Of a stretch of 64,000 nucleotides of DNA, positions 1 through 64,000 are shown in pieces (position 1 is the first letter of the stretch; each line of letters opens with the position of its first letter). This DNA is from Mustelus asterias (lineage: Eukaryota). The position numbers and the translations under genes were made by a program. The notes beneath the pieces were generated by a model that ran no database searches, was not told the DNA's origin, and was given only the letters and a program-made list of their open reading frames with translations. Where the stretch lies: the NCBI RefSeq assembly GCF_964213995.1, contig NC_135805.1, forward strand, positions 68,758,001-68,822,000, given 5' to 3'.

Positions 1-151
1 TCATAGAATCCTGCAGTACAGAAGGCGGCCATTCGGCCCATCGAGTCTGCATAGACCACAATCCCACCCTAACCCCATGCATTTACCCTAGCCAGTCCTC
101 CTGACACTAAGACGTAATTTAGCATGGCCAATCAACCTAACCCGCACATCT
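1..151 (-). mobile_element. HE1-type V-SINE, 3' half
   Basis: Reverse complement of the ...GGCCATGCTAAA...GACTCGATGGGCCGAATGGCC...GGATTCTATGA tail seen in the full copies (e.g. 49417-49750). Confidence 0.8.
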
Positions 152-152
152 T

Positions 153-808
153 AAGAACACAAGAACTAGGAGCATGAGTAGGCCATCTAGCCCCTCGAGC
201 CTACTCCGCCATTCAATAAGATCATGGCTGATGTTTTCGTGGACTTAACTCCACTTACCCGTCCGCTCACCATAACCCTTAATTCCTTTACTATTCAAAA
301 ATGTATCTATCCTTGCCTTAAAAACATTCAATGAGGTAGCCTCAACTGCTTCACTGGGTAGGGAATTCCACAGATTCACAACTGTGTGTGAAGAAGTTCC
401 TCCTCAACTCAGTCCTAAATCTGCTTCCCCCTATTTTGAGGCCATGCCCCCTAGTTCTAGTTTCACCTGCCAGTGAAAACAACTTCCCTGCTTCTATCTT
501 ATCTATTCCCTTCATAATCTTATATGTTTCTATAAGATCTCCCCTCATTCTTCTGAATTCGAATGAGTAAAGTCCCAGTCTACTCAGTCTCTCCTCATAA
601 GCCAATCCTCTCAACTCCGGAATCAACCTAGTGAATCTCCTCTGCACCCTCTCCGGTGCCAGTATATCCTTTCTCAAGTAAAGAGACCAAAACTGTACAC
701 AGTACTCCAGGTGTGGCCTCACCAGCACCTTAAACAGCTGCTAAATAACCTTGCTGTTTTTCAACTCCATCCCTCTAGCAATGAAGGACAAAATTCCATT
801 TGCCATTG
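153..808 (-). mobile_element. CR1-clade LINE 3' fragment
   Basis: ORF 351-728 (LVRPHLEYCVQFWS...RRMRGDLIETYKI) is the CR1 ORF2 C-terminus; followed by 3' UTR and short-repeat tail. Confidence 0.9.
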
Positions 809-1902
809 TGACAACTCCACTGGTCAATTAAAAGACAAATGCAAAAGGCTTTTTAAATAGTACAGAAGGTGCAGTTTATCAAAAGTTTAAATGAGTCTGT
901 CGGTTAATTGTGGGGTGTTTGAACAACCGCTTTTAACGTTAAAGGTCTCTAACAGGACCATAACAATTGCATTTCGAATTCCATTTGGACAATAGCATTC
1001 TGCTACGTGTGAGCACACACCAGCTCTACGATACAGTTTCTTACTGAGGTGCAAGGCTGCAGAGAATGTCTTTTTTCCCTCCAATTAGTTTTATCCGTCT
1101 GGGAAGAGCTATCTATTGCAGTTATTGTCTCTAATCATTTCAGTCTATCTATGATAAAAGTTAAAGGTGTGGTACAACAGTAAGCTAAAAGGTATATTAC
1201 AATTGATTCTTAGTGTGACAAGAGTTTTACATTGAACACGATATCAGCACAAGTCAAAGGATGGTTCTCCAAGTTGTTCATGGGTGTAGACCGGCCTGCT
1301 CTACAGGTTTAGCAGGTAGTTAGAATAACGATCACATTTCCACCCGATATCCACTTAGGAATAACAATATTAGTAAGCTCACACTACCCACTCTTTAAAA
1401 ACAATTGTCCTTTTCTTACTGCCTTTCTCTTCTTGACAGCACACATGATTTCCTGCAGCATAGTTGCACTTTGCAGAGATTCAAAGTGGCCATGATTGAT
1501 CACCATCTTATCTACTGGGGCAGCGCACTGCAGGTTATCTTGTCCTCATCTAACATTTGTGCTTCAGCATAGCTTGCAGGCAACAATCAGCCCTGGGGCA
1601 ATTTTCCCCTTCCTCACTGAGGACCAGGCAAGTCTAAAAGATCAGCACAGAATCACATCTGGAACTTCCTTGATTATCTTGTTGAGTTACTCAGTGAAGG
1701 AACTTCTTGCAACACCGGTGGAGCACAATCTATCCCAGGAAATTTCAAGCGAATTTCATTTAATATGCTTGATCACAGCTCCCTGCTGAAATTGAGCTTT
1801 TCTTTTCTGTTTCCACATTGAGGGGAAGAGAAGAATGAAGTTTTCCAGGTGTTGAAAATCACAGTACTTCAAAAATTTATTCGACTATTTATTTCCAATA
1901 TT

Positions 1903-2800
1903 AGAGCATAGAACATTACAGCGCAGTACAGGCCCTTCGGCCCTCGATGTTGCGCCGACCAGTGAAACCAATCTAAAGCCCCTCTAATCTACACTATTCC
2001 AATATCATCCATATGTTTATCCAATAACCATTTGAATGCTCTTAATGTTGACGAGTCCACTACTGCTGCAGGCAGGGCATTCCACGCCCTTACTACTCTC
2101 GGAGTAAAGAACCTACCTCTAACATCTGTCCTATATCTATCACCCCTCAATTTAAAGCTATGTCCCCTCGTGTTAGCCATCATCATCCGAGGAAAAAGGC
2201 TCTCACTATCCAACCTATCTATTCCTCTGATCATCTTGTAAGCCTCTATTAAGTCACCTCTTAACCTTCTTCTCTCTAACGAAAACAACCTCAAGTCCCT
2301 CAGCCTTTCCTCATACGATTTTCCCACCATACCAGGCAACATCCTGGTAAATCTCCTCTGCACCCTTTCCAACACTTCCACATCCTTCCTATAATGCGGC
2401 GACCAGAACTGTACGCAATACTCCAAGTGCGGCCGCACCAGAGTTTTGTACAGTTGCAACATGACCTCCTAGCTCCGAAACTCAATCCCTCTGCCAATAA
2501 AAGCTAACAGACCATACGCCTTCTTAACAATCCTATCAACCTGGGTGCCAACTTTCAGGGATCTATGCACATGGACACCCAGATCCCTCTGTTCATCCAC
2601 ACTACCAAGTATCTTACCATTAGCCCAGTACTCTGTATTCTTGTTACTCCTTCCAAAGTGAATCACTTCGCACTTTTCCGCATTAAACTCCATTTGCCAC
2701 CTCTCAACCCAGCTCTGCAGCTTATCTATGTCCCTCTGTAACCTGCCACTTCCCTCCGCACTGTCTACAACTCCACCGACTTTAGTGTCATCCGCAAATT
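1903..2800 (-). mobile_element. Young CR1/HER1-like LINE, 5'-truncated
   Basis: KFADDTK to RPHLEYCVQFW to 3' tail; near-identical to the 3' end of the 16940-19745 copy. Confidence 0.92.
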
Positions 2801-2995
2801 TTATACTTTAACAAAATGATAAGGACACTTAAGTATTTTCTACAAATTACAGCTAGGCACACAGCTGCTGATGGACTATTCAACCTACTAAAACACTAAG
2901 AAGTGCAGGCTACAAAAAAGAACATTAGTGAGTGTTGCTGGCAATGCCACCATTTATTGCACATTGCTAATTGCCCTTTAGAACGATGTTGCGTT

Positions 2996-3300
2996 TAAAG
3001 TTTATTTGTTAGTGTCACAAGTAGGCTTACATTAATACTGCAATGAAGTTACTGTGAAAATCCCCTTGTTGGCACATTCCGGCGCCTGTTCAGGTAACTG
3101 AGGGAGAATTTAGCATGGCCAATGCACCTAACCAGCACATCTTTAGCACTGTGGGAGGAAACTGGAGCACCCGAAGGAAACCCACGCAGACATGGGGAGA
3201 ACATGCAGACTCCACACAGACAGTGACCCAAGCCGGGAATCAAACCCCGATCCCTGGTGCTGTAAGGCAGCAGTGCTAACCACTGTGCCACCATGCTGCC
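2996..3300 (-). mobile_element. V-SINE, tail type B
   Basis: tRNA-like head (GGTGGCACAGTGGTTAGCACTGCTGCC), V domain (GTGTGGAGT.TGCA.GTTCTCCCC.TGTCTGCGTGGGTTTCC) and tail ...GTAAGCCTACTTGTGACACTAACAAATAAAC. Confidence 0.88.
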
Positions 3301-3449
3301 GGTGAACTGCCTTCATGAACCACTGCAATCTGTATGGTATAGACACTCTCACAGAGCTGCTAGTGTGTGTTTCAGGAATTTGGCCTAGCGACAAAGAAGG
3401 AATGGTAATATAGTTCCAAGTCAGGATGGTGTATGTGCTTACATACGTA

Positions 3450-4700
3450 CATACAAATTAGGAGCCTGCTTCGCCATTCAATAAGATCATGGCTGGTCTG
3501 TCTGTGACCTCAACTTACCATTCCGCCTACCCCAAAAAACCTTTGACTCCCTTGTTAGTCAAGAATCTATCACTGCCTTAAAAATATTAATTGACCCTGC
3601 TCCACCACTCTCTGGGAAGAGAGTTCCAAAGATTCAACAAATCTCAAAAAAATTCTCATCTCCATCTTGAATTGGAGGCCCTTTTTTTTTAAAACTATAT
3701 CCCTTTCAACATACACTTTTTCAAGTCCCCTCAAAGTCTTATACGTTCCAATTAGATCACCTCTCAATCTTCTAAACTTCAATGGAAACAGGCTCTGCCT
3801 GTCTAATTTTTCCTTGCAAGATAACTCTCATTCCAAGAACCAGTTGAGTGAATTGCTGCTAATGCATTGATACCCTTTCTTAAATAACGAGACCAAAACT
3901 GTACACAGTATTCTAGATGTGGCCTCACCAACAGATACAAGTGTAGCAAAATATCCCGACTTTTATATTTCATTACCCTTGCAATAAATGAGAACATTAT
4001 ATTTGCCTTCCTAATCACTTGCCCTAACTACGTGTTAACTTTTCCTGATTCATATACTAGTACACCAAGATGCTTCTGTGCCTCTAGAGTTTTGCAATCT
4101 CTAATAAAATACTGCTTTCCAATTTTTCCTACCAACGTGGACAAGTTCTGAAAATCTAAGAACACCACATCCATCGGTTCCCCATTATCTACATTGCTTG
4201 TTATTTCCTCAAAGAACTCCAATAAATTAGTCAAATATGATTTCCCTTTTACAAAACCATCTTTACTATACTAGATTGCACCAAGATGTCCTATGTGCCC
4301 CGCTATAACTTCCAACTATAATAGATTGCAGCAACTTCTCTGCGGCAGATGTTCAACTAATTGGTCTATAGTTTCCTTCTTTCCAACCCTTTCCTTTCTT
4401 GAAAAGAGTCAAATTCACTATTTACCACTTCTCTCAGAACTGGTACCAGTGCCCTATGAATCGAAACCCATTTTTCCATTCTTCCTGACTTCTACTTAAC
4501 TCTAATCTGATTTACCCTACGCCAATTTGCTCATGGCTCAGGTAGTAATTCAGAGATTACTACCTTTAAGATTCTGCTTTTTAATTTAGCCCTTGGCTGC
4601 TCCTATTCACTCAGCAGAACCTTCTTCTAATTCTGCCTATGTCATTCGCACCTTCATTGACCATGACCACTGGGCCTCCTCCTACCACTGCAAGTTCCTC
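3450..4700 (-). mobile_element. Old, deleted CR1 LINE fragments
   Basis: Degenerate TNLLEFFEEIT, DVVFLDFQ, LVRPHLEYCVQFW and RRLRGDLI motifs with frameshifts. Confidence 0.8.
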
Positions 4701-4709
4701 TCCTCTGGT

Positions 4710-6585
4710 GACCATGAAACCACTTGTCAATTGTGGTTAAACTCCACCTGGTTCACTAATGACCTTTAGGGAAGGAAATCTGCCATCCTTACCTGGTCTG
4801 GCTTATGTGTGACTCTAGACACACAGCAATGTGGTTGACTCTTAAATGCCATCTGAAATGGCCTACCAAGACACTCAGCTGTATCAAACCATTACAAAGT
4901 CTATAAAAAGGAATGAAACTGGACAGATCACCACGCATCGATGAAGGTAAAAGCTAAAGTTTATTTATTAGTCACAAGTAGACTTACAGTCACACTGCAG
5001 TGAAGTTACTGTGAAAATCCCCTAGTTGCCACTCTCCGGCGCCTGTTCGGGTACACTGAGGGAGAATTTAGCATGGCCAATTCACCGTACCTGCACATCT
5101 TTGGTCTGCAGGAGGAAACCGGAGCACCCGGAGGAAACCCACGCAGACACAGGGAGAATGTGCAAACTCCACACAGACAGTAACCCAAGCTGGGAATCGA
5201 ACCCAGGTCCCCGGCGCTGTGAGGCAGCAGTGCTAACCACTGTGCGTACCAGAAACAACAATGGCAAATCCTGTTGGCCTTGCAAAGTCTTCCTTACTAA
5301 TATTTGGGGATCTTGTGGCAAAATTGGGAAAGCTGTCCATGACTCGTCAATAACAGTCTGATATAGTCGTACTCACCGAATCATTACAAAGTTCTAGACA
5401 CCACCATCATCATCCCTGGGTCTGACTTGTCGACAAGGCAGATCCACCAGGGGTAGCGGCATATTTATTATACAGTCGAGAAGGAGTCGTCCTGGGAGTT
5501 CTCAATATTAACTCTGGACCTCATGTAGTCTCACCGCATCAAGTCATACTTGGGTAAGGAAACCTCCTGCTGATTACTACTTAGTACCCCATCTCAACTG
5601 ATGAATCAGTACTTCTCCTTGTTGAACACCATTTGGAGGAAGCACTCAGAATGGCTAGAGCACAGAATGTACTCTAGGTGAGGGACTTCAATATCAATCA
5701 CCAAGAACGTCTCCTTCACACCACTACTGACTGAGCTGGCCAAGTCCTAAAGGGTATAGCTGTTGGACTGGTTCTGCGGCAAGGGAACCAACAAGAGGGA
5801 AAAACCTATTTGATCTCGTCCTCACCAATCCCCAGTCACAGATGCATCTGTCCATGACAATACTGGTAGCAGTGATCACCGCACAGTCCTTGTGGAGACA
5901 AAGGCCTGTCTTCACATTGAGAATAACCTCCATTGTTGTGTTGCACTATCACAGTACTAAATGGGATTGTCTTCAAACAAATCTAGCAATTCAAAACTGA
6001 GCAACTATGACCTAACAGCAGCAGCAAAATTGTAAACAACTACAGTCTGTAACCTCATGGCCCAGCATATTCCCCACTCTAACATTACCATCAAGCAAGG
6101 AGATCAACCCTGGTCCAATGAAGCATGCGGGAGGACATACCAGGAGTAGCAAGCACCACATAAAGCAGAAGAGGTGTCAACCTGATGAAGCAACAGCACA
6201 GGAATATTTGCATGCCAAACAGTGAAAGCAGCATGCAATGGACAGAGCTCAGTGATCCCACAACCAACAGATCTGTCCTAAGCACTGCAGTTCTGCCACA
6301 TCTAATCACGAGTGTGGTGGTCAAATAAAAACTAACTGGAAGAGAAGGCTCCACAAATAATCCCATTTTCAATGATGGGGGGACCTAGCACGTCAGTGAA
6401 AAAAGACAAGCCTGTGGCATTTTCAACAATCCTCAACCAGAAGTTTTTCCATTTCTGTTTCCACTGGAGGGCCCTAACATCACAGATTCTAGTCCTCAGC
6501 CAATTCTATTCACTCCACATGATATCAAGAAACAGCTGAAGGCACTGAATACTGTAAAGACCCTAACAACATTCCGGAAATTGTA
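4710..6585 (+). mobile_element. Old CR1/L2-group LINE fragment (5' region and endonuclease), interrupted by a SINE
   Basis: Decayed APE-like motifs (GDFN at ~5682, LFDLVLTN, GSSDH) with many stops. Confidence 0.6.
4950..5245 (-). mobile_element. V-SINE, tail type B
   Basis: Same head, V domain and tail as 2996-3300. Confidence 0.88.
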
Positions 6586-7069
6586 CTGATTGTGTTTAGT
6601 ACATTAGTAGAGAATTGTATCCTATTATAGACCAGCTTCAACCAACTGCATGCCTCGAATCTTAATTTCTGTACAATTGTTTAAGAATGATACCCTGCCA
6701 CTCAACTGCTAATTGTAAAGGGCCATACAAGCCAGCAGTTGGATCACTGGTGTGCAGGTGCAATTTCAGGAATCTTCATGAATAAACATGATATTTCTTG
6801 ATTTCAGTTTCTAAAATTCTATTTTCAACTGTTTCTGGAAATGTCCAAAATATGTCTTTAGTTGGGTCCCAAAGCCTCTGAAAATAAGTGTCACCTCATC
6901 TACTCAACACCACCACTGAACTGTAGTTTGAAGAGCTATTAAACTTGTGACCGGATTCAGGGAAAAAAAAAATCACAACTATTAATAATGTTTATCAAGT
7001 GTTTCTGGTTTCCTTCAGGTCAAACAAACATCATCAATCACCTTTATTATATTGTTTTATTTATTATAT

Positions 7070-9760
7070 TGTTCAGGAGGGACAGGGAAGGAGGCAAAAG
7101 AGGTGGGGGAGTGGCACTGTTGATCAGGGATAGTGTCACAGCTGTAGAAAAGATGGATGCCACAGAAGGATTGTCTACGGAATCTCTGTGGGTGGAGGTT
7201 AGGAACAGGAAGGGGTTAACTTTACTGGGTGTTTTCTATAGGCCGCCCAATAGTAGCAGAGATATGGAGGAGCAGATTGGGAAGCAGATTCTGGAGAGAT
7301 GTGATAATAACAGGGTGGTCGTGATGGGAGATTTTAATTTCCCAAATATCAATTGGAATATCCCTAGGGTAAGGGGTTTAGATGGAGAGGAGTTTGTTAG
7401 GTGTGTTCAGTAGAGCTTCCTGACACAGTATGTGGATAAGCCTACAAGAGGAGAGGCTGTGCTTGATTTGATATTAGGGAATGAACCTGGGCAGGTGTCA
7501 GATCTATCAGTGGGAGAGCATTTTGGGGATAGTGATCATAACTCTATCTCTTTTACACTAGCACTGGAGAGAGATAAGATCAGTCAAGCTAGGAAAGTGT
7601 TTATCTGGAGTAAGGGCAACTATGATGCTATTAGGCAGGAAATTAGAGGCATAAATTGGAAGGAGGTTTTCTCAGGGAAATGTACGGAAGAAATGTGACA
7701 AATTTTCAAGGAAAATTTGTCTGGAGCTCTGCACGGCAATGTTCCGGTGCGACAGGGGAGTTATGGTAGGTTACAGGAACCGTGGTGCACGAAAGCTGTA
7801 ACGGATTTAGTCAGGAAGAAAAGAAAAACCTACAAAAGGTTCAGGGAGCTAGGTAATGTTAGAAATCTAGAAAAGTATACGACTAGTAGGAAGGAACTAA
7901 AGAGGGAAATTAGAAGAGCCAGGAGGGGACATGAGAAGGCCTTGGCAGACAGGATAAAGGAAAACCCCAAGGCATTCTACAAGTATGTGAAGAACAAGAG
8001 GATAAGATGTGAAGGAGTAGGTCCTATCAAATGTGACGGTGGGAAAGTCTGTACTGAACCGGTTGAAATAGCAGAGGTACTCAATGAATACTTTGCTTCA
8101 GTATTCACAGTGGAAAAGGATCTTGGTAGTTGCAGTGCAGACTTGCAGTGGACTGGGAAGATTGAGCATGTGGGCATTAAGAAAGAGGATGTGTTGGAGC
8201 TGTTGAAAAGCATCAAGTTAGATAAATCGCCGGGACCAGATGGGATGTACCCCAGGTTACTGTGGGAGGCGAGGGAAGAGATTGCTGATCCTCTGGCGAT
8301 GATCTTTGCATCGTCAATGGAGACGGGAGAGGTTCCGGAGGATGGGGGATGTGGTTCCGTTATTCAAGAAAGGGAGAAGAGATAGCCCAGGAAATTATAG
8401 ACCGGTGAGTCTAACTTCAGTGGTAGGTAAGTTGATGGAGAAGATCCTGAGAGGCAGGATTTATGAACATTTGGAAAGGAATAGTATGATCAGAAGTAGC
8501 CAGCACGGCTTTGTCCGAGGCAGATCATGCCTTACCTTACGAGTCTGATTGAGTTTTTTTGAAGATGTGACTAGACACTTAGATGGGGGAAGAGCGGTAG
8601 ATGTGGTTTATATGGATTTCAGTAAGGCGTTTGATAAGGTGCCCCATGCAAGGCTTATGGAGAAAGTGAAGGGTCATGGGATACAAGGGGACGTTGCTTT
8701 GTGGATTCAGAACTGGCTTGCCCACAGAAGGCAAAGAGTGGTTGTAGATAGGTATTTTTCAGAGTGAAGGACGGTCATCAGTGGGGGGCCCCTGGAATCT
8801 GTTCTGGGACCCTTGCTCTTTGTGATTTTTATAAATGACCTGGATGAGGAAGTGGAAGGATGGGTTGGCAAGTTTGCTGATGATACAAAGGTTGGAGGTG
8901 TTGTGGATAGTGTAGAGGGATGTCAGCAGTTGCAATGAGGCATAGACAAAATGCAAGACTGGGCAGAGAAGTGGCAGGTGGACTTCAACCCAGATAAGTG
9001 TGTGGTGGTTCATTTTGGCAGGTCGAATAGGATGGAAGAATATAATATTAAGGGTAAGACGCTTGGCAGTGTGGAAGAACAGAGGGATCTTGGGGTCTGG
9101 GTTCATAGGACGCTCAAAGCAGCGTCGCAGGTAGAGGCTGTGGTTAAGAAGGCGTATGGAATACTGGCCTTCATCAATAGAGGAATTAAGTTTAGAAATC
9201 GGGAGATAATGCTGCAGCTGTATAGGACCCTGGTCAGACCCCACCTGGAGTACTGTGCCCAGTTCTGGTCGCCTCATTACAGAAAGGATGTGGAAGCCAT
9301 AGAACAGGTGCAGAGGAGATTTATGAAGATGTTGCCGGGATTAAGTGGTATGCCTTATGAGGATAGGTTGAGAGAGCTAGGTCTATTCTCCTCGGAGAGG
9401 CGAAGGATGAGAGGTGACCTGATAGAGGTGTACAAGATGTTGAAAGGTATTGATAGAGTGGATTCTCAGAGGCTTTTACCCAGGGCTGAAATGGTTGTCA
9501 TGAGAGGCCACAGGTTTAGGGTGCTGGGGAGTAGGTAAGTTTTTCACTTAGAGGATGGTGGGTGCATGGAATCGGCTGCCGGTAGTGGTGGTGGAAGCGG
9601 ATTCGATTGAGTCTTTTAAGAGACTTTTGGATAGGTTCATGGAGGTTAGTAAGATAGAAGGTTATAGATGAGCCTAGAAGGTAAGGAAATTGTTTGGCGC
9701 AACTTGTGGGCCGAAGGGCCTGTTTGTGCTGTAGCTTTTCTATGTTCTATGTTCTATATG
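7070..9760 (+). mobile_element. CR1/HER1-like LINE, 5'-truncated, ORF2 (APE+RT) with stops and frameshifts
   Basis: RRDREGGKRGGGVAL, MGDFN, GDSDHN, KSPGPDG, YRPVSLTS, DFSKAFDKVPH, KFADDTK; tail (TTCTATG)n at ~9738-9760. Confidence 0.93.
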
Positions 9761-9764
9761 TTCA

Positions 9765-10145
9765 ATGGCAGCACTCTCAAACTCAGAACCTTCTGGCTCC
9801 AAGGTAAGTCTTACTTGCGAGTGAAATACAAAATCTAGATTGACATTCTACAGTGCAGTACAAAGGGATTGCTGCACTGTCAGAGGTGCCATCTTTTGGA
9901 TGGAATGGATGCAAAAGATCCTATGACATTACTTTGAAGAGGTGTTGTGGCCATTATTTATGCCTGAATCGACTTCGCTAAGATTGTCAGACCATTATCA
10001 CATTGCTTTTTGGTGGGACCTTGCTGTGTGCAAACTGGTTGCCACATTTCTTATATTGGTGGCTATTCTGCAAAAATACTTTTTGTTAAGTTATTAAGCG
10101 CTTTGCAATATCTAAAAGTTCTGAAAGGTAGTTTATAAATGCAAA
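9765..10145 (+). mobile_element. Deu-domain SINE (SacSINE1/AmnSINE-like), degenerate
   Basis: CAGTGCAGTAC..AGGGA.TGCTGCACTGTCAGAGGTGCC core and CATTATCACATTGCT...GTGGGA.CTTGCTGTG.GCAAA.TGG; similar to 46990-47415. Confidence 0.6.
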
Positions 10146-10399
10146 TTATTTATCTTCCTTTATTGTATCCATATTACTATTACTTGGTTGCCTGCTCCCC
10201 AATAGTGATACAAAAGTTACAAAATAAAGAAAATCAATTCTAAAATATTAAAATTAGACAAGTAGAATAGGTGATCAATTTATGTATTGACAAGCAACTT
10301 AAATTAAATTCAATTAGTCTTAAACTAAAAGATTACAGGTTTTCTGATCATTTACCTCTTTGCTATTTGTGGGACCTTTCTGCATGTAAAATGGCTGGG

Positions 10400-11710
10400 A
10401 ACATAGGAACAGGAGAAAGTCATTTAGCCCCTCAAATCTGTTCTGCAGGCATCAAAGGCATCATCACTGACTTGACCTAATTTCATCTACCTGTCATTCC
10501 CTCATACCCAGTGATATCTTTGCTTAACAAAAATCTATCAATCTCAGATTTAAAAATTACAATTGATCTTACATTAATTGCCACTTGCAGAAGAAGGTTA
10601 CAAACTCCTACCATCCTTTGTAGGTACAAGTGTTTCCCGATTTTACTCCTGAAAGGACTGATCCTAATATTTAGGCGCTCTACCCTGCACGTTCCCCCCA
10701 ATATCTTGAATACATCAATCATCATGCATTATCTTCTCAATTCCAGGAACTACAACTAATGTTTGTATAATCCATAACGTAATCCTTGGAGTCAGGAATA
10801 TGTTGATAAATCTCTGATGTACTCCCGCCAAGGCCAACATAACACTTTTAAAATGTGGTGCCCAGAATTGTTTACAGTACTGTGGTTGTGATCTAACCAG
10901 GGTTTTGTACCCCCTTGTACTTGAATCCTCTAGGTATAAAGGTCAGCATCCCATTAGGCTTTTTGATCTTTAATAATCTATGTATATGGAGACCCAGGTT
11001 TCTTTGGAGCGCCACTGTTTCTCGCTTTCACCATTTAGAAAGTACTCTATGCCATCCTTTCCAGGTCTAAAGTGGATTACCTCACATTTGCAGACACTGA
11101 AATCCGTTCGCCACAGTTTTGTCCATTTTTATGCTTCCATCTACACTACTTACAATACTGCCTATCTTTCTATCATTAGCAAATGTTGTCATCTAGCCTT
11201 GCACCCCATCATAAATATGATAAATGGTTGAGGTCCCAACATGGATGCTGCTGGTTACACCTTACCAATTAGAGAATGTGCCCATTATCCCTATTCTCTG
11301 TCACTTGCCAATCAGCCAATTTCATAACCAGGAATTTGTTTTCAATTCCAAGAAGTTCGCTGTCTCTTATTACGATGGACTTTATCAAATGCCTTATGAA
11401 GTCCATGCAAATACCACCTACAGATATTCATTCCCCTGTCCGCTACTTTAGTCACCTTTTCAAACAATTCCATCAGGTTCATCATACCTGGCCAACCCTT
11501 TTCAAATCCATGCTGGCTCTCTCTGATCAGCTGAAAATCTTCTAAGTTTTCAGTCACTCTACTGTCAGTTATAGACTCCAGTAACTTATCAACACATGTG
11601 CTAGGCTAACTAGTCTGTAATTTTCTGCTTTCCCCCTCTCATTTTATAGAATAGCAGAATGGCATGCACAACCTTCCAATTTAAAGGAATTGTTTCCAGA
11701 TCTAGAGAAT
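10400..11710 (-). mobile_element. Old CR1 LINE fragment
   Basis: Degenerate SQHGF, KAFDKV and DVFKIL motifs; 3' tail near 10400. Confidence 0.75.
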
Positions 11711-11714
11711 ATTC

Positions 11715-13203
11715 AAATCCTTTCTAGCCACATGAGGTGTCAAGAGGACTGGACAACACCTAATGTGGTACTATTTTTCAAGAAGGTTAGTAGGGATAAA
11801 CTAGGTAATTAAAGGCCAATGAGTCTAACATCAGTGGTGGGGAAATTATTAGAAGAAGTTCTGAGGGACAGAATTAATCTCCACTTGGAGAGGCAAGGAT
11901 TAATCAAGGATAGTCAGCATGGCTTTGTCAGGAGTGGGGAGATCATGTCTAACAAATTTGATTGAATTTTTCAAACAGATGACTAGGTATGTAGGTAAAG
12001 GCAGTGCAGTTGATGTAGTCCACATGGAATTCAGTAAGGCTTTTAACAAAGTCCAGCATGGGAGATTGTTCAAGAAGGTAATAGCCCATGGAATCCAAGA
12101 CAATTCGGCAAATTAGATCCAAAATTTACTTAGTGGCACGAAGCAAAGTTGACGGTCGAAGATTGTTTTTGTGAATGAAAGCCTATGTCCAGTGGTGTAC
12201 CGCAGGGATTGATGCTGGGTCCCTTGCTTTTTGTAATACATTAATGATCTAGACATGAAAATAGTAGGTATGTGGTCAGCAAGTTCGCAGGTGACATGAA
12301 AATTGGTGGTGTGGTAAATAGCAAGGAGGAAAGCCTTAGATTACAGGACAATACAGACAAGCTGGTCAGATGGGCAGAACAGTGGCAAATGGAATTTAAC
12401 CCTGAAAAGTGTGAAGTGATGCATTTTGGGAGGACTAATACACAACGGAATACACAATGAACAGTAGGATGCTAGTAAATACAGTGGACCAGAGGGATCT
12501 TGGGGTGCATTTCCATAGATCCCTGAGGAGAACAGGGCAGATAGATAAGGTGTTAAGACTGCATATAGGATATTTACCTTTCTTAGCCAAAGAATAGTAC
12601 ATAAGAGCAAGGAGGTTATGATGGAACTGTATAAAACATTCATTAGGCCACAGCTAAAGTATTGTGTGCAGTTCTGGTCACCACACCATGAGGAGGATGT
12701 GACTGCACTAAAGGGGGTGCAGAGGAGATTTACCAGGAAACTGTCTGGGCTGCAGTGTTTCAGCTGTAAAGGGAAGCTGCTTAGGCTGGAGTTGTTTACC
12801 TTGGAGCAGAGAAGGCTGAGGGGGGACCTGATCGAGGTGTATAAAATTATGAGGAACATAGACAAGATAGATAAGGAGGAACTTTCCCCTTAGTAGAGCG
12901 GTCAATAACCAGGGGGCATAAATTTAGAGTAAAGGGCTAGAGATTTAGAATGGATTGGAGGAACAACATTTTCATCCAGAAGGTGAAGGGAATCTGGAAT
13001 TCGGCCTGAAACAGTAGCAGAGGCTGGTACCCTCACAACATTTAAGAAGAATTTAGATGAGCACCTGAAATGCCATGTGCCATAGCATACAAAGCTTTGG
13101 GCCAAGTGCTGGAAAATGGGATTAGAATAGATAGGTGCTTGATGACTGGGCAGACAAAACGGGCCAAAAGGCCTATTTTTGTGCTATAAAACTCCATGAC
13201 TCC
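11715..13203 (+). mobile_element. CR1 LINE RT to 3' end, degenerate
   Basis: SCLTNLIEFF, FSKAFNKV, SKFAGD, RPQLKYCVQFW, RRLRGDLIEVYK; tail ...ACTCCATGACTC. Confidence 0.88.
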
Positions 13204-13500
13204 AACTTTGGAAGATTATAGTCAGCATCAGCAATATTCTCACCTACTTCCTTTAAAACCATCTGATTCTAAGGATTTAAACTTTACTTCCTTTAAAACC
13301 CTCTGGTTCTAGGGATTTCTCACTGCTTAGAGGAGTTATTTCCTTCATTACTGTTATTTTGCTTACATTCAATTATATGATGTCTCTTACTACATCTTTA
13401 GTCATCTATGGCTGCTTGTTGGCAAGTGTTTGCATTTTAGAGGTATAATCTGTGCCTATAATATATCACATTAAATATTTTGTGGACACCCAATGACCTT

Positions 13501-13668
13501 AGAATCATAGAATCCCTACAGTGCAGGAGGCCATTTGGCCCATCGAGTCTGCACCAAACACAATCCCACCCAGGCCCAATCCCCATAACCCCATGCATTT
13601 ACCCTACCCAGACCCCTGACACTAACGGGCAATTTAGCATGGCCAATCCACCTAACCTGCACATCTTT
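13501..13668 (-). mobile_element. HE1-type V-SINE, 3' half
   Basis: AGAATCATAGAATCCCTACAGTGCAG...GGCCATTTGGCCCATCGAGTCTGCACC...CTAACCTGCACATCTTTG. Confidence 0.8.
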
Positions 13669-13980
13669 GAACCATGGGAGCACTTGTTATTTACAGTGGA
13701 GAATCTCTCCCTTAGCTCCATTAAGCAGTTGAGATATTGCAGAAGTTCTCATTAGATGATACAAAACCAAATATTTGCCCTCACCAACTAACAACCCCCC
13801 AAATCAGGGGCTGAACCAATGCAGGGTCTCTGCTGAGAAACTATCAATATATTGCCCCTGATAGAGGCTGATCTGGTGGTGTCCCTATTAAGGTATTAAC
13901 ATCAATATATTGACCATCAGCCAGGGGCTGATCCAATACATGGTCTCTATCCACAAAGTTAGGTGAAATCACTCTCCCAC

Positions 13981-25461: not shown

Positions 25462-25577
25462 GGCTGGAATTTTACCGTCCCTCCCACCACAGGAATCGGG
25501 GCGGACCATGGAAAGGTCAGTTGAACTTGGGCAGGATTTTCCAGCTTTGGAGCGAGTGAGGCCGGAAAATCCCACCT
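25462..25577. mobile_element. MITE (3-bp TSD TAT)
   Basis: Ends GGCTGGAATTTT / AAAATCCCACCT, with TAT on both flanks; same family as 22270-22396. Confidence 0.7.
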
Positions 25578-25977
25578 TATGACTCTATGACTGTTAAACT
25601 CATCCAGATCACAAAAGTTAGAGATAGACTGGGAGTCCATGGATCAACTTAAAAATCTATTTGATGGAACTGTTCCATATAATACTTGCAACCCCAGATC
25701 TCCAAATGGAGGAACAATGGAGGGCTCCATGTAGAGAGCCCTCCGCTGGGGGAGCCCGCTTGATGTGAAGACGAAAAACTGCAGTGTTGATGCAAAGCAT
25801 TTTGCTTCCATTGGCACTGTAATTATAATGTACAGTGCGCCCTGCATCCAGAGTTAAGGACCAACCATACATCAGAGTGAATGGAAAAAACTCCCAGTCT
25901 GCTTTGCTTAAAATAAACAGGGTAAGAAGTCTCACAACACCAGGTTAAAGTCCAACAGGTTTATTTGGTAGCAAATA

Positions 25978-26014
25978 CCATAAGCTTTCGGAGCGCTGCC
26001 CCTTCGTCAGATGG
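25978..26014 (-). ncRNA. Minimal hammerhead ribozyme motif (mirror copy)
   Basis: Exact reverse complement of 26731-26767 in the left arm. Confidence 0.75.
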
Positions 26015-26730
26015 AGTGGATATCTGTTATCCAACAGTGCACAGACACAGAAATCAAGTTACAGAATACTAATTAGAATGCAAATCTCTACAGCCAGCCA
26101 GGTCTTAAAGGTACAGATAATGTGGGTTGAGGGAGCATTCAACACAGGTTAAAGAGATGTGTATTGTCTCCAGACAGAACAGCGAGTGAGATTCTGCAAG
26201 ATCAGGGGGAAAGCTGTGGGGGTTACTGATAATGTGACATAAATCCAACATCCCGGTTAAGGCCGTCCTCATGTGTGTGGAACTTGGCTATCAGTTTCTG
26301 CTCAGCGACTCTGCGCTGTCGTGTGTCGTGAAGGCCGCCTTGGAGAATTGTATCATGTATCAATACGGGCATTCAGCCTTGGATCTTCAGGTAAGCGTTC
26401 TCCAAGGCGGCCTTCACGACACACGACAGCGCAGAGTCGCTGAGCAGAAACTGATAGCCAAGTTCCGCACACATGAGGACGGCCTAAACCGGGATGTTGG
26501 ATTTATGTCACATTATCAGTAACCCCCACAGCTTTCCCCCTGATCTTGCAGAATCTCACTAGCTGTTCTGTCTGGAGACAATACACATCTCTTTAACCTG
26601 TGTTGAATGCTCCCTCCACCCACATTATCTGTACCTTTAAGACCTGGCTGGCTGTAGAGATTTGCATTCTAATTAGTATTCTGTAACTTGATTTCTGTGT
26701 CTGTGCACTGTTGGATAACAGATATCCACT

Positions 26731-26767
26731 CCATCTGACGAAGGGGCAGCGCTCCGAAAGCTTATGG
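26731..26767 (+). ncRNA. Minimal type I hammerhead ribozyme motif
   Basis: CCAT-CTGACGA-A-GGGGC-AGC-GCTCC-GAAA-GC-TT-ATGG: stem I CCAT/ATGG, core CUGANGA...GAAA, stem II GGGGC/GCTCC, palindromic AAGCTT in place of stem III. Confidence 0.75.
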
Positions 26768-27129
26768 TATTTGCTACCAAATAAACCTGTTGGACTTTAA
26801 CCTGGTGTTGTGAGACTTCTTACTGTGCTTACCCCAGTCCAACGCCGGCATCTCCACATAAAATAAACAGGAACAGGAGAAGGCCATTCAGACCTTTGAG
26901 TCTGATATGCCATTCAATGAGCATGATTGCTTCGTACCACAATTCCAGGCATGTTCAGGGGATGTATCATGTTCAAACAGTCACTCAGCATTGCAGACTG
27001 CTGGGAGTGGCAATGCCCTGTTGGAGTGTGGTCCAGACTATGGCACCAAGGGCAAGGGACTGTACAGTGGGGAACAGTAAATTGTAAAAAATGAGTTGTT
27101 AAAGGAGATTCCATAGTTAGAGGGACCCA

Positions 27130-29040
27130 TGTATCAATACGTCATCCATGTGACCCAGAATTCATGCAAGCCCGTAAAAGATTTGACACTTTTCTTTGAA
27201 ATATCTCTGCTGCCGATGTTATTCCAATCGGTAAGGTGTTAAAACAGAATTTTCCAATTGCTGTTCTGAGAATTGTGAGAATCTTGAACTTCTCTTCTAG
27301 TGGTATTTGCCAGAATCCGCTGTTCAGTTCGAATTGAGAGAATACTGTTATCTCCCTAAATTAGATAAGCTCTCATCTACTGATACCATTGGATGGACTC
27401 CTCTTTTCACAGTTTTACTGAGTTGTGTGAGATCAACACATATTCTTATGAAATCATTTGCTTTGGAACCGGTATCATCCCTGAGCACCAACTCACTGTG
27501 ACACAACCAGAAAGAATGCTTTCTAAGGTGCATCTGTAAAAGTTGCTGAGAGTTGTAGCTGACATGCCAAATTTCCTTAGTCTTATGAGAAAGTAAAGTT
27601 TATTTATTAGTCACAAGTAAGGCTTCCATTAACACTGCAATGAAGTTACTGTGAAATTCCCCTAGTCACCACACTTTGGCGCCTGTTCAGGTCAATACAC
27701 CTAACCAGCAAGTCTTTCAAACTAGAGGCGTTGGTGGATCTCTGCCTTCCGCTAGCTTCACTTAATTCTTTAATCTCTCCTAAGGATGTTACCTCAATGT
27801 CTTGTGAATCTTCAACTTCATGGACTCTGGTTCCTTTTAAACTCACTGACTTTTACAGCTCAGCCTTCAAAACCATTATTGTGATGAAACTCATCTCCAA
27901 GCTCCGTGGCCTGGGCCTCAGCTCCTCCCTCTGCGTCTGGATCCTGAACTTCCTAACCCACAGACCACAATCAGTAAGGATAGGCAACAACACCTCCTCC
28001 ATGATCATCTTCAACACCGGTGCACCACAAGGCTGTGTTCTCAGCCCCCTACTATACTCCTTATGACTGTGACTTATGACTGTGTGGCCAAATTCCCCTC
28101 CAATTCGATTTTCAAGTTTGCTGATACCACTGTAGTGGGTCGGATCTCAAACAATGATGAGACAGAGTATAGGAATGAGATAGAGAATCTGGTGAACTGG
28201 TGCAGCAACAATAATCTCTCCCTCAATGTCAACAAAATGAAGGAGATTGTCGTCAACTTCAGGAAGCGTAGTGGAGAACATGCCCCATGTCTACATCAAC
28301 GGGAACAAAGTAGAAATGGTCGAAAGCTTCATGTTTATAGGTGTCCAGATCACCAACAACCTGTCCTGGTCCCTTCCATGCCGACACTATAATTAAGAAA
28401 GCTCACCAACGCCTCTAGTCTGAAAGAGGTTTTGTCCTGTTCCTCCTGGTCTGTGTAGCATTTTTGAGGATGGTTTAGAACTCTCTTGTTTAACCATTGT
28501 TCAGCATCTGAACAAACTGAAACTGCTGCTCCTGTATATACTTTAAAGTGTGTCCTGTGACCTTCTACCAAGATCTCTGCCTTCCACTAGCTTCACTTAA
28601 TTCTTTAATTTTTCCTAAGGATGTTACCTCAATGTCTTGTGAATCTTCAACTTCATGGACTCTGGTTCCTTTTAAACCTTTTTCTTTTTGAGTGTTCTGC
28701 CCGTTTTTTTTCTGTGTGACATTCTGCCTGAAAATGTCCCAATCTTTTGCACCAATGGCATTGTATGTCTTTGGCAGGACAATTCCCATGTCCATGCCAT
28801 TTTCTTCCACACCTGCAACAGCTAGGCAGGGCTGCCGCCATTAATTGCTTTTTGTGCTGTATGTCTCTCCTTCTCCCTATTTTCCCTCTTTTATATCTGA
28901 CAAATTCAACTGTATCTGTAACTTTGGGATTCAGGCTGCCTCTCTCTACTCCGAATACGGATTGGTTTTGCCTCATATTCTCAACTTGCTTAATTAATTG
29001 AATCGCCTTTGCCAGCATCATGTTATCTCAGAACTGCAAA
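27130..29040 (-). mobile_element. Fragmented Gypsy LTR-retrotransposon gag-pro-RT interleaved with Rex1 and V-SINE pieces
   Basis: Zinc knuckles CCRCGRKWHGHGNC and CHWCKRLGHFQAEC, protease-like FKVYTGAAVSV, RT start IRICVDLTQLSKTV. Confidence 0.8.
27845..28417 (+). mobile_element. Rex1/Babar LINE RT fragment
   Basis: [61 protein letters not shown]. Confidence 0.88.
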
Positions 29041-29369
29041 TTATCCTATTCCAACACTTAATAATTTAAAGGCTTCAATTAAAAATCTTCCTTGTATTTT
29101 TTTGCTTTCAATGGAAATAGTCTCAATGTCTTAAATCTCTCATAGTGTATGAAGCCTAAACATTTTTGCATTGACAACAATTGATCCATTCTTATCGATC
29201 TATTTAACCACCATGTCCCTCTGACCTTTCAGTACCAACAGGAGCTGAATTTGTGAATTGTTCAAGCGCTGTTCCAGTCACCAGGAAGGAAGTGTTTTTG
29301 CACTCCCATTGAGCTCACATCAGTAAAGTGTCTGTTTTCTGGCTACAGCAGGGTTTCAGTATAATATAT

Positions 29370-29965
29370 ACAGTTTTCCCTGCATATCTGCTGAAGCTCT
29401 CATCCACACCTTTGTTTCCTCCAGACTTGATTATTCCAACATATTCCTGGCCAGTTTTCCATCTCCCACCCTCCATAAACTTAAGTTGATCCAATTCTCA
29501 GCTGTTTGTATCCTTACTTGGATCAAGTCTCATTCACCCAACCTTGTGTTCACTTACCTACACTGGCTCCTTGTTCAACAACGTCTCACATTTAAAATTC
29601 TGAACCATGCAGCCAAATCCCTCCTTGTTCTTGTTCCCCCTTATCTGTTTCACCTTCTCGAGCTCTACAGCTTCCCAAAAACCTTCCAATCCCCTCAGTT
29701 CTGGTCTCTTGTGTATCCCTGATTTCCCTGGCTGTCATGCCTTCAGCTGTCGAGATCCTCTGCCCTGGAATTTTCTCCCCTCTCTGCTTTTCTACCTTTC
29801 TTTTCCCTCCTCTGAAATGTGCTGTGATACCTTTCTCTTTGACCTAGCTTTTGGTTATTTATCCTAATAGTTGCTTACATGGGTCAGTGTCAGGTTTTGT
29901 CTGATAATGCACCTAGGAAGTGCCTTGGGATGTTTTACTATTTTAAAGGCACTTTATAAATGCTG
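29370..29965 (+). mobile_element. L2-like LINE 3' fragment
   Basis: LIHTFVSSRLDYSN, LHWLLVQQRLTFKIL; 3' UTR ...GCCTTGGGATGTTTTACTA...TAAAGGC..TATAAATGC. Confidence 0.75.
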
Positions 29966-32806
29966 GCGTCAATGTTGTTGAAGATGGGATCCATGCTAAA
30001 GTGAGTGATCGGGATTAGAGAGAGTAAAGGTTTTACTGGGGTAAGAACTTCTATGGGAAAGGGAGTAGATCAACCATTGCAAAAGCAATTATGCAGATCT
30101 TACAGTGGGAATAACGATGAAATTGTCAGAGTTTACCGTCATTACATCTCTGAAACTGATAGGAACTTCTGAAGTCCACACATATTAGTTAACACGGAAA
30201 TCAAGAAGTTGCTGAATGTGATTCTACACTTCTTCATAGGGTGCACAGTTGAAGTCCTCACAGACTACAATCAAATCAAAAGCATGGAACTAATAAAACT
30301 TGCTCTTTTACGCTATTTGTCTCACTATAAAAATCTTTGATAAAGCTGCACCTTGTTGAATGAGGTGTAACTCAGTTTTTAACATTGTATTATGTTCATA
30401 ATTACAGCTTAAGTAAAAGCTTCTCCAGTCCTGAAAAACTAATTTTATATTTGTGGAAGATCAAACTTTTCATGATAAAAAATCCACATTTTAAAAAAAA
30501 TCAAAACTTTTTTTGAGTTTTATTTATATTTCAGCTTCAACCTAAACCCATGTATATTTCACAATGTTATTTTGCTCTGTTTAAAGTGATATTAAAAACT
30601 GAAGAAAATCAATGCATTCGCTGTCTGTAAGGATACGACCAGATACAAGATTCAGGAACTACAAGCTGCACTGCAGGAGCTATAAGATGCACTGCAGGAA
30701 GTCATCAATGCTCCTTAGACCACACCTTCGAAACCCACGACCATTACCATCTAAACAGGAGGACAAGGGCAGCAGCCACGAGGAAACACCACCATATGCG
30801 AGTTTCCCTCCAAGCCAATCATCATTCTGATTTGGAAATGTATCGCCGTTTCTTCACTGGGTCAAAATCTTGGAACTCCCTAACAGCACTATGGATGTAC
30901 CTATACCAAATGGACTGCAGCGGTTCAAGAAGGCCTCACCACCATCTTCTCATTGGCAATTAGAAATGGGCAATATATGTTGGCCAGTGACACCCACATC
31001 CCATTATTGATTTTTTAGAATGATTTTCTGCTTACCCTGTTTGATGCCATCCCTATGTTGTTGGACACCTCAAGATCCCCTTGACTTGATGCCAGATTCA
31101 AACTAACTTGGGGAAAGGGGAAATCCATGCCACAGAATGCTAGATCTCTGTGGGAGGTTTTCTTTGAGGTTAGCAGTGAATGCAGTCACTTTGCTACTGA
31201 CAGCAAACTCTGGGCCAAAAATGTACTGATTGAAAATTGAAAATCTAGAAAGTGTGGAGTTTAAAAGAGCAATTAATTGTAAGTGACTTGAAGGAGACTT
31301 TTTCCACTGAAAGAAGCGGTGTTTGGAGGAGTAGGGAAATGTGGATGGTGAGGGAATCAAGCTGGACCTGGGGGACATTGGGAGCAAGAGGCTATATGGG
31401 AGAGGTGTCCATTAATATATTTAACAGAATTTGAATACAGGAAGTGCTTTAATGTGTATGGTGAAATTCATCTGATTTTCTTTTACTGCAAAATTCCATT
31501 AAATTAATGTAATATTCATCATTCTCATAATGAACGATTCGATATTTTGAGTCACTAAAAGTTAATGAAGTAGTTATTAACAATAAATTCTGAAGAAACA
31601 ATGTAGTCAAAATATTACAATACATAATCCTTTGAAAATACTGACTTGGCTAAAGTATATGCCCTGCGGCTAATTGCTGGCCACCAAAATGAAGATCAGC
31701 ATGCTTTCATTGCTAGATACCTTTCTTAGGGCAGACTGCTAATGGAGGAGCTTATACATTATAACTATAGCAAAGTAGTTTCATTATTGTTCCATGCTAC
31801 AATTCTACATAAATGGAGTCCGAATTTGGAGTCAGCACAATGCCTGATACTATAGGGAAGCATGATCCTCCCTCTCATTTAGTTTGGTTTCATTCAGATT
31901 ACATTTGATTTCTATTATACAAATTTAGTGATGTAGATTCCGCCTGATTTATTTGTTTGATTTTCAGTTATGATTATAGTATAATGCACAAGAAGAGGAC
32001 TTGTGAGTCAGTAACTGACCATGATAGTCAAGTATATGGATTTATGGAAGTGTAATGATCATCAGCATTCAGTATCCCTTTTTCCCTAATTCCTAGTATT
32101 AAGCAGATTCCAAACTACCCCTTGTAGTTATATGGTGGTATTTTGGGATTTTTCTTTGACAGTTTTAAATCCAGCTAGGGTTAGAAATAAGATGGGTACT
32201 TTTCCCTTTAAAATGTAAGGGGCACATTAATTCTCTCTGATCTTAAAGTTTCGAGAACTCACCTGGAGACGCCGGGCCACCTGTGGCAACAAATGTTATT
32301 GGGCTTTTGTTTACATCAGCAGGTTCGAAAGGACAGAGAGGGACTGGAATGTAATATGATTGCAACTTTACAAAGTGATGTTATCTCAACTTTACAGCAA
32401 AAACAGGCCGGAGACGAAAAAGAAAACCAAATTGAATGCTCCTGTTTGCTGATGGACACCCTACACAATAGACAATTGAGTAATATTGCGACAACGTTCC
32501 TATTAGCACTGTGCTTCTTTGCAAATATCAGAACAATATACTATTGTCTGGTATTGGCTTTTCCGTTTGTAACAAAACGTTTACTTACTTTTTAAACCCG
32601 ATAACATAGTTTTCTGGTATTCTTTTGATCAATGTTTTCCAGCAGAGGAACATGCTCGTTGTACGAGATTCTGATGTTTAAAAAAGATACAAAGACGCTT
32701 CTTTACAGAGTGAGATTCTTTCCAGCGAAAGCAGGCTACCTGCCGCATTTATACCGGTTTCTATGATTGTACACTGGTTCATACTTAGTTCTTGAAGAGA
32801 AACAAA

Positions 32807-32992
32807 ATGGTATTAATTTATTTTCTCTCCATTTTGGCTTTTCTGATGTTATGCCAAGGCGATTGCCCCAAGAGATGTGTTTGTGACTCTTCTAAATCGG
32901 TGCAATGCTACAGAGTTACGACCGTGCCCAAAGCTATTCCAACCGATACTAGAAAGTTATACCTCGGACACAACAACATCAAACAGCTGCGG
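32807..32992 (+). CDS. NEPN: Nephrocan coding exon 1 (signal peptide, LRRNT cysteine cluster)
   Basis: MVLIYFLSILAFLMLCQGDCPKRCVCDSSKSVQCYRVTTVPKAIPTDTRKLYLGHNNIKQLR: hydrophobic signal peptide, CPxxCxCxxxxxxxC cap, phase-0 donor CGG|GTGAGA. Confidence 0.9.
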
Positions 32993-34593
32993 GTGAGAGA
33001 AAGAAGCATAATGAGTTTGTCAGCATCATTTTACCTTAGTTTTTGTTAATAATCGCGTTATTGATTTGCGTTCAATGTCATGTATTTACGTTGCTTTATT
33101 TTGTATTGTTTAACTTTAAATTATTTATTGTTTTGTGCTTAGGTGTGTTGGGTTGCAATGCAATAGTTATTTTCATTTCTACGATCGTTTGTCTCTATTA
33201 CTGAGCAATTACTAAATTTAATCTGCGGATGAATTATAACCCAGTGATGATTTTGTGAATACAGTGAGAAGTCTGAGCGCGTCAGCAAGAGGTGAGGCAC
33301 TTAAAATGTGTGCAAGATGTAAATACTTTATAATGCGATTTCCCGTAAAATAATAAAATTACAAAAGATGCTGCTCCTGAAATCGCCTTGGACAAGTACA
33401 GTCTGCCCTGTAATTGCAGAGCGCGGAGTTTAGAGTTACACTGCTCGTAGATTTTCCGGTTTATATGCCGGAAGCAAACATAAACTAATTTTTTTTGGAA
33501 TCAGTATTGCATTCTCCTCTTTGCAAAACATAATACAATTCCCTTTGGAGTAGATGGATCGGTAGTTTCTTGAACTGTACCGTACAAAAGCGCTTCTTCA
33601 TGTTCAGGTGTTGGGACTGGATCAATGAGAGATGGAAGTGTTATCCGAATCCCAATGCTCTTATTATATCATAGTGCGTGTTTTGAAGATTATTAAATAC
33701 AGGAAACCAAAATTCTACCAAAATAAATCCAATCCTTTAGAGCTTTGATGCATATGCACTCACACAGAAAAGAAAATTGGCCTCATACTGTCTGTCTGTC
33801 CACTGACTTTCTATTCATGTTGTTACATTACTTGAATTGCTGCAACAACAAACACTTGGCTAAACTCTGCATCTATTGCCTTTCCTTCGCTTATACAGTC
33901 ACTTAGAATCATGGAATTTCTCAGCATAGAAAGAGACCATTCAGCCCATCATTCCTGGGCTAGCCACTAAAAAAATTATCAAATTAGTCTCACTCCCTTA
34001 GTCTCCCCCACTATTTATTCTGTACTTTTTTCATGTTAGAGGCATAATTACAATCCACATTGATGTTGAGGGTGAATGCAAATGGAGTGTTGGTTGCACA
34101 GGAAGGTGGAATCAGAGGACCAGAAATAAAGTGGGAGTAGGATGTATCTAGATTTGTAAACAAAGCTGTGGATTCAATACACTGAGTGACTGGGGGTGTG
34201 GAGTTTGGTCAATGGCAGTCAATCAGAATAGGGTTGATGGCGAAATGGCCAGTAATGTTTTGACTACACGAAGAAACATCCAACATCAAGCAAATCAGTC
34301 ACCTATGAGATCAACAGTGTGCCAGAAGAACAGTTTGTATAATCTGCAGTAACCTTGGGTACAAGGTTATGTTTAGTGAATACAGTTTAAATTATGTGTA
34401 GTCTCTATCATCACCTTCATTCTGTTTTACATTATTTTCTAGTTAATAGACAGAAATTTCCCCTCCCCAAGAATTGTATACTCAAATGATGCATGTCTGT
34501 CCTTTGCCAGGCACTCCCAAAGTCAGTAACTTTTAAGTTAATGAGGTAATAGATCTGCTCAAATTTCAAATAATACCAAGACCTAATAAATGG

Positions 34594-34915
34594 GATAAAA
34601 GCAAACTACTGTAGATGTTGAAAACTTGAAATAAAAACAGAAAATGCTGGATGAACTCAGCAGGTCTGGCAGCATCAGTGGAGAGAAACAGAGATAATGG
34701 TCGGAATGTTATCACCATTCACGCCGGCGGGATTTTCCCATCTTGCTGCAATGAATGGAGATTTCTCCTGATTCGCTGCAGAGAGAGTGTGGTGGGAACA
34801 GCAGGTAAGATCATGCCCAATGTTTCAGATCTAAATGATCCTTCTACAGAACTGAAGAAAAGTAGAAATGTATAGAATAGATGCTGCCAGACCAGCTGAG
34901 TTTATCCAGCATTTT
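34594..34915. mobile_element. Penelope-like fold-back remnant (family 2) with an inserted MITE
   Basis: Arms AAAATGCTGGATGAACTCAGCAGGTCTGGCAGCATC and GATGCTGCCAGACCAGCTGAGTTTATCCAGCATTTT are inverted repeats. Confidence 0.65.
34699..34818. mobile_element. MITE (3-bp TSD AAT)
   Basis: Degenerate ends GGTCGGAAT / ATCATGCCC; AAT at 34696-34698 and 34819-34821; internal GGCGGGATTTTCC. Confidence 0.6.
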
Positions 34916-35469
34916 TTAATATATGGGACTTAGAATTTTGACCCATTAGCACTTGATAAACCCTTTGGCATTTGCCTCTCATCAATGTACTTAGTTACAA
35001 CAGCAGAATGGATATGTCCCTTGATTATAAAGTAAAATTAATTCAGAAGAAAACTAGCTTCACACAATAAAATATGCATTGTGTGGATATTATAAAGGTC
35101 AAGAAAACTCAGCATAAGGTTGAAAGTTCATGTAGACTTATTCCAATTTCTTTTTTCATTTTCTTTCTTTAGTTTAAGTCCCATCTCCCTCTTTGAGTCA
35201 TTTTGTCCATGAGACCTACCTCCTGCTCACTTGACCTATTTCCACTAAATTGCTGCAATTTCTGGGACTTTGTTTGGTTTATGTCAGATTTTCATTGTTT
35301 GTAATTTTATTTACCCCCCCTGCCCCCACCCCCCCCCCCCCCCCCACCCCCAAACACACCCCAATGTTGTATTCATGGGATTAGAAAAACAAGATTTAAT
35401 CCTGGTATGAGGTAATTATTGCAAACTGAAATCACACTTTAGCATCTATCTTGTATTGATGTTTTGCAG

Positions 35470-36371
35470 GCATCAGATTTTGGCGGACTTTATGGCATTG
35501 AAGAACTTGCATTATCTTCATGTGGAATGGAAGCAACAGAAGCTCACACATTTTCAACACTGACTAATCTGAGAACCTTAGAGTTATGGAAGAACAAGTT
35601 GAGGAATGTTCCCAGTAAGCTTCCCTCCAATGTGGAGGTGCTGAAACTGGGTAACAATCGGATTCAGGCCTTGTGCGAAACTGACTTTGAAGGCTTGGCA
35701 AAACTGAAAATCCTTGATCTTCAAAACAATAAGATCTCCACAATTCGTTCTAGTGTTTTGTCATCTGCTCTTAGACTAGAAAGTCTTGTTTTGGATAGTA
35801 ATAGCCTTGAGTTGTTATCAGGACCATTAAAACTTCCTTATCTGAAACGTTTAAGCATGCAAAATAACAGGCTGTCTTCTCTACCATCAAATTTCTTTAG
35901 TTTCTTACCATCACTGCGCTTTCTCAGTTTATCAGGGAATACATTTTGCAAGATTCCAAAAAATATGCCACCTTTATTGTGGTCTTTAAAGATGGACAAA
36001 AATCTGATCAGTGAATTGCAGATTCAAGACTTAAACTATCTTAATCACCTCTTTGAGCTCTCCCTTTCTGAAAATCAACTTTCTACAGCAAATGATGCAC
36101 TGGCTTTGACAAACTTATCCGTAGTGGACCTGTCTAAAAATCAACTCAAAGCAGTTCCTACTCGACTGCCAGCACAATTACAAATGTTGGATTGCAGTCA
36201 CAACTTCATACAAGAAGTTACGCTGCAGGAATTTGCTGGATTGTGTGAGCTGAAACATTTGTTTCTGGAATACAACAACATTACAGTTATTGATGTAGAT
36301 GCACTGCAGCACTGTTTGCAACTTTCAGACCTAGCGTTGGAGCGAAACCAATTGTCATCCTTCCCAAAAGG
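35470..36371 (+). CDS. NEPN: Nephrocan coding exon 2 (leucine-rich repeats)
   Basis: Acceptor TTGCAG|GCA in phase 0. Open 902-nt exon of tandem LxxLxLxxNxL repeats (LELWKNKLRNVPS, LDCSHNFIQ, LALERNQL) matching nephrocan. Phase-2 donor GG|GTATGT. Confidence 0.93.
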
Positions 36372-39300
36372 GTATGTTTGTATTATTGGGATGGGAGAAG
36401 TACAAAACTAAAGTTCTAGAGGTGGCATTGTTTTCCAAGTATCAAGTATTTTTGTTCCTAATTAACAGTCAAGCAGAAAATAATAGCTTTGGAATTAAGG
36501 GTTTCTCTCTGTTTTAATACCACTCATAATAACAATTGCAGCAAACAGGGTAGCAAGGTCATGTGCAATCTCAGGGAATGGTCATCCCTACCCTTTTACA
36601 AATTATGCCAGGTATGGGAAGACGTTTCATGGTATGGCCCAGTGAATTTTCAGTGGTGGAAAAACCATCAATGAACAAAAGCTGCATAAGTGGAGGGACC
36701 TTTAGGGAAAGAACTTTAGGCACACATGAGGATGTGAAACCACGTCATGCTCTCTATTCCCTGGTCATATTGCTCATTAAAATTGAAAATGGGAAAATCT
36801 TACAAACGACTGAAGAGGAAAGTTCAAGTTCACAAGGCGTGGAGAAATGAGCAGAGGACCTGCCCTTAGGCTGATCACTATTAAGTCCAAACTCTACCAG
36901 TGAACTAAAAACTTAAATGAGATCAATTATTAAGGAGATCCAATAACTTAAGAACTTCTTTCCAGCAACCTTCATTTACATGCAGTATGCCTTAGTTAAC
37001 AAAAGTATCAACGGAAAATATCAAGATGTCTTTTCAAAATATCATATCATTGATGCCATCCATATGGCCCTCGCTCCACATATCACATCCCACGTGAGAC
37101 GTCCTCTGAAGTTCTGACAAAGAGACTCCATCCCATTAGCTTGTATTTTTTTCTGTTCAGTTGAAGAGATAAATGCTTTGTGATTCAAGCCTTTTAGCTT
37201 CAGATTTTCAATAGTTGCAACTTGTTTTCATTCCTTTTAAACATTTACTTAGGTACTATTTACAACACAGTACTAATGTAATAAAAACTAAGGAAGTGGG
37301 GTTGATTGGGTAGAATACTGGTGCATGGAGAAAAATGAAAAAGAAACAACAATATAAGTGAACTGTTGTTTTTCAATCCAGCTTCATTCACATAATGCAG
37401 GAGACTGACAAAGCAGCACTCAGGAGGAGAGATAGTTCCTCTTAGCTTAGCTAATGCATCGCACCCAAAATGGACCATAAAGAAACAGGCTTTCATCAGA
37501 AGACAAATCAAGACTCAGCACAATATTCAGTTCAAGTGCCAATTTTGGGATGTGGAATGGTGGGGGAGCAGTGCAGGGAGGAGGCAGAGATTCAGAAGTC
37601 ATTATTGTTATTTCACAGGTTATGAAGACAAATGTATTATCAGAAATTCATCACAGTATCGAGAAGCTACTGGAGGTTAATCATTTCACAAAGGGCATTC
37701 TGTTGGAAAATCATAGCAGTGATGAAGGGGCACTTCTCAAAATACATCACAATGGATTGCATTGTCAGGAGGAATGGAAAATTCTCACAGCATGGATAAT
37801 TTAGGGGCTGGAGAAAGCATTCAATGAGAGGTGATTCAAAAAATTTCATTTTGGGCAGGGGTGGGGAGGCTGACCTGGTGGATTTGACGAAACTAAACAA
37901 TAAGGTGATGAGGAAAGGGTTGGGCCAATAATGGGGGAAGTGCCTAAGAATGAAAATCTACAGTACTTCACCAGTGGATGAGTACAATGTGATTCTCTTA
38001 AGTGTGAGGCAAAGAGAAAGAAAGCAGGAAACAATTAGATGTTTCATTCACCAAAATATTAATTGCTCATCAAATTTCTCATCATTATTCAATCCACATC
38101 CAAATTTTCCTGTAGCTCGAATATTTTGAACAGAACTAACATTGATGCAGAGGCATCTAGTAATAAGAGGAAGGAACTGCCATGTATTTCCAAACTTTAG
38201 TTAAACCTGATTTGATGGGCAGCTATGAGAAGTTCCTTCTGCGAGAGTGAACTAGTCACATAACATGGCATCACAGCACCACCTACAGACACAACCCAAA
38301 TGGAATATTAACAAATGTACATCAATTTTATAATTTGATGATGTAGTCATGGCTTCCAGTGGCAGAATGTTGTAGATAAGCTTGATCAACTTCCTTGGAA
38401 TGTTTTTGTTCTTTGTACATCTAACAGTGAAAAGAATCATTTTATGAAAAGCAAAGCCTATTTAATATCATTATTTTTTTTTGCACTTTATTACAAGTTA
38501 CACAAATTTCTTTATGTGAAATAATTCAGTTGTCGATGTCAAAAATGTGAATAGTTTCAACTGATACTTGACTGGATTACCTAACATTCTGACAATGGTG
38601 AGTATAAACTTGCTGATGTGTTTCTTCCCTTTGCCTGATCACTCAGCAAGCTTATCCAATAAGTAGCTTCGTGCAATCTACAGTTTGTATGATTGTTTTT
38701 ATTCTTTCCTGGGATGTGAGAGTTGCTGGAAACCCTAATTGCCCTTGAGAAGGTGGTGGTGAGCTGCCTTCTTGAATTGCTGCAGTCCTTCTGGTGCAGG
38801 TACACCTGCAATGCGGTTAGAAAGGAAGTTAATTGATCCCAGCTAAGGTGAGAATAGGATTCCTGCAGTTGTCTTTAAGTCCATGGTTTAGAGGGTGGAA
38901 ACTCCAACCAGGATCTTTTGGGACCCATCGCGGGAGATGCGGCAGTCCATTGGCTTTCGGTGGGACCGGTCGATCCTAGTGGTGGATGAGAGCAAAAAAT
39001 CCCACACTCAGTCAGATCTCAGGATCCTGAACAGTGACCTCTCTTGGAAGGAGAAAGTGTAGCTGTCGAATGAGGACATAATTAAGATTGCTAAAATGCT
39101 TTTTGACAATTATTGTCAAGGTTGACACATGATTGGGTGAAATACTGTACAAAAATGTGCCAGCAAAAAAACCATCAGGAGCAGTTGGAAAGGAAGAAAT
39201 ATTGGCAAAGACAATTTTTAAAAGTTAGGTAGATTCATGCATTTTTAGGTTTAAAATGGTACACTATTTTCTCAGCATTAGCTTAGATTGTTACTGTCAG

Positions 39301-40489
39301 AAATATTATTTTAAATTTTAAGATATCCCAAATCGCAGTTGGGTGACGGAGTTCAAATTCAAGCCACAACTGTCATTCATATTCAAACATGTCTCAAGAG
39401 ATGAACTTGCTATCTGAGGAGATGGAGAGATGTCAGAGGTTTTACCACAGTCATTCAACTATACCTAGTGACTGCTCAACTAAGAAGTGTGACAAACTCT
39501 GGCAGATGTCCATGAACGTTTGCATAATTCACTTGAGAAGAAGATAACACATACTGCTTCAGCTTACCTGGAAAACCTGTATGTACCCAATTGAATACTT
39601 TGAGGACTGCAATAGCATTTCTGCTCTTAATTTAAGAACATCCAAGATTTTTCAATGTATGAAGGTTGTAATTGCTATGATTAAAACAAATTCTCCAAAT
39701 TCAGCTTTTAAAATGATTAAAATTACTTTTCAGAGATGATAATGTAGATGAAATGCATTTTCAATGTTCCAGGGAACTGTTTTTGAAAAATGTTGTAAAT
39801 TGTGGTTCTCCCTCAACCTGTCTTTTAAGAATAGTTGTAGGAGGTGTATAAAGAGAATTTTCTCAAGGTTCTTCATGAGAAAATCTGCAGAAACCCTGGG
39901 ATATCCTGCATAAACAGAGTTTCAACAAAAAGTTGATCATCAGGATTATCTCTGAAGAAATTCCCACATTAATATTTTGAGTGATTGTGTAAATCTGTTG
40001 CTATATCAATACTTTATCATTTCCAGGCTGGATTTCTGAAATTCCCTTCTCCCAAGTCTTCTAATCACCATCCTACAGTTTTAAAAGATTCTGCTGCCCA
40101 TATCCTGTCCCACACTAATACCCCGCACATCATTCCAAATATTGCCAAATGACCCATGTGCTCCCTATAACTGCACATTCATTTCAAAATCCTTTCCTCA
40201 TTTACAAATCCCTCAACTGCCGCTATGATATGGTGCAACTTATGTCTCATTCTGAGACCTATTGTCCTCCAACTTTGGCTTTTTGTGAGTCCTCCCTTTC
40301 CCCATAATTCATTGGTAGTAGCAAACATTTTTGGCATCTGTACTTAAAATGGATACTGTCTATGTAAATATGTTGCGCTATAGTGACTAATGCTGGTGTT
40401 GTAGAATTGTGTATTCACCATTAATTACATACTTCTATCTCATTCTGAAACAAGATGGCAATAATTCTTACCTTTTGTCCTTTCCTCAG

Positions 40490-40952
40490 GCTTCCTGATG
40501 CTCTTTTAAGGCTAGATCTGAAAGGAAATAATATTACAGACATTTGTAAAGAACCAGTGGAAAATTTGAAGCGGCTGCGAGTTCTGAATCTACGTAACAA
40601 CAGGTTATCATCGCTTAACCCTGATGTATTTGGATATTTTCCTCGTCTCAGGTGGCTCTATCTGGATGGTAACCCCTGGAACTGTACATGTGACCTCATG
40701 AAAATCAGAGTCTTATTGACTACAAGACAGCTGGAGATCAAAAGTGGCTACTGTGCAACTCCAGCCTATTATCAAGGTGAGACCTGGCTATCTTCCACCA
40801 AGATTCTGAACAGTTGTGGATATAACACAATGCATGGTGTAAAAGGAAAAGCATTTCTTGAAATTGCTGCAAAGATAGCACAGGGGGATGATCGCTCAAA
40901 TGTTAATGGTCCAACTGATAATGAAGATTATTATGACTATGATGCAGACTAA
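40490..40952 (+). CDS. NEPN: Nephrocan coding exon 3 (last LRRs, LRRCT, acidic tail, stop)
   Basis: Polypyrimidine acceptor CCTCAG|G in phase 2, compatible with exon 2. LYLDGNPWNCTC LRRCT, acidic end DNEDYYDYDAD then TAA. Spliced CDS 186+902+463=1551 nt = 516 aa plus stop. Confidence 0.93.
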
Positions 40953-41296
40953 AAATCAATGACCAACTTGCCAGTTACTTTAAATATCCTGATTGTGTGT
41001 AATGTGACATAGATAATCATTGTTCTATTGTAACCTGAATTATATGTTTGCAGTTTTTTAGTCTTTTCACTGATTGTTAAATCTTATGTACACTTCTAGA
41101 ATAGGTGAACATGATTTTAAGTTCTGAATCCTTTCTTTGTTGATCTACAATTCAAATTGAGTGATTTACCTCTGTTCCTGCATGAATTAGTAAGATTTTC
41201 ATTAGCATTGACCAATTTCCGCTGTGCAGAAAACAATGAATAATCAAAGATATTCATTTGGTATAACTTTTATAACAGGATAATGTTTTGACTAAG

Positions 41297-41472
41297 ATAA
41301 AAGCAAATTACTGTGGATGCTGGAATCTGAAACAAAAACAGAAAATGCTGAAAAATCTCAATAGATCTGATTGTATCTTATGAAGTGTCATCCAGACTTG
41401 AAACGTTAGCTCTATTCTCTCTGCACAGATGCTGATAGACCCGCTGAGATTTTCTAGCATTTTCTGTTTTTG
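41297..41472. mobile_element. Penelope-like fold-back remnant (family 2) in the putative NEPN 3' UTR
   Basis: ACAAAAACAGAAAATGCTGAAAAATCTCA ... TGAGATTTTCTAGCATTTTCTGTTTTTGT inverted arms with an internal GTC-ATCCA-GAC..GAAACGTTAGCT hammerhead remnant. Confidence 0.65.
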
Positions 41473-41842
41473 TGTGTATGTGTCATGTTTGACTATCTAT
41501 TTATTTTTCAAATCTGATGCTCAGGCCAATTATTCTCTTTCATAAATGATCTTGACTAAAATACAAATTCAAGTTGCTAAAAATGAAGACAACCATTACA
41601 TATCTTGAATCTGTACCAGAATTTAAATTGATGTTACTACTTCATGCAGACTGGTGTATAACTAGTAGTACTCTTTAAATTACTCACTTTACTGTTTTAA
41701 TTTGATTGTGTTTTTTTTATTTTGCATTAAACTAGCATTATTGTTTTTCTTCTATTACTGACTTAGTAATGTTGAATGTAATTATAAAGAAGAAAAGGAA
41801 CCTCACATCAGCAACATTGTACTCACTTTGCATTGACCTTGG

Positions 41843-41863
41843 AATAAAGATTTTCTTATTAAA
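41843..41863 (+). terminator. Candidate NEPN polyadenylation signals
   Basis: AATAAA at 41843-41848 and ATTAAA at 41858-41863 after a ~0.9-kb AT-rich putative 3' UTR. Confidence 0.45.
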
Positions 41864-42454
41864 ATATTTAATTTAAAGAAGTCACTCATTACAAAATGGA
41901 CAAAACATGAGCTGAAACATAGAAATTGTAAATGTTTAATATTTAATATTTAAAATGGATCTTTTTTACAAAAGAAGATAACACATCAGTTTTCACATTG
42001 GTCAGTATGGGTAATAATGCTTGCTGTTTACCTCACTGACATCCACCCAGATACGTTTCATGAGTTTATGAATGTAGACTTCTTCTAATTTTCAAGCTGA
42101 AATCCCCTTAGAGGAAATCTCTGGCATTTGTAATCAGAGATAGCAAACCTAATGCTCTCTGACCACTCAGACTGAATCATGACTGTGACATGCAGAATTC
42201 AAACCAGGAATATAAAGTAGGAAATATGACATATATTTAAATGATGTACAGAAGGCAAAATAATGATTGGGAAATGCAGTCAGGATTGGGAGAGAATTAA
42301 ATAATTCAGGTAGAAAAAGTTAAAATCTCCAACACTAATTCTCTTCTGAGGGAATATGATTCTATACTTGTAAATTTTTTTTAGGCCAGAGGGGTTGTTC
42401 ATAAGTAATTATCACTTATTATTCTGTTAAAAACTCAATTATTTCAGAATGTAC

Positions 42455-42740
42455 TAAAGTAAAGTTTATTTATTAGTCACAAGTAAGGCTTACATTAACA
42501 CTGTAATGAAGTTACTGTGAAATTCCCCTAATTGCCATACTCCGGCACCTGTTTGGTTCAATGCACCTAATCAGCACGTCTTTCGGACTGTGGGAGGAAA
42601 CCGAAGCACCCGGAGGAAACCCACACAGACATGGGGAGAACGTGCAAACTCCACACAGACAGTGACCCAAGCCGGGAATACAACCCGGGTCCCTGGCGCT
42701 GTGAGGCAGCAGTGCTAACCACTGTGCCACCATGCCACCC
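42455..42740 (-). mobile_element. V-SINE, tail type B
   Basis: Full head, V domain and type-B tail. Confidence 0.88.
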
Positions 42741-42989
42741 TAACTAGCCCTAACTTTTTCAGCTACTCATAGTGTGGAACTAATGGGCCAGTTTATGCAG
42801 TTGCAGTCATTTCAATGGTGAGATTATTGGCAAGGAATGCAAAAGCTCACCCTATGGAGGAGCAAGGTACTCTCTGACAACTTCTGAATTTCCTCAAACT
42901 CAGTGGTTTCTGTCAGATTTCCTCCATTATGATGATGAGCAATAATAGCCTCATTGTTGATTTCATTGAAAATAACAGGTCATTGATTT

Positions 42990-44370
42990 TTAGGAACATA
43001 AAAAATAGAAACATGAGGCCCCTCAAGCTTGCTCCACCATTCAATAATATCATGGCTGATTTGATCGAACACCACTTTTCTGCCTATCTTTGACTTCCTT
43101 ATAGATCAAAAATCTAACTTAGTCAAAAATATATTCAATGACTTAGCCTCAACTGCTTCATCCCTGGAATAAACCAGTGAACTGCAAGGCAAGGATATGC
43201 AATGCAAGGGTATCCCTCTTTAAATAAGACCAAAACTGTACACAGTATTTTAGGCATAGTCTCACCAATGCCCTGCACAAATGCAGCAAGATTTCACTTT
43301 TTATACTTCATCCCCCTTTCAATAAAAGACCACATTCCATTTACCTTCTAATTATTTGCTGTATCTGCATGCTAACCTTTCATGATTTATGTACAAGGAC
43401 AACTAGATCCTTCTGCACTGCAATATTTTGCAGCCTCTATTTAAATAATATTCTGTTTTTATATTCTTAACACCACAATGGACAACCTTACATTTTCCCA
43501 CTTTGCCCCTCATCTGTTAAATTTTTGCCCATTCACTTAACCTATCTCCATCTCTTTGCAGACTCTTTTATTCTCCCCACAACTTGCTTTCCTATCTATC
43601 TTTGTATCATCAGCAAATTTGTCTAGAATACCGTCAGCTCCTACATCTAAGTCATTAGTATGGATTGTAAATATTTGAGGCTCCAGAATTGATCTCTGTG
43701 TCATTCCATTACAGTTTTCCAACCAGAAAATGACCCAATTATTGATCCCAGTTCTCTGTTTCCTGTTGGTCAGCCAATCATCTATCCATGTTAATATATT
43801 ATCCCCCAACAGCATGAGCTTTTATGTGGCACATTTCACCCCGCTTGCTGTATCCTCAAACAACACTAATAATATTTGCCAAACACATTTCTCTTTCATA
43901 AAACCGTTTGACTTTGGTGGTATTATGACTTTCAAAATGTTCTGCTCTTACTTCCTTAATAATGGATTCCAGCATTTTCCCAGTGAAAGATGTTAAGTTA
44001 ACTGGCCAATAATTACCTATTTTATGTATCCCTTCTTTCTTGAATAGAGGTGTTACATTTGTAGTTTTTCAATCTGCTGAGACCTTTCCAGAATGTAGGG
44101 AATTTTGGAAGACTACAACCAATGTTTCCACTGGCTCTGCATTGATTTATGTTAAGACTATAGGATTCAGGCCATCAGAATAAGGGAACACATCAGCCTT
44201 TAGTCCTGATAGTTTTCCTTTTTCTCTAGTGATTGTTTTAAGTTCCTTCCTTTATGCCCATTGATTTTCTGTTATTCCTTCTACCGTAGGAGAGGTACAA
44301 GACACTTGTTCAAGGTTTCTGCCGTTTCCTTGTTTCCCATTAGTAATGCACCAGTCTCATCCTCCAAAGG
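42990..44370 (-). mobile_element. Old CR1 LINE fragment
   Basis: WIDDWLTNRKQR and KFADDTKI on the - strand; 3' tail at ~43000. Confidence 0.8.
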
Positions 44371-45701
44371 ACTAAAAATAGTGTTTTAGTCAATAAACAC
44401 AACATTTGTAGTGCAGCACGTTCAAAATAAAAATGTTAACAGGACATAAAAATATGGCTTTCATAATCAGCTTTGATTGAGCAAAATTATTTGGGGAGGG
44501 GGTGGGGGTTCAATTTAAAACTGTCCTGATTTCTCTGCTCACGATCTCTCTGTAAACAAAAGGTATTTTAAAAAATTCTGATTTCCCTCTTTATAAATGG
44601 TGGCATATTTCCCCAATCCTTAAATTTGGAGTGATCCAAGCCCCTGTGAATAACTTGCATAGCAAATTTGGGACAAGATAAAATAAAAGATTGGTTTATT
44701 CTTACACCCACACACACATGAGATGGACTCTGCAAGGTCCACCCCTTTTGCACTCACACAATAAATAGGGAAAAAGGACGAGGGTTCAGGACATGACCGC
44801 AATAATATACAAGTTAGGATTTTAAGTGTGTCCAGAGTCCAGCAGCAAAAGTCAAATGGAACGTTCCATTAGAGGGGAAGTTGGCTGATTGTAACGCGAT
44901 TCTGTCTTTCCCAAAGCAAGACTTCCACAATGAAAAAAGGCACATAGAGCGAGTTAGTCTTGGAGCCATGAGTTCCAAGATTCCAGCAGTTTGCACTGAG
45001 GGCCAGTGTTTTTTCTTTCTCGCAGGCCGTCTCCTGATTGATGATAGACAGCACAGGCTATTGCCTGGAGTCCAATTCTCATTGGAGGTCCAATAGTAAC
45101 TGGTCATAATGTCCAGACTGCATAATTTAAGGAATTCAGACAGCCCAAGTCCCCAGTCATGTGATACTGGTTTTGGGTTGTTAAACGAGACCCTCTTGTT
45201 GAAACTATTGTGTTAGAACAGTTAATGCCCAGGGTATTTGCACCATCATTGGAGACCAGGATCTGTAAAGGGCTGTCTATGTTCGAAGCTGGCTGGAACA
45301 GACAGTCTGCTGGGCCATTGTGTTAGCTTGGCTAGATTGTTTATGGGATGCAAAGAATGCTATATTTATTGAAATCTCAACTTCCGACTTTGACTTTAAC
45401 ACAAACACACATTAACACAAGATACTTAACTGACAGATTGTCTTTATTTTACTTGCTAGCAAGGGGGTAGGTTCTCGACACGATGGGCCAGAGACACCAC
45501 TCCACGGGACAAAGAAATTCACCCTGGTTTATACAATTCTACAGCTCACAGTTAGTTGGACACAATCCAATCAAAAGTGTTACAAATGACATACTTTATT
45601 GATCCAATAGAAAAAATACTGAACCACCCTGATCTATGAGATCACGATTCCTCGTGGGATACCCCAATATGTCATCCCTAAGCCTATCCTCTAGTCTCTT
45701 A

Positions 45702-45822
45702 TGATGTGGAGATTTACAAGAGCACTCCATCTGACGAAGGAGCAGCGCTCCAAAAGCTAGTGGCGTTTGCTACCAAATAAACCTGTTGGACTTTAACCTG
45801 GTGTTGTTAGACTCCTTACTGT
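45702..45822 (+). mobile_element. Short Penelope pLTR insertion (family 1) with a mutated hammerhead
   Basis: 13-bp TSD CTCTAGTCTCTTA (45689-45701, 45823-45835); CCAT-CTGACGA-A-GGAGC-AGC-GCTCC-AAAA-GC-TA-GTGG at 45727-45763. Confidence 0.85.
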
Positions 45823-46989
45823 CTCTAGTCTCTTAGTCAGACATCATGTCTCTATTTTGATAGCAGCCTCACAAAGCATCTTCACTAAAACAGTCTCACA
45901 TGGGCATCCTTTAATTGATAAAGGGGGCCTACAAAAGCCATTAGTATTTTATGGCCTTGTCAGTGAAGTTAACTGAATCTCTAAGAAATGTGGTCAACTA
46001 ATCTTGCCTTCTGGATATTTCCCAACTGTAGCCCTGATAAGTTTTGTTTATTGCCAACATATTGAAACACATGTATATATTGCTTATCAATTCAATGACT
46101 GAGCTTTTTATCACTGCCTACAGTTAAAAGGGGTATCATCATGTTACCATTAATTCTTGTCAGTTCCCACTAAGTCCCCAACCATAACTCTTTCATTAGC
46201 CAAGACATTAATATCTTTCTGACTCTGTTTTGATTAGAAACTGTGAAGGCAGCTTCATTAAAACTCACTCTTATATCAGTTGTTTCTGATAAAGTGTCTG
46301 GTGAGGCAATTAAGTCTCCTTTATGGCCTTGTGATTCCAACAGTGGGGTGCTTTAAAGGAATGTATCTAACATATGTTTGGAATCAAAGGGCACTCTGTA
46401 ACTGTGCATCTAAGTTTCTTTGTTTAACTTCTAAAAATGTATAGAAGATATATTTATATGTATGGACTAATTAAAGGTATTATATATACCTTTAAAACTA
46501 CATAGTATTTAAAACACCTCATTACAATTACTAGCAAACTTGCTCCCTAGTGATTTAAAGTGAATCCTACATCTAAGTTGATTAAACAAAGATCCCAGCA
46601 GAGTCTGCCAATCTTATAGTAGCCCTTTTCTATCTTTTTACATATTCCAGATGTTTGAGGGGTTAGTCTTTGTTCACTTTGAAATAATTCAGAAACTTCT
46701 GGCCGGCATGTGACCAGCTGGAGCTGTTTTGTCATTCGAGCAATTGGCTATTTTGAAAAGCATGAAAAATGACTTTAATAATAGATAAGCTGATGAATCT
46801 ATATTTCTTTCAGGTCACGACTGTGACAAAATTGATAAAATTAAACTTTTGGGAAGTATTCTGGGATTAAAAATCTCAGGAGAAGAAATTAAGGCAAGAA
46901 GTTTGAAATTGATAAAAGTACTAATTCCACCAGAGAGCTGGGCTATCTTTCATTTCCTTTTGTCATTTCTCCCTTCCTATTGGTGTATC

Positions 46990-47415
46990 AGCTGTAACTC
47001 AGTTTGTATAGGCACACATACCTCTGACTCACAAGGTTCTGGGTTCAAGTTTCACTTCAGGGCTTCAGTGCAAAAACCAAGACTGATACTTCAGTTCTGT
47101 ACTGAGGGAACATTGCACTGCTTAAGGTGCTGTCATTTGGATGAGATGTTAAACTGAGACCCCTGCTGCCAGCTCTGGTGGATGTAAAAGATCCCTTGAC
47201 GCTTTCCAAAGAAGAGCAGGGGAGTTAGTATAGTGTCCTGTTCAATATTTATTGCTCAACCAACCTCACAAAAAAACCAGATTATCCAGTCATGATCACA
47301 TTGCTTACTGAGTGCTGTCTATCCCACATTTACAACAGTGATACTTCAAAAAAGTACTTCATTTGTTGTAAAGCTCCATGACATCTTGTGGTTGTGAAAA
47401 GCGTTACATGAATGA
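46990..47415 (+). mobile_element. Deu-domain SINE (SacSINE1-like)
   Basis: tRNA-like head (GGTTCAAGT B box), then GTACTGAGGGA...TGCACTG...GAGATGTTAAACTGAG..CCC...GGTGGATGTAAAAGATCCC...GAAGAGCAGGGGAGTT. Confidence 0.7.
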
Positions 47416-47568
47416 TTTATTCTCTTCATAAGCTCTGTGGAATGCAGAGAACAGTAGTACTTGATAATTGGACTATTTTTTTAAAGTTGTTTTGTGTGTT
47501 GGCTACACAGATATGTCTGTAACTTGAAGTAATTTGATTTTCTCCTTCAGTATGTATGCTCTTCCATA

Positions 47569-48192
47569 CTCTCTTCCATCTTCTTCCATTAGGAAGAGGA
47601 TACAAAAATGTGAGATCATGTACCAATCGACTCAAGAACAGCATCTTCCCTGCTGCCATTAGACTTTTGAATTAACCTACTTATATTAAGTTGGCCTTTC
47701 TTTACATACTAACTATTCTGCATCCTCTCCTTTCCTTCTCCCCTTTGTACTCTATGAACAGTATGCTTTGTCTGTATAGTATGCAAGAAACTACTTTAAA
47801 GTTAAAAAAATGTATTTATTAGTCACAAGTAGGCTTACATTAACACTGCAATGAAGGTGCTGTGAAAATCCCCTAGTCATCACACTCCGGCACCTGTTCG
47901 GGTACACTAAGGGAGAATTTAGAATAGACAATGCACATAACCAGCGCGTTTTTCGGACTGCGGGAGGAAACCGGAGCACCCAGAGGAAACTCACGCAGAC
48001 ACGGGGAGAACGTGCAGACTCCGCACCCCAACAGTGACCCAAGCCGGGAATCGAACCCGGGTCCCTGGCACTGTGAGGCAGCAGTGCTGTGCCACCGTGC
48101 CGCCCTGAAAATACTTTTCACTCGATACCAATACATGTGACAATAATAAATCAAATAAAAAATGTGACAATAACAAATCAAATCAAATCAAA
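47569..48192 (+). mobile_element. Rex1 3' end interrupted by a type-B V-SINE (~47795-48105, - strand)
   Basis: LFHLLPLGRGYKNVRSCTNRLKNSIFPAAIRLLN plus 3' UTR, resuming after the SINE as ATACTTTTCAC...CATGTGACAATAATAAATCAAA; GAAA.TACTTT on both sides of the SINE. Confidence 0.82.
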
Positions 48193-48244
48193 TATGTTGA
48201 CCCACCAGCAATAAAAAAAAAGAGTTGTTGAATTCTGCTCTGCC

Positions 48245-48595
48245 TATATAGGGGGCGCTAGAGCCCTGGCTGCCAGGCACTTAGAGCGGAACATTGCTCT
48301 TGTCTACTAGGTTGTGAACCAATCCTTGCGCTCCATGTGTTGTTTCAAGTCAAAGGTGAAAGTTAATAATTTTTTAACCTCTCCTCTGAAAAAAAAGTGA
48401 AGATGGCGCCCGGCATGTTGGGGAGTTGGCACTGATTCACAGTCATTCATAAAGAGCAACTTTGTTATTTGGCAAGCTGGCTTTCCCTCTTCACCTCCCC
48501 CAATGTGAATCTTTCAGACGGAAGTCTGTTTGTTTTTCGTTGTCCGTTTTAATTTCCCCCTCTTCCCGCCCTCCGTGCGGTTGCATGGTAAGGTG
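48245..48595 (+). promoter_or_regulatory. NUS1 promoter / 5' UTR with CTCF-like, YY1 and ETS motifs
   Basis: TAGGGGGCGCTA (48249-48260, CTCF-like core), AAGATGGCG (48400-48408, YY1) and CGGAAGT (48519-48525, ETS/GABP) upstream of a CpG-rich first exon. Confidence 0.55.
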
Positions 48596-48917
48596 ATGGC
48601 ACTCTTTGAGTTGGTGTGGAGGGTACTGCACACCGTGCTGTGCCTGCACCGGACTCTGTCGGCCTGGCTGCAGAATGGAATGTGGGCCTGGAAGCGCTGG
48701 AACCCCGCGAGCCTGGCGTTCGCCTTCCAGGACGCCAAGAACAAAGGCAAGAGCCGGCGCGCGCGCTGGCGCTCGGACGGCCGCCACCTCAAGAAGCTGC
48801 CGCTGCACCTGGGGCTGGTGGTGACCGAGGAGGAGAGCAGCTACACCGACATCGCCAACCTGGTGGTGTGGTGCATGGCCGTGGGCATCTCTTATGTTAG
48901 CGTCTATGACAACCAAG
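48596..48917 (+). CDS. NUS1: NUS1 (Nogo-B receptor, cis-prenyltransferase subunit) exon 1
   Basis: [21 protein letters not shown]...[42 protein letters not shown] matches NgBR. Phase-1 donor G|GTGAGG. Confidence 0.96.
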
Positions 48918-48991
48918 GTGAGGGGAGGAGGGTGTCGCTGCCGAGTGGGACTCTGCACTGTCGGTCTGTGTGTGTCTGTGCATAAACTCGT

Positions 48992-49145
48992 GTTTATTTT
49001 ATTTATTAGTCACAAGTAGGTTTATATTAACACTGCAGTGAAGTTACTGTGAAAATCCCCTAGTCGCCACACTCTGCTGCCTGTTCCTGTACACTGAGGG
49101 AGAATTTAACATGGCCAATGTACCTAACCAGCACATCCTTCGGAT
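48992..49145 (-). mobile_element. V-SINE type-B 3' fragment
   Basis: TTTATTAGTCACAAGTAGG...GAAAATCCCCTAGTCGCCACAC tail. Confidence 0.8.
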
Positions 49146-49317
49146 TGTGCACTGACCAGTGTATTTGACACTGCAAGAGGTTAATTCGTCCCTTCGAAAG
49201 CAATACTCTCAAGGTGGGGCTGTCCCCTTGCTCTTCCTTTAACTTTAATGTGAGGACAGACAGGTCTCACTGGTGTGAGGAAATGATTTGCACACGTTGG
49301 CCTGCCTGAAGGGATTT

Positions 49318-49750
49318 TGGGCAGCATGGTAGCACAGTGGTTAGCACTATTGCTTCACAGCTCTAGGGTCCCAGGTTCGATTCCCGGCTCGGGTCACTGT
49401 CTGTGTGGAGTTTGCAGGGCGGCACGGTAGCACAGTGGTTAGCACTGCTGCTTCACAGCTCCAGGGTCCCGGGTTCGATTCCCGGCTCGGGTCACTGTCT
49501 GTGTGGAGTGTGCACATTCTTCTCGTGTCTGCGTGGGTTTCCTCCAGGTGCTCTGGTTTCCTCCCACAGTTCAAAGATGTGCGGGTTAGGTTGAGTGGCC
49601 AGGTTAAAAATTGCCCCTTAGAGTCCTGAGATGCGTAGGTTAGAGGGATTAGCGGATAAATATTTGGGGGTAGGGCCTGGGTGGGATTGTGGTCGGCGCA
49701 GACTCGATGGGCCAAATGGCCTCCTTCTGCACTGTAGGGATTCTATGATT
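49318..49750 (+). mobile_element. HE1-type V-SINE with a duplicated 5' head
   Basis: Head to GTGTGGAGTTTGCA (49318-49416) is followed directly by a complete copy (49417-49750) ending GGGATTCTATGATTCT. Confidence 0.9.
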
Positions 49751-52349
49751 CTCCCCTCTGAAACTGAGCATCAAAATAACCGAAAATTCCAATTGCAGAA
49801 TTGGATTTTGTTCAATTAACCTCATCGGTGAATAATTAGCAACAATCCACATTCCTTGTTTAGTGCTGTCCAGAATTCTTATAACTTACACTTTTTCCCC
49901 CAAATTTAAATGTCAATCTGATTACAGTAAATGTGAGTACTATTTAAAAAGAAATTCTAAGTATGTTTGTGCAGATACACACAAGTGTAGTTCAGTGGTA
50001 GCATTCTCCACTGAGTTGTGGGTTCAAGCCACAGATGTTTGAATGCACAGTCTAGACGGACTTTTCAGTGTGGCATTTTGTAAAGGATGTTAAATGTTTT
50101 AAAGGAGATGTTTAAACCAAGGTCACATTGCCTGCTTAGGTTGATGGAAGAGCTTTTCCTGAATATCGGGGAGTTCTGCCAGTGCCATACGATATGATTG
50201 TGCATCACTAAATAAGTAGTTTTTAATTAATTGGACCTATTCCAAAAGGTGTTTTCCAAGCTCATAACATCAGTATCAGCCAAGAATTACTTTACCGTTT
50301 ACCAACACAACACTTTTTGTTTCCAATTTTGGAACAGTTTGATGCAGAAAATCTAGATGTGAAATATGTAGTCACTATAAGCTCAATCATTTATTTAACT
50401 GCTTACATTTGTTTTTCTTTTGTACTTTTATCTACCTTATTCACCTTTTATATTGTTTCTCTTTTTGGCCTGTCCACAGAAAGGGAATGGGTTATGTATA
50501 AGTAACCACCAATTTAATTTAGGCTCATTTATCTTTGCAGAAAACGTTGATCACTGACTATTGTAAGAAGATCCATGTAGGTTTATTGAGAATATAACGT
50601 AATGTTGCAATCATTCTGTATTTTATGCATCACCTCCATAATTAGAATTGGAATACTGAGGTTGTGTTGGTTTGAAAAGAAAATTTAACTTGGTTGTTAT
50701 AGCAGGAGTGGTATCAAATTTACAGGATTGGCACAATGTTGACTTTCAAATTGTTGCTTGTATTTAGAGGTTTAACAAAGCCCACCATATTGCTTTGAAT
50801 ATACTTGAGCTGAAACTAAACTAGATCCATAATGTGTACACTGCTTTTAGGGGCAAGAATATTTTCTTTAGGCCCAGCAAGTTAATCCTGTGAAACCCCA
50901 CAACCTCCCTGATCACTTGCCACCACAACCAAAAAACTTATCTGCTTCCAGTCAGAGGCAGAAAAGGCTGTACGTCAGACAGGATACATGGCGAGGAGCC
51001 TGCAATTTTTCCTCCAAGCCGCACACCATTTTGACTTGAAATTATTTTGCTGTTCCTTCACCTGAAACTCCCTCTCTAGCACCACATGGACTGCAGCGGT
51101 TCAAGGCAGCAGCTTGCCACCACCACCTTGATGGCAATGAGGGATGAATAGCAAATGCTGACCTTGTCGGTGACATTCAACCTGTGAAACTATTTTTATT
51201 AAAAAAATTTTAAATTCTAAATTTTCAGGGAAACCTGTGATTCTGGGTTTCCCAACCACAATTTGTCCCGCCAGCTTCATAAGTTTGCCGCAGTAAACAC
51301 TAGGGCCAAGAAGTCAGAAAAGAGTGGGCGCTGAGTAAGGAAACTGAAAAAGAAGAGTTTCCTGCATTTGTGAATGCAGAAGATTAGGTCAAGCCTTCTG
51401 AAGAACGTTTTATTGAGAAGCAGATTTTGTACATGTTTGTCTATGGTCAGCAGTAACTATAACATTGTGGACTAAAATATTTACACCTGTTTCAAGCCAG
51501 TTTTAGCTTGGGTCAGGCTGATAACTGTTTAAACAAAGGGGATGAGTTATTGCAGCATGTTCATTTCGGATTTTCTAAGAAACTTAATTTGGCAGAATAT
51601 TTTTGCCTGGTGGCCATGCCTTCAGCTGCCTTGACCCTTAATTCTGGAATTCCCTCCCGAAAAATCTTGTCTCTTTACCTGTCTTTTAACATGCTCCTTA
51701 AAACATAACCTCCTTTGATCAAGCTTTGTTATCTGTCACAATACCTCCTTCTCAGCTCAAGTATAAAATATTGCTTTGTAATGCTCCTGTGAAACATCTT
51801 CAGTCATTTTATCATGCCAAAGGCACTATATAAATGCAGGTTGTTAAATGTGAAGCATGTGACCCTTTCTAAGGTATGTTGCGTATTTTTTTAAGGCGTG
51901 TTATGTGCAAGTGGACAGGAGTATAAGAGATTGAAGCTGTATAGAGACAGCCTGGTTAAAAATGACTAAAGTTATAATGTAATTATCCTGGTAAATTTAA
52001 AAGGTATATTTGATTCTTAAATCGGTGATGCTTGTATAATACTCATTAGATTTTTGATTTCACAAGAAATATCTGTGGTTACAGGTTTTATACATAATGA
52101 TAGATGATGTGACTTGTTTTCAACAAGTCTTCAGCTATGGATTTTGTTTGCATTTGGAATGCATTTAAATGACCTTGCACCTGGAGTGAAGTAACCTAAT
52201 GAAGCTTCATATTTTGTGAACCTTATAGCCATCTGAGGCAGATAATGTAAAAGTATAAATGGAAGGAAGCATTAGCAATGAAGTCCAAAGTATTTAGGTA
52301 GCATTCTCGCTGTCTGTGTTGTCTCTGTCTGTCTGTGTTGTACGCGGGG

Positions 52350-52515
52350 TCATGATATGGAGATGCCAGCATTGGACTGGGGTAAACACAGTAAGAAGTC
52401 TAACAACACCAGGTTAAAGTCCAACAGGTTTATTTGGTAGCAAAAGCCACTTTTGCTTTTGCTGCCAAATAAACCTGTTGGACTTTAACCTGGTGTTGTT
52501 AGACTTCTTACTGTG
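52350..52515 (-). mobile_element. Penelope-derived mini-palindrome (family 1)
   Basis: ~60-bp inverted arms CACAGTAAGAAGTCTAACAACACCAGG...CCTGGTGTTGTTAGACTTCTTACTGTG plus the extension tail. Flanking direct repeat CTGTGTTGTACGCGGGG at 52333-52349 and 52511-52527. Confidence 0.85.
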
Positions 52516-52671
52516 TTGTACGCGGGGAACATGCATATACACCTGCAGATTTGACTAAAATGTTCTTGATCTTGGTACAGTGTAATAATACCAACTGGGT
52601 ACTGAACAATAAGGGGGCATGAAATTGAAAGGTGAGTCAATTGGTGTTACCTAGCATATTAGAATAAATAT

Positions 52672-53012
52672 GTAGAATCCCTCCGTGCAGAAGGAGGCCA
52701 TTTGGCCCATTGAGTCTCCACTAACTCTCCAAAAGAGCATCTTACCCAGGCCCACCACCAAGCCCTACTCCTGTAACTCCACACATTTACCATGGATAAT
52801 CCACCTAACCCACAAATGTTTGCACGCTTGGGCAATTTAGCATGGCCAATCCATCTAAACTGCACATCTCTGAACTGCGGGGGGAAACTGGAGCACCTGG
52901 AGAAAACCCATGCAAACACTGGGAGACTGTGCAAACTCCACACAGTCACCCAAGACTGGAATCCAACCTATCTCCCTGGTGCTGTGAAGCAGCAGTGCTA
53001 ACCATTGCGCCA
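52672..53012 (-). mobile_element. HE1-type V-SINE
   Basis: Head, V domain and CR1-like tail. Confidence 0.82.
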
Positions 53013-53985
53013 ATGTGTTGGCAGAGGTCACTGAGTAATAATGCTGTCCATTAGCCTTGGCTAGAAAACAGTAGAAGCCTGAGATGTTTGAAAGAAGAGT
53101 GCTAGCTATCAGCTTTTTCACATGACACGTTATTTATTTATCCTTATTCTATGGTAGCACTTGCTGGTTGGGAAAATCAGAGGTACTGCTGTTAAGGAGT
53201 GGGTAATGTATTCCTCTTATGGACCTATTGGCAAATGTGGAGGGAAGGTATCACCTTGTTTAATGCTGATTCCAAAATAACAAGTATGGAGAGGAGGAAA
53301 ATAAGTTCTTTGGTTTTCTTTATTTATTACCTAATTAAACGAGGGAATGAAGTTCCTCTGTTGCCTAAGGAAGGATCTGCAGGACCCAGGTATTTTTATG
53401 GTGACATTCAATAAGAGTTCCTGCACATCCCTCTGAAGTAGATGAGCTGTTGTAGTCATTTACACTGCGGTGGCATTTTCCTTGTAGAAGCGATGCAACT
53501 GGAGACAAATATTTGTATATGTTGGCAGAAATTAGGTGGTCACCCAAAGGGCAAATGTTAAATTGCCAATGTGGTTATCTCTTTGAAGGGGACAATCCCA
53601 CAATTCTGCTGCACTTCAGAATTGAGCTGTATGAGCAGTATTGAAAAGAAATCAGTTTGTGAATAATAGCAGAAGGGAGCAGTGTTTTGGTTCTGTTCGT
53701 GTAGTTGCTTAGAGGATTCTGTTGCGAAGCAGTGTGAAAAATAAAATGGTTTCCCCACATTCATTTCAAAAATAATGTGGTTTAAGAATAAGGTTAATGG
53801 AACAATGAAGATATAGATCAGGTTCTTTTGTAGGAAGTCTGCTGCTTGCCCCTGCTAATGTATATAGCTGTATGTTGCAATTTATTTGGTTTCGACTATT
53901 TTGGGAAGTAAGCATGAACTCAAATGAGTCGTAGATGCAATAGAATACAAATTGTTGAAGTTATTGCATTACATTTTGTCATATA

Positions 53986-56610
53986 TGTTGGGGCCTTTTT
54001 AAAAGAACGGGTCAGGTGACCTGGGGTATAAGCTCCACCCTGGATCGAGCTCGCCAAACCAGTCTTGTACTGACTGTGCTAAGAAAGGACATTAAATGAA
54101 CAGCTCCAATTTGGTTACACCTACTTACCTCATGGTCTCTTTATAGTCCATAATTAGACCTCGGACATAACTGGTGACGAGACTGAGTCATGGCCCACAG
54201 AATGCGTGTTCCTGCCGGCCCTTCGGAAGAAGGGAGGAAGCTTGATGCCATCCTAGATTCCAAAAGCAGCGCAAATTGCCGAAATAACTGGCTAGACATG
54301 AGGGAACGGGCCTAGGCGCCGAGGGAAGTGGTCGCGAGGGGACTAGGACCGTGTTCGATGTTGCAAAAAGAGGTATTCGCCAGGAAATGGGCTAAAGGCA
54401 GTGGTAGCGACGGGACTCGGGCTTACAGCCAATGGCTAGAAATAGGAGAGGGAACTCTCACCTATGAGCACCGAGATCATCGTGGGGGAAGCGTTCACAT
54501 GGGGACTCGAGCTGCATTCGACAAGAAGAATAGGAGAGCATAGTCAGTGAGGGAGCGGCTGGTGTGAAGTGCGCAAAGAGTGGCTACTGAATGCGAAGGG
54601 CAGGGAAAAGTTCCCGCCAACGGGAACAGAAAATGGTAGGCCAGTTTGGGGCGATGGGGCCATTCAACAAAGACATGGAGAGCTGGGCGCTATACACAGA
54701 GGGGTTTCACTCACTTAAAACCCAATAAGATAGATGAAGAACTCATGGTGGCAGTCTTCCTGAGCACCATTTGGAAGTAAGACGTTCGCTACACCTAAGA
54801 AGTCTCATAAACCTGAAAAGCCCATGGAGAAACCCCTAGCATGTTGTGCGAGACACTAGGGAATCATTATGCTCCAAAGCCGCTCATGATGGCAGAACGT
54901 TTTCGATTTTATTTTAAAAAAATACAGCTGGACGGAGAATCCATCTTGCAATTTGTGATCATGTTTAAAAAGCTAGGCTGAGCATTGTGAATTTGACTGG
55001 TTCCTTCAGGATGCATTACGGGACCGTTTGGTTTGTGATCTCTGTAAAGAAGTGATGCAACAAAAACTTCTGATGATGAGAAAAGTCTTCGACTTAGGTT
55101 TTGAAATAGCTGTGGAGTTGGCTACAAATGAAGCAATGCAGTTGGATGTCGGTGCCCAAGTACACAAAGTAGCCGAAGCGCAGCAGAACGCGGTGTTAAC
55201 CGCAGAATGCCTCTGTTGTGGCAAGTCTGGCCACAAAGAGTCAACATGCTGGACGTGTGAAGCCCAGTGCCACTGGTATAAGCGGGTGGGGCATAATGCT
55301 CAGAATCGTAGGCCATATCTTTAAAAGAGGAAAAGGGGAGTCGGGGAGAGAGAGAAGAACCTGAGGACTAGGCACAAGGTACATGCTGCCATCCAGGAAG
55401 GGGACAGGGAGTGAGCTGAATCTGCGGAGGAAACAAAATAACTTAAATCTACAAAATTTCAGCTTAATATCTTATTAGTCCGAGGAGAAGCGATCGATTA
55501 AAAATTAAAATGGAGGTCGATACGGGGGCAGTGGTATCACTGATTTCTGACTCCGTGTACGTAGATGAATTGAAAGCATTGCCGTTGAAGCCTGCCAAGA
55601 TCACCTTATGTACTTAGATGGAGCAAGTGATGCCACTGAGAGAGGATATATGTACTGGCAAAAGTGCAACTAAGGGATTGGTGCACTGAGTTACCATTGT
55701 ACGTGGTCAAGGGTGACTTCCCTGCTTTGTTTAGACGCTCTTGGCTCCAGAAATTAAAATTAAATTGGGGTGTAGTGAATAGGCTGGTGGATTCAAGAAT
55801 GAGTTTACAAGATGTCCTAGAGAAATATAAGGATGTATTCAAGGGGACCCTGGGAGAGATGAAAGGGTCAAAATTAAAATTGAAATGAATCCAGAGACTC
55901 ATCCAATGAGTCTGGCGGCGCATCTGGTACCTTATACCATTCAGCCAAAAACAAGCCAGAATTAGAATGACTGTTGAACATGGGGGCGCTGGAACCACCA
56001 GCAAATGGGCCATTCCAATTTTGAAGACGGGTGGCATGGTGAGAATCTGTGGGAACTTTAAGGTCACCGGTGTGCGGTAGTGTGTGCGGATCAGTACCCA
56101 TTTCCCCTCATTAAGGACCTGTTTAGCAGATTGGCAGGAGGGAAGAAATTTTCGAAGATGGACATGTTACAGGCCGATCTCCAAATGAGGGTTGCAGAAG
56201 AGTCCCAACCACCTCCTGACGATAATTGAATTGGGGGCTTTTCCACTACGAGCGTCTTCCTTTCGGCATCACGTCGGCACCAGCCCTTTTGCAGAGGGCA
56301 ATGGATCAAATTCCAAGTGGGTTGCTGGGAGTCCACTGTTACTTGGACAATATTTTAGTCGTGGACTCCACTGAAGAGAAGCTTTTGAAGAACCTTGAAA
56401 ACACCCTCAGAAGGTTGCAGGGGCATAGCCTGCAAGTAAAGAAAGAAAAATGTTGGGGACATGCACCTTTTTAAGAGAACAGGTCAGGTGACTTGTCAAG
56501 GCAGTCTTGTACTGACTGTTATAGACACAAAGGTAAATAAGCTGTTCCAGTTCATCTACACCTACTTGCCTCATGGTCTCTTTATAGACCATAATTAGAC
56601 CTCATACACA
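53986..56610 (+). mobile_element. Gypsy LTR retrotransposon, degenerate, lacking RNase H and integrase
   Basis: LTRs ~53986-54167 and ~56451-56608 (TGTTGGGG...CTCATGGTCTCTTTATAG.CCATAATTAGACCTC..ACA), PBS TGGTGACGAG at 54172, gag knuckle CLCCGKSGHKESTC, protease MEVDTGA, RT LPFGITSAP / YLDNILV. Confidence 0.88.
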
Positions 56611-57664
56611 ATTGTATCAAATTTTATTTTGGTATTTTTTCCTGTTTTATGTAAAATGAGACTTTACCATTTCACAAGTTGCTCAAAGCTATATTTTGTG
56701 TTTTGTGAGCTACTTTGCATTGCATCCTACTCCTATTTGATCATTTGTGTAACTGATTAATTGGAATATTTTCAAACCATTCTTCTCTCAAATGCAATTA
56801 GAGTTCAGTTTTGTGTTTTTCAGATTTTGAGGCTCATCAATTAATAAGGATATTCTTTGATCTCCATTCTGTCACAAATATGTTTTCAACTCCTGAATAT
56901 TTTGATACTTTGGAAGACCTACAGGATCAAAATTATAGCATTGAAAGTGGAACTACAATTGTATATTAAGCTCGATGTGGTTGATTGTGTAACTGCTCCC
57001 TTACTGCAGTGGGTGTTTATAATACGTGGCGACTACTTGTGACTCTCGGCAGACTTTGCTTGGCTGGCTGTGGGATGTGGACAATTGGGATTCAGTTCTA
57101 CTTGTGCACTTGTCATGTGAGAAGAATTGCAGAACTGACTATTCTCTGATGAAATGCAGGGCTCTATTACAATGACGTGGTTAAGTTTTAACAAGAATTG
57201 TTGATTATTTACAAAGTGCCACTGAAATGTTGGGAGAGATTAGCAAAATCTTGGCTAATGAGAGGTTTTAAGGATTGTCTAAGGGGAGAGAGAGGTTTTG
57301 GGAGAGAATTCTAGAGCTATGTCCCTACGCTGCGAATGGTGGAACAATCGAAATTTGAAATGGACGGGAGGGGCCAGGATTGGAAGAATTCTGAAATCTC
57401 TCTGGGTTGTAGAGTTGGGAAGTGGTTAGAGCTAGAGCACTGAGGCTTTGGAGGGATTTAAACTTGAGGGTGAGAATTTTAAATTGCAACTTTTTCTAGC
57501 TACGCACACAGAGGAGCTGTTATCTCAAAGTTGCATTGTACCTTCTGAGTAACACACCAGCTTTCATCTGCCTAAATGTTCCATTATTGATGAACCTTCA
57601 AGGTGGACCCAATTTGTCCTTTGAACAATTTCAGTGCATTGTGACTTCAGAAGCTTTTTTTTTA

Positions 57665-57979
57665 CATGGTGGCACAGTGGTTAACAGTGCTACCTCACAG
57701 CGCCAGGGACCCAGGTTCAGTTCCGGCCTCGGATCACTGTCTGTGTGGAGGTTGCACTTTCTCCCCGTGTCTGCGTGGGTTTCCTCCAGGTGCTCGTGTT
57801 TCCCCTCTCAATCCAAAGGTGTGCAGATCAGGTTGATTGGCCATGCTAAATTGATCCTAGTGTCGGGGGATCAGCAGGGTAAATGTGTTGGGTTACGGAA
57901 ATAGGGCCTGGGTAGGATTGTGGTCGGTACAGACTCGATGGGCCAAATGGCCGTCTTCTGTACTGTAGGGATTCTATGA
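57665..57979 (+). mobile_element. HE1-type V-SINE
   Basis: Full head, V domain and tail ending GGGATTCTATGA. Confidence 0.88.
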
Positions 57980-58483
57980 AAAGCGCCATATTCATATCGG
58001 CTTGGACTTGGAAAGAGTTGGTTTGTCCACATCCTGTAGTTGGATTTGGATAAAGAGAAGAATATCTATGAATTAAATCCTTTTTTACTTTATTCTGCTT
58101 TCTCTGTTCCTTTTTATATTATCCTGTTTTAATTTGCTTATTTTCTACCTGCTTTTACAACTTCTGACCCCAGAGAGCTATTTAATATTTAGCATTGTTT
58201 AATACAGTTACTTGGGAAGCTGCAGGCCAATGAAATTAAAAGCTGGCAAATTGCTGCCGAAATGGCTTGAATGTCTCCCAGCGTATGGGCGTCTAATTAG
58301 TGAAATGATTTAAAGCAGGGTTTCTCAAACTGGGTTCTGCCATCAGCCCGGCCATTTAAATTTTTTTTTAAAAAGCCTGTAAATCTATCTTGACCAATCA
58401 AAGGTGGCTGTTTCATTTTATTGGCTACTGAAAGGCTGAGTGGTCTGTCAGCAACCAAGCTCACCTCCTGGATGAGCTGGAAA

Positions 58484-58693
58484 TACAGTAAGAGGTTTAA
58501 CAGCACCAGGTTAAAGTCCAACAGGTGTATTTGGTAGCAAAAGCCACTCGCTTTCGGAGCCTTAAGCTCCTTCTTCAGGTGAGCTTAAGGAGCTTAAGGA
58601 AGAAGGGGCTTGGGGCTCCGAAAGCTTGTGTGGTTTTTGCTACCAAATAAACCTGTTGGACTTTAACCTGGTGTTGTTAAACCTCTTACTGTA
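58484..58693. mobile_element. Penelope-derived palindrome (family 1) with hammerhead remnants on both strands
   Basis: TACAGTAAGAGGTTTAAC...GTTAAACCTCTTACTGTA inverted arms. - strand 58581-58545: CAC-CTGAAGA-A-GGAGC-TTAAG-GCTCC-GAAA-GC-GA-GTG. + strand partial: GAAGAAGGGGC.....GCTCCGAAAGCTTGTG. Confidence 0.85.
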
Positions 58694-60666
58694 CAAAACT
58701 TTGAACACGCAGACAGATGACAGGTTGGGGCCACAGAGGCTCGAGAGAGGGGGAGCAGGGTGCGTGTCTGAAATGAGAATCCAACTTGCCAGCAGCATTC
58801 GCAGTACTAAATGAATTTGTGAGCAAAAGATGTGCATCACTCCCATTTTAAAAATGACAAAGGGCAAGATTTGGGAAATATTTGTTGCAGAACAGAGCAT
58901 TTTAATTATAATACATGTATAAAATAAGTTTGTTTTTTGTATGTTTGCATCTGTTGTGCAATAATTTTTTTTGGTTGAATTCTTCAATATAGGAATTTTT
59001 CTTAGGAGTTGTGTCAGTGCTGTTGGGAGGTCAAAAGGGTGGCTGGAAAAGTTTGGGAAATCCTAATTTAAAGGAAATTTGTTGGAATTCTCTCAGTAAC
59101 ATTGGCTGTTATTTGACTTATACTCATTTTGATGTCAGTCCCTATTTGAAGATAGACTGGCTGGCACGCCCAGGTTTTACTCCACGTTGCTTTATGATCA
59201 GGGGATTATTGTGTAAGCATTGCATGTGAAGAAATTGACTCAGCAGTGGTGGATGCTGATTAAAGGTTTAGAGTTGAGCTGTTGAGTAACACTGAGAAGG
59301 ATATAAGAACTGATTTACCAATCATTTTTGTGCCTAATGTTAGAGACACAATGAGAAAAACTAATTTTTTGAAAATCTGCCACTGGATTATAATCTCTCT
59401 TTCTCTAATTGCTGATTGTAGTGTTGGGTTGGGGGAGCGGGTGTTAACTCTGAAGTTTGAAGGTGCTGAGCTACTTTTTATTTTCTTCCTGTGGGTTGCA
59501 CAAAATAACAAACGTTTTGGTTAGCTGGAAATGTTTCGTTGAGTGTCGTGTTCTGTTACAGAATCAGGGAACTGAATGAATTTGAGGATCCTCAGCATAG
59601 TAGTAGCCACAGGACTGATTAACTTTTGTAAACTTTGAAGGCTATAATTATATGGATTTCCAGTTCAGAGTTAGAGATGACTTTCAAGATTGGCACGTAC
59701 ATTCGTCCTAATCTGTATCTTTTGTGGATCTGAGAACTAATCAAAACATTTTCTGAGACCTGAACCCAAATTTAATCTCTAAACTGCTTCAAATGGATTT
59801 TATTTTGACAATACAATGTGAATGAAGATTCTATTGAGCTCTTGTCAGTACATAATTTCCATAAAAATGATTTTGCTAATCTGATATAGAATTCATGTGC
59901 ACCATTCATCCATGTGACCATCTGATCAATTCTCCTGTTGGAGTACAGATAGAATCCCAATCACTGCTGATATTTCAGGAAGTTCCCAAATTTAGCACTG
60001 ACAGAAACAGCTAATTCATTGCCCGAACAGGAACATTTTTTCTCTCCTCCCCCACCACTTTGTGGCACATTATTCTATTTTCATCACACTGGGTTCAGTT
60101 CTCCTGCTGGAAGCTGTCTTTTTAAATATGTGCGCAAGGTCATTGTATTTGCTGAAATTTGGGCTTTCTGCAAACTCACCCAAATTGTAACGAGCAACTT
60201 GTGATTTTATAAGTGTTTATGCAGTCAACTTTCCTCTATTTAAGCTACCAACGTTGCACTCCGAGGGCAAAGACTAAAGTCGTCTTGTGTATAGTTGTGC
60301 TTTACTCGCCATTTTTATCTCGCTGATCAATGTCAGCAACAGTGTGTATTTGTAGCACTGATCGCCAAATTTGTTTATTGCTGCTAAATAATGGTCTAGA
60401 GCAAAGAGTACATTACCAAAAGTGCAAATGCTAATGATTCTGTGTCACTGCAAGAAGAATCTGCATTGATCATTTTGTCCAAGTTCATCTTGCAATATGC
60501 TCTTAAAAAAACAGATTTCTCAAATGTGGTCAAGGCACTCGCTGATGACCTTGATGAAGTCACTGGCCGGTCTCGGCTGCTTCAATCTTCTAATCTCTTG
60601 GACTGTTTTGCTTATTGTAATCGCTGTTTTTAACACTGTCAAACTTGCCCTTTGTTTGTCTTTCAG

Positions 60667-60792
60667 GTATTTTCAAGAGAAATAATTCCAGGTTAATGGA
60701 GGAAATCTTAAAACAGCAACAAGAATTACTAGGTCTGGACTGTTCAAAATATTCGACCGAATTGTTAAATAGTCACCAGAAAGTTGAACAAG
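60667..60792 (+). CDS. NUS1: NUS1 exon 2
   Basis: Acceptor TTTCAG|; (G)[41 protein letters not shown]; donor G|GTGAGT; 126 nt, phases 1/1. Confidence 0.96.
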
Positions 60793-61353
60793 GTGAGTAG
60801 CTTGTGCATTTTTTCAATTGCATTTCTGTAGATTGAGAACCTTTCTTACAATTAAAAGTGTAGATTTTGTTACAGTCTGCAGTGCATTAGTTGTAACATT
60901 TCATATGATGAGCATGCTGATACCACATTGTTGGAGCTGAGTTTATGAAGCAGATTCTTCTCTGTACAAATCCTCACTTGAAAACATGCTGCACAGGTCA
61001 AATGGTGTTGAAGGTGCCCTTGGTAATCTTCAGAGTTTTTTTTCATCCTTGTATCAAACAATTTGGATAGATTACTTAATTCATGACCAAAGTTTCGCTG
61101 TTAGATTATGAACTAACATGGATCCCTTGCAGAGGAATTCAATTTTTAAATACATCTGCTTTTATCGATAAATATATATCCGCTTTAGTTTTGATGTGTT
61201 ATAGGCACTCGTTAGTTAAATATCAGGCTCTTGGGCTGCTTGCCAGTTAATTTGTCTACCTGTGTTTTGAGAGTGTGAGTGGAAAATTTTGAAGTTCTCT
61301 ACAAACAAAATATTAACTGGATTGTAAAATCAAATTTTTTTTTTGTATTTTAG

Positions 61354-61506
61354 TTTTATCATGTTCAACTACAGTGAAAGTGCTTTCACCTGATGATGGT
61401 AAAGCAGATATAGTGAAAGCTGCGCAAAAGTACTGTTGGTTAGTTGCCCAGCAGCAGAGAAGGTCCACTGATCTAAATGTGAACATTATGGACAGTTTTC
61501 TCAGAG
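61354..61506 (+). CDS. NUS1: NUS1 exon 3
   Basis: Acceptor TTTTAG|; (V)[50 protein letters not shown]; donor G|GTGAGT; 153 nt. Confidence 0.95.
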
Positions 61507-61603
61507 GTGAGTGGAATCTGTTGGTCAGTGGAAGGAATGCAACATTCACATTTACTTCTACAATTTGAGAATGGGCACAGAATCGCCTCTTAAGGGTTCA
61601 TTT

Positions 61604-61898
61604 CATAGATTCCCTACAGTACAGAAGGAGGCCATTTGGCCCATCAAGTCTGTACCGACCACAATCCTACCCAGGCCCTATTCCTGTAACCCCACACGTT
61701 TAACCTGCAAATCCCCCTGACACAAGGGTCAATTTAGCATGGCCAATCAACCTAATCTGCACATCTTTGGACTGTGGGAGGAGAAACCCATGCAGACACA
61801 GGGAGAATGTGCAAACTCCACACAGGCAATGACCCAAGGCCGGAATTGAACCCAGTCCCTGGCGCTGTGAGGCAGCAGTGCTAACCACTGTGCCGCCC
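61604..61898 (-). mobile_element. HE1-type V-SINE
   Basis: Head, V domain (small deletion) and tail. Confidence 0.85.
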
Positions 61899-62411
61899 AA
61901 TGTTTGTGTCACATTGAGATACTGTTGGTGACATGTGTTTCACTGAAATTGTATTTTCAATTGTTTGAATTAAAATAGTAATTATTAACACACTTCAGCA
62001 TTAGTCGGACCATTTTTTTATTAAAGTTTTAAAAAGCAAAACTTTATCGTCAATTTGCATGACTTCCCTTTTCATAAATGTTGCTAGATTCTTAATTGAA
62101 GAAACAGGACTAGTTTGTAGTTACTTAATCTTAATGTTGCGAATATCTGATTTCTGGTCCATGATTTTCAATATATTTTTAGTTTTAGGAATGAAAGTTT
62201 AACTGTCGAAAATAGGATAAATGCAATTAAAGTAAGCTTGGAGCCAATTACCCTTAAAGTTTGGAGCATGTTGACTTTAGAGGGTAACAGCAAGTGGAGA
62301 AACTTAAACAATGTGTGGCAAGAGGCAGTAATGTTGATGTTTAGTTTGACCTCTGTAGGTAGGTAGTTTTATGTTGGAGTTTGCTAGTTTAAAAACTGTT
62401 GTTCTCGTATA

Positions 62412-62720
62412 TCATAGAATCCCTATAGTGCAGAAAGAGGTCATTCGACTCATCGAGCCTGCACCGTCGATAATCCCACCCAGGCCCTATCCCTGTAATC
62501 CCACATATTTACCCTGCTAATTCCGCTGACACTAAGGCAATTGAGCATTGGCCAATCAACCTAATACGCACATATTTGGACTGTGGGAGAAAACCTGAGG
62601 ACCTGGAGGAAACCCACGGAGAGAACGTGCAAAGTCCACACGGTCACCCAAGGCCGAATTTGAACCCGGGTCCCTGGTGCTGTGAAGCATTAGTGTTAAC
62701 CACTGACACCATGCTGCACC
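62412..62720 (-). mobile_element. HE1-type V-SINE
   Basis: Head, V domain and tail. Confidence 0.82.
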
Positions 62721-62800
62721 CAAATAATTCTTGTTTGATTTGATACTTCCATATTTAAAATCTGTATATACTTTATATATTTTACTTCCTCCCCTTTCAG

Positions 62801-62903
62801 AAAGTTCATTCGGTTTACCTGACCCGGATCTGGTTTTGAAATTTGGTCCTGTGGAAAGCACGCTTGGCTTTCTGCCATGGCACATCAGACTTACTGAGAT
62901 TAT
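62801..62903 (+). CDS. NUS1: NUS1 exon 4
   Basis: Acceptor CTTTCAG|; (E)[33 protein letters not shown], the conserved NgBR C-terminal motif; donor AT|GTAAGT. Final exon not found in the window. Confidence 0.96.
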
Positions 62904-63189
62904 GTAAGTGTCTTTGGGACTCCAATTTTAATTAAAAGTTTAAGATTGTGTACTAGTTTAAGTACTTTGCAGTAAATCGATCTTCCAACTAAAAGATAAT
63001 TACTGTTTAATGGTGAGAATGCTTTGATGGAGGATATTGTTGTATATTTTAGCGAAGTATCAGTTTGTTTTGAAACTGTTGTCAACAGGCACTTTAACAT
63101 ACTGGAACTTCATTGCCTAATACAATGGACTGATAGAATAGGAACCTGCAGATCCCCAAAAAGTGCTCTTGTCCATCTTGCAGATAGCG

Positions 63190-63560
63190 ATTATGGGACA
63201 GGGATGTGCTGTTGAAGGAAGCTTGGTGAGTTACTGCACTGCATCTTGCAGGTAGTGCATACTCCATCCCCAGTACACCGATGATGAAGGGAGTGGATAT
63301 TGAGCCCAAGTGGCAGGGGCAACAATCAAGTGGACTGTGCTGTCCTGGATGGTGTTGAGCTTCTTGTGTGTTGCAGCTGCAGCCATCCAGGTGAGTGACT
63401 ATCCCCATCACGCACCTGATTTGAGTATTGCAGGCAGTGGAGCAACCTTGAAGGATCAGGAGGTGAATCACTCATTGTGAAGTACCCTGCCTCTGCTTTG
63501 TTCTTGCAATTGTGGTGTTCATATGGCTGAACCAGTTCAGTTTCTCATCAAGATGTTGAT
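63190..63560 (-). mobile_element. Old CR1/L2-group LINE 3' fragment (similar pieces at ~30700-31010, 38700-38830, 51000-51190)
   Basis: - strand AWMAAA.TT.KKLNTIQD.AVHLI-like motif; the related pieces share a GGACTGCAGCGGTTCAAG..GGC 3' sequence. Confidence 0.55.
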
Positions 63561-64000
63561 TTGATGCCATTGAGAGTCAGCAAAGAGTGATGGTTTTCTT
63601 TGGTGGAGAAGAGCATGAAGGACTTCTTCGTTAAAAGCTACTTAACCTACTCATGATCATGTTAATGGGAGAGGGAATTGCTCCAGGAGTGTTAAATTTA
63701 AGTGGTTTGTTTGTGGGGTTTTTTGTTTTGTTTTTTGTGCAACCACTAGGTGACACTGTGTAGCTGTCTGTGCAGGCATCCACTCTCTTGACTTAATTGT
63801 GGCTCAATAATTCAACACCAATGTTAATGAACCAGGTGCAGCAGTTTCTGGTAACATCTTGGGGAGCACTGACCTTGATCACAATATCACAAGGTTTAGA
63901 GAAGTTACAGAAACGGACGATGCAGAATCAAAGAAGGAAATACACAGCAGAATGAAGGCTAAGTTCAGTGATCTGTAAAGTGTTCAGGCCAAGGTGGATT

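Follow-up and report, generated by a model that had tools for sequence, protein, structure and literature searches.

A fold-back insertion of a Neptune-type Penelope-like element in a shark genome and the probable origin of its inverted ends

Introduction

The window analysed here is a stretch of 64,000 nucleotides from the genome of the shark Mustelus asterias. At 25909-26871 it carries an insertion with two inverted arms, one of them extended by a short tail, and a hammerhead motif on each strand. The locus raises the question of how such a structure is made and what part the hammerheads have in it. Inverted pLTR ends with a tail of 30-40 bp on a single end are known from Pen2 and Pen2a of Adineta (PMC3846280), from the work of Craig et al. 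(PMC8557442) and from Penelope of D. virilis (PMC2377424), and the same papers contain the hallmark on which the original prediction relied, namely that inverted pLTR ends with a short extension indicate a Penelope element. Minimal hammerheads in pairs, one on each strand and 100-700 bp from each other, are likewise published (PMC4209133). The layout and the opposite-strand hammerheads are already in the literature, and the useful content of the insertion is its record of how the inverted ends of Penelope-like elements (PLEs) form. Complex tandem and inverted PLE structures have been ascribed to 'still undefined features' of the cycle (PMC8557442), and the later steps of insertion remain unvalidated (PMC11167929).

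Structure of the insertion

The coordinates of the insertion are collected in Table 1. The two arms are 426 nt long each and differ at four paired positions (26128/26617, 26184/26561, 26259/26486 and 26278/26467); a 426-bp inverted repeat at 99% identity is far above chance. All four derived differences (4/4) lie in the tail-less arm. The 426-bp arms, the 50-nt spacer, the extension of about 35 nt and the 13-bp TSD described earlier were all re-measured, with the four mismatches as the only arm differences. The layout given in that description stands; what it lacked is the protein-coding part of the arms and the patch in the centre that derives from the flank. Part of the insertion is coding: the inner 125 nt of each arm, together with 33 nt of the spacer, specify the C-terminal end of a GIY-YIG endonuclease. 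The spacer (26348-26397) is hence element-derived over 33 of its 50 nt, and only 17-21 nt are foreign. The TSD is given as 12-13 bp, because the T at 26859 also continues the family tail. One contig from run X19 equals 26835-27448 with zero differences, which makes an assembly artefact at the right junction improbable; the element side of this contig is only 24 letters, and it covers the right junction only.

Table 1. Features of the fold-back insertion and of its right flank, in positions of the window
Feature	Positions	Strand	Remark
Left TSD, 13 bp	25909..25921	+	Same letters as 26859-26871, 13/13
Tail-less arm, inverted 5'-truncated element end (endonuclease C-terminus and pLTR)	25922..26347	-	
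Minimal type-I hammerhead motif, minus copy	25978..26014	-	Matches the plus copy; 0 arm mismatches inside
Junction patch, foreign core 26348-26364	26343..26367	+	Three overlapping direct right-flank matches (9, 10, 14 nt)
33 extra coding element bases, by which the tailed arm is longer	26365..26397	+	Match to parent copies starts at 26365
Last 51 codons and stop of the RT+GIY-YIG ORF	26367..26522	+	Peptide also terminates the 892-aa parent ORF
Tailed arm, paired part	26398..26823	+	0.24% from the nearest other sampled copy
Minimal type-I hammerhead, plus copy	26731..26767	+	Stems I/II, core, palindromic AGCU replacing stem III
35-nt tail	26824..26858	+	Reaches the ATG of the ORF in full-length copies
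Right TSD	26859..26871	+	First base common to the tail
Flank template, 10 nt, of junction bases 26349-26358	26963..26972	+	
Flank template, 14 nt, of junction bases 26354-26367	27128..27141	+	
Possible flank template, 9 nt, of junction bases 26343-26351	27268..27276	+	Weakest of the three

The junction patch is fully tiled by its three direct matches (9 nt at 27268, 10 nt at 26963 and 14 nt at 27128), which overlap one another and the arms by 3-5 nt. Matches of at least 9 nt within 500 nt of right flank cover 25/25 nt of the patch; the best of 1,846 control tiles covers 12/25 nt, and none comes close. The 14-nt match exceeds all 62 control flank pairs, while the 9-mer alone is weak. As in TINS, the patch is an insertion of at least 5 nt repeated from flanking DNA. 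It likely records the stitching of two separately made cDNA copies and, by analogy, looks like several brief rounds of synthesis that started at the left cDNA end and used the strand of the opposite side as template.

Identity and abundance of the element

The insertion is a dead, 5'-truncated, head-to-head Neptune-type PLE. Copies in the same genome with RT and GIY-YIG domains end in the same sequence, which agrees with the Penelope identity proposed earlier, and the nearest named proteins come from sharks (84-93% identity), as expected of the proposed shark origin. The original prediction had suggested a search for an autonomous parent, and copies with an uninterrupted RT+GIY-YIG frame are indeed present in the genome. 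The protein search gave 54,394 first-look candidates, of which 101 were scored and 20 chosen for long frames. Among these 20, four loci (L143-L146) contain the full ORF with its ATG immediately behind the tail end, and in L145 an uninterrupted RT+GIY-YIG ORF of 892 aa terminates in the peptide of the arms. Domain matches were RVT_1 (E 9e-9) and GIY-YIG; the latter, at E 3e-4, fell slightly short of the curated cut-off in the L002 fragment. L145 and L146 are laid out as inverted pLTR, direct pLTR, ORF and pLTR. The one-end tail of 30-40 bp, an optional feature of EN+ PLEs, is 35 nt long at this locus.

Neptune elements are defined by a CX2-5CxxC linker and by CCHH in the C-terminal EN, a combination that excludes Penelope/Poseidon, Naiad and Hydra. 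In the parent ORF the linker reads CHSNLCKTC, and the equivalents of GIY and YIG enclose two Cys and are followed by two His. Like the Neptune clade, the element has a single ORF, a DKG motif, a YIDD RT, a CX4CxxC linker, a C-terminal GIY-YIG with CCHH and a vertebrate host. We therefore call it Neptune-type, an assignment that draws on motifs and host and not on a tree against named Neptune/Nematis references. A spliceosomal intron is an optional feature of EN+ PLEs; a look for introns in four runs of other organisms, guessed to be RNA, gave 0 GT..AG among the joints shown (15/16). Shortly before the ATG, the pLTR has donor-like and acceptor-like splice motifs at 26388-26397 and 26824-26837.

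The genome contains 1,998 exact copies of the 36-nt hammerhead, and 4,342 and 10,886 copies of two sister motifs. Among 300 listed motif hits, a hand count of pairs at most 4 kb apart gave at least 58 head-to-head pairs against one tail-to-tail and one tandem pair. An arbitrary sample of 40 stretches of 10 kb (400 kb), taken at round coordinates on large contigs, held 22 insertions, 12 of which were head-to-head by a mechanical pairing rule; in three of these the arms match weakly or over a short length only, and the pairs are maybe separate insertions. Extrapolation from this sample gives about 200,000 insertions (127,000-306,000) and up to 110,000 fold-backs (57,000-193,000). The exceptional status given to the insertion earlier is thus not supported: with 12/22 head-to-head in the arbitrary sample, the fold-back is the commonest form of insertion, and the one at 25909-26871 is ordinary, one of very many truncated copies.

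A second copy of the junction at 25909-26871 was not found among 38 matches (28 scored candidates) or in the other fetched loci, and the 63 fold-back pairs described below differ pair by pair in arm lengths, junction and TSD. Although the search was non-exhaustive, the one-off junctions in these 63 pairs speak against a MITE-like self-propagating unit. A non-LTR retrozyme was also rejected, the arms being inverted and only one same-strand pair within 4 kb occurring among the 300 listed hits.

Other fold-backs were seen on the way. The window itself contains two more, of related subfamilies, one at 52358-52515 with tailed and tail-less ends and a 14-bp TSD, the other at 58485-58692 with both ends tail-less and a slippage-like centre. 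In L124:1873-4470 and L157 a fold-back of another subfamily is nested in or beside one of the subfamily found at 25909-26871. Three further loci (L153:2093-6965, L147:2134-7798 and L154:2240-6483) are fold-backs whose arms measure 1.9-2.6 kb and are 99-99.8% identical; multi-kilobase palindromes with most of the ORF thus arise by the same process.

Ends and junctions of the fold-backs

The junction survey included 72 loci, that is the window and 71 loci chosen for the exact motif in both arms. Eight gave no simple pair and one was dropped as a tail remnant, leaving 63 pairs. In 61 of these simple head-to-head pairs one end was tailed and the other tail-less, and exact TSDs of 11-14 bp were present in 54 of the 61. 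Neither arm is systematically longer (the tailed arm in 14 pairs, the tail-less in 15). Solo copies from the arbitrary sample ended equally often at the tailed and at the tail-less site, five each. By hand count, the hammerhead loop variant was common to both arms in 16 of 17 pairs.

The 61 junctions comprised 32 overlaps, three blunt joints, 19 inserts of 1-9 nt and seven inserts of at least 10 nt. Three of the seven long inserts match their own flank above all 62 control flank pairs (14 nt in the window, 22 nt in L100 and 54-65 nt in L110), and two match their own arms by 12-13 nt. The 70-nt insert at L194:2313-2382 had no match in its own 1-kb flanks or in the other fetched loci. Six of the 61 junctions (window 26365-26410, L092, L116, L118, L180 and L182) fall together at 426-465 nt from the tail-less end. 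They surround an 8-bp hairpin (26376-26407), a possible pause site or snap-back hot spot.

There were two observations on the relation between the arms. Firstly, the inner ends are coupled. In 32 of 61 pairs they lie within 40 nt of each other (10.3 expected, permutation maximum 20), and in 13 within 3 nt (1.8 expected); the expectations come from 10,000 within-subfamily permutations, which never reached the observed values, and arm lengths correlate with a Spearman coefficient of 0.64. In L110 (1587-1679 and 2565-2629) the arms are equal and the junction consists of 65 nt copied from flank 774-840 nt in, after which the first 27 nt of this piece are repeated in inverse orientation; the footprint of snap-back is clear. 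Secondly, the tail-less arms of the 61 loci carry 48 transversions against 24 in the tailed arms (p=0.006, in one test out of several made post hoc). Transitions number 60 in either arm, and all changes together 108 vs 84 (p=0.10). The transversion excess could mark an error-prone second copy. Private mutations common to both arms were considered and rejected, the variants being subfamily alleles (1,998 exact copies); shared-private sites numbered 0 in the pair at 25909-26871 and 7 in 18,887 aligned bases overall.

The hammerhead motif

In the plus copy, stem I is formed by 26731-34/26764-67 and stem II by 26743-47/26751-55, with an extra A at 26742 and the triplet CUU. The hammerhead string reported earlier is unchanged on both strands (26731-26767 plus, 25978-26014 minus), and from the anatomy of the motif the putative cut falls after 26763, the position already predicted. 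All features of PLE minimal hammerheads are present, i.e., core, stems I and II, 9a, G10.1-C11.1 and the palindromic 15.2-16.2. A covariance-model search had also been proposed; with Rfam over 25500-27300 it gave no hammerhead family at E<=10. The Rfam matches mir-138, Va-907 and Atu_Ti3 were below gathering scores and reflect the fold-back or chance, mir-138 being the fold-back itself.

Our harvest of the motif holds 329 copies, 64 of them distinct, the presence of the core being required for inclusion. Among the 329 copies, 9a is A in 328, 15.2/16.2 is GC in 325 and 16.1 is U in 327; position 17 is U, A or C in 328 and G once. The first pair of stem I is U-A in 41 distinct variants and C-G in 18, switching between lineages. 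In 13 hand-picked variants, 94% of cells are paired against 30-48% in slid controls, and three of nine stem pairs change on both sides, in few independent events. Pair-count measures of covariation did no better than shuffles (194 and 248 of 500). The stem I/II covariation foreseen in the original prediction thus holds in part: there are paired changes between lineages, but the events are few and pair counts stay at shuffle level. Since the core features hold in 325-328 of 329 copies and stem pairs co-vary, selection probably maintains the motif in lineages that are active.

The hammerhead region has unremarkable folding z-scores (-0.2 to -0.5), and folding stability is therefore no evidence for the hammerhead. 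A cofold of two 42-mers gave a stem-II-swapped duplex and not the active dimer, which energy models miss. The fold-back was modelled at -878 kcal/mol, against -802 for a fold forced to retain one hammerhead; the competition between hairpin and ribozyme that had been anticipated is thus predicted to favour the fold-back by about 76 kcal/mol. Dimers are thought to be needed for cleavage by PLE minimal hammerheads (PMC4209133; review PMC6765202). The ribozyme at 25909-26871 is likely silent or blocked, because it is without a tandem partner and because 426 nt of antisense would be transcribed first on either strand, as follows from the head-to-head layout. In an Anolis PLE, ribozyme cleavage required protein and was dispensable for insertion in vitro (PMC11167929). 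A solo tail-less copy at 45723-45822, with a 12-bp TSD, has lost G12 of its hammerhead (CAAAA for CGAAA), probably by CpG decay.

Age, transcription and surroundings

The arms of the insertion diverge by 0.95%, which is rank 27 of 61 around a median of 1.03%, and some ORF-bearing copies have arms 99.6-99.9% identical. The insertion had been dated as young; with a mid-range divergence it is young only in a relative sense. At 7e-10 per generation, a rate from another shark (CI 1.4-14.1e-10; PMC10587355), 0.47% per arm would correspond to several million generations, or to fewer if some of the differences are copying errors.

Family sequence is present as contigs in four runs of other organisms, guessed to be RNA, from which locus, strand and editing are unreadable. 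Coverage of the flank in runs X21 and X22, from which an insertion polymorphism might have been read, is thin. About 5.9 kb downstream of the insertion is the nearest coding exon found; it belongs to a three-exon secreted LRR gene at about 32807-41000 (+), with exons including 35443-36411 and 40449-40952 and with LRR as its only Pfam match; we take this gene to be nephrocan-like. A CpG-rich exon at 48509-48985 (+) has no Pfam match and presumably resembles the first exon of NUS1. Calls of tRNA were made at 21750-21823 (-), tRNA-Cys(GCA), and at 15553-15626 (-) and 48036-48110 (-), the latter two comprising one tRNA-Cys(ACA)-like copy and one tRNA-like sequence without type. Long endonuclease and RT frames, which we assume to be of CR1/L2 type, are found at 16851-19379 (+) and elsewhere, one with a single stop between frames of 256 and 585 aa.

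Formation of the inverted ends

The reading we prefer, with a probability of about 0.6, is that both nicked target strands primed RT at two start sites and that the products were then joined by polymerase-theta-like patching. The endonuclease of the element would make staggered nicks 12-13 nt apart. The bottom strand of the right flank would prime at the tail end, with 459+35 nt copied, and the top strand of the left flank at the tail-less site, with 426 nt copied, both cDNAs being made from RNA of one source locus. Since two cDNAs of the same polarity cannot anneal, the 3' end of the left cDNA would be extended in short rounds on the bottom strand of the right flank, at successive template positions +397, +92 and +257 nt, re-primed each time by 3-5 nt of microhomology. 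It would in this way gain ACG, which pairs with the right cDNA, and the TSD would arise by gap filling. The hammerheads would then be passive cargo of the pLTR.

A point against this reading is that 4/4 of the arm differences at 25909-26871 fall on the tail-less arm, which together with the 48 vs 24 transversions fits an error-prone second copy. Two start sites bounding the tail, with both target strands cleaved and extended and with a predicted dimer, have been described for the Anolis PLE in vitro (PMC11167929). That element differs in being of the Poseidon clade with start sites inside the ORF, whereas the tail of the shark family ends at the ATG. The main text of that paper, as far as available, does not tie the two start sites or the extension of both strands to inverted insertions. 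For the family as a whole we consider it slightly more probable than the reverse that two-sided priming is the default integration, carried out by an RT dimer on both strands from two fixed start sites on one source RNA, with an end-joined centre. The centre would be closed by host or self end-joining via microhomology, snap-back or flank-templated patching. The coupled inner ends (13/61 within 3 nt) and L110, where a piece of flank is itself partly palindromic, show that one arm sometimes serves as template for at least the inner part of the other. Pure twin priming leaves this unexplained. The two cDNAs may both end where a single RNA ends, or one of them may snap back and anneal to the other, as seen in L110.

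A tentative alternative keeps twin priming and lets the element's own RT, not a host polymerase, perform the template jumps and snap-back at the junction. The templates are distant (92-840 nt over the family). Those of the insertion at 25909-26871 lie 92-397 nt from the break, against a microhomology scan of 15 nt (PMC7165422), so the element's own RT could have jumped. Junctions made 5' by the R2 protein show snap-back onto cDNA or nearby target DNA (PMC11371274), and a bacterial YIDD RT is reportedly Pol-theta-like (10.1101/2022.03.14.484287); the RT of the shark element is YIDD as well. Against this, short AT-rich direct-repeat patches made in multiple rounds from the opposite end fit the description of Pol theta closely (PMC7165422), an enzyme known for multi-round templated insertions, both direct-repeat and hairpin-primed (PMC7165422; PMC4912351). 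The alternative differs from the preferred reading only in its last step, and sequence alone cannot separate the two.

It is doubtful that the second arm is made by self-priming, in which a single cDNA snaps back, is copied into the second arm and is cut or trimmed at the tail-less site; related ideas are self-priming (PMC3846280) and resolution of the tail by a nuclease (PMC8557442). The coupling of inner ends in 32/61 pairs within 40 nt (10.3 expected) speaks for it, as do the 65 nt of flank followed by a 27-nt inverse copy in L110, the transversion excess (48 vs 24) on the tail-less arm and the same variant in both arms. However, the arms are unequal in 29 of 61 pairs, with the tail-less one longer in 15, solo copies also terminate at the tail-less site, and transitions (60 vs 60) and totals (108 vs 84, p=0.10) do not follow the transversions. 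A hybrid, twin priming ended by snap-back in about half of the cases, covers both data sets.

We regard it as quite improbable that a hairpin RNA with a ribozyme is made from the unit, is edited by ADAR or cut by Dicer and matters as such, or that the unit spreads non-autonomously in the manner of a retrozyme or MITE. A read-through transcript would be predicted to form a 426-bp duplex, antisense small RNAs to PLEs are reported from a rotifer (PMC3846280), and collective dsRNA is plausible, since with fold-backs on the order of 100,000 in the genome many must sit in transcription units. Arm lengths, junction and TSD are, however, unique to each fold-back examined, coding sequence was found no nearer than the exon at about 32.8 kb of the window, and the hammerhead is without a tandem partner. 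Two independent insertions at one site, a later rearrangement or an assembly artefact are largely refuted, since PLE copies do nest in each other (L124, L157) but a single TSD brackets both arms, tailed and tail-less ends are strictly paired (61/63), 58 head-to-head pairs stand against one tail-to-tail and one tandem pair among 300 listed motif hits, the arms have four differences and the right junction is present in X19.

The value of the insertion is that of a readable fossil of a PLE integration reaction that the literature still calls undefined. From the pairing of tailed and tail-less ends, the coupled arm lengths and the flank-templated centre follow concrete predictions that the in vitro PLE assay now available could address. 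They are of interest for the biology of the telomerase RT sister group and for attempts to engineer such elements. If two-sided priming is true, it accounts for the long-unexplained combination of an inverted pLTR with a single tail, and the genome carries on the order of 100,000 palindromes made by a retrotransposon. In such numbers they may contribute much dsRNA and cruciform DNA to shark genomes.

Comparison with known systems

None of the papers listed in searches of the open literature proposes a two-sided priming model for Penelope in its title or abstract opening, subscription journals being outside this coverage. The closest parallel in mechanism is perhaps twin priming of L1 (10.1101/2024.08.27.596794), where both nicks likewise prime cDNA, microcomplementarity joins the products, lengths are correlated and local templates are occasionally used. 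In L1, unlike the shark PLE, chance decides at which internal site the second primer anneals, and there is hardly any overlap between the halves; the halves of the shark element copy the same sequence because its two starts keep a fixed distance of about 35 nt. TINS by Pol theta (PMC7165422; PMC4912351) resemble the centre of the fold-backs in their short, multi-round direct-repeat patches from the opposite end and in their hairpin-primed inverse repeats, but the shark templates lie 92-397 nt away, and up to 840 nt in L110, and the enzyme is putative.

The non-LTR retrozymes (10.64898/2026.07.22.740005) are also PLE-derived, short and hammerhead-bearing, but they form tandem direct arrays of a repeated unit, whereas the shark insertion is inverted and one-off. 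With the minimal hammerheads of Cervera and de la Pena (PMC4209133) the shark motif shares a short stem I, an extra base between 9 and 10.1, G10.1-C11.1 and a palindromic 15.2-16.2 without a real stem III; its stem II has 5 bp against 7-8 in theirs, and its putative cleavage triplet is CUU. Canonical insertions of EN+ PLEs agree with the shark form in the head-to-head, 5'-truncated inverted copy, the tail on a single end, the TSD and a pLTR made of the ORF end and UTR. The shark form differs from them in making up about half of all insertions and in a tail that ends at the ATG and not inside the ORF, and the insertion described here is nearly a pure palindrome because both of its halves are short.
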